From Octopus sinensis (taxonomy: Eukaryota): a stretch of DNA of 64,000 bases. The first letter of the stretch is position 1. Each line of letters opens with the position of its first letter. The notes beneath the pieces are model-generated. The model did no database searches and was not told where the DNA came from. It worked only from the letters and a program-made list of their open reading frames with translations. The stretch spans positions 7,440,001-7,504,000 of the forward strand of contig NC_043026.1 of NCBI RefSeq assembly GCF_006345805.1, in the 5' to 3' direction. Both the position numbers and the translations under genes were made by a program. Shown one piece after another: positions 1 to 64,000 of the stretch.

Positions 1-475
1 TTTGCTGGGGGTCAAAAGTCATTTCTCGTCCTGTCCTGTAAATTAATTGACGATGTTAATCTTGTGATAAAACAACGGAACTTCGACCCTGAACACACGG
101 AGGTCACCCTCCCTTAGTTCACCTTAAAACGAGATAATTACTGCACAAGATATTAATAAAATTAGCTTGACTAATTAGAAACGTACTAAATGGGTGGTGC
201 CATCGATAATATTCCTCACGTCTCATGCAGATGATAGAAATTAAAATCCCTAAAATATAATTTAATACACTTTCATAAACACTAACGGGGGCATTCTAAC
301 AGAATCACATCGGAAATAACCCAGAATGGCAAAAACTAATTTCTTCGGATTTGCATTCTAAGTATCTGAGAATGCGATTTATATATAATATATATATTAT
401 TGTCCCAGTTTGTATTTTTCTACATATTTATATATAGCGGCGTCCGTACCCTCGTTGGCCTTATATATATATAAT

Positions 476-525
<50 letters not shown>

Positions 526-1340
526 TATATATGCACACGCGTATACATACAGGGGGAGAATTTTTTGCCCTCAACCTCTCCTTTAACGTAATTTTCCAGA
601 TTTGATTTCTCTTTTGAAAACATAACCTTTTTGTCGCATTTATATATTAAACATCTGCGCTCAATAAATATTCTTCAAAGTTACGTTTAACATAAGAAGA
701 AAAAAATTACGAAAAACCCCTCAAAGCTGAAGGTAAGCCGAAAAGGAGCCCGGGGGTGGGTGGGAATGATTCCCCTCCCTCTTTTTTAGATGCGTAAGCT
801 ACGATGTTTAAAACACACAGTTAGAAGAAATTGTGGTTTGGGGTTACACTAGATAATTACCGATTCTATCCGAAGAGAATAAACCGAAAGAACTATTAAA
901 TACCCATCAAATCACATCCCGAACGACACATTTTTGTCGAAGTCCAGGTTATAAATACACACAAGAGCGGGGCGGTCATGACTGGGACGCCTATGATAAT
1001 TCAATAACAAAAAAAAAAAAAAGAAAGAAAGAAAAAAGAAAGGAAATACCATGCAAAAAATTGACCGGAAAATGGAGAATAATAAAAAAAAAAATGCCAA
1101 CCTCTCTGCCATCACCACCACCATTTAAAACCCTTGTTTTAAATGTATTAAAATTACTTACCAGATAATACCCGGTCCGAATGGTGTTAATTCATAGATG
1201 TAAATGAAGAACTTCGGAAGCGGCTATAATTAATTTAAATTAATTATACGCATCACTGATGTTATTTAAGCAAGAACAATGAAGACGATTGCGGAAAAAA
1301 CTGAAAGGTCGAGCACTTTGGAAGGAAGAACGGAGCTGTC
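1..1340 (-). other. Candidate spliced 5' leader (3 exons) of a gene running off the left edge
   Basis: Donor CTG|GTAAGT at 1162/1161; exon 990-904 with a long T-tract acceptor and GTATTT donor; acceptor TTTTAAG before 122; ATG at 22 (MTFDPQQ...). Confidence 0.35.
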
Positions 1341-1928
1341 AATGGTTAATTTAATTTTGCATATAATATAAAAGGAATTTAGAACGCTTAAACGATTCGT
1401 TACATTAAACAGATAATAAATAATTTATGATCTTATAGAATTAATCGATTTATCGGAGTATTAGGGGGAAATATTTCTGTAGGATGTGATTTAGTTGAAA
1501 GACAAAGCCCACACTCCTTTGTTCCGCTGCAGTCAAGGAGTCAGTGCCCGTGGCAGGCAAGGGAGGTCACTCTAGGGGAAGAGAAAACAAAGCCGCCTTC
1601 CTTTTGACATCACCTTATATTAAATGGTGCAGTCTTTCTCTAGATATAAATAATGGGTGTTCATTCTGTTTATACCTTCACATGTGGTTACAGAAACTAG
1701 TCTGCTACACTAGCACAGGCTGATGTACTATTAGCAGTAGTAGTGGTGGTCTAACAACAGGAAGTGGTATAGGAAACCAATAGATAATGGCTTGTGGGCG
1801 GTGTTCGGAAGTTCATGTCCCCGCTTGTAAAAGTTTCCATTGCGTAAATGAAAGCGAGAGGGACAGAATCCGGTTAGGACGCCGGATAAAACGCTTTGCG
1901 CCGTTCCGTCCGTCTTTACGTCCTGAGA

Positions 1929-2356
1929 GATCTCTTAGATTTGAACGGCAGTTTTTAACATAATTTCTAGGTAACTAAAAAACTTTAAACTTCGTATACT
2001 GGAAGAATGTGTTTATAAAACATCTTTTTCTCTTGGTTTTATTGAGAAAATTCTATAGTTTGTAAGATGTTTGTTGTTTTTTTTTCTTCAATTTCTACAA
2101 TTTCAACCAATCAATGACGTCTATTGAGGTAAAAAAACATTCTGTGCCGTATGAATATATCCCTCGTTTAAGAAACAGGTTGGGTTTATTTACATTTGTG
2201 AAGAAAAACAGATACCCTTCCCCCCACCCGTAACCCTAACTAACCCTAACCCTAAAACAGATTGAAATGCAATAGATCGATACTAGGGTCATAATTATGG
2301 GTGACAATTTCATATGACACTGCGAGAAAAAACTGCCGTTCAAACCGAAAAGATCC
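1929..2356. mobile_element. MITE with about 28-bp TIRs and internal (CCCTAA)n repeats
   Basis: GATCTCTTAGATTTGAACGGCAGTTTTT at the left end and AAAAACTGCCGTTCAAACCGAAAAGATCC at the right end; telomere-like repeats at about 2229-2255. Confidence 0.7.
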
Positions 2357-3084
2357 AACGCTTGGCGCCGTTCCGTCCGTCTTTAAGTTCTGAGTTCAAA
2401 TTCCGACGCTGCTTTTCATCCTTTCGAGGTCGATAAAATAAATACTAGTAAATGGGCGAGCTGGCAGAAACGGTAGCACGCCGGGCGAAATGCGTAGCCG
2501 TATTTCGTCTGTCGTTACGTTCTGAGTTCAAATTCCGCCGAGGTCGACTTTACCTTTCATTCTTCCGGGGTCGATTAAATAAATAAAGACTGACCCCCAC
2601 CCACATATATACAATGAGCTTCTTTCAGTTTCCGCCTACCTTTCACAAGGCTTTGGTCAGCCCGGGGCTATAGTAAAAGACACTTGCTCAAGGTGCCCTG
2701 CAGTGGGACTGAACCCGGAATCATGTGGTTGGGAAGCAAGCTTCTTACCACACAGCCACCCCCATGGCAAATAGAAGCTTTAATGCGTAGAGACACTGGC
2801 ATGAGTGAAGATACGTGCAGAGGGTGTTTCACTTGTGGTCTCAAGATTGTGGTTTCGATTCCTGGACTGGGCGACTTGTGGTGTTCTTGAGCAAGACACT
2901 TCATTTCTCATTGTTCCAGTCTGCTTAGCTGTAAATGGGTCACAACCCTGAGACCGACTGACCGACTGACCGACTGACGTCTCTTTCAGAGAAAATATTA
3001 GGATCTCAGTCACGGATAAACCATGTAGGGTTAATAACTGACCCTGCGTGGCCCAGGACTTGAGACAATAATCTCCAGGGGACT

Positions 3085-3092
3085 TACTACTA

Positions 3093-3157
<65 letters not shown>

Positions 3158-3422
3158 GCTACTGCTGCTACTACTACTATTACTATTGCTGCTGCTACTA
3201 CATTGATGACCTCGAGGAAAAATATTGTTTTCAGAATACCAGACGAAATTGTGTAGTAGTAGTAGTAGTAGTAGTAGCAGCAGCAGTGGTATTTGTAGTA
3301 GTAGTAGTAGTAGCAGCAGTGGTATTTGTAGTAGTAGTAGTAGTAGCAGCAGTGGTATTTGTAGTAGTAGTAGTAGCAGCAATGGTATTTGTAGTAGTAG
3401 TAGTAGTAGTAGTAGTAGCAGT
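3085..3422. repeat. (ACT)n and (AGT)n compound microsatellites in inverted orientation
   Basis: Direct reading of the sequence. Confidence 0.9.
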
Positions 3423-3499
3423 GGTAACCCTCGGACTTTCCCCCCTTCCCATTCCCCCTTGCAGAACAGAAGAACGGTCTTCATCATCACCTGACCAAA

Positions 3500-3764
3500 A
3501 TTAACCAATGAGAACGCAGCAATCCATTCTCTGCCGAATGCCTATCCGTATTTCTGGATATCTCTTCTGCGATGTCCTGATGTCCTTTCCACCGTTTCCA
3601 GCGGATTCCATCCATCTTCCTCTCATCTTTCGTCCTTCACAGACTTTTGCTGCACTGATCCCCCTCCTCCCCTCTCGACCAAAATACCAATTCCGTATCT
3701 CCCGTCCTTCCACCCGTGACTCCGTCCAAGAAAGCTACAGCGGTGCTTAAACAATAATTACAAG
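3500..3764 (+). promoter_or_regulatory. Candidate promoter / non-coding first exon of the zinc-finger gene
   Basis: CCAAT at 3505-3509, a pyrimidine- and CpG-rich unique stretch, and donor AAG|GTAACC at 3765. The link to the ZNF exon is inferred. Confidence 0.3.
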
Positions 3765-6265
3765 GTAACCATTAACATTAACGTTCTTTGAGTATAACTA
3801 CACTTTAGGGCCCCAGTGACTTTGCGTCTTCGTACTTTTCTTAGTTGTTTATTGTTTATTTGTTTTAATCATTGGACTACGGCCATACTGGGATCACCGC
3901 CTTGAAGGGTTTTGAATCTGGTACTCGTTTTGTCGGTCTTTTCGCCAAACTGCTACCTCACAGACGTAAATAAACCAATACCGTTTATCAAGTAGTGGGA
4001 TAAATAGAAGCGCGCGCGCACTCACTCTTATATATATATATACGATGGGGTTCTTTCAGTTTCCAATTACAAGATCCACTCACAAGGTTTTGGTCAGCTA
4101 AGGGTTACAGTGGGAGACATCCGAAGGTGTCACGCAATGGAATTGAACCCGGAATCATGTGGTTGGGAAGTAAGCGTCTTGCAACGCAGACTGCTCATGT
4201 TCCTTGATGAAATTTTGTGGGAAACATTTCCGAAGGTTTTGATGACGTTTATGTCCATGAAATGCTTTTAAAAACATTTCTGTTTTGGAGAAAATAATTA
4301 AGACGTAATTTTTTAAGAAATTGGGGAATTTATAAAATCTTGACTTGAATTACTGAAACGAAATAAAATACCTGCGTTTACTACAGGTATTGCTGTGGTT
4401 TAATTTCTGTGGACTTTTAGATATCATTACATCTAATAATTAATGCTGTTTTAATTAAATACTTTAGAGTCACCAAAATATTTCTTTTTTACTTTTCTAA
4501 TAAATTTGCTTTTTCTTTTTTCATTTCGTTTCGGTATTTCCCGGCCTCATGCATCTTGGAAATTTCGCAGTGGTCCTTCGCTAAATTTACCAAAAAACAA
4601 AAGAAATCCAGGGGAAGGTCTGTAACAGATCGCCTTCATGTGTGGGATTTTTAGAGGAATTTTGCTTTAAGTACCTTCTCATAATTTTTTTAATTCGTTT
4701 TGCATGCAACAACAGCTGCCCCACACAATCTCACAACTCTCTAATGGCATGGGCACTAAATGATTGTATGCTGGACAGTTTCGTTTCCATGCAAGCATCT
4801 CGGGAAAGTTTGGCTGTTGGCACTTTCATGCCTGAAGTGCTTGTCTCAAACATAAAAGACTCCCTCTGGAACACTGCCATGCTGAAGACACTGTATTACT
4901 TGATTCTCTACCTGATGAATTTCTTATAGGAAATACCTTTATGTTTTCTCCTGCATGTCCAATTTGGTAACTCCTATTAGGAAATGAAACACATGTAATG
5001 GTGACTATATAATACCTGAAAATTTTTCCAGTCTCCTGTTTTACTAAATTTAAATGTACAAAGGAGAAATCAGATTGACATTACACTTGTTTCGTTACTC
5101 AGACGATATCTCACACAATGCAATTGTAAATTATCAATTTGATTTTTCCTTTCCCCATTTCGATTCTTACTTTTATTATTCACTGTGTGTGTGGCTTCTT
5201 TTGAGCCTACTGGATCTTACCTTGGAGTTTATTATGCATGTTGGAATTTTGGGAAAATATCTCCGTAAGATTATTCCTTGTTCTGGTCCCTGACTCCCTT
5301 CCTGTGCTTGCAGTGCTTCATCAACCAAGAGGAACCCTTCATCTTGAAGGACGAGAACTTGTATGGCTGAAAGCTGGCTTCAGATGGTACAACACGGTGG
5401 CTTCTACTTTGAATGTTTGGCTGTTTTTGTTGTAACTAAAATACGTTACCAAAATATTACAAAACTTTTGATTCAACACAATATGAACTTAAATACATTT
5501 AGGTTATAAAATGTTCAGCTGTTCTTGGTTAATCATCCTCATCGTTTAACGTCCGCTTTCCATGCTAGCATGGGTTGGACGGTTCAACTGAAGTATGGGA
5601 AGCCCGAAGGCTGCACCAGGCTCCAGTCAGATCTGGCAGAGTTTCTACAGCTGGATGCCCTTCCTAACGCCAACCACTCTGTGAGTGTAGTGGGTGCTTT
5701 TTACGTGCCACCCGCACAGGTGCCAGGCGAGGCTGGCGAACGGCCACGCTCGGATGGTGTTTTTTATGTGCCACCGACACAGGTGCCAGATGAGGCTGGC
5801 AAACGGCCACGCTCGGATGGTGTTTTTTATATCAACAGATTCTCCGAAGAAATTCCCTGAAAAAAAATATTCTTTGTTTTTATATCTTTGCATTTCAAAT
5901 CTGTCTCCTTCATATCTTACATTATTGTTTCTTTATCTTGTTTCAGAATATTGGATGACCTTGGCATTGATTCATTCTTCATCAGATGCGTCGTCAATAT
6001 TTATCATCTTCGAAAGACTAAAAGAAAATGTGATGCAGAACGGATTTGATAATTCCGAAGAATTATGTTGAAATAAGTGGAATGACGTCAATTCTCTTCT
6101 TCAAATTTGTTTTCCTTTTTAATTAAACTTGGATGATTTCGCAAAGAATTTTACAGCATCTTCAAATATCGACAAAGATTATGGTTACTGGAAATACAGC
6201 AGTAGAAATATTTGTCAGGAATATACAATAAAACGAAAATAGGGAAAATATCCCCTTTGGATTAT

Positions 6266-7411
6266 ATGAGAAACTTAATTGGGTTTTATCCTGAAGATAT
6301 GCCAAAAGTGATTGGAAAGTCATCCTATGGTGATGTCCATGGTAAGCCGTTCTCTGGAAGTAGTGACTTAACAAAACTCAAGCGCATTCCTGCCGGAGAG
6401 AAGTCCCATCAGTGTGATATCTGTGGCAAATCATTCACTGAAAATGGTGATTTAACTAAACACAAACGTATTCATACAGGAGAGAAGCCGTTTCACTGCG
6501 ATGTGTGTGGTGTGTCTTTCTCTCAAAAAGGTAACCTCACCACTCATAAACGGATTCATACAGGGGAGAGACCCTATTGCTGTGACATCTGTGGTAAATC
6601 ATTCTCTCAGAGTGGTGAACTGACTATTCACAACCGTATTCACACAGGAGAAAAACCCTATCGTTGCGACATCTGTGGTAAATCGTTCTCTCGTAAAGGT
6701 AACCTAACCACTCATAAGCGTATTCATACAGGAGAGAAACCATATCACTGTGATATCTGTGGTAAGTCCTGCTCGGGCAGTAGCAACCTGATTACTCACA
6801 AGCGCATTCACACAGGGGAGAAGCCATATCAATGTGATGTCTGTGACAAGTCGTTCTCTCAGAGTGGTGAGTTAACAAAACACAAACGTGTTCATACAGG
6901 AGAGAAGCCATTTCATTGTGATATCTGTGGTAAATCATTCTATGGAAGCAGCGAATTAACCATACATAAGTATTTTCATGCAGAAGAGAAAATATACCAG
7001 TGTGATATCTGTGGTAAATCATTCTCAAGGGGGAGCGATTTAACAAGACACATACGAATTCACACAGGAGAGAGGCCTTACAACTGCGATATCTGTGGTA
7101 AATCATTCTCTGAAAACAGTGTCTTGACTAAACACAGACGTATTCATACGGGAGAGAACCCATACCATTGCGATATCTGTGGTAAGCCGTTCTCGCAGAG
7201 TGGTGAATTAACCAGACACATACGTGTTCATACGGGAGAGAAACCATACCACTGTGATATCTGTGGTTCATCCTTTTCTCAGAGTGGTGAACTGACAACA
7301 CACAAACGTGTCCATACAGGGGAGAAGCCATATCACTGTGATGTCTGTGGTAAATCATTCTCTCAAAAAAGTCACTTAACTACGCATGTATCTCTTCATG
7401 CAGAAATGTAA
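6266..7411 (+). CDS. C2H2 zinc-finger protein (12 intact fingers plus 1 degenerate)
   Basis: Tandem CxxC-x12-HxxxH units with TGEKP(Y/F) linkers. The first in-frame ATG is at 6266 (the ORF track starts at TTG 6212) and the stop TAA ends at 7411. A likely exon acceptor TTTCAG lies at 5941-5946. The upstream N-terminal region appears frameshifted (see findings). Confidence 0.9.
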
Positions 7412-7744
7412 TTGCATCAATACTGAAATATAAAACATCATCATCATCATTTAACATCCGTTGTCCATGCTGGCATGGGTTGGATGGTGTGACCAGGGCT
7501 GATAAACTGAGGGCCTGCACCAGACTCTTGTCTGATTTGATATGGTTTCTACAGCTAGATGCCCTTCCTAATGCCAACCACTCCAAGAATGCACAGTTTT
7601 GTTAAGAATGGAGCAAGATAAAGTTATATGCAGAAATACAATTACCTTGATAGAAACACATATTGTGTATCCATATACAGTTTTTGTGATATTTTTGCTG
7701 TTTTTTAATGAAGTATATGTGTGTGTGTGTATATATATATATAT

Positions 7745-7775
<31 letters not shown>

Positions 7776-8083
7776 TGTAAATTTTATCTAGTCCATGCAA
7801 GCATGGAAAGTGGAGGTTAAAACTGATGATGCTGGTGTATGTAGATGTATATATGTGTGTGTGTGTGTGTTTAAACTGATGTAATTAATAACAGCTTCGA
7901 TTAGTTCTGATTGGGTCACAGGTTTTGGTTTTGTATTTATCAATTTAATTAGATTTTGTTAAGACAATTACTAAATTTAATATAAAATGAACTAAATTTG
8001 ATCTTACAAAATCTCTTTTCTTGCATGGTTTTTAGAACACAAAAGAAAATAAAAGAAGACTTTTTTTATTTAAAAGAAATATT

Positions 8084-9930
8084 TTAATCTTTTTCATAAT
8101 TCACTTTGATTGTTACATTTGCAAAATATGACCTTGTTTTTGGTTTTAGCGTTACGAAGTATTTTCCCACTTTTGGATGTCTAATCGAAAGGAATTGGTC
8201 CGTTCCGGGCTGACTTGATCGCCATTTTGTCAAACGTTCAGAGCACCGACTTCTTTTGTAGCAAGCATAAACATCTACTTCTCCGGTTCCAGCAAAAGTA
8301 ATAACTTTCACTTTCTTTAATGATACCGTCTTCACATTGAGTTTAAACAAGATTTTCTCTCCAGGAACTGAACTCAGACCCTCAACTACTGAGTTCTCAT
8401 GAATGTTACGGATGTACATAGATATATCGCAGACTTTGATGCCTACTTTTGCAAAAGATTCTTGTACAGAAGCTGTATCATAGCCAAGATCATAAGTGGA
8501 CTTCATGATGTCACAAGCAGCCTCTGTGAAGTTGGTTTTTGGATGCCAGTAGAAACGGTTGCTGTGTGCCGTTATCTGGAATACTTTCTTAACACTCCAG
8601 TCTTTGTAATTGGCTAACAGACAGTAGAACCGGTTGAACACTCCGCTGAGGTAGTGCACATCCATATCATCGGAGATGTTTCCAGCATCTGTGATTGATT
8701 TACCATCCTCCGATTGTTTACAAAGTTTGCGTATCGAATTTTTGGTGACGCCGCCTCCAGCTTCCCAGTCGTTGCTTCCTTTTTCAAAATATTCGGCTGC
8801 CTCTCCGGCCAGGTCACTGAAGGATTCGTCGATGCCCCCCGACTGACCCTTGTACACCAGGTTTGAATGTTCTTCTGTGAAGCAGTGTGTCACTTCATGA
8901 GCAACTATGTCGAGACCGACAAGAGGCAGGAAGGTGTCATCACCATCACCAAACGTGAAGTTTCGGCCGTTGTAGTTAGCCACGGCCGTGTTGTGTCCGT
9001 AGTGCACCCGAAAGATCATAGGCAATTGTTTCTTCGGGGGCACTTTCACCCATTCCATGTACATATTGTGGATAATGGTACCGTAGAAAAGAGCATCATT
9101 TACCGGGGAATAAGCTCCATTTATTTCATCCTTTGCACCATTCTTGCAGTTGGTATGATAAGTTTTTTCATCCTCATCGGAGAGAAACTCCTTCCCATTC
9201 AGGTTCACAACAATCACGAAGCTGTTGCGGAAATAGCAATCTTCTCCCGTCCGCCTCACCTGCAAATAAGGGAGCAGTTCCCCGTATGTTTTCTTCCCTA
9301 TCAATTTGTTCCCTCCTATGCCTTTCATCTGATATTTCTCTCTCGCAGTTTCTAGTGTGTTCCATTTGTCTACAAGCCTTCCAGTCTTCGCATTGATCAT
9401 CATGCAAAATCGATAATTTTCCCCATCAGACACAGCAAAGTATTGAACTCGGTAAACCAGAATTCCGATACTGTCCTTCACATAGATCATCAACTGAGGT
9501 TTGTCGCTGTCTATGCGGGCCCCTTCCATAGGGAATTTGCCATACATCAGAGCTAATTGCACAGCTTCCTGTTCAGTGACATTTGGTATTGTAGAGTTGA
9601 TGTCATCATCAAGGTTTTGAACTAGTTTACCTGTCACCTGGCCAGTGTACACATGGGTTTTGGCATCTGTCTCCACGGTGAGGGTGGCATCAAACACGGG
9701 AAGCCCTCTGTAGGTCTCGTGGTACTTTTTGATGTCTGTTCCTTGTACGCTTGGTGCTGAATCTGTTAATTCGACATCCTCGTCTTTGGTTAGACCAAAC
9801 AGGTCACGTGTGGTGATCATGTGACTCGGCTGTCGCTTCACCATCTCACTCAGCGTCTCCACGTTGGACAGGAACACGTCCCGAGCCTGTCGCCATTTCG
9901 CTGACGTCACACAATGGCTCCCCAGGAACG
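8084..9930 (-). CDS. M4 family (thermolysin/vibriolysin/pseudolysin-like) zinc metalloprotease, exon 2 of 2 (FTP + PepSY propeptide, catalytic domain, C-terminal PPC domain)
   Basis: Uninterrupted ORF with HEVTH (HExxH, 8885-8899), GQSGGIDESFSDLAGEAAE (third Zn ligand), DVHYLSGVFNR, INGAYSPVNDA and GGNKLIGK. Propeptide motifs are YHETYRGLPVF and INAKTGRLVDKW, and the tail is PPC-like (GLSSVPGE...GTGEVDVY...PKVGKYFV). A (CT)n polypyrimidine tract plus AG acceptor lies at 9932-9931 (phase 1). Stop TAA is at 8086-8084. Confidence 0.93.
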
Positions 9931-9979
9931 CTAGAGAGAGAGAGAGAAAGAGGAAGATAATAATGGTTTCAAATTTTGC

Positions 9980-10720
9980 CACAAGGGCAGCAACTTTAGG
10001 GGAGGGGGCGAGTCAGTTACATAGACCCCAGTCTTTAACTGATACTTATTCTATCGACCCCGAAAGCATAAAAGGTAAAGTCGACCATGGCGGAATTTGA
10101 ACTCAGAACATAACAGCAGACAAAATACCTATTTCTTTACTACCCACAAGGGGCTAAACACAGAGAGGACAAACAAGGACAGACAAAGGGATTAAGTCGA
10201 TTACATCGACCTCAGTGCGTAACTGGTACTTAATTTATCGACCCCGAAAGGATGAAAGGTAAAGTCAACCTTGGCGGAATTTGAACTCAGAACATAACGG
10301 CAGACAAAATACCTATTTCTTTACTACCCACAAGGGGACAAACACGAGGACAGACAAATGCATTAAGTCGATTACATCGACCCCAGTGTGTAACTGGTAC
10401 TTAATTTATCGACTCTGAAAGGATGAAAGGCAAAGTCAACCTCGGCGGAATTTGAACTCAGAATGTAGCGGCAGACGAAATACCTATTTCTTTACTACCC
10501 ACAAGGGGCTAAATACAGAGAGGACAAACATGGACAGACATAGGTATTAAGTCGATTACATCGACCTCCCCAGTGCGTAACTGGTACTTAATTTATCGAC
10601 CACGAAAGGATGAAAGGCAAAGTCGACCTCGGCGGAATTTGAACTCAGAACGTAACGGCAGACGAAATATCGATCAGAATTTCGCCCGGTGCAATAGCGT
10701 TTCTGCCAGCTTGCTGTCTT
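9980..10720 (-). mobile_element. SINE family B with about 4 tandem ~180-bp units (in M4 intron)
   Basis: Repeated GACCCCGAAAGGATGAAAGGCAAAGTCGACCTCGGCGGAATTTGAACTCAGAAC units. Other copies at about 2455-2580, 21510-21900, 30870-31280, 43800-44340, 52020-52250, 56590-56810 and 59770-60180. Confidence 0.75.
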
Positions 10721-10952
10721 TGATGGGCGAAATACTGTTAAGTATTTTGTCCATTGCACTAATGATTCTGTCAGCTCATCGCCTTAAAGAAGAAAAAAAT
10801 AATAATAATATTTGAAGAGAATATTATGAGAAAAAGATCTTTAACCCTTCGGCAGCAGCAGTTTTCTGTCGAAAGGAATGGTTTTTTTATTCACAAGTCT
10901 TTTATTAATCATGCATTATCTTGTGGCTTTGAGGTTTTGATGGACGTAACTC

Positions 10953-11346
10953 TCTTTTACTTGTTTCAGTCATGTGACTGTGGCCATGCTGGAGCACTGC
11001 CTTTAGTCGAAGAAATCGACCCCAGGACTTATTCTTTGTAAGCCTATTACTTATTCTATCGGTCTCTTTTGCCAAACTGCTAAGTTACGGGAACGTAAAC
11101 ACACCAGCGTCAGCTGTCAAGTGATAATGGGGAGACAAACACAGATACACAAACATATTCACACACACACACACATATATATATATATACATACATACAT
11201 ATATATGGCAGGCTTCTTTTAGTTTCCATCTACCAAATCCACTCACAAGGCTATAGTAGAAGACACTTGCCCAAGGTGTCACACAGTTGGACTGAACCCA
11301 GAACCAAGTGGTTGGTAAGCAAGCCACTTACCACACAGCCACTCCT
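10953..11346 (-). mobile_element. SINE family A copy (in M4 intron)
   Basis: Reverse complement of the same consensus with an internal deletion. Confidence 0.7.
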
Positions 11347-11782
11347 AATAATAATAACAACAATAATAATAATATCAATACTAATATTATTACTATTACT
11401 AAGGTATGTGCTAATTCTCTTATTACCACAATCATCATAATTATTAATTAGAATTTATGTGATAAAATGCTGAAGAGAGAGAAAAGGGGTGGGTGTGAGG
11501 AGAGGTGAAGGGCTTTAGTTATCTTTTGATATGGGAAAAGACATTATCCAGTTATTATCATTATTATAACTTGTTGCTCTTATTATCATCATTATTATTA
11601 TTATTATTATTATTAATGTTATGGCAGTGAGCTGGCAGAATCGTTAGCACATCAGGCATAAAGCTTTGCAGTATTTTGCCTGTCACTAGGTTCTGAGTTC
11701 AAATTCCACTGAGGGTGACTTTGCCTTTCGTCCTTATTATTATTATTATATTATTATTATTATATTATTATTATTATCATTG

Positions 11783-12030
11783 TGGAGGCATGTGGTTTAG
11801 TGGTTAGGGTGCCAGCACCATGATTGTAAGATTGTGGTTTCGATTCCTGGACCGGGCGACGTGCTGTGTTCTTGAGCAAAACACTTCATTTCACATTGCT
11901 CCAGTCCACTCAGCTGGCAAAAATGAGTAACACTGCGATGGACTGTCGTCCCGTCCAGATGGAGAACACATAGACCATTGAAACTGGGAAACCAGGCCCA
12001 TGAGCCTGGCTAGGCTTTAAAAGGGCGTAT
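11783..12030 (+). mobile_element. tRNA-derived SINE family C
   Basis: GGAGGCATGTGGTTTAGTGGTTAGG...GGTTTCGATTCC boxes; an inverted copy at about 51640-51880 and degenerate tandem copies at about 47304-48010. Confidence 0.7.
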
Positions 12031-12040
12031 TTATTTATTA

Positions 12041-12076
<36 letters not shown>

Positions 12077-12189
12077 CATCTTCATTATCCTCGTTAATTA
12101 AACTACTATTAACTGAACTAATTCTCCCTACTATTAAAACAGTTGTTACAGAGTTATTATAGCCACGACTGCTTTGATAAGAATTACGT

Positions 12190-12370
12190 GTGTTGTTATG
12201 ACCGAATTTATATTCGTTTGAAGTGACAATGGCAGGACCTTTATTAGGTGTGGTAGAATAAAAGAGTTTTGTCGTAAACAAGTTAAACATCTGGTGATAT
12301 TTATGCTGTGGAGGGAACTTTGCTTTAATAATGCCAAAGAATTGTTCCAGCAATCCCTTAACATTTAAGC
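12190..12370 (-). mobile_element. Penelope-like element remnant
   Basis: FFGIIKAKFPPQHKYHQMFNLFTTKLFYSTTPN resembles the PLE post-RT linker. Confidence 0.5.
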
Positions 12371-14109
12371 AGAAATGTGATGTACCCCAGAAAAATATGA
12401 CTTCCCCCCACCTCTCTTACCTGGAGTATAGGGGACAAAGGAGCATTTGTAGTAAATGATGGACATAGTTGACATCAGGATCCAGGATCATCATTCTGGT
12501 AAGATCCTGTGGGGTCAGGTCTAAACTGAAGGACAGCATGAGTACAGCACCCCAGGGGTGGTATACAGCTTGGACTGGTCTATCATAGCTTGCTTCCTAA
12601 CCACATGGTTCTGGGTTCAATCCCACTGCATGGCGCCTTTGTCAAGTGTCTTTTACTATAGCCTCGGGCCAACCAAAGCCTTATGAGGGGATTTGTTAGA
12701 TGGAAACTGAAAGAAGCCTGTTGTGTATATATATGTATATATTTATGTGTTTGTCTCCCCCAACATCACTTGAAATCTGGTGTTCATTCATTCCATTTCA
12801 ATATTCTTCCAAAACCGTATTCCTTACACAGTCTACAGTCAACAAACTTAGCCACATTATCATGCCCCCTTCTATTGTGGTTTTGGGCCAGTTTGCTAGA
12901 TTCACTCTCACCATATGAGATTGTTCCATTTTCGCTGCAAAGGGGTGATTCACTGCTCTTATCTATGCAGAACTTGGTACAATTAGTTCTCAGAGCTTGT
13001 TCCTGGATGCTACAAATCAGGGCATCAGGGCATCCTTTCAGACCATTTAGCCACGTCCAGGTGTTGGTCTTATTTTCCCCTTCAATTTCTCTGACCCCAA
13101 ATCACTAGACTGTGAGAGCAACACCTCCACCATTAGGTCACGGGTCTTTGGATATTGAAAGCTATAAGGGTTTTTATAATCACCAGTAGAAGATCAATAT
13201 CTAAAGATGTGAGGTGTGCAACTTTTCCTCATTAAGAAAAATGCTTTGTTCAATAAGACAGAAGAGGCAGAAATGCAATAATTGTGGGTTTCAAATTTTG
13301 GCACAAGACCAGCAATTTCTGTGGCGGGAGATAAATCAATTACATCAACCCCAGAACAGCTGGTTCATATTTTGTTTAAAGGTGGGTACTGTTAATCAAA
13401 ATGTTAACTTTGTTAACCGTTAATCTGTTAACCAAAAAGTAAACTTTGATAAACATCAATTTGTTAATTCTTTAAAAATGTAAGAGAAGTTATCGATAAA
13501 CCGTTAATGTTTATTTTAATTATAGAAACCCTCCCCCCCAAACCAGTTTTTGCTCTAGAATCACCTAAAAACACCTTTAAAAAGGGCCAAAACTATAAAA
13601 TCCTTTAACTTCAATTCAAATGAAGTTAACTCAAGTAGATTTGTGTTAATGGAATTTAATTAGTCCAATAATGATTTCCAATGTTAACTTAAAATTGAAA
13701 TTGTTAACAAAAATGTTAACTTCATTAATTAGGGGTTTGGCACCCAGGTTTGATTTTATTGACCCCGAAGGGGATGAAAGGAAAAGTCGACTTTGGGGGA
13801 TTTTGAACTCAGAATGTAAAGAGAGCTGAAATACCACTTAGCATTTTTACAGGGGCACAGTAATGAATCTGCCAGCTAACGACAGCCTTGGAATAATTAC
13901 TAATAACGAATTCTAATAGGAGCTGGGTTTATTATGGAGAAACTCAACTAAATAACCTTTCAAGTATTAGACCGGAGACTGACACACACACACACTCTCT
14001 CTCTCTCTCTCTTTCTCTCTCAATGTTTTGCTTTGTTAAATTCTATCAGATCAGAATATACATGTGTCACATAAAACAATCCACTTTACTTTTTCTTTCA
14101 CTTTTCATT

Positions 14110-14328
14110 CTCTGTCTGTCTACCCGTCTGTCTGTCTGTCTGTTTTTATTCATCCATCCATCTATTTATTTATCTCTCTCTCTCTCTCTCTCTCTCCACC
14201 TCTGTCTGTCTGTCCATCCATCTCTGTCCATCACTCTATCTATCTATATCTATCTGTCTGTCTGTCTATCTATCTATCTTTCTATCTGTCTATCTGTCTA
14301 TCTATCTCTCTGTCTGTCTGTCTATCTA

Positions 14329-14367
<39 letters not shown>

Positions 14368-14371
14368 TCTA

Positions 14372-14407
<36 letters not shown>

Positions 14408-14411
14408 TCTA

Positions 14412-14455
<44 letters not shown>

Positions 14456-14531
14456 TCTATATGTCTGTCTGTCTGTCTCTCTGTCTGTCTGTCCATCCAT
14501 CTCTGTCCATCACTCTATCTATCTATATATA

Positions 14532-14599
<68 letters not shown>

Positions 14600-14690
14600 C
14601 TATCTATCTATCTGTCTATCTATCTCTCTATCTATCTATCTATCTGTCTGTCTGTCTATCTATCTATCTGTCTGTCTGTCTGTCTGTCTA

Positions 14691-14733
<43 letters not shown>

Positions 14734-14754
14734 GTCTGTCTGTCTGTCTATCTG

Positions 14755-14789
<35 letters not shown>

Positions 14790-14834
14790 GTCTGTCTGTC
14801 TGTCTGTCTATCTGTCTATCTATCTATCTATCTA

Positions 14835-14900
<66 letters not shown>
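14110..14900. repeat. (TCTA/TCTG)n tetranucleotide array
   Basis: Direct reading; source of the spurious 300-aa ORFs. Confidence 0.95.
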
Positions 14901-15326
14901 CCTGACTGCTCGTCTGTCTGCCTGTCTAATTTTCTCTCTATCTCCTTTTGTCTGTATATATGTGAGACAGCTATTTAAATTTAAAAAGAAATATTTCTAA
15001 ATATCTATTATATTATTATCTAATATATAAATATGAAAATTGTCTAATTAACATTTTTAAATATATCATTATACATATTTATCATATATATATATATATA
15101 TACATATATATACATATATATACACATATATATATACATATATATATGATAATATATATTTGAATGTATGTTATACATAAGGAAAAAATTATAAGCTTTT
15201 GTATTAATTTCCCCCTTAATTGGTTTTGCAAGCTGGCAACTTGATGAATATACATACATATGATTGATTGATTGATTGATTCTAGTTTCAGCTCATGAGC
15301 TGTGGCCATGCTGGGGCACCGCCATT

Positions 15327-15358
<32 letters not shown>

Positions 15359-15501
15359 AATATGAGGGAATCTAATTCCAAACTTACAGGGAATTTTGCA
15401 CTTTACTTTATCATCGTTATATGTTTTATCTTATATTTAATCTTTCTATAAGATGTAATTTTTCATTATTGAATTGATAAAAGGTGTTTTTTTTTCTAAT
15501 T

Positions 15502-15572
<71 letters not shown>

Positions 15573-16011
15573 ATATATTATATCTATAATACACACATAT
15601 TTATATAAATACAGAGTGAGAGAGAGAGAGAGGCACACATATGCACATCCACATCCACATGGCTATAAATATACCCATGACTTTCAGAAACATATTTTTA
15701 CAGTTTCAGAATCGATGAAGCATGGACTCAACTGCCTGCATCAGTTGTTCGCTGTCAGGAAACGAACATCCTTCAGGTCTTCCATACTTCCTGAAATTTT
15801 GCTAACATTTTTTTCTTTTAGTCTTTTATCTGTTTCAGTCATTTGACTGTGGCCATGCTGGAGCACTGCCTTTAGTCGAGCAAATCGACTCCCAGGACTT
15901 ATTCTTTGTGAGCCTAGTACTTATTCTATCAGTCTCTTTTGTAGAACCGCTAAGTTACAGGGATGTAAACACACCAGCATCGGTTGTCAAGCGATGATGG
16001 ACACACACACT

Positions 16012-16074
<63 letters not shown>

Positions 16075-16142
16075 ACACACACACACAGATGCATGTACAT
16101 ACAGACACACACTTACACCAAGAAATTGTACGTTTAACTCAC

Positions 16143-16191
16143 CAAGTATTACGAGAAACAGGAGCAGGACCCCAACTCTACAGGTAGCCAT
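16143..16191 (-). CDS. M4 protease exon 1 (signal peptide MATCRVGVLLLFLVIL)
   Basis: ATG at 16191 followed by 16 codons plus 1 nt, then a consensus donor G|GTGAGT. Phase 1 matches the acceptor at 9931. The join gives MATCRVGVLLLFLVILAFLGSHCVTSA-KWRQ and a 631-aa preproprotein. Confidence 0.8.
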
Positions 16192-16473
16192 CGTCTCTCT
16201 GTGTCACAGTGGTCAGTCAGAATTGGACGATAGCCAGAATTGGTCAAGCAGAGTCACAGCAAGGATGGAACAGTGGACTTTGAGCCAGGGGACAGAGGCA
16301 AATGTTTAAAACAGCCGACTTTCCAGGTGTAGGGCCTTATACGCGGTTGACGGTTGCGCCACACAGAGAGGGCCTTCAGTCTGATGCGGACAGAGTGAGT
16401 GGACACTGTTGCTATGAGAGAGAGAGAGTGGATGCTCACGCTCGGGTTGTGGAACACTCGTTCAAAATGGGGG

Positions 16474-16556
16474 TATTATATAAGTGAGGGGGGGGAGCTT
16501 TATGGGGGGTGGGGGTGGAAATGAAAACAGGCCGAGACAATCTTTTGTCTGATTGG
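16474..16556 (-). promoter_or_regulatory. Putative Pol II promoter of the M4 protease gene (TATA, CACCC boxes, CCAAT)
   Basis: On the minus strand: TATATAA at 16482-16476, CCACCCCCACCCCCC at about 16518-16504 and CCAAT at 16556-16552. Order and spacing are canonical, about 290 nt upstream of the ATG. Confidence 0.5.
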
Positions 16557-16957
16557 ACAGTCACCGGTTATGTGTTGCTGCCTGTTTGTCTGTCTGTCTG
16601 TGTGTATATGTGTGTTTGTGTGTGTGTGTGCGTGTATTTTGGTGTCTATGCGTCGCCAAACTGGCTTCTGTTTCAGCTCGTTAGTAGATTGGTATTTAAA
16701 AGCAACTGTAGAATCTTCATTATCCTACTCAACGCATTCTCTCTCTCTGACACACACACACACACACGTATGCATGCACACACACACACTGCCATGCGCT
16801 TACATTTATGTGTGTTTGTGTGTGTTGTACATAAGCATATATGTATGTATGTATGCCTGTATATACATCAATTACTCTCACCCCCTCTGAACACACACAT
16901 ATATTATATATACATATATAAATATATACATACATATACATACATACATACATATAC

Positions 16958-16988
<31 letters not shown>

Positions 16989-17058
16989 TAGTATATTTAT
17001 ATATACATAGATATGGATATATATATATATAATGTGTATATCTATATGTGTGTGTGTA

Positions 17059-17110
<52 letters not shown>

Positions 17111-17579
17111 TATGTATCTATATATATATATATAGACACACACAAATTTATAAGCACACACACACACACATGAACACACCCAGTCTAAATAACATGACAC
17201 TGGAAAACAGTGGTGACAGTAGTCAGAGTATTACTACTGCTGCTACTACTACTACTACAATTGCTGCTGCTGCTGCTGCTACTACTACTTCTGCTGCTGT
17301 TGTTGCACCAATTAGTTCCCAAAGGTTGTTGCTGTCGAAGTTTTGAATGTCAACGGCATTGTGTTGCCTTCCTCTCATCCCCAGCCTCCCACCACCAACA
17401 CCACCACACACACACCAACACCGCCGCCGCCCCCGTTACTGTCACCAACGTTATCATCATCATCAGTAGCATCATCATCATCATCATCATCATAATAAGC
17501 GTCGTTGTTCCACATCCATAAACACAATTACAAAGCCAACATTTGCAAAGTACTGCTGACCCTTCTTTCCTTGTAAAAA

Positions 17580-18010
17580 CAACACACTCACACACACACA
17601 TTCTCACACACACATACATACATACTCAGACACACACACACACACATTCACACACAGACACATTCTCTCACATATATTCACACACACACACACACATACA
17701 TACACAGACACAGTCACACACAAACACATACATACATTACTACATACATACATACACAGACACACACACATGCACACACACACATGCACATTCACACAGA
17801 CACATTCTCACACATATATTCACACACACACATACACACACGTGCATACACACATGTACACGCACATACACATACATACAAACATATATGCACACACACA
17901 TTCACACACTCACATATATTCATTCACACACACACATACATACACAGCCATACACACACATACACACACGCACATACACACACATGCAAACACACACACA
18001 CACACACACA
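17580..18010. repeat. Degenerate (CA)n array
   Basis: Direct reading. Confidence 0.9.
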
Positions 18011-18437
18011 CATTTGTATGTGTGCACATGTCTAGCTTTCATAGGCGTAGCTGTGTGGTAAGAAATTTTCTTTCCTGACCACATAGCTCCGGGTTCAATC
18101 CTGCTGCGTGGTACCTTTTCAAGTGCCTTCTACTATAGCTTCAGGCCGATCAAAGCCTTGTGAGTGGACGTGGTTAATGTGAATTGAAAGAAACCTCAGG
18201 TAGGTGGCGCTGCTTAATATGTAGAAAGGGTGAAGATAGGAACTCCGTAGGGTGTACCTGGTGCAAGTTACGAACACATAAGAGGTGCAACAATATTAGA
18301 AGGTTGAAGTGGTTGGCATTAGGAAGGACATCCAGGGGTAGAAACCAAACCCAAATCAGACTGGAGCCTGGTGCAGCTCTCCAGCTTATGACCAGTCATA
18401 GAGTGACCGTTGGTTTAGCACCAATAAAGTGCTTAGC

Positions 18438-18835
18438 AGGAGTGGCTGTGTGGTAAGTAGCTTGCTTACCAACCACATGGTTCCGGGTTCAGTCCCACTG
18501 CGTGGCATCTTGGGCAAGTGTCTTCTGCTATAGCCCCGGGCTGACCAATGCCTTGTGAGTGGATTTGGTAGACGGAAACTGAAAGAAGCCTGTCGTATAT
18601 ATGTATATGTATGTATATATATGTGTGTGTGTGTTTGTGTGTCTGTGTTTGTCCCCCTAGCATTGCCTGACAACCGATGCTGGTGTGTTTACGTCCCCGT
18701 CACTTAGCAGTTCGGCAAAAAGAGACCGATAGAATAAGTACTGGGCTTACAAAGAATAAGTCCCGGGGTCGATTCGCTTGACTAAAGGCGGTGCTCCAGC
18801 ATGGCCGCAGTCAAATGACTGAAACAAGTAAAAGA
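18438..18835 (+). mobile_element. tRNA-derived SINE family A (representative full copy)
   Basis: GGAGTGGCTGTGTGGTAAG (A box)...GGTTCAGTCCC (B box), internal (TA/TG)n and a GTAAAAGA tail. Partial copies at about 2600-2765, 3860-4190, 12585-12780, 15810-16000, 49280-49440 and 57110-57255. Confidence 0.8.
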
Positions 18836-19899
18836 AAAAAAAAAGTATAGTCGACTCATCAGACTCAAGTAACCTCTCTACAACTGGAGGACGATTTTGT
18901 CAACAAAAATAATTGTCTTTGCTGCAGGCAGGATGGGGTTACTCTCCTTAGAACCGATCCAGCTCTGATGATATCAGAAGGAGCTGCAACAGGACTAGAC
19001 AATTCAACGAATGAAGAATTCCAAGTATGATGTAGGAAACATTTTAGATGCAAGCATTGACTGAATACTTCTTTCCTGGAGCTTAAAAAAGTCCTCGAGT
19101 CAATCGAGATTTTTTTAGGATTCTTGCCTTCTCTACCAATCAAAGTTTACTTCGTTTGCTCCAGTTTATATAAGCCCCACACCGGTTGTTCAAGGAACTT
19201 CTATTTAATTATGCATGGGGTTCCCACCTCTTTTATGTGCCATATGTGGCTGACCAGAGATGCAATATTGCACCTTTCTAGTATTCTAAAAGAGGACGTG
19301 GTTGTTCAGATGTTACTTAAATGGGGGGGGGGGTGCAGGGTTTTGTTTAGTCAGCCAACTGACTGTTAAGTATTTCTTCCTTCAGTGGTAGAGAGGTTAT
19401 GTGGCTCCGGCCATTTGAGTGTGAAATGTCGCCTATACTGCTAAGCGCTTTATATTGCAAAGTCAATGGTCATTCTATGATAGACCATAACTTCAAACTC
19501 CCTAAAAAATATATTACTGCTCTAATCCTTTAGAGTGTGGTTCTTTTCAGATACATGAACAACTGACGATGCGTGCATACATACACGCGCGCACACACAT
19601 ACAGTAAGTTTATTGTTTCGTTTATGTAGGAACAAGAACAAAATTACTTCATCTGGTGAGAGATAAATATTATTTAATGTTCACAGTATTTAAAATAAGG
19701 GCTACTAATAAATTCAGGCCATTGAGACACTGGAATTAGGCAGAGTTATATGATGTACCTTGTGTCTTCAAACAATCTTCTGGCTCAGGGCACGTGGTTA
19801 GTTCTATTTGGAAGAAAAAATGTGATTTCTCATGTACCACTGTCCTGGTTTTCAAATAGAACTAACAAAGTTAACAGAGTGGCCTAGGTGCTTAAGAAG

Positions 19900-20200
19900 C
19901 CAGGATTAAAAAAAAGAACTCATTCAGTGAGTTCCTCATCATCTGATGGCTTCTCATCTTAAACAAAGGGTTACCTTTTGTGGACTTGTTACTGAATCTT
20001 TCTTGAGTAAGAATCATCACAACTGATGAAAAGTGGGTTCCTTATAATCATATAGAAGGAAACAAAAATGGTTAGCATCCAATGGAAGAAGAGAAGACAT
20101 TCCTTAACCAGAATTACACGGGAAAAAAGTTATGCTTTGCGTTTGAAAGGATATGAAGGGTATCATGTGTCATGGATTGTTAAACCAAAATGAAACGGTT
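19900..20200 (+). mobile_element. mariner transposase remnant
   Basis: RIITTDEKWVPYNH and PELHGKKVMLCV motifs with stops and frameshifts. Confidence 0.6.
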
Positions 20201-21252
20201 AATGAAGAGAAGTGTTGTAAAAGGTGGTGAAACATGATCTTTGATTGTTGGGTTTCACGGAGACGATGGCAAGTGACTGAGAGCTTTGGCGATATGCAGG
20301 GCTTGAGAAAACCCTGTCAAGCCAAGGGAAATCGTAGTGGTGGCCGTTGCTGGAAGCATGATCTTTCGAATGTTGAACTTCATGGATACGATAACAAGTG
20401 ACCAAGACTTTTTGTGGTGCTGTGCTAAGAAGAATTGTCAAGCGAACTGAAATGGTTGTCATGGCTGTTGCTAGTGGCATGGGAATGGCATCATACCAGT
20501 GTCATGAAAGTGGCACCCATGAAATCGTCGTCGTGGCCGTGGCTGGTGTCATGTAAAAAAGCCCCCATTACACTCTTGAAATGGTTGGTGTTAGGAAGAG
20601 CATCCAGTCGTGGAAACTATGTCGAATCAGACTGGAACCCGGTGCAGCTATCTGGTTCACCAGACCCCAGTCAAACCGTCCAACCCATGCCAGCTTGGAA
20701 AGCAGATGTTAAATGATGATGAAGATGATGATGATGATGACGACTGTAAAAAATTTACTCACACACACTCATACACCCAAGCACACACACACACAAGCAT
20801 CCACCACACATGCATACAAGCGTATGCGCAGACATACACAATACACACGCACACACACACAAACACACACACACACACAAGGTACCAAGAAATTGCACGA
20901 CACGTGTTCAGCCCCACCCTTAATCGACCCAATTGTTAGTTTAATATACTGAGAATATAGTCCAGACACTAATTAGACGCAAGTGAAATAACATTTAATG
21001 TTAAACTGCGCCAGATTACTGCCAGGACACCACCACCACCACCACCACAACAACAAAATTAATGTTGATAATAATAATAATAATACTAAGTGGCAAATAT
21101 ACTTCACATTGCGTTGCAGCTACTGTTAATACCTCGTTCAGAGATTTATTATTGTTGCTTACACTTTTGCGAGGTCAGTGACTTTTCGTCGCTGGAAAAA
21201 GGATTTATTTGTTTGCATTGGGACCCCTTCGCATCGAAGACCGGTGATTGTC

Positions 21253-21295
21253 GTGCGCTGACGACGGGTAAATACCCAGAAACCCGGGTGCGTGC
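21253..21295 (+). ncRNA. Hammerhead-like motif (GUG at cleavage site) within a direct-repeat element
   Basis: GTGCG-CTGACGA-C GGGTA AA TACCC A-GAAA-CCCGGG-TG-CGTGC. Confidence 0.5.
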
Positions 21296-22502
21296 ATATC
21301 ACGTTAGGTTGATGATGAGAAGGATGGCTTCCCTTTGCAAATACTGATAGGGCACAGAAAGTGTGTCAAAAGCGAGCTGCAGAAGATGTTCTCCTGGGGC
21401 TACAAGCTACAGTAGCATCCACCCTTAACGGTTAGCCACATTTAAGTGATAGATATACTTCACATTGTCCTGCAGCTACTGTTTATACCTCATTCAGAGA
21501 TTTATTAATAATAATAATCCTTTCTATTATAGGCACAAGGCTTGAAGTTTTGGGGGAGGGGACTAGTGGATTACATCAACCCCAGTGTTTCACCGGTACT
21601 TAATTTAGTCAACCCCGAAAGGATGAAAGGCAAAGTTGACCTCGGCGGAATTTGAACTCTGAACATAGCGACGGGCGAAATACCTATTTCTTTACTACCC
21701 ACGAGGAGCTAAACACAGAAGGGACAAACAAGGACAGACAAACGGATTAAGTCGATTACATCGACCCCAGTGCATAACTGGTACTTATTTAATTGACTCC
21801 CGAAAGGATGAAAGGCAAAGTCGACCTTGGTGAAATTTGAACTCAGAACGTAGCGGCAGCATTTCGTCCAGCGAGCTAACGATTCTTCCACCTCGCCACC
21901 TAAATAATAATAATAACAATAATAATAATAATAATAATAATGTCATATGATAAGAGAGTGATTATCAAAAAATTGAGAAATTTGAGAAATACCTTGTCAG
22001 AGAGATTAAGAGATTCGTTAAAGATTAAGATGTTAATTATTCCTTTGGTATTTGATGCCCTTGGCACGACACCCCAAAAGAATGCCTCCTAAAAGACTGA
22101 GGGATATTGGAATTGGAACTTGCATTGTTGACCTACAGAAAAATTGCAATCGCATTTTTTGTTAGAATCCCAAGAAAGGTTTCCTCGCGATTGGAGGAGA
22201 CTCGTTGCTATCAGACTTCATTATATATATTTCTGCTAATTAATATAGTGAGTAGTAGTTGTATAATTGTAATAATGATGACGATAATAACTTTAATAAC
22301 AATAATAATAATAATAATAATAATGATGGTGATGATGATGATGATGATGATGAGGATGATGATGATGGTGGTGGTGATGTTGTTGTTGTTGTTGTTGGTG
22401 GTGGTGATGATGAGGCGACAGGGGTGTGTTGGGTGTTGAGGCATGCTGCTGGCAGTAAATTCCAGTCTATTTGTGTGAATTGAGACTTTAATCGACAGCA
22501 AT

Positions 22503-22850
22503 ATACAATGAGGTACCCAAAAGTAACCGGAAACATTATTCTCCATGGGACAAACCCTTGTCGTTCAGGCTTCCGCCGCTAGGCGCAACTTTATGCGACC
22601 CTCAGGCATCGTGCCTGCCGACCGGCGTAGTCCCGTGACGTTGTATTGTCAAGTGGTGTGTCTTTGTTTTGCAGGGCTGAAACGAAGAAACAGCTTACTG
22701 CCATGAAATTCTGTTTTCTGCTGGGGAAAGCAGTGGCCGAAACAGTTGTCATGCTTCAAGCACCTTACGAGGTGGCTGCCATGAGCAGAACACAAGTTTA
22801 AGAGTAGTTTCCACGTTTAAGGAATGGTCACTTGCCACTTGAAGAACATT
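22503..22850 (+). mobile_element. mariner 5' remnant
   Basis: HTH-like translation AMKFCFLLGKAVAETVVMLQAPYEVAAMSRTQV with stops. Confidence 0.6.
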
Positions 22851-22883
22851 CTGTTCATTTGTATATAATTAACATACAAACAC

Positions 22884-22916
<33 letters not shown>

Positions 22917-22948
22917 TAATATCTATATAATATATATAATATATATAT

Positions 22949-22979
<31 letters not shown>

Positions 22980-22989
22980 ATCAAATCAA

Positions 22990-23480
22990 ATCAAACCAAA
23001 TCAAAATCGATGAACATCAATGGAATTTGTATCCTTGTGGTACCAGTGCCAGTGGCACATAAGAAAACCATCCAAGCGTGACCGTAGCCAGTACCGCATC
23101 GACTGGCCTCCGTGCTGAGGGCACGTAACAAACACCATCCGAGCGTGGCTGTTCGCCACCCTCGTCTAGCACCTGTGTCGGTGGCACATAAAAACACCAT
23201 CCGAGCGTGGCCGTCTGCCAGCCTCGTCTGGTACCTGTGTCGGTGGCACATAAAAACACCATCCGAGCGTGGCCGTCTGCCAGCCTCGCCTGGCACCTGT
23301 ATCGGTGGCACATAAAATCACCCACTACACTCTCGGAGTGGTTGGCGTTAGGAAGGACATCCAGCAGTAGAAACACTGCCAGATCTGACTGGCCTGGTGC
23401 AGCCTTCGAGCTTGCCAGACCCCAGTTGAACCGTCCAACCCATGCTAGCATGGAAAGCGGACGTTAAACGATGATGATGA
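22990..23480 (+). mobile_element. RTE-tail-derived repeat (representative copy)
   Basis: CCCACTACACTCTCGGAGTGGTTGGCGTTAGGAAGG...CCAACCCATGCTAGCATGGAAAGCGGACGTTAAACGATGATG tail with internal ~56-bp tandem units. Other copies at about 5533-5830, 7437-7590, 20200-20740, 27165-27790, 37880-38030, 41310-41695 and 43540-43800. Confidence 0.7.
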
Positions 23481-23850
23481 TATATATATATATATGTGTG
23501 TATGTGTGTGTGTGTGGAGTGTGGACATTATCAAGTTATGAATGAAGATTTGTTTCTGTTCCAATGAGAATTTCAATACATTCTGCCACGACATAAATAA
23601 TCAAGATTTCATTTCGAAAGCAGATAATTTCCTGGTGGGTGTCCTATTTTTTATTTATTTAAACATTTATTTGTTCGTTTCGGTTATGCAAAAAAAAAAA
23701 GAAGTAAATATCCAATTTAATTTTTGTATAAACCCTGTATTTGTTTCGTTTTTCAGCGACGGCATACACACCCACATAACTAGACACACACACAGCCACA
23801 CCCACATATGTACTAATGTAATCATATATATATATATATATATATATATA

Positions 23851-24102
23851 GGTACTACGTAAGAAGAGTGGTCCCGGTGCGCGCACTCGCGTACTCGCGC
23901 ATCCGCGCTAGCTAGTCGTGACTAGTCGATCCTACAACGACTACCTTAGCAAAGTAAATAAAACACAAAATAAATGATTTTTTAAAGCAAAGTAAATGAA
24001 ATACAAAAAAACATAGTAAGGATCGACTAGTCACGACTAGCTAGCGCGGATGTGCGAGTACGCGAGTGCGCGCACCGGGAACCACTTTTCTTTTGTAGTA
24101 CC
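23851..24102. mobile_element. CpG-rich foldback MITE inserted in (TA)n
   Basis: About 85-bp near-perfect inverted arms (GGTACTAC...GTAGTACC) flanked by TA repeats. Confidence 0.8.
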
Positions 24103-24114
24103 TATATATATATA

Positions 24115-24164
<50 letters not shown>

Positions 24165-24182
24165 TTCTGAGTACCTCATTTC

Positions 24183-24248
<66 letters not shown>

Positions 24249-24454
24249 TACATATACATACATACTTATTAGAGCGTGTATGCTTTTATGTGTGTGCGCG
24301 TACGTGCTGTCGTAGTTTGATACGAAACTAAGGATCCTACTCCGCTTCGTACCCATGTGTGGGTTGTGTTGTGACTGAGGCTTGATGGCCATGTGGAAGC
24401 ATTAAACCCCCTTTATTATTATTATATTCTATATTTTATAAATACAGTGACGGA

Positions 24455-24782
24455 ATGTCGAGGGAGAAGCAGCAGGTGATGGGCAAGCGTGGGGCGTCGG
24501 AGGTGTCCAGCGAGCAGCCGAAACCTTACAAGAAGAAGAAGAAAGATTGTGTGACGGACGAGGAAGAGAGGTCTTCCTTGCATGGCCTCTCCATCAACTC
24601 CCGTTACATGGAAGAGGACCTGATCGAGCATCTGAGGCGGCAGTTTAGCTCAGCCAGTGCTGCTGCATCACCGACAATCCGAACGTGCCGCACCAGTGCC
24701 AATGACACCGCGATCGCCGCCACCACCACCAACAACAACAACAATGTGACCACCACCTCTTACAACAACAACAAACATTCCA
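24455..24782 (+). CDS. OGFOD1: OGFOD1 coding exon 1
   Basis: [13 protein letters not shown]...KKKKK (NLS-like). The phase-1 donor A|GTTGAG is inferred and the 3' boundary is uncertain. An acceptor-like TACAG at 24443-24447 suggests an upstream UTR exon. Confidence 0.65.
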
Positions 24783-27700
24783 GTTGAGTAAAAACATTTC
24801 ATTTATTTATTTAATTAAACGGGCGATCTTTCGCCTCTAGTAGACCTTTCCGTCGATTTCCGTAAAAAACATTTTCTTTTTACATATGGGCTTGCGGGAA
24901 CTTTTGAAGTAATGAGAGCGAAAGAGACTAAGAGAAAGCGATTGTATGACGAGGGAAGTTCTTTTCAAGTTACCGTGCATGGAAGCATTGATGTACATGT
25001 GTGTGTGTGTGTGTGATCTTCAAAAGTTCCCGCAAGCCCATATGTAAAAAAAGAAATGTTTTTTACGGAAATCGACGGAAAGGTCTACTAGAGACGAAAG
25101 ATTGCCATTAAACGATTGTTTTCCCTCTTTTCTGTAAATAATAATTGTGTCTGTTTTGTTTTCCTTTGTTTTTCCTAATCCACCCGTATCACTGCCTTAA
25201 ATAATAATAATAATAATGATAATGTAACATTTATAATTGAAATTTAAAAAAAAACGTTTTTGCTTTGTTGTTTTCCAGGTCCTTCTTGTGAAAATCTGAT
25301 TGATTCCAGTCCGTTTGTGCACTGTGTGTTGCCTGAGTTCATCACAGAGGATCATTGCTTGGACAGATTACAGGGAGAACTACAGGAAGTCACTTTCAAT
25401 GAGAAAAACAATGACTTATACAACTTCCACCAGGTAAAAAGGGCTACGGGCTCGACCGCCACCCTATGGCTCTTTTCACTGCTCTGTCTTGTACTTTTTT
25501 GGGGGTTCTTTCATTTAATTTCTGGGTGTTAGAGTGAGAGGCAGTGTTGACGGTATTCACAGGCCCTCCAAGACAACTGGAGTCTGAACACCTTGCTAGC
25601 CAGCCCCGTGTCAAACTGTCCAACCCATACCAGCATCGAGAGTGGACGTTAACCCTTTCGTGTCTCTTTCAATTAATTTTAAATCTAACAAAGAATTTAG
25701 TAAAATAACTTCGTTATCATTAAGCTAGTGTTAGGAACATAAATTGTGACTAACGTTTGGTGGAGGATTTTAACTGAGAACTTATGAAAACAAGATATTT
25801 GTACTCAGAGCCAGAGGTGGTTTTAGCCAGGTTCGAATCAAGAGGGTTAAATACACTTCTACATTTGGGCAGATGTACATTAGGAGCAGTTGGAAGGGTG
25901 TGGATTGAAGGAAATTTAGGCTATTATTTCTAGCATATAGAGTGACCACATTGAGGTCTCCTTCTCTCATGTCTTCTGCTGATTATTTTTCTTCTTAACC
26001 CTTTTGTTACCCTATTTCTGTTGAGATGCTCTGTGTTTCTTTTAATTAATTTTAAATATAACAAAGAATTTAGTAAATTAACTTCGTTATCATTAAGCTA
26101 GTGTTAGGAACATAAATTGTGACTAAGGAGAAACTGGAATTGGTTGTTAATGTTCTCAGTGCCCCACCAACAACTGGGATGATATTCACTTCCTTCATTG
26201 CCCCCATTCATCTAATCTTGTCTTTTACGGGTTTCTTGTACTTCTCAATCTTTCCCAGTTCTTTGTCATCGACTCCTACATTCCCCAGGTTGGCAATATC
26301 TCTGGTCTTGGTTTCTTTCTTCCTTTTATCAACCTCAACAATGCTTACTTTCCTCCAATCATCAATCACTGAACCACACGGAATTGCATAAGATCTAATC
26401 CCCATATTATTCTCAGGGACCCCTTCTGGTTTATGCTTGCACCATTCCAATGTCTTTTCAAGACCATGCTTCTCATACAATCTCCAAGGAACATACCTGG
26501 CCATGTTATCGTGCCTCCTTTTGTATTCTTTCTGAGCCAGTCTGCTACACCTGCTCACAATAGGTGAGATTGTTTTTTGTTTTGTTTTTCAAGCATTTGG
26601 CCCCACGGAGGCAATGACTGAGACCTTTTGGTATTATGTCTTGCTTGAGAAGAAGACCCATGAAGCCAAGTAAAACCACAGTTGTGGCACATACCGGTGT
26701 CTTCTTGCAAATAGCACCTTTGCCGTTGGCACATAAAAGCACCCATTACACTTTCAGAGTGGTTGGCATTATGAAGGGCATCCAGCTGTAGAAACCGTGC
26801 CAAATCAGACTGGGGTCTGGTGCAGCCTTTCAGCTTGCCAGCCCTGGTCAAACCGTCCAACCCATGCCAGCATGGACAACGGATGATGATGATGATGATG
26901 ACATCCTACAAAGGGGTGATTCACTGCTCTTACCTGTTTGGCACCTGGTGTCATTAGTTCTGAGAGCTTGTTCCTGGATGCTGCATGTCAATGCCTCAGT
27001 GCATCCTTTCAGATCACTTAGCCACCTCCAGGTGTTGCTCTTGTCTTTCCCTTTGATTTCCCTGAAGTATTGCCCCAGCATCCCTTTCACTTTCCACTTG
27101 TTTCATCATTAATCTCCATCTTGTTTCTGAAATTCTCTTGGATGTGTCACATTTTCACAAGGTATCATCATCATCATCATCATTTAATGTGCATCTTCCA
27201 TGCATGCATGGGTAAGACGGATGACAGGAGCTGGCCAGGTAGAAGACTACCCCAGTCTACTGTGTCTGTTTTCACAGTTTTTTTTACGGCTGGATGCCCT
27301 TCCTAACATCAACCACTCTGCAAAGTGGACTCAATGCTTTTAACGTGGCACCAGTGCAGGTGAGGTCAGTTTTGGCATGATTTTTACAGCTGGATGCCCT
27401 TCCAAATGCCAACCACGTCACAGCATGGGCTGGATGCTTTTCTCATGTTGCTTTTCTAACATTGACAAACAGAGGTTCAATCATCATTTGCTTGACTTGT
27501 TAGGTCGTTGCCAGTGCCGCCTGACTGGCTCCTGTACAGGTAGCACGAAAAAGCACCATTTGAGCATGGTTGATGCCAGTACCACCTGACTGGCCCTCAT
27601 GCCGGTGACACATAAAAAGCACCCACTACACTCTCAGAGTGGTTGGCGTTAGGAAGGGCATCCAGCTGTAGAAACTTTGCCAGATCAGAATGGAGCCAGG

Positions 27701-27883
27701 TGCAGCCTCCTGGCTCACCAGTCCTCAGTCAAACTGTCCAACCCATGCCAGCATGAGAGGCGGATGTTAAACGACGATGATAATGATCATCTTCATCATT
27801 GCAGACTGTTTTCCTCATTGTCAACACACTCTCACATCATGAGCCTTCTTTCTTACTTCCTTATCATTATCATAATTATTATA

Positions 27884-27918
<35 letters not shown>

Positions 27919-29199
27919 CATCCTATTTCTTCCTACCAGAGTTATGACCTGGCACAGCATACCAGCCCACAAATCACTGCTTTCAGGTGAGTTGCAGACA
28001 TTTTTTTTTAGAAACTTGACATCCTTTTGTCCATTCCCTCTGTCTTCAGTCTTCTGTCTTCAATCTTTGGTAGTCTATCTCCAGTCTTCTATCTTCAGTC
28101 TTCAGTCTTCAATCTTTTGTTAGTCTTCTATAATCTACTTTCACTCTTCAGTCTTCAATCTTTTGTCTTCTGTCGTCTGTCTCCTATTGCCTGTCTTCAC
28201 TCTTTAATCTTCTGTCAAATGTGTCTTCTATTTCTCAGGAAGTTATTTTACACAGATGTCTTAGAATGGATGAAGAAAGTGACCAACATAGAATTAACCA
28301 GTGTTGTGGATCTTTTCTGTTCCATCTACGAATACACAGGTAACAAGTTCAAACATCACTTGTCACAATTTCATTAAATTCAATTAAATAATTAACTTGT
28401 TGGCTCCCACACATCTTACTGGTGGGTCATGGTGGTATGCTAGTGAGTCCTGCATTTTTTATTTATTAACATGGGTAGCTGGTGCGGTTGAGTTTTTTGT
28501 TTCTTGATTAATAAATGAATTTGTGTGACCCCTATATCTAGTCTTACTATCAGTTGTACTTCCTCTGTATATCTTCTTTGATTCATTACGGGTTGAAACT
28601 GCGACTTTATATATGACATTTCTCCTTAGACAGGATTGCCTTAAGGGACATAAACATCAGTTGCGGCAATTACATGTTTTATTTCCATGCTTCGTCTTTA
28701 TATTTTTAATATCAGAATTCTTATTATAGAAATATTAATATTTCTGTTGTGTCTGGGGAAAGTCATTGGTGGTCAGTGGTGGTGGTGGTGGTGCTGTTTG
28801 TCTGTCTGTCCAAGACAGGGTTGTCCTCTAACTCCCTGCCTGTTTGGCACAGAAATGTCCTCTGTCTACCCATTGCCGCTGCCTTCATAAACTCTTTGCT
28901 GTTTTACACAAGCCTATGACACTCGTATTCCTCTCTGTTGCCCTTGCAGATGTCTTGCTGTGCCATGACGATGAACTGGAAGGACGACGGATTGCCTTCA
29001 TCCTCTACCTCGTGCCTCCCTGGGGCCCCAGTGATGGTGGCACATTGGACTTGTTCACAACAAATGGTAAGTCAGCTCTCATTTGATCTCACAGTCAACA
29101 TGTTACTGGTGTTGTTGTTCAGCTCCAGGTCAGACCCGATCCAGAAGACGTATTGATCAATGATGTTTCGGCTTTAATGTATATGTATGTATAGGGGTG

Positions 29200-29230
<31 letters not shown>

Positions 29231-30525
29231 AGGAGTGTATATGTATGTATAGGAGTATATATGTATGTATAGGAGGGTATATATATGTATAGGAGTGTAT
29301 ATATGTGTATAGGGGTGTATATATATATATATTTATATGTATAGGAGTGTATATGTATGTATAGGAGTGTATATGTATGTATAGGAGTGTATATGTATGT
29401 ATAGGAGTGTATATGTATGTATAGGGGTGTATATTTATGTATAGGAGTATATATATGTATGTATAGGAGTGTATATGTATAGGAGTGTATATGTATGTAT
29501 AGGGGTGTATATATATGTATGTATAGGAGTGTATATATGTATGTGTGTGTTTGTGTTTCTTAGTCTTGACATTTGCATGATAACTGCAAACAAAGGCCAA
29601 AATCACCATTTATGCAAAAACAGGGGCATCCATTAGGGATCAGACATGCAAAACATGAACAGTTCATGTTTTGCCTGGCTCATAAGGGCCAGTTTCCCGG
29701 TTTCTTTGGCGTATAGGTTTCCCACCTGGACAGGATGCCAGTCCGTCGCAGGTGAGCTGCAAGATGCAGGAGGAAAGAGTGAAAGTTGTGGTGAAAGAGT
29801 CAGCAGAAGTTCGCCATTACCTTCTTCTGGAGCCGCATGGAGCTTAGGTGTTTCACTCATAAACACACACATCGCCCAGTCTGAGATTCGAACCCGCAAT
29901 CCCTCTACCGCGAGTCTGCTACTCTAACCACTAGGCCATGTGCCTCCACAGAGAAAATATTGCTTTGTTTAGACACAAGTGAGGGTTGGTGGAAGGGAGA
30001 GCATCCGAGTAGAGAAGATATTTTGCCTCAGCAAGTTTCATATGACTCATGCAAGCATGGAAACCTGGACATGAAAATGGTGATGATGATGATGACAACA
30101 ACGATGAACCCAGGGTGTATTAGAGACCCTAAAATTAATCTAAACTAGTTAAACTATGAAAAGGTGAAAGTTAAATCAACTTTGGCAGAATTTGAACTCA
30201 GAACCTGAAGACTGACAAACTGCTGCTAAGCGTTTTGTCTGGTGTCTTAATGGTTCTGCCAGCTGACCACCTTCACACTTTGGCATTTAAACTGGCCAAA
30301 ATATTCCATGTTTTATGTTCAAACTGGCCGGATCTGGCCTCTCACACCAACCTTACAATACCATTCCAGGAGTGGCTGTGTGGTAAGTAGCTTGCTTACC
30401 AACCACATGGTTCCGGGTTCAGTCCCACTGCGTGGCACCCTGGGCAAGTGTCTTCTACTATAGCCTCAGGCTGACCAAAGCCTTGTGAGTGGATTTGGTA
30501 GACGGAAACTGAAAGAAGCCCGTCG

Positions 30526-30605
<80 letters not shown>

Positions 30606-33600
30606 CTATGTTTGTCCCCCTAGCATTGCTTGACAACCGATGCTGATGTGTTTACGTCCCCGTCACTTAGCGGTTCGGCAAAAGAGACCGATAGAATAAG
30701 TACTGGGCTTACAAAAGAATAAGTTCCGGGGTCGAGTTGCTCGACTAAAGGCGTTGCTCCAGCATGGCCGCAGTCAAATGACTGAAACAAGTAAAAGAGT
30801 AAAAAGAGAGTTACAAGATAAAGCAGATTAATTAAAAACAGTGAGATTAAATAAGTATTATGTTTGACACAATAATCCTTTCTATTATAAGGCGCAAGGC
30901 CTGAAATTTGGGGGAGGGGGATAGTTGATTACATTGACCCCAGCGTGTAACTGGTACTTAATTCCCCCCCCCCCCCCGAAAGGACGAAAGGCTAAGTTGG
31001 CCTTGGCAGAATTTGAACTCACAACGCAGCAATGAGCAAAATACCTATTTCTTTTACTACCCACAAGAGGCTAAACACAGAGAGGACAAACAAGGACAGA
31101 CAAACGGATTAAGTTGATTACATCGACCCCAGTGTGTAACTACTACTTAATTTAATCGACCTCAAAAGGATGAAAGGCAAAGTCGACCTCGGCGGAATTT
31201 GAACTCAGAACGTAACGGCAGACGAAATATCGATCAGAATTTCGCCCGGCGTGCTAATGTTTCTGCCAGCTCGCCGTCTTAATTTGACAGAATAATATGA
31301 ATGTTGAAGCGTTAATGATGTCATCATCATCATCATCATCATCATGGATGTGTGAAATGTTAATTAATTGTGAACTTGTCATGTTTTCTTTGTGTATTTT
31401 CAGAGGTTAATCAACCGACCAAAGTCGTCAAGTCGGTCATCCCTGCCTGGAACCAGTTTACCTTTTTTGAAGTGTCTCCACAGTCTTTCCACCAGGTTAT
31501 GACTTCCACAGTTTCTTTTTAATACGTTTTTACCTTTTCTTGTTGCTTTCAATAAAAAACCCAAAATTCATTCCCCCTTCACCTCCTTGGTTCTTGTGAC
31601 CCTTTTGTCTTTAAGTCTCTCCCTAACTGACCAGATATTTACCATTCTTTTAGCATTAGGGGTCTTCTGCAGTTCCTGTCCTGCAGATATTCTCTTCCTG
31701 CTTTTACTCTTTTACTCTTTTACTTGTTTCAGTCATTTGACTGCGGCCATGCTGGAGCACCACCTTTAGTCGAGCAAATCGACCCCGGGACTTATTCTTT
31801 GTAAGCCCAGTACTTATTCTATCAGTCTCTTTTGCCGAACCGCTAAGTGACGGGGACGTAAACACACCAGCATCGGTTGTCAAGCAATGCTAGGAGGACA
31901 AACACAGACACACAGATACACACACATATACATATATACGACAGGCTTCTTTCAGTTTCCGTCTACCAAATCCACTCACAAGGCATTGGTCGGCCCGGGG
32001 CTATAGCAGAAGACACTTGCCCAAGATGCCACGCAGTGGGACTGAACCCAGAACCATGTGGTTGGTTAGCAAACTACTTACCACACAGCCACTCCTGCAC
32101 TTTTGTGAATAAAATTTCTTTATTGTCTTTATTAACTTTTCAAAAGCTAAACTTTCAAAGAATTCTTGGTTCCTTAGCATTTTTAACTGTAAACTCCACC
32201 AGCTCAGCATCAAATATCCCATTTGTTTCATAAGCTCATCTAGAGGGCAGCAGGCTGCCCCTGGGTGCTCCTCCTCGATGCTGATGACCTTGCTCTTATA
32301 GCTGAATCAATACCAGAACTAGAGAAGAAGTTCCAGGTGTAGAAGAAAGGTCTAGATTATTTTGTTACGGTTATTTCTCCAGATGTTCTTTAGAATTTAT
32401 AGCCATGTAGTAAAGATTGTTTGCCAACATAACATGGCAGTCCTGGTTTAGGATGAATGTTACTGTAATTTAGCCCCAGGAAACATTGTCTCCAGCTGGC
32501 TATACAACACGATCTGTGTCCTTATATTCTTCAATAAAGGAATCTAGCACCCCAAATCAGATCAAAACAATATCTGTGTATCTGATTTCTGGGTTATTTC
32601 CCTTCATCAGCACAGAATAATTGTTCGGCTAGAGGTGGCGCTGCTAAGTTCCCATTCGAAATATATTCAAAGTGACAACCAGTCACTGATTTATAAATTA
32701 GAAAATTACTATTTTTAAATCTCATAACGAGAGATTTTCAGCATGGAAAACAGACGTTAAACGATGATGAAGATAACGTATTATATATTGTCCAATTTTC
32801 AGGTGTCTGAAGTTCTGTCGAAAGAAAAGACTCGCCTTTCAGTGTCTGGATGGTTCCATGGACCCAGCCTGCCCCGGAACCCTGAAGTTGGACAGTCCAG
32901 TAAGCTCCCCTTGTGTCCATCTCTTGAGTCAGAGGTAAGGCTGCTTCATTGCTTTCTGCTCCCTCCTTCACTGAGGCCCTTTATCCAACCCTACAAAGTC
33001 CCCGTGGACACATGGCTACCCCAGCAGATCTGGGATCTGTGTGCTGTTGAGATGACAAGCGCTGCTGTTTAGCCCCAGGTCAGCCCTGATCCAGTATGTT
33101 AAAAAATGTTCAAACCATATCAGGACAACTACCCCCTTTGGTTAATTACCCCCTCTCCAATATATTAAGAAGTTTTAAATTATCATCTGTTGTCCTGGGG
33201 GGTTGGGGTTAATGTTGTAGACTCCTTCAAACGGTGATAATCCCATCTTTTGTTCAGACATGGTCTATCTAGGATTATATTATCTAATGTGTCCTTCCTT
33301 GCCCTTCCTTTTTGTTTAGTCTCAGTTCATCTCTGATCCAAGCAGATTTATGATCAAAGATCTTCCAGCCATGACCATCACATCTTTTATTCAGACATAG
33401 TGTATCTAAAACTATTAACTAATGTGTTCTTCAATTTTGAAGACAGTAGTGTGACTTGAGGGAGATTTGGCTGCTAATTCTAGCAGTGTAATAGGCCAGT
33501 CAAACAGCATGGTACGATCCCTTCAGCTTTGGAAGAGAGGCATGTACACCACCACTGCAGTAAACTGTTTTGTAAGGCTATTGTGTGTATGTGTAATTGG

Positions 33601-34957
33601 GGCACACATATATGCTAATATGATGTGTATACATATATATCCAGGGTGTGGGAAATAAACTGTTGTCTAAATTAAGCAAAAATGAAAATAACACAGACAT
33701 CTCATTTTAACAGATATATTTACCAAAATTATATAAAAATACCTTGAAATACTAAAGAGTAAATTGATTCAATAAAATCCCCTTTTGGCTTCAACCATGG
33801 CCTCCAGACGACTTTGGAATCTCCTGCAACTCTCTGGACGGTCTCCTTGTTTAAGTTGGTCAATGCTGTCATAATCCTTACCTTTAGTTCATCTTTGGTC
33901 TTACAAGGAGTTTTGTTGGTCTCTCGTTCAACTGCACCCCACACATAATAATCAAAGGGCTTGCAAGGTTGGGGAGTTTGGTGACCAGATGTGGTCGCAG
34001 GAATTGTCTGAAAGCCATGACTGGGTTCTTCTGCTTGTGTGGCAAGGTGAAGAGTCCTGTTGCCAGACACAGAGTCTTCCAGCAACCACTCTCTTTACCC
34101 AGGGCATCATCATCATCATCATCATTGTCATCTTTATCATCTTTAACATTCATCGCAGTACCAGAGGGTGCACACTTTCCTACCCTGATGTAATCTCCAG
34201 GGATACAGGACCTCCATAATGCCATGGTGGACCATGAAGTCTGGCGTAGCATGGTAAATTCCATTGTCTCGACCACAGTCGAACAATGATGATGATGAAG
34301 GAGGTCAGATGCTTTTGACAGGCTCCAAGGAGCTGGGAGACCCTCAGTACTACTGGCCCCATCAAGGGGGCTGTATCTTGTCTTGTGAGTTACTTGATGA
34401 CCTCACTGGGGCCTGTGTCATGTAAAAAGAACCCAGTCAACTCTGTTTAGCATTAGGAAGGGCATTCAGCCATAGAAAGCTTGCTAAAGGAGAAGGCAGT
34501 GGAGCTTTGGCTCATCTTCTGACTTGCAAGCTCTTGTCCAACTGGTCACCCCCACCATTATTGCCATCCCTGCCACAGCCACTCGTACCCTGCATTTCCT
34601 TTCGCATCGCATGACCTATATCCTGAGTATCAGCTGTTACTCATGAATATATTTTACCTCTCCAAGACAGATCTGTTGTTTGAGTGGGTGAACCCTTCCT
34701 ACCTTGATCTCGAAGTCCAGTCGGAAATTAGAGAGAAATTTGAACTCGAGTCTGAAATACAGCTCCAGGATTTCCTTAAGGTTGGTACATTTGTATTCCT
34801 TCACTTTCAATGTTTGTATGTGTTGAACGATGTAAACTGTTTGAATTTTATGACACTGCATCCTTTAAGGCCCTCATGCTTTCCGAAATCCGCCGAAACT
34901 ACACCTGACTATATATACACTTTAGATGAGTTGTAGTGCACCTGAGCACTGTACACA

Positions 34958-34990
<33 letters not shown>

Positions 34991-37900
34991 TAATTAATCT
35001 ATAATAATAAAAACATGAAATTCTGTCCGTCCGGGATCCCTGTATCTCAGTCTACTTTTGTTCTACATAGACATTTTATACCTTTTTGGAATCAGGATTA
35101 TCCCAGGATTGAATATCTGCCCTTCATTTGGTTCTTGAATATCTAGCATTGGGATCTGATTTAAAAGTATTTTGGTTGCTATTTCTAGCAGGTAAAGCTT
35201 GGTTGATGACGAACCTCTCCCCCATTCTTTCTTTGTGTCTGTTTCCATTGCTGTTTCATTTTCTTTTCCTCTCGTCCGATCTTTCAGCCAGAGAAATATT
35301 CAGCAGTGAATGACGCCTTCTTACAGAGCCAGATTGAGTGGGTCCATCGAGGCCCTGCCAACCAAAGGTATTTCCTTTACATGGTCACTATCACCTTACC
35401 CTCTTCCTCTTCACACTCCTTCTCTTCCGATATCTGTAAAACACGTAGGATTGTCGACTGGAAGAATTCTTTGAACACCAAACAAGATACCTTGTGGTAT
35501 TGCTTTTGGCAATTTTATGTTATGAGTTCAAATCTTTGCCTTTTATTCTTTCGGGGTCGATAAAATAAGTACCAGTTACGCACTGGTGTTGATGTAATCG
35601 ACTTAGCCTCTTCCTGCAAATTTCAGGCCTTGTGCCTTTAGTAGAAAAGATTACCATTATTATTATTATTATTATTGAGTGAGAGAGCAGTGCATTCCAT
35701 CAAAGTGACACTGGGGTACAAATATACGAAGCCCAATGTACCCATCACGACTACCTGTCCGATAAGGGTACACTAGGCACATGCATCACAACCATATGTG
35801 CGCGACATGGTGATCTCATATCAAGATAAACAGCACATGACCTTGCAGGTGGGGCCCAGTTAGAATTTTCTTCAGGTTGAGTAGCCCATCCCGCTCAAAA
35901 GGTCCCTGAATAAGGGTTGTTTAAGGATGTTGAGCAAAACACCCATGTTTTCAGAGGTGAATTATTCAAACCCCAAAGAATCCCTCTCAACACATGGCTA
36001 TGATGCTCCCCCACTACTTCTGCTCGTGATTAGAGATGCACATATCGTCAGCCACCAAGGGACATAATCAACTGGTTAAGGTCAAACAACTGACAAGCAA
36101 ATCTGTGGTATTGAGCAGAATATTTGCTGTAGGCCATCTTTTATACCAGGACGATATTATTATTATTATTTGTTGGTAGGTGGGTGAATGTGGCAAAGGT
36201 GGTCCGTGTCAAGGGGCCTGCTTTCAGCATGTGCTTTTGAGTTTCCAAGGCTGAGAGAGAGAGAGGGCTCTTGCCTTAGTGTTCGGGGCACTTGTAGACT
36301 TTTCTTGGGGTCTCCATGAGCAGCCCTGAGTTGCTTGCCTCCTTTAGTCATGTTCTTTGTTATTGACTTTTTGCAAGGCACTATGTTCAGAGTTCAAATT
36401 TCGCTTGGGACGACTTTGCCTTTCATCCTTTCTGGGTCGATTAAATAAGTACCAGTTACGCACTGGGGGTCGATGTAATCGACTTAATCGCTTCTCCCAA
36501 ATTTGAGACCTTGTGTTTCCAGTAGAAAGGATTATTATTCAGCTCTGTGTGCCTTGGGTAGGTGCTGTGGATGGATGGATGGATGGATGGAAAAGGAAGT
36601 TGTCTCCCTTTACCTGATAATCGTTACTTCTCTTTGGCAATTTCATGCGTCTTTCCTCTGCCCCCTTTGCTCTTCCTGTTGGTCTCCTCTACCCGTTTGT
36701 CTTGTTATGGGCTTTAGTTTCTTGCTATGTTAGTATTCTGTTGGGCGTGTGGTGTATGTTATGTAGTAGTAGTAGTGGACGTTAAAACCAGGGCTGTGGA
36801 GTCGGAACAAATAACTGATTCCAGCTCTGACTCCTCTACTATTGGCACCCCTGACTCCGACTCTGACTCCTCTTTATGTAATCAAGTGATTGTGCTCTAC
36901 ATACCACATAAAGCATACGCTTGTACTTTGAGTCGGCCTGTATTTCATAACTGGTTTAGATTAAAGAATAAAGATATTGCGAGTCAGAGTCAGTATAGTT
37001 TTACTGACTCTGACTCCAGCTATGCTTTAATTATTTCCGACTCTGACTCCACAGCCCTGCTTGATGTACCCCATCTAACCCATGGAAAAGTGAAGATTAA
37101 AATAATGAGGATGATGTTGTTGTTGTCGTTGCAGGAACTACTCTGTGGCTGCTAACCCTGGAACATTCCCCAAGATTATCGCCGACTGTCTCCGGCTGCT
37201 TCAGTCGGAAATTATGTTTCTCTTCCTCTCGAACCTAACTGGTCTGAAGCTCCACAAGGACGCTCCGGTCAGTGATGACGATGACGAGGACAACGTCAGC
37301 GATGACACTGACAGTCATCAGAGCCCTGAAGGCAGAAATGATAAAAACAACAACAACACAAATGTCCGGATCGACCCCCAGAACAGCAGAGTCTCCGCTG
37401 AGAACAGGAAAAACCTCGGAAAGTCCCAGAAAGATGGCTGTTCCAGTCGGAGCAGTGCAGAAGCCGTCTCAGTTGGCCCCAATGATGGCCCCACCACCAC
37501 CACCACCACCACCCCTTCATCGACCTCCTCCTCCTCCGAACCAGCTGGACAGCAGTCAACTAAGGTGACCAATACAGAGACCAGTAAGTGTAGTCTTCCA
37601 GCGGTCACAAGTGGCGATAGCGAAACGGTCAAAGCTCGGCCGGAGAAAGGTAAGTTGTGTTATTGTTGCTCTGGCCCCTTAGGTAACCCCTTCTAACGTC
37701 TGTCATCTTTGGTCACCTTCTCTCTCACTCTCCCTATAAACTCTTTTACTTGCTTCGTGTCGTATGCTAGTCCCAGCCAAAAAGCATTGAGGGCTTCAGG
37801 CTCCACCATTAGCCTCAAGGATGTACGAAAAATCGAAAGTTTTAATGCTTTATTACAAGTCAAGATAATAACCAATGTACTACAGTCTTGGAGTGGTTGG

Positions 37901-39592
37901 CATTAGGAAGGTCATCCAGCTGTGGAAACCCTGCCAAATCAGACTGGAGTCTGGTGCAACCTTCCAGCTTACCAGCTCTAGTGAAACTGTCCAACCCATA
38001 CCAGCATGGACAATGGATGTTAAATGAGGAAGGCATCAAAAGAGAATGACTCTCCCCAGACAACAGAATATGCTTCAACACACAAACTCACATAAAGAAT
38101 CTTGCAAACCATCTCCAAAAAACGAAATATATATTGAAATATTAAGGGTGAACAAATTGAATATTAATTTGATGAATATCAATTTAAAACCAGTGGCCTA
38201 GCATCAGAAAAATTATATTACATACATATAAGGGGGGTGACCACTAAGTGGACATCTATTATGCTAGAGGTAGACCTCATATGGGGTCAGACCATATGGT
38301 GTCTACCTCTAGCATAATGTATATAGATGTATATATAGTGGTCATCCCTCTTATATGTATGTGTGCATATATATATATATATGGACACCCATGCTCATAT
38401 GGTAAATGGATTTGACGAGGCTGATGACAGGTGTGTGTTCACGTGAGTCCATGCACACACACGTTTTTATCTGTTGTTCAAAGAGATGTCACTGGCCCCT
38501 GAGTTATTCCCCTTGGTTCATTTTCCTCCGGTCCAGTCCTGCGTAGATTCAATGTGAGTTCAAATCCTGATGGAGTAAACCTCCTGAGACAAAAGACACG
38601 AACATATCAACAGTCAATAACATCTCAGGATGTCTACCGTGTCAGGACTTTTAACCCACATCATGGATCTACGCAGGATTTTGCACCCAAGGACTCGTTT
38701 CTATAACTTCAGAAAGTTGATCTATGAACTTTTATGCTTCTTTTTTCTTCTCTCTTTCCATCTCCTTATTCTTTTACTCCCTTCCTCTATGTCGTCATCT
38801 CATTAATATATATATAAACCCTTCTCATTTTTCCTATTTGTCTCTGATGATGGAATATCCCATACTTTAGGACATCCCAGAAACAGCTGTAAGACTTTGA
38901 ATTTTTTCCAATAACAATATTGCATACGACTTGAGATGTCTTGACTTAATGTTTGTTGTCCTCTTTAACAATTATATATATCAGTGCTTTTCAAACTTTT
39001 TGCTGGAGCGGAACCCCAAGGAAACATTCCACTGGCTTGAGGAACCCCTGTGCAATAATTTAATTGCCTTATGCACACATATCTGCACAGGAGAATTAGA
39101 AATTACTGCCGATTTTAGCAGTTTTGTAACTTCTTGCGGAACCCCTGCACTGTACTGGCGGAACCCTGGTTGAAAACCACTGATATATATATATACTCTC
39201 TTACTCTTTTACTTGTTTCAGTCATGTGACTGCGGCCATGCTGGAGCATTGCTTTTAGTCGAGCAAATTCTTTGTAAGCCTGGTACTTATTCTATCAGTG
39301 TTTTTTGCTGAACCGCTAAGTTATGGAGACGTAAACACACCAGCATCGGTTGTCAAGCGATGTTGGGAGGACAAACACAGACACACAAACATATACACAC
39401 ACACATATACATATATATATACATATATATGACGGGCTTCTTTCAGTTTCCGTCTATCAAAACCACTCACAAGGCTTTGGTTGGCCCGAGGCTATTGTAG
39501 AAGACACTTGCCCAAGGTGCCATACAGTGGGACTGAACCCGGAACCATGTGGCTGGTAAGCAAGCTACTTACCACACAGCCACTCCTACGCC

Positions 39593-39623
<31 letters not shown>

Positions 39624-41277
39624 TCGTGTGTGTGTGTGTGTCTTAGTACATGTGTTTGTCCTTACCACTACTTGTCAACCAGTGTTGGTTTGTTTATGTC
39701 CCTGTAACTTAGCAGTTCGACAAAAGACACCAATAGAATAATTATCAGACTTTACAAAAACAAAAAAACTATTTCCTGGGGTTGATTCATTCAACTGGAA
39801 CAAGTAAAAGGTAAAAACAGTAATTTATGCTGAATGGTATTTGATACACCTGTATATGTTTTTTTATTTTTCTTATTTCCCAGGTACCCCTGATAACAGT
39901 GAAGCCAGCTGTAGCCATGAAGTCCGAATGTGGTCCCATGGATCTTACACACTCCTGCGAGACACAGAGGCAAAGTCGGCTGATTATGCTTTAGATACAT
40001 TCTTGTTCTTTGGATGTGAAGGTTATTATTATTATTATTATTCTCCTCCTGCGTTCAAATTCTGCTGAGGTCGACTTTGCCTTTCTTCCTTTCTGGGGTG
40101 ATGAATTAAGTACCAGTTGCATACTGGGGATTGATCTAATTCACTGCCCTGCCACAAGAAAATTTCAGGCCTTGTGCCTATAGTAGAAAGGATTATTATT
40201 ATTATTGAGTGAGCGAGCAGAGCAGTGCATGCCATCAAAGTGACACTGAGGTAAAATATACGAAGCCCATCATGACTACCCGTCTTATAAGGGTACACCA
40301 GGCACATGCATCACAACCATATGTGCGCGACATGGTGATCTCATATCAAGATAAACATCACATGACCTTGCAGGTGGGGCCCAGTCAGAATTTTCCTCTG
40401 GTCGAGTAACCCATCCAGCTGAAAAGGTCCCTGAATAAGGGTTGTTTAAGGATGTTGAATGAACCACCCAGGTTTCCAGATGTGAATTATTCAAACCCCA
40501 AAGAATCCCTCTCAACACACGGCTATGATGCTCCCCCACTACTTCTGCTCGTGATCAGAGATGCACATATCGTCAGCCACCAAGGGACATGCTCAACTGG
40601 TTAAGGTCAAACAACTGACAAGCAAATCTGTGGTATTGAGCAGAATATTTGCTGTAGTCCATCTTTTATACCAACACAAAACATTATTATTATTATCATC
40701 ATCATCATCATCATCATCAGCATCAGCTGCAGCAGCAGCAGCATGTTGGATAAAATGCTTTGCAGGATTTTTTTCTGGCTCTTTACACTCTGAGTTCAAA
40801 CCCTACCATAGTCCACTTAGCTGTTTGGTCTTCCTGGGGACAATTATTCTCTTCTCCGTCTTTTACTCACTTTATTGGTAAATGGCCATATTCCTCTCTG
40901 AAAAAAGAGTTGTTTCATCTTGTTATTATTCTAATACAGTAAACCTATGATCAGGGAAGTTCCAATTTTGACCATCTCAACTTATATTCAGACATAGCAA
41001 ATCTTGGATTATATCATCCAGTGTCCCCTTCCTTGTTGCTGTTGTATGGCCCCAGGTAATTCCAGGTCCAACAGACCCATGAGTAAAGGTATTCCAGCAT
41101 TAATGTCTGCACCTAGTCAGCCACAGTGTACCTAGGACTACATTATCTAATGTTTTTCATTGTAGGTTGGCAACCAGACTATGGCGGATATATATCATAT
41201 ATAGTGAATGGTGAAGATGAAGAGGTAAGCTTCTGCTATATATACATACATACATAGTTATTTAGAGTTAAATACCA

Positions 41278-41313
<36 letters not shown>

Positions 41314-42618
41314 GGTGCTAGTAGGGTGCAAAGAGAACCATCCGAGCATGATCGTTGCCAGAGTGGCTACCTGGCCTCCGTGCCAGTGGCACGTAAAAGA
41401 CACCATTCGAGCATGATCGTTACCAGCATCGCCTTACTGGCACCTGTGCCGGTGGCATGTGTAAAAAGATTCGAGTGAGGTCGTTGCCAGTACCACCTGA
41501 CTGGCCCCTGTGCCAATGGCACGTAAAAGCGCCCACTACACTCTCGGAGTGGTTGGTGTTAGAAAGGGCATCCAGCTGTAGAAACTCTGCCAGATCAAGA
41601 TTGGAGCCTGGTGCAGCCATCTGGTTCACCAGTCCTCAGTCAAAACCGTCCAACCCATGCCAGCATGGAAAGCAGACGTTAAACGATGATGGTGATTCTT
41701 TTATTCTTTTATTTGTGTCAGCCATTTGGCTGTGGCCATGCTGGAGCACCATCTTTAGTCAAGCAAATTGACCCCATGGCTTATTCTTTGTAAGCCTAGT
41801 ACTTTATCGGTGTATTTTGCTGAACTGCTAAGTTATGGGGATGTAAACACACCAGCATCGGTTGTCAAGCGATGTTGGGTGCACAGACACACAAACATAT
41901 ACACACATACATACATACGTACATACATATGTATATGAAAAAGGATACAAAAAATAGGACAAGAACGCAACAGGCAACAACAAAACATTCATACAGTTAG
42001 GGGATACAGAAAGGGACAAGAAGAAACAAGGACGGGTCAGTCGGAGTTTTCTTTCATCAATCGAGTTCCAGATTGGATTTGCAGTTTCGGCTGCTCCAAA
42101 GGTTAATATTTTTATTCACTAAAAGCATGTGTTGTGTTGAAACTCCTGTAACTAAACAATGGAATATCATGCCTGAACCCTTAAGCATTTAAACCGGCCA
42201 TATCCGGCCAGAAGTATTCTGCCTGTTTTATGTTCAAACTGGCCAGATCTAGTCTCTCACACCAACCCTACAATATCGTTTTAAAAATTAACAGCTACCT
42301 CATCAAAATCTCATAGCTACAAGATGATGCATGATTAGTTCAAAACAATTTGGATAAAAAAAGGATTAATTTTGGCAGAATAATGCGAACACTAAAGGGT
42401 TAAGTTCCATTCTTTCACTTTATATAAATTCATGTTTTTATCTTCATAAATGTTTTTGTATATATTTTCAGCTGCTTACTGTCAGCCCAGCCCACAATTC
42501 TCTGGCCCTCGTCTATCGAGACTCGGAAACACTTCGCTTTGTTAAACATATCAATCATCGAATCACATCCATGCCAAACCACAAGTTCTTTGATATTTCT
42601 TTCATATATTATGAATAA
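24455..42618 (+). CDS. OGFOD1: Prolyl 3-hydroxylase OGFOD1 (uS12/RPS23 hydroxylase), 13-exon gene, about 674 aa
   Basis: join(24455-24782,25279-25433,27940-27986,28239-28339,28950-29066,31404-31495,32803-32934,34667-34780,35288-35367,37135-37649,39884-40021,41166-41224,42472-42618). All introns are GT-AG with consistent phases. Motifs: [54 protein letters not shown] and terminal FIYYE*. AATAAA at 42635. Confidence 0.93.
24822..25106. mobile_element. MITE with about 87-bp TIRs and 8-bp TSD (Merlin-like)
   Basis: GGCGATCTTTCG...CGAAAGATTGCC ends; ATTAAACG duplicated at 24814-24821 and 25107-25114. Confidence 0.8.
25279..25433 (+). CDS. OGFOD1: OGFOD1 exon 2
   Basis: [12 protein letters not shown]...[11 protein letters not shown]; TTTCCAG acceptor, GTAAAA donor. 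Confidence 0.92.
25653..25846. mobile_element. piggyBac-like MITE
   Basis: TTAA|CCCT...AGGG|TTAA; a partial second copy lies at about 25997-26125. Confidence 0.55.
26130..27110 (-). mobile_element. R4/Dong/NeSL-like (RLE) non-LTR retrotransposon remnant interrupted by an RTE-tail repeat
   Basis: TWRWL...[17 protein letters not shown]...SPLCRM and [15 protein letters not shown]...HKPEGV; related fragments at about 12780-13110 (-) and 21945-22220 (+). Confidence 0.65.
27940..27986 (+). CDS. OGFOD1: OGFOD1 exon 3
   Basis: [16 protein letters not shown]; CCAG acceptor, GTGAGT donor; phases 0/2 fit the neighbouring exons. Confidence 0.85.
28239..28339 (+). CDS. OGFOD1: OGFOD1 exon 4
   Basis: [33 protein letters not shown]; AG/GT boundaries. 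Confidence 0.9.
28950..29066 (+). CDS. OGFOD1: OGFOD1 exon 5 (HxD iron ligands)
   Basis: [39 protein letters not shown]; TTGCAG acceptor, GTAAGT donor. Confidence 0.95.
29200..29540. repeat. About 20-bp minisatellite (GTATAGGAGTGTATATGTAT)n
   Basis: Direct reading. Confidence 0.85.
30367..30810 (+). mobile_element. SINE family A copy
   Basis: Near-identical to 18438-18835. Confidence 0.8.
31404..31495 (+). CDS. OGFOD1: OGFOD1 exon 6 (distal His)
   Basis: [30 protein letters not shown]; TTTCAG acceptor, GTTATG donor. Confidence 0.92.
31701..32097 (-). mobile_element. SINE family A copy
   Basis: Reverse complement of the same consensus. Confidence 0.8.
32574..32615 (-). ncRNA. Minimal type-I hammerhead ribozyme
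   Basis: Minus strand CTGTG-CTGATGA-A GGG AAATAA CCC A-GAAA-TCAGA-TA-CACAG; helix I CTGTG/CACAG, AUA triplet. Confidence 0.6.
32803..32934 (+). CDS. OGFOD1: OGFOD1 exon 7 (2OG-binding Arg)
   Basis: [23 protein letters not shown]...; TTTCAG acceptor, GTAAGG donor. Confidence 0.93.
33641..34100 (-). mobile_element. Tc1/mariner-superfamily (maT-like) transposase 3' remnant
   Basis: [24 protein letters not shown] and [16 protein letters not shown] motifs across frameshifts. Confidence 0.7.
34667..34780 (+). CDS. OGFOD1: OGFOD1 exon 8
   Basis: [38 protein letters not shown]; AAG acceptor, GTTGGT donor. Confidence 0.88.
35288..35367 (+). CDS. OGFOD1: OGFOD1 exon 9
   Basis: [27 protein letters not shown]; TTTCAG acceptor, GTATTT donor. 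Confidence 0.9.
35677..36150. repeat. About 470-bp interspersed repeat, duplicated at 40207-40680
   Basis: Two highly similar same-orientation copies in OGFOD1 introns 9 and 11, each next to (ATT)n. Confidence 0.7.
36789..37059. mobile_element. hAT-like MITE with GACTCC subterminal repeats
   Basis: CAGGGCTGTGGAGTC and GACTCCACAGCCCTG TIRs; no clear TSD. Confidence 0.6.
37135..37649 (+). CDS. OGFOD1: OGFOD1 exon 10
   Basis: [23 protein letters not shown] followed by an acidic/Ser/Thr low-complexity linker; TTGCAG acceptor, GTAAGT donor. Confidence 0.88.
38840..38895 (+). ncRNA. Minimal type-I hammerhead ribozyme (Penelope-type)
   Basis: GTCT-CTGATGA-[TGGAATATCC/GGACATCCCA stem]-GAAA-C AGCT G-TA-AGAC. 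The core is intact, helix I is GTCT/AGAC, loop III is palindromic and the cleavage triplet is GUA. Confidence 0.7.
38982..39182 (+). mobile_element. hAT-type MITE
   Basis: CAGTG(C/G)TTTTCAA TIRs and 8-bp ATATATAT flanks; a second, inverted copy lies at 46598-46797. Confidence 0.75.
39196..39590 (-). mobile_element. SINE family A copy
   Basis: Reverse complement of the same consensus. Confidence 0.75.
39884..40021 (+). CDS. OGFOD1: OGFOD1 exon 11
   Basis: [18 protein letters not shown]...[12 protein letters not shown]; CCCAG acceptor, GTTATT donor. Confidence 0.9.
41166..41224 (+). CDS. OGFOD1: OGFOD1 exon 12
   Basis: [20 protein letters not shown]; TGTAG acceptor, GTAAGC donor. Confidence 0.92.
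42472..42618 (+). CDS. OGFOD1: OGFOD1 exon 13 (terminal)
   Basis: [30 protein letters not shown]...[10 protein letters not shown]; TTTCAG acceptor. Confidence 0.93.
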
Positions 42619-42759
42619 TAATAATAATGATAATAATAAAAGTCATTTCTTTACATTGTGCTTTTCTGTTTTCTTTTATTATTTGCTGAACCAGAGTGCA
42701 AAACTTCTCTGGGTTTTGCATCATAATTAACCCTTTTGTTACCATAATTTATTTTAAAT

Positions 42760-43270
42760 ATAACAAGAAATGAAGCTAGTATGATCCGCTGGATGTGTAA
42801 TGTCAGTGTGCATACACAACAGAGTGTAAGTGCCCTGAGAGAAAAGTTGGACATGGGAAGCATCAGATGTGGTGTGCAAGAAAGACAACTGCACTGGTAT
42901 GACCATATGTTATGTATGGATGAGGACAGCTGTGTGAGGAAGTGCTACACCCTACCTGTGGAAGAGGAAGACGTAGGATGAGGTGGTGAAGCACGACCTT
43001 CGAACATTGGACCTCACAGACGCAATGACAGGAGAGCGAGACCTTTGGAGATATGCTGTGATTGAGAAGACCCAGCAACTGAAGTGAGATCGCAGCCATG
43101 GCTGAGGTCAGTGTTGCATGTCCAGGCCCATTTAAGAGTACCCTTGATACGTTGGGTGATTTAATGTGCTTGGGAAGACCTGTTGAGTCAAGTAAAACCA
43201 AAATTGTAGCTGTGGCCAGTGCCCCCTGATTGGCTCCTGTGCTGGTGGTACATAAAAAGCACTATCTGAA
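42760..43270 (+). mobile_element. RTE-clade LINE 3' remnant
   Basis: EASMIRWMCNVSV...LREKL...SIRCGVQERQLHWYDHM...CVRKC plus the shared 3' UTR. Confidence 0.7.
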
Positions 43271-44387
43271 CATGATTGATGTTGTTGGTAACAGAAATAA
43301 AAGAAAAGAAAAATTATAGGCACAAGAGTAATAGAACATAGAGAGAGGGAGAGTGAAAGTTATAGACAGCTACATGATGGTTATTGGGAAGGAAATTGAG
43401 TAGAAACACTAAGCTTCAAGTAGTGATTCACCAGATTAATAAGAATTGTTTCCATAGGAACAGGACCAGGGTTTTTGGTGGTGGAGAATAATAATAGTTT
43501 AATGATAGTTTATGTTGATGTTGTTGTTGTTGACTCAGTGATCATCATCATCATCAGTTAATATCTGCTTTCCATGCTGGCTTTGGTTGGACAGTTTGAC
43601 TGAAAACTGGTAAGCTGGGGAGCTGCACCAGGCTCCAATCTGATCTGGCAGAGTTTCTACGGCTGGATGCCCTTCCTAACGCCAACCACTCTGAGAGTGT
43701 AGGGGATGCTTTTTATGTGCCATTGACCTGACACTGACATCGGCCACAACTACGATCTCACTTGGCTTGGCAGGCCACCACAAGCATGGTACATTGCCAA
43801 GGAGCATAACTGCTACTTAATTTATCGACCCCGAAAGGATAAAAGGCAAAGTCGACCTCGGCGGAATTTGAATTCAGAATGTAGTAGCAGACGAAATACC
43901 TATTTCTTTACTACACAGAGGGGACAAACAAGGACAGACAAAGGGATTAAGTCGATTACATCGACCCCAGTGCGTAACAGGTACTTATTTAATTGACCCC
44001 GAAAAGATGAAAGGCAAAGTCGACCTCAGCGGAATTTGAACTCAGGATGTAACGGCAGGCAAAATACGGCTATGGATTTCGCCTGGCGTGCTAACGTTTC
44101 TGCCAGCTCGCCTCCTTAATAATAATAATAATAATCCTTTCTACTAAGGGGACAACGCCTGAAATTTGTGGGGGTGGAGGGACTAGTCAATAACATTGAC
44201 TCCAGTGTCTCAATGGTACTTAATCTATCGACCCTGAAAGGAAGATAGGTAAAGTGGACCTGGGCGGAATTTGAACCGAGAACATAGCGGCAGATGACAT
44301 ATCGCTAAGCGTTTTGTACTAAAGATTCTGCCGGCTCGCTGCTATGGTGGTGGTGGTGGTGGTGGTGGTGGTGGTGATGATGATGAG

Positions 44388-44450
<63 letters not shown>

Positions 44451-44704
44451 TGGTGGTGGTGGTGGTGGTGGTGGTGACGACGATGATGTTAGCGTCTGTG
44501 TGTGTGGCAGGGTTGTTTAATTGATCGTCTGACAAACATTCAAAGAGAATTTGGAAGTCAGAGAATTGCTGAGTCGAACAGAATGAATTATGTGTGTGGG
44601 GGGGGCAAAGGAGGAGAGGAAATGAAGAATGTGTGTGTGTGTGTGTGTATACAATTATATGTATATATGGGTGTGTGTGATATTCGTGTATATCTATCTA
44701 TGTG

Positions 44705-44748
<44 letters not shown>

Positions 44749-44864
44749 GTGTGTGTGTGTGTGCGTATGTATGTACAATTATATGTATATGTGTGTGATA
44801 TTCGTGTATATCTATGTGTGTGTATGTATATATATGTATATATATATATAGTATATATATATAT

Positions 44865-44914
<50 letters not shown>

Positions 44915-45159
44915 GCGTGACTTGTGTATGTGTGTGCAGCTTTGGGTAATGTAATGGATGACTGGACCTTGTCTCTGATGACTGTCACAACTTAATTACA
45001 CGAAAGACCCGTCACACAACAATGAAGATGACCTTATTTCTGTCAGCCTGCTCGTCTGTCTGTCTGTCCCCGACCCCTCTCCCTCTCTCGCCCCCCCTCT
45101 CTCTGTCGTCTGCCTCTTTTTATCTAACGCTTGAGTAATGCTTTCGGCTTCAGATGACA

Positions 45160-46050
45160 CTCAATGTGTGTGTGTATGTATGTACGTATGTATGTATTAT
45201 GTATGTATGTGTGTATGTATGTATGTATGTATGTGTGTATTATGTATGTATGTATGTATGTACGTACGTATGTGCGTATGTATGTATGTATGTATGTATG
45301 TATGTATGTATGTATGTATGTTTGAAGTGTGTATGTAGTATGTATGTATGTATGTATGTGTGATGTAGTATGTATTATGTATGTGTGTATGTATGTATGA
45401 ATGTATGTATGTATGCATGTATGTATGTATGTGTGTATGTGTGTGTATGTTGTGTATGTATGTATGTATGTATGTATGTATGTATGTATGATGTATGTGT
45501 GTATGTATGATGTATGTATGTATGTGTGTATGTGTGTATGTATGTATGTATGTATGTGTGTATGTATGTATGTATGTGTGAATGTATGTATGTATGTATG
45601 TTTGAATGTGTGTATGTATGTATGTATGTATGTATGTATGTATGTATGTATGTATGAGTGTGTGTATGTATGTATGTATGTATGTATGAGTGTGTGTATG
45701 TATGTATGTATGTGTGTATGTATGTATGTATGTGTGTATGTATGTATGCATGTATGTATGTATGTATGTATGTTTGAATGTGTGTATATATGTATGTATG
45801 TATGTATTTGTGTATGTATGTATGTATGTATTTGTGTATGTATGTATGTATGTATGTGTGTATGTATGTATGTATGTGTGTATGTATGTATATATGTATG
45901 TATGTGTGTATGTATGTATGTATGTATGTATGTATGTATGTGTGTATGTGTGTATGTATGTATGTACGTATGTATAGTGTGTGTATGTATGTGTGTGTAT
46001 GCATGTAAGTATGTATGTGTGTATGTATGTATATATGTATGTACGCATGT
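45160..46050. repeat. (TATG)n array
   Basis: Direct reading. Confidence 0.95.
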
Positions 46051-46210
46051 ATAAATGTATGTGTGTGTGTTTTTGTAAGTCTGTACGCTTGTATGTACGT
46101 ATATATGTCATGTATTTATGTAAGTACATATATTATTTATGTGTTTTCTATGTATATATGTGTGCATATATGAACGCATACATTTCTGTATTATGTGTAT
46201 GTATTTAAGT

Positions 46211-46284
<74 letters not shown>

Positions 46285-46597
46285 TATGTATTTCTGTTTG
46301 TGTATGTGTATGTTTGAATGTATTCATATATGTATGTGTTTGCATGCAAATACATGTATCTGTGTATACGTGTGTTTGTTTGTACGTGTGTGTATAATTC
46401 CTTGGCGCCTCTGTGTGTCTGTGTGTCCGGTCAATGAAATTAACGCACAGAAAGTATCCATCACGAAAATGGCTAAATATAAGGAAGAAGAAGGAATGTG
46501 TAACAGACTGGCTGGGAAGATGTCGGGGCATCAGATTCTAGCCAACGGAGAAAATATACACACATACGCACACACACGTGCGCATAGATCTATAGAG

Positions 46598-46797
46598 CAG
46601 TGGTTTTCAACCAGGGTTCCGCCAGTACAGTCCAGGGATTCCGCAAGAAGTTACAAAACTGCTAAAATCGGCAGTAATTTTTAATTCTCCTGTGCAGATT
46701 TGTGTGCATAAGACTATTAAATTATTGCACAGGGGTTCCCCGAGCCGGTGGAATGTTTCCTTGGGGTTCCGCTCCAGCAAAAGTTTGAAAAGCACTG
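46598..46797 (-). mobile_element. hAT-type MITE (same family as 38982-39182)
   Basis: Same TIRs; flanks CTATAGAG and CTATAGAC (7/8 match TSD). Confidence 0.75.
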
Positions 46798-47203
46798 CTA
46801 TAGACACTATATATACGAGAGTCTGCTGAAAAGTTCCTGGCTTTGGGTAAGAGAAAATCCAGGCGGATCAGTTAATTACGATTTTATTCCCTTCTCAGAT
46901 TCACATACTTATTGCAGTGGCCCTTCAGTTTTTCTAAGCCCTGTATAAAAGAAAGAACTCAGAAGGTTTGGCAAATGATTTTGTTGTACAGAGAAACTGT
47001 ATACCCCTCCCGGTAAAAAAGTGGTAGGACGCAGCCATTACAAATAGACCAGTAGCCGGTCGTCAAGAGAGGGTCGAGAGTCGAAGACTTGAGAATCGAC
47101 AGTTCTCGTCGGGGTCTTGTGGAGCGATCAGCAATAGCAAGACAGAAGATGTTAGTGTATTACTCTTCCGGTGCGAAGAGATACAACGGTAAACCCAGAC
47201 TAG

Positions 47204-47303
47204 NNNNNNNNNNNNNNNNNNNNNNNNNNNNNNNNNNNNNNNNNNNNNNNNNNNNNNNNNNNNNNNNNNNNNNNNNNNNNNNNNNNNNNNNNNNNNNNNN
47301 NNN
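47204..47303. other. Assembly gap (100 N)
   Basis: Run of N. Confidence 1.
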
Positions 47304-48389
47304 TCATGGTTTTGATTCCTGGATCGGGTAGCACATGGTATTCTTGAGTAAAACACTTCATTTCCTGTTGCCTCAGTCCACTCAGCTGTAAAAGCGGAAC
47401 CACCCTGCAATGGGCTGGCTTTTCATTCAGGGGGTAACATTGGGATCTTGGTTATTTATATGCTTTGGAAAGAAGGTACAAGCCCTACAACCCCTAAGAC
47501 TGGAGAGAGTACTTACTATAGATAATGTGGACAAGTGGTTAGGGTGTTGCACTCATGATCTGAAGATTATGGGTTCAATTCCTGGACTGGGTGGCACATT
47601 GTGTTTTCAATAAAAACACTTCATTTCCCATTGGTCCAGTCCACTCAGCTGTAAAAAAAGGAACAACCTGCAATGGACTGGCTTTCTGTCCAGGAGCAGT
47701 GTTGTGAACTTTGTCAGTTATAAGCCATGCAAACTGGATGACCAGCTGTATGAGACCCAGGTCATAGTGTAATGTGGCCAAGTGGTTAGGGAGCAGCACT
47801 CATGATTGACAGATCGTGGGTTCAGTTCCTGGACTGGGTGATGCATTGTATTTTTGAGCAAAGCGCTTCATTTCCAATTGTTCCAGCACACTTAGCTGTA
47901 AACAAGGAACCACCCTGTGATGGACTGGAACCCCTATTCAGGGGAATGTCGTGATCTTGGTCACTTACATGTCATGAAAACAGGGTAACCGGCCCCATGA
48001 GTCCTAGGGCTTGGGACGGCAACATCCAGGGGCTGACGATGATAATAATGAGGCTGATAATCGATGAATGCCACCACACACCTTAGAAACAACAATACTG
48101 GCCCTTACAATGGTGAAATTGCACAAAGTCCTTAGTGAACCTGAGGTTATAGAAAAGAAGAAACTTGCTCAAGGTGCCATGCTCTGAGACTGATCCCTTA
48201 TGAAAACCAACGTTGCTGCTGAGAAGAACCTTCATCAGCAATGCAATCCATGTCTCTGGGACCCGATTTAGATTATCCTTTACTGATTCTGTTTATCAGT
48301 CTGACTAAAGATTAAAGGTTAAAGATTTGGATGACTGAAAAAGTAAGAGATGGCTGCAGGGAGGAAAGGAACTTGTCAAAGACACACAG

Positions 48390-48737
48390 ACAGAAACAGA
48401 GAAAGGAAGGAAGGAGGAAGGAAGGAAAGAAAGAGAGAAAAGGGAAGAAAGAAAGGAAAAGAGAGAAGAAATGAAAGAAAGAAAGAAAGAAAGGAGGAAA
48501 AGAAAGAGAGAGAGAGAAAGAGGAGAATGAAGCAAAGAAAACGCAAAAAGAAAGAGAAACAAAGAAGGAAAAAAGAAGAAAGAAAGAAGGAAAGAAAGAA
48601 TGAAGGAAGGAAAGAAAGAAAGAAAGAAGGAAGGAAGAAGAGAAAGAAAAAAGGAAGAAAGGAAGGAACAAAGAAAGAAAGAAAGAAAGAAAGGAAGGAA
48701 GAAGAGAAAGAAGGAAGGAAGAAGAGAAAGGAAGGAA

Positions 48738-48769
<32 letters not shown>

Positions 48770-48810
48770 GAAGGAAGAAGAGAAAGGAAGAAAGAAAGAA
48801 AGAAAGAGAG
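48390..48810. repeat. Polypurine (GAAA/GGAA)n array
   Basis: Direct reading. Confidence 0.95.
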
Positions 48811-50453
48811 TTTCCATGCTGCAAAACATTGTTTCCCAACCAAGTTTCTTTTGAATGTTCTGCAAAAATAAGGATTAATTATCAATTATACTAATTATAT
48901 GCAAATTTTGTGTAATTAAAAAATTTTTTTTTTTATGAGTTGATATTTATAATTTGAATTGACATCCATGGAATATTCACAGAGGTAGAGAAACCCCAGC
49001 ATCTGTAGATAATAAAAAGGGGATACCGGACACGTAAAAATGACCCCTTAATAAGGAGTTGAAGGGGAGACTTTGGTCAGGGATTATGTTTTGATTTGAG
49101 GTGAAATTACTGAAAACCTTTGCCTGTCATGTCCAATGGATTTAATGCCGGTTTCAAATTCTAGCACAAGGCCGGCAATTTTGGGAGCAGGGGTAAGTTG
49201 ATTATATAATGCCCGCCACCCCAGGGCCCAGCTGGGATGAGAGGCAAAGACAAAATATATTTCAGTTAAATATATTTGTTAATAGGTGCAGGTGTGGCTG
49301 TGTGGTAAGTAGCTTGCTTCCCAATCACATGGTTCTGGGTTCAGTCCCACTGTGTGGCACCTTGGGCAAGTGTCTTCCACTATAGCCTTGTGAGAGTGGA
49401 TTCGGTAGACAGAAACTGAAAGAAGCCCATCATATATATTCTTCTTAATAATCCTCTGAATAACCCTAAACTTTAACTGTATACAATATAGCAACATTGT
49501 TTAAAATATTTAACCATAGTACCACATAAGACCTCCCCTATTTCATTGTCAATGGTCTGCTAGTGGGCAACCCCCCTTAATTGTCAGCTAACATCTTGTT
49601 TTAAGTTTTCCTTTATGAAACCTCATGATATTGCTTCTAATAAATCTTGATTTTTATGACTATACCAACTATGATGTCTGTCTGCTCCCTCAGCCCTACC
49701 CCTAACAGATACTGCCCTCTGTTCTCTCAGCCTTAGATATACAAGGTTTCGATAAACTAGTCTATAAATTAAAACTGACCCCATAAAAAACAAAAAAATC
49801 ACTAACAGGCAGAGTCTGTAACAATGTATATCTTCTTGATAAATTAGTAACTGCTATGCTGGAATGGAGACAGCATTTTCTATGTCTATCTCCTGAACTT
49901 CTTGGAGATTTTAGGAATAATTATACTAATGTGTCCATCTGTTCTAATTTAATTAAATTCTATGTCTTTGTGCAGCCTAGGATTGCTCTACATTTTAAAT
50001 TGATTTAATGATTGCATTGTTCAATTAAATGGAGTTGCATGAAACGATCGTACTGCATTACCTCTGGATATCCTTGTTGCTTATTTTGATATATATATAT
50101 GTATGTATATATGTATATATGTGTGTGTATATAATATATATATATATATATGTATGTATATAAATATATGTATATAAATATGTAGATATACATATATATA
50201 CATGTATGTATGTATTTGTGTGTCTGTTTGTCCCTCCACCATCACTTGATAACCGATGTTATAGCCGATGTTATAGCAAGAGACCTATAGAATAAGTACT
50301 AGGCTTACAAAGACTAAGTCATGGAGTTGATTTGTTTGACCAAATGTGGTGCTCCAGCATGGCAGCAGTCAAATGACTGAAACAAGTAAAAGGAAATAAA
50401 AGAAACTATTCTCAGAGCATTTTCAACTTCTGTTTTTCCTATATATATATTTA

Positions 50454-50503
<50 letters not shown>

Positions 50504-50602
50504 ATAATATATAATATATATAGATTTTTATTTATATATATATATATATATGTTATATATGTATACAATAAATGTATATATATATAAATGTATAATATAT
50601 AT

Positions 50603-50639
<37 letters not shown>

Positions 50640-51166
50640 TTGTGTGTACTTCTTTTGGTGGACCCTATTGAGGAGGTGCCTGAGGGCTCTACACTCGTGA
50701 ACATCCCAGAAATAGTGGGGTTGAAAATATGGATGAACAGATTTAAAACAGACAATCCTTTCAAAGACAGTTTAAGGGTTTGTTGAATACCTTGTGAAAA
50801 GCAAACAAAAGGATCACTAAAAGTGTAGAATAGCTGTTGTGTAGGGGTTTCCTGAGACATGTCATGTATTTTAAGGGTTCCCCAAAAGTATAAAGGATTG
50901 AGAAATGCTGTTTAGAATATAATAAAGTAGAAGTTTAATGTTTAGGGGTCCATGTTATACAGTGAAGTTGGGAGACACTGTTTTAGAATATAATAAATTT
51001 GTAGGGTTTAAGATATAAGGGTCTTTGTTATACAGTGATAATAAACCATAACAATTTGCGGTAAAAGGGACAGTAAATATTAGGGGAAAGAAAAAAGAAC
51101 AATATTGTTCTAAAGGATTTTAAAATGGTCCTTTTTTGTTTAAGGGTCGTATTTTCCTATGACCCT

Positions 51167-51428
51167 TCAAGCCAGTAACTGGCAGACCCCAACTGATATA
51201 GAGCTGGTTAGGACAAAGAATAATCGCCATGACAACAACATGGTGCTGACACCAGTAACAGTGCTGCCATCTGCCGAGTTGTAAGCTAACTTCTGTTGCT
51301 GATATTGCTGGTTGTTGTTGTTGTTGTTGCTGTTGCTGTTGTGTTGGTGTCGTGTGTTCCGGCTGGGTTCAGTGGTCGTCCAGATTGCATCAAGGTTGGC
51401 AATGTGGGGCAGCAGCATTCCGTTGGGA
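51167..51428 (-). CDS. Probable terminal coding exon of an unidentified gene (hydrophobic C-terminus, GPI-signal-like)
   Basis: Strong polypyrimidine tract plus TTTCAG acceptor (AG at 51430-51429). The ORF reads PNGMLLPHIANLDAIW...NSADGSTVTGVSTMLLSWRLFFVLTSSISVGVCQLLA*. No upstream exons were identified in the window. Confidence 0.5.
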
Positions 51429-51896
51429 CTGAAAGGACACAAAGAGAAAGAAAGAGACAGGCTGAGTGAGGATGAATGTGGGTTCAGGGATGTAATCTGC
51501 CTTAAAAAATGGCAGTCAAGTTCACAGCAATCACACTAATGACAATGTTAATTAGACATTAAGATTGTCTTTCCAAACTGTATGACATATGACATCACTA
51601 ACTTTAAATATAATATATAAAAAAAATTATAAATGTGCCCTTTTAAAGCCTAGCCAGGCTCATGGGCCCGGTTTCCCAGTTTCTGTGGCGTATGTGTTCC
51701 CCAGCTGGACGGAACGCCAGTCCATCGCAGCATTACTCATTTTTGCCAGCTGAGTGGACTGGAGCAACGTGAAATGAAGTGTTTTGCACAAGAACACAAT
51801 ACGTCACCCGGTCCAGAATCGAAACCACAATCTTACAATCATGGTGCTGACACCCTAACCATTAAGCCACACACCTCCATATATATATATATATTA

Positions 51897-51942
<46 letters not shown>

Positions 51943-51960
51943 ATATATAATATATATATT

Positions 51961-52024
<64 letters not shown>

Positions 52025-52357
52025 CTTTACTACCCACAAGGGGCTAAACACAGAGGCGACAAACAAGGACAGACAAAGGGATTACGTCGACTACATCGAC
52101 CCCAGTGCGTAACTGGTACTTAATTTATCACCCCGAAAGGATGAAAGGCAAAGTCGACCTCGGCGGAATTTGAACTCGGAACGTAACGACAGACGAAATG
52201 TGGCTAAGAATTTCGCCCAGCGTGCTAACGTTTCTACCAGCTCGCCGCCTTATATATATGTATATATATATTATATTTAGTAATTTGATAAAGAAAACAC
52301 ACACACATTTGTATGTGTGTGTGTGTGTGGTATATATATTAAATATATTACATATAT

Positions 52358-52388
<31 letters not shown>

Positions 52389-52447
52389 CATATATATATA
52401 TAATATATATATAATGTATATATATAACATATATATATATATGTATG

Positions 52448-52483
<36 letters not shown>

Positions 52484-52530
52484 GTATGTATATTATACAT
52501 TATATATATATATATGTATGTATATATATA

Positions 52531-52628
<98 letters not shown>

Positions 52629-52777
52629 ATATATGTATATATAGCACTCACAAACTAGAAAAGAAGCTTCTTCCCAAAAAAGGTTAGTAACATCTTCATA
52701 ACAGATTTCATACCATTTTTTTAAACAATAATTTTCGTAAAAACCACCTTTACTCTTCAAAAACTGTATTAATAATC

Positions 52778-52815
<38 letters not shown>

Positions 52816-52975
52816 AATACATACGTTTGTTTTTGATGTCCTGTTATTGTTATAATTATTATTATTATTATTATTGTTTTTGTATTCATATTCGTGTGAA
52901 AGCGTCCGTTTTTCCATCCTTATTTTGTATACATTCGAAGCTTTATTCCAAGGAATCTAATGTACTATGCTTAGT

Positions 52976-53008
<33 letters not shown>

Positions 53009-53031
53009 GAGAGAGAGGAGAGAGAGAGAGA

Positions 53032-53073
<42 letters not shown>

Positions 53074-53875
53074 TGAATGCATCTATGTATGTATATTGTG
53101 TACCATGGAGAATTTCGTTAATATTGATTGAATGAATATATACATCGAGCTTTGAATTTCTCTTCTCTCCTTCCTAATTTTATATAATATATATATATAT
53201 ATATATATATTGTATATATATGTATATATGTGTGTGTATAGAGAGAGAGTGAGAGAGAGAGAGAGGAGATAAATATATACACACATACAATATATCAGTT
53301 TCAAATTTTGGCACAAGAACAACAATTTTTTAGTGGGGGTTGGGAGTAGGGAAATCACACCCTCTCCTTCCCCAGTATTCAACTGGTACCTATTTTATGG
53401 ACACCGTGCAAGGATGAGAGGTAAAGTCAACCACATGGCAACTTGAACCTAAGAAAAACAAAGGCTGGGGAAATGCTGACAATTATGCCAGCTTCCCTTA
53501 CAAGGACAATACGCATATGTACATATGTATATATATGTGTATATATATATGTATATATATATATATATATATATTATACACACACAACATATATATATAT
53601 ATGTATATACATATATATATATTATATACACACACACACATATATATATGTATATACATATGTACATATATATATATACTCACACACATATATATGTATA
53701 TGTATATACATATATATATATATATATACATATACATTTATGTACATACGTATACATATACTTATGTATTACATATATACACTTATACATGTATACACAC
53801 ACACACACATTATATATAATATATATACACTTACACATGTATATACACACACATATATATATATATATATTCTAC

Positions 53876-53921
<46 letters not shown>

Positions 53922-53968
53922 AAACAAGTAAAAAAGAGAATGCTAAAATAATTTTATAGTGAACATTT

Positions 53969-54006
53969 CAGTACCGGTTTCGGTCATTTTGAGACCTTTT
54001 CAACTG
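53969..54006 (-). ncRNA. Degenerate hammerhead-like motif
   Basis: Minus strand CAG-TTGAAAA-GGTC TCAAAAT GACC-GAAA-CCGG-TA-CTG; core deviates from CUGANGA. Confidence 0.35.
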
Positions 54007-54707
54007 TAACGATTAAATAATTAAATTTAGAAAAAAAATTAGAAGAAAAGTTTCTTAAAAGAATATTTCTATAGTAGTGTTCAGATTTAAGTGGCATTCT
54101 GCCTTTCTCTGACTCCCTTGTTTGCACTTGTGTGTTCGAGGTAGTTTGTGAGTTCTTGGTAGGGTAGTAGAGGGAAGGCTGGTGAGGAAAGGGGGGTGGG
54201 AGAATCTGGGGTGCCCTGATGGTCGTATTTTGAATGGTCAGTGGCGGCTGGCAGTCTCAGTTCAATTCAGGGGAATATTTATATTGACAGGCTTGTTTTA
54301 TAGAATTAGCGTAGGTGTTATACTAAAAAACATTAGTGACAAACTTAAGGGTGGGGGTGGAGAAGAAGAGAAGAAGAAGAAGAAGGAGGAGAGGATGATG
54401 GTGATGGTGGTGATGATTATGACGACGATGATGATGATAACGATGATGATGAAGAAGAAGAAGGAGGAGAAGGAGAAGATGGTTGGATGATTGTGGCGAT
54501 GATGTTTGACGCGATGATGATGATAACGATGATGATGAAGAAGAAGAAGAAGAAAAAAACAGAGAAGGGAGAATATGAATGGGTGTAAATATAGCTATGA
54601 AGGGGCTGATTAGTAATGGATTCTATGGAGTGTAGTATTTGTGTGTGTATATATATTTTTTCTCTTATTCTAAAGTTGAGGTATATTAATTGTTTGTCGT
54701 AGACCCG

Positions 54708-55170
54708 TTAAGAATGGCTTGTATTTTTTAATAAAGAGATTTTCTTACTTATTCTTTGTCTCGAGGTTGTATCGTCCCTAAATTGGTAGAGGGGGAAAAT
54801 TCTGAAGTTTGGTGTTTTTTTGTTGGCGCAAGTATCTATGTGTTGGCTAAAAGCTATTTTTCTGTTTTGGGGAATTTTTATCTGGGATCTGTGCAGGGCC
54901 ATTCGTTTACCAAACGCAAACCATTTTTTGTTTGGCCTATGTACTGCTCTTGACACCCGGAGCAGGTTAGTGAGTATATTAGGTTCTCCGAAGCACATGT
55001 GAAAGTTGCTTTTCACTGTAACCGTTGTCCCTGTTTGAAGGAGAACTCAGAACCCTCGATTAGATAGTCGCAATCCCGCAAGTGGGTCTTCCACATTTTT
55101 TACTGTCGGCTTCTGTGTTGAAGAGTGAATTCGGGCTTGTGTAAGGAGACTTTTCATGGATCTAGGCCTG
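54708..55170 (-). mobile_element. Penelope-like element, GIY-YIG endonuclease remnant
   Basis: FTCASENLIYSLTCSGCQEQYIGQT, then a frameshifted KIAFSQHIDTCA...FRIFPLYQ. Confidence 0.75.
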
Positions 55171-55377
55171 TCTTTTGCTTTTTATGATCGTGTGTGTTTT
55201 GGAGGATTGTGTTCATTCTGTGGTCTTTTTTAGGAGGGGTATGTTGTGGAGGATGGTGTCGAAGGCTTCGTTATTGATATATATATATATACACATACAC
55301 CACATATATATATATACATATACTATTATATATATTACACATACACACACATATATATATATACATATACATATAAT

Positions 55378-55418
<41 letters not shown>

Positions 55419-57066
55419 GAATATGTATATATCTATATATATTGTTAAATAGATATGTCAGACATACATACAATATATCTCTCTTTATATCTATCTACAC
55501 ACACACATGATGCATACACACCCTTACACACAATATATATATATGTGTGTGTGTCTGTGTATACACACACATATATACATTGTGTGTGCACACACATATA
55601 TACATTGTGTGTGCACACACATATATATAATATATATATATGTATGTATGTATTTATGTATATGCTTCAGTGTAGTTTCTGTTGCTCCGCCCTCTTTTCT
55701 TCTTCCAATGAACAAAATAATTATAGGTTTGAATAGGGCTATTGGCAGGGTAAGGGAGTAGGGGGTTGGAAGGGTGATTACAGAAGGAGCTAGAGTGAGG
55801 ACAGACAGACAGACAGACGAATCTGTGGGGTGTGTTCACTGAGGGTTTTGACACTAGTGACACCAATTGACTCAAAGGTCAAGCTACAGTCAACTTGCTA
55901 TGATAATAAGTAGTTGGTGGTGATGGCGGCGGTGGTGGTGGTGGTTGTGTGTGTGTGTGTTTGTTTATGAGTGTGTGTGTGTGTGTGTGCGTGTGTGCAT
56001 ATAAGTTTGTGGGGAGGGGCAATGAGGAAAGGTGGTGTGGGTTGCCTAATTCTTTTGACCTTTTCAGGTGCTGTAAACATCCTGTTGTGGACAACGGTGG
56101 GGTAGTGGGTGTAGGAGGTTGTTGTAGGGTGGGTGGAGGGTGATGGGAATGAGGGTGGAGGGGCAGGGTGAGGAGGTAGGAACAAAGGGGGGGAGGGAGA
56201 GGTAAAGGTGTTAGCAGACAAACAGACACATTAGGTCTGCCAAAGAGGAGGTGCCAACTTAGGTGGAGTGGGGGTGGCTGTGGTGGTGGTCATGGCGTGG
56301 TAAGGGTTAATGAAGAAAATATGGATGTAGATGGCAGACAGGGTATTCTAAATAACTGATACTGCTCTTGTCGTTTAGCCCTGGGTCAGTCTTCATCCAA
56401 CAGACCTGTCGTCGAAGATGTTCCAAATTATAATTTTTCAATAACTTTTTCCATTAATTTTTCATTTTATACGAGAGGAATGTCTGATATCTGAAACTCA
56501 GAAATCCATTGAAATTTTGGAAATAAAAAGGAAAATTGAAGAACAAATAAAAGTAGTCATTTCCGTTCATCATTATTCCAAAATTCTAAGGTGGTGAGCT
56601 TTGCAGAATCAGTAGCGAAATGCTTTGTGGTATTTCGTCTGTCTTTACATTCTGAGTTCAAATTCCGCCGAGGTTGACTTTGTCTTAAGTACTTTCGGGG
56701 TCGTTAAATTAAGTACCAGTTGTGTACTGGCGTCAATCTAATTGACTGCACCCCCCCTCCACCGCTCCAAAATTCCAGGTGTTGTGCTTATAGTAGAAAG
56801 GTTTATTCCAAAACTCTACAAGATTATACCACCACCACGATCTAACAATTGTATATATATAATATATATATATATATATTATATATATATACATATATAA
56901 TATCTATATATACATATATATATATTTAAAATAAAAAATATTGTAAAATTAAATGAAAATAAAAATGTATTCTGTTTTGTGTGTGTGTGTGTATTGTGTG
57001 TGTAATCTATACATATATATATTATATGTGTATATATATTATATATATACATATATATATCTATGC

Positions 57067-57103
<37 letters not shown>

Positions 57104-57679
57104 ATATATAATGGGATTTCTTTCAGTTCCATCTACAAATCCATCATGAGGCTTTGGTGGGCTGAGACTATTGTAGAAGACACTTGCCCAAGGTGCCACG
57201 CAGTGGGACTGAACCCGGAACCATGTGGTTGGGAAGCAAGCTTCTTAGCACACAGCATGTACAAAATGATTCCCAAACCGTTCCACAGATGTTCGTGTAA
57301 CCAGTCACGACAATATCAAAAGATATTCGGGAACAACAGAAATGGTTTGTACATATTTATTTATGCTTCAGTGGCAATTATTAAGCAACTTAGTGAATAA
57401 ACATTTGAAGCAGTCTTGACAAAGCCTGATTTCTTTTGAAAAGAACAGGAAATCTACCGAACGAAGGCGATTGCGCATTCATGGAAAAATATAAGCAATG
57501 AATTTAATTAGGAATTGAATAAAATAGAATGGCTATTTACAAGGAAATAAGTACAAATGAGTTGAGGGGCAGGATAAAAGCCATTTTGGAAATCAAATGT
57601 TTAAGAAAACTGTGGAGTGAAAGATAAGAATGCAAATTAAAATTGGAAGACAAGCGTGAATAAGTATTAGTAAAAGGCA

Positions 57680-57726
57680 TAATGATAATAATAACAGTAA
57701 TAATAATAACAGTAATAATAATAATG

Positions 57727-57761
<35 letters not shown>

Positions 57762-57880
57762 GTAATAATAATAACAGTAATAATAATAATGATAATAATA
57801 ATAATAATAATAATAATAGTAATAATAATAACAGTAATAATAATAACAGTAATAATAATAATAGTAATAATAATAATAAT
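57680..57880. repeat. (AAT)n array
   Basis: Direct reading. Confidence 0.9.
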
Positions 57881-58227
57881 GAAAGTAATTTTTCACTCTT
57901 TTCTTTAGTATCTGTGTGGTATGTGTACATATTGTATATTTACAGACATGTTTATCTCTCTCTCTCTCTTATGTGTGTATGTGGATATTTATCTAACTAT
58001 CCAATATATATATAATGTATAAAGATATATATACATGCATATATATATATATATATATATAGATAATATATATATACATACATACATACATATATACATA
58101 CATACACACACACACATATATATATATACATATATAATTACATATATATAGATACATATATATATATACCATATATACAAAGATATATATATATATATAT
58201 ACATACATGTGTATATATATATAATAT

Positions 58228-58262
<35 letters not shown>

Positions 58263-58716
58263 CATACATATATATATATATACATACATACATATATATA
58301 TATATACAAAATAAGAAAATGGAGGATAGATCTCTTTCAATCATCAACTTCCAGATAATACCAATTCATATAATTTATTAACTAATTATTTAGATTAAAT
58401 AGGAACATCCAAATCCAACAGAAAAATACAGAATAAAACAATATACATCAATAAGTAAGATAATACCATAAGGATAATACACATCAAATGGTTCCACACA
58501 CACACACACACACACACAAATGCACATCTATATATTTCTAAGCATATATTAACACACACTCCATAAGTATTTCGGTTGATGTGCTAACCCATCCTTCTAA
58601 CCCATCTTCTGATTTCTTTTAATAAGTAATAATAAAAACACAGCTTTTAAATATAAACTGAAAAATTACTCAAAACATTTCGTAGATTTTCATTTCATTA
58701 TTCTTCAACAACAATA

Positions 58717-59119
58717 TCTTCTTTATATATAAAAGAGAAGTTGTGTGGGTGTCTGTCTCCTACGATTTAGATTCCTAACTACTCCCACATTTTGCAGTGC
58801 AGTTTAACCAAAACCGGGTATCTTATAGTCGTGATTCATATCGAGCCCTTCTGGGTATTAGCGCGCGTCTACGATGAGTCTACGATTTAAAAAAAAATTT
58901 ACCATAATTTTTTTCCATTTTAATGCATTTTTTCGCTATTATATAAGGAAAGTAACTCTCTAAAAATGTCTACGATGAGTCAACGATTTAAAAAAAAATT
59001 TACCATCATTTTTTTTCCATTTTTAATGCATTTTTTTGCTAATTTTTGGCTATAACTCTAAAAATGCTTATATAGTTATTTCCCTTACAAACCCGAGCAA
59101 CGCCGGGCGATACTGCTAG
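58717..59119 (+). mobile_element. Non-autonomous Helitron
   Basis: A|TC 5' end, 3' hairpin CCCGAGCAACGCCGGG followed by CTAG|T. Confidence 0.75.
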
Positions 59120-60227
59120 TTATTCATAAAATATCGGATTTTTACAGCTGGATGGTCTTCTTAACACCAACCACTCAGCAATATATATAGCTGAAGGATT
59201 AAAATCACATACGAAGTATGTCTACCTGCTGGAAATAACAGTCAAAGCACTTATCTACATCGTCAAAATACACTAATAAGAGTTTTGACTGTTATTTCCA
59301 GCAGGTAGACATACTTAGTATGTCCTTTGATTGACTTTAATCCTTCAGCTATTTAATGCCTTTTTGGGCCTGCAATCGCCTGTATCATTGTTTCTGTTAA
59401 TATTTTTTTTAAAATAGTCATACCAGAACAATAAGAAAATTAATAATATCTCAGCAAATTAATTTTTCGGGAATTATTTTCCCGCCTGAACTGTTTACCC
59501 TTGTATCAAGTGTGTTTATATATGTTTATCATACACAGCTTTGCAATAAGTTCCAAGTCAACAGATTATATCATTGTTTTGATGAAAATTGTTCATTGCT
59601 TGGAAAATATTGGTCAACTTTAAAATTTAATACGTATTCAAAGCATGAAGTGTCATTATTGGGCCCAAGACCCATTAAAGAGCCCTTTGCAGGAGCTAGT
59701 CTAAAAGCCCCCTATTGCCATGAACTTCTTGTACGCATCCATCTGTAACTATATGTAGGTGTGTAATATATACCTATTTCTTTACTACCCTGAAGGGGCT
59801 AAACATAGGACAAACAAGGACAAATACACGGATTAAGTCGATTATATCGACCCCAGTGCGTAACTGGTACTTAATTTATCGACCCCGAAAAGACGAAAGG
59901 CAAAGTCGACCTCGGAGGAATTTGAACTCAGAACGTAACAGCAGACGAAATACCTATTTCTTTATTACCCACAGGGAGCTAAACACAGAGAGGACAGACA
60001 TAGGTATTAAGTCGATTACATCGACCCCAGTGCGTATCTGATACTTAATTTATTGACCCCGAAAGGATGAAAGGCAAAGTCGATCTCGGCGGAATTTGAA
60101 CTCACAACGTAACGGCAGACGAAATACCATTAAGCATTTCGTCCGGCGCGCTAACGATTCGGCCAGCTCGCCGACTTAGTGTGTGATATATACCCTGTGC
60201 CTATGACACAAATTTTCATGTGACATA

Positions 60228-61124
60228 CCGAAGTGTAGTCGAAAAGTATCTGACCTTAGTCTTTTTTTGCACTAAATAATAATGTGTGAGCAACATCCAC
60301 ATGGATATTATCCGCCACCGTCCTTCCTGAGCATTCACACAAATTTTCGTGTTTGCAGGTTCCACCATTTGCCTGCAGAAAGGCATCGAGTTCAGGCGGG
60401 AAGAACTCTGATCTGTGGATTTTTTTCTCATTGAGTCAAGAAGACCAAGTGCATTGGGCAAAGATACAGTATTAAATTCTGTGAAAAATTTGGTGATACG
60501 CAAGCCCAGACTATTGAGACGATTTAGAAGGTTTTTGGAGATGATGCTACAGGGAAAACATAAAATAAAGGAGTTGGTACAAGCAGTTCAAAGATGAGGG
60601 CACCTCAGAGGAGAGAGAGCCATTTGGTGAGAGAAGATGGCCTTGCAGAGATGACGAAATGATTGCAAAGGTTCGAGGAATATTCTATGAAGACTGTCAG
60701 GTGATTACTGAGGAGAATACTGTTGCCAAAGTTGGAATTAGTTCAGTCAATTCATCCTGCCCACGTCGTCCAAGGTTTCCCAGTCAAGCAAAACACATTT
60801 CTTATTCGTGAGGCTTTCAACTCCCCAGACTTGGTTCCCTGTCAGCTTTTGGCGATGTCCAAAGCTCAAACAAAAATATATAAAGACACTCGAAGGGAGA
60901 AGGTTTGAGTCAACAGAAGACATTAAGCAAAATTCCATGGCACAGCTGTTCAGCCTCCCAAAATGTGATTTCCAGAAATGTTTCCAACAGTTGCAGGAAT
61001 GATGGCAGAAGAAGTGTGAAGACTCCAAAGGCGAATTCTTTGAAGGAGACAAAAAAGCCAAAAGGGTGACGTTTCTTTTAAATATTACTTGTTTTCTTTT
61101 CAGATATTTTCCCACTACACTTCG
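60228..61124 (+). mobile_element. Degenerate, internally deleted mariner element
   Basis: TA-flanked TIRs (CGAAGTGTAGT.GAAAA.TATCTGA); decayed transposase fragments QRYSIKFC, SPDLVPC and LEGRRFESTEDIKQNS...FQKCFQQ. Confidence 0.8.
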
Positions 61125-61359
61125 TATATGTGTCCGTATATATATAAATATATATAAATATATATATACAGTAAATTTAGGGTGAATACTTGATAAGTGC
61201 AAGCACCTGCGTATGCCAGATGGTGGCATATATAATAATAAAGGGTCAAATTAATTAATAATTATGGCAGAGAAATAGTTTTAATTGCTATTTTAAAATT
61301 TCGGTATGTGTTGAAGCAAATTTTTGCTGAACCCTAATTATAATTATACTCATAATTAT

Positions 61360-61396
<37 letters not shown>

Positions 61397-61914
61397 GTAT
61401 GTTGATAATTAATTATGATCAAATCCCAATTATAGCCAAAAGGGTTTCAAAACCCTTACATGTTAAAAATAGCAGCCAAAACCCACCATAAAGCCTAAGA
61501 GGTCCCTAATGTCGAAATTACAATAAGGGATTAACTAGTTATTTGTAAGTTACGGATTCTAATCATCAAATCGAAAGCAGACAGTTTTAATTGGGAAGAG
61601 AAATAATATGAGTGACAAAATGGCTTTATTGAGGGTTTTGGCTGCTATTTTTAACATGTAAGGGTATTGAAACCCTCTTGGTTATAATTGGGATTTGTTC
61701 GTAATTATAAACGTCCTTCTGTGTATTTTATGATAACATCTTTGTCCATTGATTAATTATTTATAATATATCCTCCGTAATGCTTAATTACATTACTTTC
61801 TAATTATTTATTAATTTAAGATTTTTTAGAAAGTTTTTCGACTTTCTAAAAAAGTTCTTTTCTCAGTCTTAACTCTGACAAAAAAATCTTCTCTCCAAAT
61901 ATGTAATTATCAGG

Positions 61915-61959
<45 letters not shown>

Positions 61960-61968
61960 ATATACATA

Positions 61969-61999
<31 letters not shown>

Positions 62000-62085
62000 G
62001 CTATTAAAGTTCTCATTTTTGTTAAATGAATTAAGGATCCAACATTCTAATATCCTAAAGCTGATGAACCGACTAAATTGTTGTG

Positions 62086-62126
<41 letters not shown>

Positions 62127-62345
62127 TATATATATATATATATATACCTATATATAGAGAGATGAGTGTATTTTTACTTGTTAACAATTAACGACAGAAA
62201 AAATAAATAAATAGTTACCAGGGTAGCAAAAATCTATTTATTCTTTTGAATAGTATCAGTGGAATTTTCGAAACATGTGTCGAAAGTAAAAATATTTGAT
62301 TACACCTGCGTTAAACTCCATTTATTTATTCATATATATATATAT

Positions 62346-62390
<45 letters not shown>

Positions 62391-63884
62391 TACATAGATA
62401 GATAGATATAGAGGTAATGGGTGTCAAGAAGACCCAAAGGTGTCAGGTAATGCTAAGTAAATGCTATGGACAGACCATAGTTCAGTTCCAGATTCGGTAA
62501 TTTTGCGAATAAAGGGTCCAACGTTGGTTCAATTGTCAGCGAGTGTATATAAGAATTTTTTGCGTAATAAAATAAAAAAAGAAAACCAAGGCTGTGTAGA
62601 TGTTAGAATATTTATAGATAGAAGGTTCTCATATCATTTTCCACGAAGAGTGTGTTCTCTTATTTTTTCGTATATTTTCATTTGTTTTGCTTATTTTTAC
62701 ACTTTGTTTTTTTTTTGCTGAGTTTCTTCTTGAGAAAACACTCTTAGTGGAAAATGGTGATTTTGACGTCTATATCTAGCATAAAGGATGTCCACTTTAG
62801 TGGTCAGTCCTCTAAATTTTGTATGTAAAGAAAAAAATGTTTAATCTTCGGATTTTTTAAAAATATGCTAGGCCACTGTTTTTAATGGATTAATATCAAT
62901 TTCTACCCTTATTTAATTTATATATATATATCACAAACTTGTAAAGGTGTATTGGTCAGTGAAGCAAGGAGACATGCCCATAGGAGAGAGAAGGACGGAA
63001 GAAGGCGGGAAATTGTCGTATATATTTGTATATATTTTACACACCCAGTTGTATACAGATTTCATAAATGCAGTCGCTGCATACACTGATATATAAATTA
63101 CAAAATGGGACAAGAACGCAAAAACACACAAAGAGACGGCACAAAAAACAGACGGGTCATTCGAAGCCTCTAATCTTCAGTCGGCAACCGGATCATCTTA
63201 GCAATTTCGGCTGATTAATCCTGATATCGCTCCGATACGGCCAGCCCCAAAGAAAAACTAAGCTACGGGCATTAGATTTCTTGGAAAGAGGATCGAATGT
63301 ATACGAAACAAGGACAGGATGCCACACAAATATGAATACAAGAAACAAAAAATAGAAATAAAAAACAAGAATAGTAATAACAGGACAAAACAGAGGGTGT
63401 CTTACGACTTCAGACAATTTTTAACTTATATATGTATGTATGTATGTATTCTGTTGTGTCTGGGGAGGGTCATTCCTTTTTGTGCCTTATAATTTAACAC
63501 ACTCACCGGTAAAATGTCCAAGTGTAAATTACGGACAGAGTCAAGACTATTGGAAAGGTTGCAAGACGCAACGAAAATTTTAGGAAAATGAAAATAAGAA
63601 ATAAGGGGAAATTTTACTGGTGAGTGTGTTAGATTATAAGGCACTAAAAGAGATTGACTCTCCCCAGACACAACAGAATATGCTTCAACACACGAACTCA
63701 TATAAAGAATCTTGCAAACCAAATCCAAAAACGAAATATGTATATATTATATATATATAATATATTATATATATATATATATATATAACGGGAAGGTTTA
63801 CGAAAATAAACAAAAGACGAAGGCAGGTGGAGTACAAACAAATAATTGTATTAGTATGGCGCTCAGGAATAGAAATAGAACAAG

Positions 63885-63922
63885 TCTTTTACGTTTCGAG
63901 CCTACGCTCTTCAACAGAAAGA
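63885..63922 (-). ncRNA. Degenerate hammerhead-like motif
   Basis: Minus strand TCTTT-CTGTTGA-A GAGC GTAG GCTC-GAAA-CG-TA-AAAGA; A6 changed to U in the core. Confidence 0.4.
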
Positions 63923-64000
63923 TACACAGAAAAGAAACACGGAGAGAAAAAAATTGCGTGTAGGGGCTAATATACATATATATATTATATCGTAGCGATG

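Follow-up and report, generated by a model that had tools for sequence, protein, structure and literature searches.

A conserved octopus gene for a vibriolysin-type M4 protease precursor, from a mollusc family that likely entered animals from a bacterium

Whether a metalloprotease of bacterial appearance in the Octopus sinensis genome is a gene of the animal itself, and how it came to be there, are the questions raised by the 64,000-nt window analyzed here (contig NC_043026.1; positions are those of the window). The coding sequence lies on the minus strand in two exons (16191-16143 and 9930-8084; 1896 nt, 631 aa), and its translation is 100% identical to the record P0001/XP_029653636.1. In transcript contigs, exon 1 (16143-16444, minus strand) comprises the 5′ UTR and 16 codons plus 1 nt of the signal peptide, with the ATG at 16191; its 49 coding nucleotides (16143-16191) end at a G/GTGAGT donor. 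A single phase-1 GT-AG intron of 6212 nt (9931-16142, minus strand), spliced in the contigs, interrupts codon 17 and carries host repeats. Beyond its TAG acceptor, exon 2 (8084-9930, minus strand, entered in phase 1) encodes the end of the signal peptide, the propeptide, the catalytic domain, the PPC-fold domain and the stop without further introns, in agreement with the initial annotation, which had described the bacterial-like portion as intronless. Exon 1 spans 16143-16444 in contig X1, 16143-16357 in X5 and 16143-16468 in X11, all of which run on into exon 2, and the contigs do not fix the transcription start site. A TATA-like box (16476-16482, minus strand) lies about 32 nt upstream of the point where the X1 contig begins and may act as a promoter element, and an AATAAA (8065-8070, minus strand) is a candidate poly(A) signal that may be used by the X1 transcript, whose contig ends at 8074.

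The surroundings of the gene are those of a host locus. As had been noted from the outset, the protease lies between a host C2H2 gene and OGFOD1: a C2H2 zinc-finger open reading frame (6206-7411, plus strand) stands tail to tail with it, and OGFOD1-type exons occur at 34.6 kb and, with a score under the cut-off, at ~32.8 kb. The sole N gap of the window is at 47204-47303. Of the host SINEs and microsatellites formerly placed in the intron, the microsatellites are present (a TCTA/TCTG/TC block, 14173-14898), while the other repeat, a 171-bp unit repeated 2.9 times in tandem (10159-10669), is SINE-like, with "SINE" serving as a label rather than a typed element; neither repeat is assigned a strand. 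Six of the 18 window-wide matches to a SINE-like 17-mer fall within the protease intron, versus 0 expected by chance. The continuity of the reading frame with this neighborhood, singled out for checking in the initial annotation, was borne out by an unspliced contig of run X15, which extends from 7880 to 9985 and reaches the host DNA on both flanks of exon 2, and by the splice in three runs. No exon 1 coverage was found in run X15, which does not prove its absence, and the summed depth of this run is very high at 9918-10050. Loose contig ends at 16143 read exon 2 letters in 3/3 RNA-type runs from three studies, the RNA-type status being a software guess for runs of which none is recorded as RNA. 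The dN/dS comparison that had also been proposed pointed the same way: the gene and the X11 contig differ by 20 synonymous and 3 non-synonymous changes (pN/pS 0.045, p 1e-10), and paralogue dN/dS is 0.18-0.23; by these sequence comparisons, the octopus copy is under purifying selection. Integrated, spliced and selected, the protease is virtually certain to be a real host gene.

Judged by its domains and catalytic residues, the protein belongs to peptidase family M4. Pfam Peptidase_M4 (65 versus 22.4 bits; 1e-17) and M4_C (88.1 versus 24.4 bits; 8e-25) both exceeded their cut-offs, whereas FTP (19.6 versus 21 bits) and PepSY (16.3 versus 24 bits) fell under theirs, and Pfam did not detect a PPC domain in the 631-aa protein. 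The predicted propeptide (residues ~28-214; 9338-9898, minus strand; boundaries predicted) nevertheless matched the MCP-02 propeptide 3nqy_A (E 2.5e-8 by sequence, 5e-11 by fold), so that by sequence and modeled fold the FTP-plus-PepSY propeptide of vibriolysin-type M4 enzymes is present. The catalytic domain (residues ~215-517; 8429-9337, minus strand) is followed by a C-terminal beta-sandwich with a predicted PPC fold (residues ~528-630; 8090-8398, minus strand), for which Foldseek with the AlphaFold model returned the PPC/collagen-binding folds 5sv5 (E 2e-4; TM(target), 0.71), 2o8o and 1nqd. Of the signal-FTP-PepSY-M4-PPC layout proposed earlier, the M4 part stands by Pfam and the propeptide by the MCP-02 match, while the PPC domain is a prediction from the modeled fold. 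The model has a pLDDT of 89.9 and an rmsd of 1.3 Å to vibriolysin MCP-02. The intact 631-aa preproprotein with HExxH, GGxxE and DVH motifs was recovered as first described (HEVTH 361-365, GGIDE 381-385, DVH 440-442), together with the NGAYSP motif at residues 287-292. The HEVTH zinc motif (8885-8899, minus strand) supplies H361, E362 and H365, with the third ligand E385 at 8825-8827 and H442 at 8654-8656; these five residues, Y376 and R417 are invariant in 140/140 aligned rows. We consider it very likely that the protein is an active protease. By analogy with the M4 family, the signal peptide would direct the precursor into the ER, with cleavage predicted after Ala27; the propeptide would aid folding and then inhibit the enzyme until self-cleavage near the flexible linker 208-215. 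H361, H365 and E385 would hold the zinc and E362 would act as the base in cutting before hydrophobic residues, while the PPC-fold domain may bind insoluble protein substrate.

The bacterial transfer proposed in the initial annotation has been published for the orthologue in O. bimaculoides: XP_014774680.1 is "ZnMP2", one of seven transferred metalloproteinases, in the article text of Liu et al. 2018 (PMC6011040), where candidates were screened against vertebrates, fungi, plants and protozoa. The open literature outside subscription papers yielded nothing on this family beyond PMC6011040. The transfer claim for octopus is thus already known, and the present work confirms it. The ZnMP1-7 data paper reportedly has a companion paper, Liu et al. 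2018 in Gene (PMID 29738840). In the O. sinensis genome the family has 10 members, divided between subfamilies A and B, with the present gene in subfamily A and paralogues spread over 5 chromosome-size contigs. The phase-1 signal-peptide intron is common to paralogues of both subfamilies, although first exons were not found for 2/8 paralogues in the 9.9 kb read beside each, and the mature part is without introns in the copies read. Orthologues are present in other octopus species, and named relatives among the matches listed include Argonauta, Sepia, at least 11 bivalve and at least 5 gastropod genera, plus Physella and the chiton Liolophura. Subfamily A includes the scallop Ylistrum; subfamily B includes gastropods, bivalves and one sequence clustered with a chiton protein. 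The mollusc members form one clade (SH-aLRT 100 with 21 rows, 93 with 12 rows). A further 18 non-mollusc-like sequences join this clade, 13 of the 14 looked up carrying no name, which suggests that the family may predate molluscs. Among named matches (best 120 rows per homologue search and cluster look-ups), one Siedleckia transcriptome is the sole eukaryote label from outside the molluscs. In a profile search with A4, none of the 120 best matches out of 2137 belonged to a named eukaryote, and ESM Atlas gave bacterial clusters only for P0001 and P0258, a result not informative about absence elsewhere. It is highly probable that the family arose once, no later than crown Mollusca.

All trees came from quick runs or FastTree, and their branch support is exclusively SH-like; one long Vibrio-plasmid row that grouped within the animal clade in one tree was excluded afterwards. 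Free trees nested the animal clade within bacteria with weak backbone support, and a constrained tree, with bacteria together and animals outside, scored above the quick free tree. A constraint that kept all 29 bacterial rows of vibriolysin type in one group, excluding the animal clade, was not rejected by the AU test (p-AU 0.83 under LG+G4, 0.79 under a mixture model), and nesting within bacteria and the donor are therefore unproven. Nesting among gammaproteobacterial proteases, the earlier proposal at its strongest, finds no support here, since sister-to-bacteria trees fit equally well or better under both models. The sister of the animal clade was L081, P0054, P0264/P0349 or none resolved, depending on the tree, and because it shifts we name no donor. 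A bacterial origin by transfer remains, in our view, strongly favored.

Contamination or a chimeric assembly is hardly conceivable and was rejected. The bacterial look of the sequence would invite it, but the exact splice in RNA-type contigs of three studies argues against contamination, the removed intron is spliceosomal, orthologues and dispersed paralogues exist, and a contig joins exon 2 to both host flanks. A transfer from Vibrio or Pseudomonas that was recent or confined to cephalopods would agree with gammaproteobacterial best non-animal matches and an intronless mature region. It is nonetheless extremely improbable given the low (32-39%) identity to bacterial homologues among the matches listed, the gastropods, bivalves and chiton-clustered sequence of the sister subfamily, and the AU rejection of subfamily A joined with Vibrio/Shewanella (p 0.0004); the bivalve member of subfamily A leads us to reject it unless that placement is an artefact. 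The AU tests do allow the animal clade to branch beside all the vibriolysin-type bacteria sampled, a placement that, with the 18 non-mollusc-like sequences, would suit an ancient sister family from an early animal or eukaryote, lost in most lineages, instead of a transfer near the mollusc stem. We find this quite improbable, as the Siedleckia label stands alone among the named matches in the best 120 rows per search, the copies read are intronless in their mature part, and long animal branches are expected to drift toward a distant outgroup. The likeliest origin is an old transfer, in line with the initial proposal of a bacterium-to-mollusc transfer now serving as a host enzyme; integration, splicing, selection and M4 type stand, the gammaproteobacterial nesting is not shown, and the family is wider than one gene (10 copies, pan-molluscan, possibly beyond).

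A different doubt concerns function. The edge strand of the octopus protein (8972-8983, minus strand; LasB alignment and column counts) has V333 at the Asn112 position and Y336 at the Trp115 position. The Asn112-equivalent is N in 80/80 bacterial rows and 39/45 subfamily-B rows, and variable across subfamily A; position 336 is Y/F in 15/15 subfamily-A rows and W in all 125 other rows. According to PMC12316308, Asn112 of thermolysin binds the P1′ backbone NH. Val at this position in the octopus copy could reduce activity. The edge-strand residues Asn112 and Trp115 of vibriolysin-type enzymes are lacking, and V333/Y336 mark a variant pocket, not a separate family. The octopus copy might accordingly share the same origin yet be a low-activity or re-specialized protease outside digestion (mucus, egg, salivary or defense). 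This is somewhat unlikely: the zinc and catalytic residues are all kept, selection is strong, and term searches found no M4 entry in part of a salivary-gland proteome supplement or in a skin-mucus supplement, both weak negatives. The venom, mucus and hatching roles first suggested found no support, the only tissue evidence being the amplification of ZnMP2 from hepatopancreas cDNA, the sole tissue tested in the article text (PMC6011040). Of the possible roles, a mainly digestive one seems the likeliest, and we put it forward tentatively. The changed edge strand amounts to a natural experiment on a residue regarded as essential to thermolysin-type catalysis.

Taken as a whole, we consider it probable that this conserved octopus gene encodes a vibriolysin-type protease precursor, predicted to be secreted and self-activating and likely digestive, and that its family likely reached animals in a single transfer from a bacterium, no later than the origin of molluscs. 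After this one transfer, a signal-peptide intron would have been gained, or a host first exon captured, and subfamilies A and B would have arisen by duplication before the cephalopod-bivalve split, with lineage expansions later. In a bolder version, to which we give slightly less than even odds, one Ediacaran-to-early-Cambrian transfer would have reached a spiralian ancestor (molluscs, annelids, perhaps more phyla), with a single intron gained, giving an unrecognized animal protease family with three or more subfamilies in molluscs; in subfamily A, that of the present gene, the substrate-binding edge strand, invariable in the bacterial enzymes examined, would have been rebuilt, which would imply a new specificity. 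If one transfer predates molluscs, animals would have kept an enzyme of bacterial origin from a very early date. Family members sit in databases under names such as "elastase-like" and "neutral protease-like," and, as a practical caution, reads or peptides resembling vibriolysin in mollusc tissue may come from the host rather than from a pathogen.

Among known systems, the closest is O. bimaculoides ZnMP2, which also has 631 aa, is 90% identical and is sister to the O. sinensis gene (SH-aLRT 99). Compared with the article text of PMC6011040 alone, the present analysis differs in its pan-molluscan range, two subfamilies, shared intron and edge-strand change. The thermolysin/bacillolysin branch has the catalytic fold and motif in common with the octopus protein but is 21-24% identical, at an rmsd of ~3 Å, and every rooted tree placed it outside the clade. 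The vibriolysin/pseudolysin branch (MCP-02 3nqx, PlM4P 7ecc, LasB 1ezm, ProA 6ya1) is nearer, with an rmsd of 1.1-2.3 Å, 37-43% identity, the same signal-propeptide-catalytic layout, and HExxH plus E, Y376, R417 and H442; both cysteine pairs of the LasB catalytic domain are kept, and the tail with its predicted PPC fold resembles that of MCP-02-type enzymes. Unlike this branch, the octopus protease is encoded by a two-exon eukaryotic gene and has six N-glycosylation sequons, Val for Asn112, Tyr for Trp115, the extra cysteines C366, C573 and C579, and a PPC domain too diverged for Pfam.

The protease occupies a long open frame (8084-10012, minus strand), but its coding sequence actually begins in a separate exon of 49 nt (16191-16143), whose GTGAGT donor is spliced in phase 1 to the acceptor at 9930. 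The resulting two-exon product of 631 aa, identical to XP_029653636.1 (labelled elastase of Octopus sinensis by its source), carries Pfam M4 and M4_C domains above cut-off, confirming the intact M4 protease of the initial annotation. Its location between a host C2H2 gene and OGFOD1 also held, with a C2H2 gene and OGFOD1-type exons on the flanks, and host repeats within the intron were confirmed. A SINE-like 17-mer occurred 18 times across 2388-60107, often paired 130-190 bp apart, with four tandem occurrences at 10092-10650.

Four of the 24 listed sequencing runs were compared with the locus. Three runs from three studies, whose RNA label was guessed by the tool, each yielded one contig (2161, 2038 and 2130 nt) covering exon 2 and exon 1, and in all three the loose contig end at 16143 read straight into exon 2; the absence of the 6.2-kb intron from these contigs speaks for transcripts. 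An unspliced contig spanning 7880-9985 was found in run X15, which may be the source sample. The splice and the unspliced contig together bear out the proposed continuity of the frame with host DNA. Selection, suggested earlier as a check, was evident from 20 silent and 3 replacement differences against the contig of run X11 (pN/pS 0.045) and from dN/dS values of 0.18 and 0.23 to the two closest intact paralogues. The protease is a real host gene. At 9801-9910, run X11 also contained another contig, at depth 304 and with 11 differences, that has other first-exon letters and joins at the same acceptor region; it is probably the transcript of a more abundant paralogue from the same subfamily (A).

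The closest solved structures by sequence were LasB pro-elastase (E 4e-84), PlM4P and MCP-02. An AlphaFold model built on a 140-row alignment (mean pLDDT 89.9; flexible linker at 208-215) matched MCP-02 in Foldseek at an rmsd of 1.3 A, including the MCP-02 propeptide (E 5e-11), as well as PPC/collagen-binding domains (5sv5, E 2e-4), which we assign to the C-terminal tail. Of the FTP-PepSY-M4-PPC layout claimed earlier, M4 and M4_C were recovered by Pfam and propeptide and PPC-like folds by Foldseek, whereas FTP and PepSY remained below the Pfam cut-off and PPC was not detected by Pfam in this protein.

Zinc ligands and catalytic residues were invariant in all 140 aligned rows. From established knowledge of M4 enzymes, M4-type secretion, propeptide-assisted folding, self-cleavage of the precursor and a hydrophobic P1' preference would be expected. 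The residue equivalent to thermolysin Asn112 is Val in our protease; Asn occupies this position in 80/80 bacterial rows, 39/45 rows of the sister mollusc subfamily B and 4/15 subfamily-A rows, and the Trp115 equivalent is Tyr or Phe in all 15 subfamily-A rows. In thermolysin simulations, Asn112 binds the P1' backbone NH (PMC12316308), so specificity or rate may differ in our protease. A digestive role is the best, though tentative, guess, because the only tissue evidence is an orthologue amplified by PCR from hepatopancreas cDNA (PMC6011040). Under the terms tried, passages of PMC12607849 and PMC12032550 gave no mention of M4, and the supplements to PMC10138644, PMC12607849 and PMC7693380 (one truncated, one nearly empty) gave no M4 entry.

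Of 13 candidates from a protein search of the genome, 12 were matches, distributed over 10 loci (two on contig C30, five on C11 and one each on C27, C10 and C3); nine of them exceeded the Pfam cut-off. Subfamily A comprises two further copies about 65% identical to the protease, besides a frame-split C10 copy with an internal stop (C10:4189886-4190695; stretches L004, L011 and L012) that probably results from pseudogenisation or misassembly and adjoins what we take to be a LINE-like open frame. The other six copies, 34-37% identical, belong to subfamily B; on C11, four form a tandem array at 71.40-71.49 Mb (L006-L009) and a fifth (L005) lies at 31.4 Mb, with shortened open frames in L005 and L009. 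Among three array copies, dS was low (0.05-0.19) and dN/dS high (0.49-0.91). A first exon with a phase-1 donor was found for 6/8 paralogues examined, so the signal-peptide intron is likely older than the A/B split; in five of the six, this exon spans 16 codons and a single further base, matching our protease, and in one it is shorter. In comparisons with the subfamily-A paralogues L002 and L003, propeptide dS (9338-9898) was 0.79-0.85, below the 1.2-1.8 of the catalytic domain; old gene conversion may account for the difference. In O. vulgaris, the counterparts of the two C30 copies (P0121, P0007) sit on contigs of equal size (29,193,250), suggesting conserved linkage at the chromosome level.

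Relatives were found in cephalopods (O. vulgaris, O. bimaculoides, Argonauta, Sepia pharaonis), bivalves (Tegillarca, Potamilus, Sinanodonta, Ylistrum, Solemya, Pecten, Mactra, Mercenaria, Mya, Ruditapes, Pinctada), gastropods (Pomacea, Haliotis, Batillaria, Littorina, Nucella and Physella) and the chiton Liolophura. In a 94-row tree, L104, a strongly diverged M4 with a short frame of 453 aa from a Vibrio plasmid (NZ_CP046164.1), grouped on a long branch inside the animal clade. After removal of L104 together with 18 redundant rows from animals, 20 from bacteria and one from the outgroup, a 54-row mixture-model tree recovered the 21 animal-type rows as monophyletic (SH-aLRT 100). This clade divided into A, with cephalopods and Ylistrum, and B, with groups of gastropods, cephalopods and bivalves. 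Of 142 added representatives, 22 fell within the mollusc clade and a further 18 next to it, in a clade of 61 rows with support 100; a 55-row mixture tree joined 12 mollusc and 10 extra rows (support 98). The additions included a third mollusc subfamily with Haliotis and Physella members (P0249, P0256, P0300, P0375), several members of which carry a long linker rich in Thr and Ser that separates the propeptide from the catalytic domain. Fourteen of the 18 extra members were looked up, and many sit on 0.2-7 Mb contigs. One came from a Siedleckia nematoides transcriptome; as Siedleckia is a gut parasite of a polychaete, this sequence may stem from an annelid host. On large contigs, extra members (P0258, P0261, P0263, P0274, P0299 and others) often lack a full signal peptide at the N-terminus, as expected from a missed first exon, and several sit on contigs of equal size, which suggests tandem copies.

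Outside animals, the closest relatives are Pseudomonadota enzymes of the vibriolysin type (31-39% identity). Separate acquisition of subfamily A from Vibrio/Shewanella, the one alternative tested in that comparison, was ruled out (AU, p 0.0004). The proposed nesting within gammaproteobacterial proteases was not established: a constraint that kept all 29 ingroup rows of bacterial type in one group, excluding the animal clade, reached a higher likelihood than the quick free tree under each of the two models (p-AU 0.83 and 0.79). Transfer from a bacterium is still the best reading of the origin of the animal family, given its patchy range in eukaryotes and intronless bacterial layout, with deep inheritance a less probable alternative.

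The core interpretation of a transferred bacterial-type gene in octopus is right, yet already published: PMC6011040 describes 12 transferred genes of O. bimaculoides, including seven Zn-metalloproteinases, and a companion Gene paper may already cover the wider range beyond octopus. Beyond this, the family may go back to one acquisition, pan-molluscan or still older, and include a subfamily that was remodelled. Among the published enzymes, ZnMP7 corresponds to our record P0004, and ZnMP2 (XP_014774680.1; P0122) (PMC6011040) is 90% identical to the O. sinensis protease and its sister in our trees.

What the first reader, a model, noticed from the sequence alone, without database searches (positions are those of the whole stretch)
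9931..16556. The M4 gene has a separate eukaryotic signal-peptide exon, a 6.2-kb spliceosomal intron and a TATA/CCAAT promoter
Seen: the ORF-track N-terminus (IIIFLFLSLSL) is just the translated polypyrimidine tract behind a GTG. A 49-nt exon at 16191-16143 (ATG...G|GTGAGT) splices in phase 1 to AG|CG at 9930, giving a classic signal peptide with a VTSA cleavage site. TATA, CACCC and CCAAT elements lie upstream in normal order. This argues against bacterial contamination. Inference: a host promoter and signal exon were captured, or an intron was gained after transfer. A TATA-type promoter would fit gland-specific, high expression.
Basis: partly seen in the sequence, partly recalled or inferred. 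Interest (0 to 1): 0.75.

Follow-up and report, generated by a model that had tools for sequence, protein, structure and literature searches.

The report
Octopus bacterial-type protease with ancient intron
This octopus gene encodes a bacterial-type zinc protease whose predicted secretion signal is split by a real, spliced 6.2-kb intron; the gene model is already annotated, its likely bacterial origin is already published for a related octopus, and the intron is likely as old as molluscs.

Summary
The two-exon structure is real but not new. Exon 1 (coding part 16191-16143) joined to 9930 gives a 631-aa protein identical to the RefSeq record 'elastase [Octopus sinensis]'. Contigs from 3 of 4 runs laid (three studies, RNA by guess) leave the genome at 16143 and continue at 9930. 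The O. bimaculoides orthologue is ZnMP2, published in 2018 as horizontally acquired. The capture or intron gain is not an octopus event: all 9 other M4 loci examined have a phase-1 acceptor at or near the same place, an oyster orthologue shows a 27-codon insertion inside its signal peptide, and the octopus copies fall into two clades that both contain bivalves. The promoter claim is weaker: a TATA-like box 30-32 nt before a conserved initiator-like motif is kept in 4 of 4 close copies, but CCAAT in 2 and CACCC in 1, and contigs reach only 16357-16370, not 16450. Gland-specific expression is untested. One added observation: a KR/RR site early in the propeptide occurs in 44 of 46 animal-clade and 3 of 48 bacterial proteins, likely a host convertase site.

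The parts
16552..16556 (-). CCAAT motif; kept in 2 of 4 clade-A copies; function unproven
16507..16517 (-). Two CACCC motifs in a C-rich stretch; seen in 1 of 4 clade-A copies, likely incidental
16476..16482 (-). TATA-like box (TATATAA), 30-32 nt before the initiator-like motif; TATAAT or TATCAA at the aligned place in the 3 close paralogues
16445..16452 (-). Conserved initiator-like motif (..CACAAC); predicted start at 16450, not mapped
   Evidence: not reached by contigs
16192..16357 (-). 5' UTR of exon 1, minimum extent covered by spliced contigs (one relative's contig reaches 16370); no upstream ATG; contains a second TATA-like word at 16341
16143..16191 (-). Coding part of exon 1 (49 nt): n- and h-region of the predicted signal peptide, MATCRVGVLLLFLVIL plus one base
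9931..16142 (-). Phase-1 GT-AG intron, 6212 nt; 29% tandem repeats plus interspersed repeats shared with other loci
8084..9930 (-). Exon 2 coding part: signal c-region, propeptide, M4 catalytic domain, C-terminal domain aligning with the bacterial C-terminal (PPC-bearing) region, stop
9899..9910 (-). VTSA, predicted signal peptidase site A27|K28 (by the -3/-1 rule and alignment; SignalP not available)
9833..9838 (-). KR at residues 48-49, predicted proprotein-convertase site typical of the animal clade
8885..8899 (-). HEVTH zinc-binding motif (residues 361-365); third ligand E385 and H442 also intact
8065..8070 (-). AATAAA polyadenylation signal; contig X2's length implies an end near 8058 if collinear

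Best explanation
This is a spliced, two-exon Octopus sinensis gene for a pseudolysin/vibriolysin-type M4 zinc protease that was likely acquired from a bacterium once, before the mollusc classes split, and likely gained its single phase-1 intron inside the signal-peptide coding region at about that time. Shown: splicing 16143 to 9930, intact catalytic motifs, the same exon layout in the paralogues. Inferred: the 27-residue signal routes the protein into the ER; a host convertase likely cuts at KR48-49; the propeptide likely folds and inhibits the enzyme and is removed near residue 211 as in bacterial relatives; the mature enzyme likely works outside the cell, most plausibly as a digestive-gland protease. 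The TATA-like box at 16482 likely drives transcription from about 16450, but it is an octopus-lineage promoter, not a trace of the transfer.
For: Junction in 3 of 4 runs laid, three studies. Joined protein identical to XP_029653636.1. Pfam M4 domains above cut-off; best PDB match pro-elastase, E 4e-84. 9 of 9 other M4 loci examined have a phase-1 AG acceptor at or within a few codons of this place; a first coding exon was located for 8 of them (49, 49, 49, 49, 49, 52, 46, 28 nt), and the ninth has an annotated 16-residue leader (P0424). Oyster read-through P0240 has 27 extra codons inside the signal peptide relative to RefSeq P0396. Trees: clade A (window gene, cuttlefish-type, oysters, scallops, pearl oyster) and clade B (octopus, bivalves, gastropods, a chiton cluster) are sisters with SH-like 95-99 (for names). 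KR/RR in 44 of 46 animal-clade versus 3 of 48 bacterial rows. Orthologue ZnMP2 was amplified from hepatopancreas cDNA (PMC6011040).
Against: Intron positions outside octopus are read from translated read-throughs, not DNA; signal peptides align poorly and phase-1 introns there are common in secreted animal proteins (recalled), so parallel gain is possible. In one search the A+B grouping was unresolved (53). The donor is unresolved: the animal clade is sister to the pseudolysin-like bacteria with 80-83 support and groups with a long-branch Legionella row. Contigs stop at 16357, 16357 and 16370, 80-93 nt short of the predicted start. The animal rows are related, so 44 of 46 counts one event, not 44. 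No activity, cleavage or tissue data for this protein.
Confidence: 0.8

Rival explanations
1. The incoming bacterial reading frame captured a host promoter and a host signal-peptide exon (exon shuffling), rather than gaining an intron inside its own signal sequence.
For: Exon 1 holds just the n- and h-regions and shows no visible likeness to the bacterial leaders in alignment A1; symmetric phase-1 signal exons are a classic shuffling unit (recalled).
Against: Bacterial relatives carry their own leader peptides, and the c-region and cleavage site (SA|KW versus AA|QW in P0016) lie on exon 2 and align with them, so no host signal was needed. Any donor trace is likely erased after more than 500 million years (age recalled).
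Confidence: 0.3
2. Clades A and B came from two separate transfers, or gained their signal-region introns independently.
For: Only about 31% identity between clades; their grouping was unresolved in one tree; promoters of A and B are unrelated in sequence.
Against: Grouped at 95-99; same phase, same 10-codon distance to the cleavage site and the same 49-nt coding exon in the window gene and two C11 copies; shared KR/RR site.
Confidence: 0.12
3. The main transcription start lies near 16357-16370 or downstream of the second TATA-like word (16341), and the 16482 box is not the working TATA box.
For: Contigs of two studies end at exactly 16357 with no loose end, a third at 16370; the 16482 box reads TATCAA in 2 of 4 copies; TATAAGG at 16341 is kept in 3 of 4 copies.
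Against: Contigs cannot show starts and are trimmed at tips; paralogue conservation begins at the 16482 box and keeps the 30-nt spacing to an initiator-like motif; the 16341 word lies inside transcribed sequence in all 3 contigs.
Confidence: 0.3
4. The M4 frame is bacterial contamination or an unspliced gene starting at GTG 9982.
For: A 642-codon open frame without coding introns and top non-mollusc hits all bacterial-type.
Against: Spliced junction; 15.1-Mb contig; neighbouring C2H2 zinc-finger frame; orthologues across molluscs.
Confidence: 0.01

Closest known systems
RefSeq XP_029653636.1 'elastase [Octopus sinensis]'
   Same: Identical 631-aa protein including the exon-1 leader.
   Different: Nothing; the automatic annotation already has this gene model.
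O. bimaculoides ZnMP1-7, horizontally transferred Zn-metalloproteinases (Liu et al. 2018, PMC6011040; whole text read, figures and supplements not seen)
   Same: ZnMP2 = XP_014774680.1 is the 631-aa orthologue P0122 with the same leader; bacterial origin and hepatopancreas expression reported.
   Different: The data paper's text does not discuss exon structure, promoter, the A/B clades or the dibasic site. The companion Gene 2018 paper was not held and may do so.
Pseudolysin (P. aeruginosa elastase), vibriolysin/HapA, MCP-02; MEROPS M4
   Same: Prepro architecture, HEXXH + E + H catalytic set, 33-37% identity.
   Different: Spliced eukaryotic gene, KR/RR site in the propeptide, median 8 versus 4 cysteines in the first 520 residues, D instead of N before the third zinc ligand.
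Domesticated horizontally acquired secreted enzymes in animals (nematode cellulases, aphid and beetle cell-wall enzymes; recalled, no call)
   Same: Bacterial-type frame with few introns, eukaryotic signal peptide, host promoter, later duplication.
   Different: Different enzyme family and, here, a likely origin before the mollusc radiation.

Membership tests
Peptidase family M4 | HEXXH zinc motif | tested here: met
   HEVTH 361-365, invariant in alignment A2
Peptidase family M4 | Third zinc ligand Glu about 20 residues downstream and catalytic His | tested here: met
   E385 in DESFSD, H442 in VHYLSG
Peptidase family M4 | Pfam PF01447 and PF02868 above curated cut-off | tested here: met
   65 and 88.1 bits versus 22.4 and 24.4
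Peptidase family M4 | FTP-type propeptide | tested here: inconclusive
   PF07504 19.6 bits, cut-off 21; aligns to pro-elastase and the MCP-02 propeptide, E 2.5e-8
Peptidase family M4 | Zinc-dependent endopeptidase activity | not testable with these tools
   needs an assay
U2-type spliceosomal intron | GT-AG ends, pyrimidine tract, joined form in transcripts | tested here: met
Secretory signal peptide | Charged n-region, hydrophobic h-region, small residues at -3 and -1 | tested here: met
   R5; hydropathy up to 3.8 over residues 6-16; T25 and A27. SignalP itself was not available.
TATA-type Pol II promoter | TATA box about 30 nt upstream of a mapped start | tested here: inconclusive
   Spacing to an initiator-like motif kept in 4 of 4 close copies (the pattern search caught 3, the fourth reads TATAAT at the aligned column); start not mapped
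TATA-type Pol II promoter | Conserved upstream CCAAT and CACCC elements | tested here: not met
   CCAAT 2 of 4, CACCC 1 of 4 close copies
Domesticated horizontally acquired gene | Physically in the host genome, spliced, with orthologues in relatives | tested here: met
Domesticated horizontally acquired gene | Nested inside a bacterial clade with good support | tested here: inconclusive
   Sister to or within pseudolysin-like bacteria with weak support; Liu et al. report nesting
Domesticated horizontally acquired gene | Absent from eukaryotic outgroups | not tested
   All named animal hits were molluscs, but a 15-row sister clade is mostly unnamed

The most novel reading that the evidence does not exclude
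One bacterial pseudolysin-type protease entered an animal genome before annelids and molluscs split, at once gained a phase-1 signal-region intron and a furin-type site that put its activation under host control, and has been kept and multiplied across spiralians for over half a billion years as an overlooked digestive or defensive enzyme family.
Probability: 0.3. Interest if true: 0.5.

Novelty: already known. Interest (0 to 1): 0.24.

Why it matters
It confirms that an enzyme family described as almost exclusively bacterial (PMC7851659, passages read) is a true, spliced octopus gene and not contamination. The useful addition is the dating: the intron and the dibasic site look ancestral to molluscs, so this is a marker of a very old transfer rather than an octopus novelty. 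It also warns that prokaryote-style gene calls misread the pyrimidine tract as a signal peptide in this family.

Tried and rejected
Junction was read from a lay of the exon-1 region only, so small extra exons inside the intron were not excluded by laying; the loose ends joining 16143 directly to 9930 make them unnecessary for these contigs. No holder was on record as RNA ('no RNA holder listed'; runs are RNA by guess), so tissue and level could not be read; run X15 laid nothing. First tree attempt did not finish; later trees used FastTree or quick IQ-TREE without bootstrap, with rows chosen by me: 74, 50 after dropping 24 redundant or long-branch rows, 51, 85. No AU test was run. ESM Atlas gave only bacterial M4 clusters and no structure. 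Four look-ups of earlier scan findings returned nothing. Ten literature searches found only PMC6011040 on this family in octopus; none showed a paper on its intron, promoter or dibasic site, but subscription papers are not held. Passages of PMC7656900 and PMC12032550 had nothing on M4; bioRxiv 10.1101/2020.02.02.930693 reports expanded 'zinc metalloproteinases' high in snail hepatopancreas, but I could not confirm that they are M4. No structure prediction was run: the family is clear from sequence. Venom role considered: no evidence found either way.

Full report
Observation. Joining 16191-16143 to 9930-8084 gives an open frame of 631 codons beginning MATCRVGVLLLFLVILAFLGSHCVTSAKW. Among 24 ATG-to-donor phase-1 candidates in the 30 kb upstream, this is the most hydrophobic. 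The intron is 6212 nt, GT-AG, 29% tandem repeats.

Splicing is shown. Twenty of 24 listed runs, from 8 studies, hold at least half of the exon-2 words; none is on record as RNA. Four runs were laid on 16100-16720: in X1, X2 and X7 (three studies, two organisms) a contig covers exon 1, leaves at 16143 and continues with letters that equal window 9901-9930; X15 laid nothing. The own-genome search found no second 100% copy that could be an intronless retrocopy (12 matches at 10 loci). The contigs reach 16357, 16357 and 16370, so exon 1 is at least 215 nt.

It is already annotated and its origin published. The joined protein is identical to XP_029653636.1 'elastase [Octopus sinensis]', whose contig length equals that of G000 contig C30. 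It has both Pfam M4 domains above cut-off and matches pro-elastase at E 4e-84, with HEVTH, E385 and H442 intact. The O. bimaculoides orthologue XP_014774680.1 is ZnMP2 of Liu et al. 2018, one of seven Zn-metalloproteinases reported as transferred from bacteria and amplified from hepatopancreas cDNA (PMC6011040, whole text read, figures and three supplements not seen). The companion Gene paper was not held and may already cover introns and taxonomic range.

The intron is old. All 9 other M4 loci examined have a phase-1 AG acceptor in the signal region. The three close copies (65-73% identical) have 49-nt coding first exons and introns of 8.6, 11.3 and 5.1 kb. The five distant C11 copies (about 31% identical) have first coding exons of 49, 49, 52, 46 and 28 nt, matching annotated N-termini P0127, P0128 and P0130, with the split codon 10 codons before the predicted cleavage site, as in the window gene. 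The C3 copy's exon 1 was not in the 10 kb fetched, but its annotated protein has a 16-residue leader (P0424). Outside octopus the evidence is indirect: an unspliced oyster read-through carries 27 extra codons inside the signal peptide compared with the Crassostrea virginica RefSeq protein, and several unnamed read-throughs change character at a similar place (weak).

The family is mollusc-wide or wider. Named hits include cuttlefish, Argonauta, oysters, scallops, pearl oyster, clams, abalone, Pomacea, Physella and a chiton. Trees give clade A (window gene plus bivalves; 98-100) and clade B (octopus C11/C3 plus bivalves, gastropods, chiton cluster; 97-100), sisters at 94, 95 and 99 but unresolved. 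So the A/B duplication predates the bivalve-cephalopod split. A further 15-row clade sits beside them; of 10 proteins looked up from that part of the tree only one had a name, a Siedleckia transcriptome, a parasite of polychaetes (recalled), so an annelid source is possible but unproven. The donor is not resolved (80-83 support; long-branch warning).

A second sign of domestication. In the stretch 30-62 residues before the conserved propeptide glycine, KR or RR occurs in 44 of 46 animal-clade rows and 3 of 48 bacterial rows (4 and 2 of the 50 rows given per group were too short to score). The window protein has KR at 48-49. This likely is a proprotein-convertase site added in the animal ancestor; the rows are related, so it is one event, and cleavage is untested.

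Promoter. Conservation among the four clade-A copies starts at about 16482 and runs to the ATG. A TATA-like word lies 30-32 nt before a conserved CACAAC motif in all four, reading TATATAA, TATAAT, TATCAA and TATCAA; that fits a start near 16450. CCAAT is kept in 2 of 4 and CACCC in 1 of 4. Against it, two contigs stop at exactly 16357 with no loose end, a weak hint since contigs cannot show starts. The C11 copies have their own unrelated promoter with a strong conserved TATAAATA-type box in 4 of 5, so a TATA core seems usual for the family, but the sequences are not homologous between clades and cannot date from a shared capture in any visible way. Nothing here tests gland-specific or high expression.

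Mechanism. Shown: transcription, splicing, an intact M4 active site. Inferred from the family: signal cleavage at A27, propeptide-assisted folding and inhibition, release of the catalytic domain near residue 211, extracellular zinc-dependent proteolysis. Most likely role: digestive-gland enzyme, resting on the orthologue's hepatopancreas cDNA only.

Verdict. A correct and careful reading of a real gene, but the model is in RefSeq and the transfer is in print. Interest 0.24.

Noticed in passing
window 16439-16381, minus strand: Candidate 59-nt intron in the 5' UTR: GTGAG conserved in 4 of 4 clade-A copies and a pyrimidine tract ending in CAG in 3 of 4. Lies beyond the contig ends, so untested.
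   Followed up: partly
window 6206-7411, plus strand: C2H2 zinc-finger frame of 401 aa with at least 11 fingers, converging tail to tail with the protease gene about 670 nt away.
   Followed up: no
G000:C30 about 14201890 (4.2 kb upstream of the C30 paralogue's promoter): A duplicated roughly 60-nt core-promoter fragment with TATATAAT and the CACAAC motif but no exon 1 behind it.
   Followed up: partly
L019 (G000:C10 about 4189300-4191100), L022 and L030 (G000:C11): Three of the 9 paralogues look broken: the C10 copy has frameshifts and a stop, one C11 copy has a frameshift and a shortened first exon, another has a stop after 49 codons of exon 2; a further partial copy lies upstream of the latter.
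   Followed up: partly
window 10017-10669: 184-nt unit repeated 3.6 times just upstream of the acceptor, with many matches in the other fetched loci; likely an octopus SINE-type repeat.
   Followed up: no
window 16218-16234: 17-nt deletion in the 5' UTR of organism B's contig relative to the window.
   Followed up: no
proteins P0253 and P0350-P0363 (ENA): A cluster of 21 near-identical M4 proteins, many on contigs of the same length, in an unnamed organism outside clades A and B: likely a tandem array.
   Followed up: no
proteins P0422, P0428, P0430: Animal-clade M4 proteins whose profile match is split in two stretches, suggesting an insertion of about 50-80 residues before the catalytic domain.
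   Followed up: no
window 47204-47303: A run of 100 N, far from the gene.
   Followed up: no
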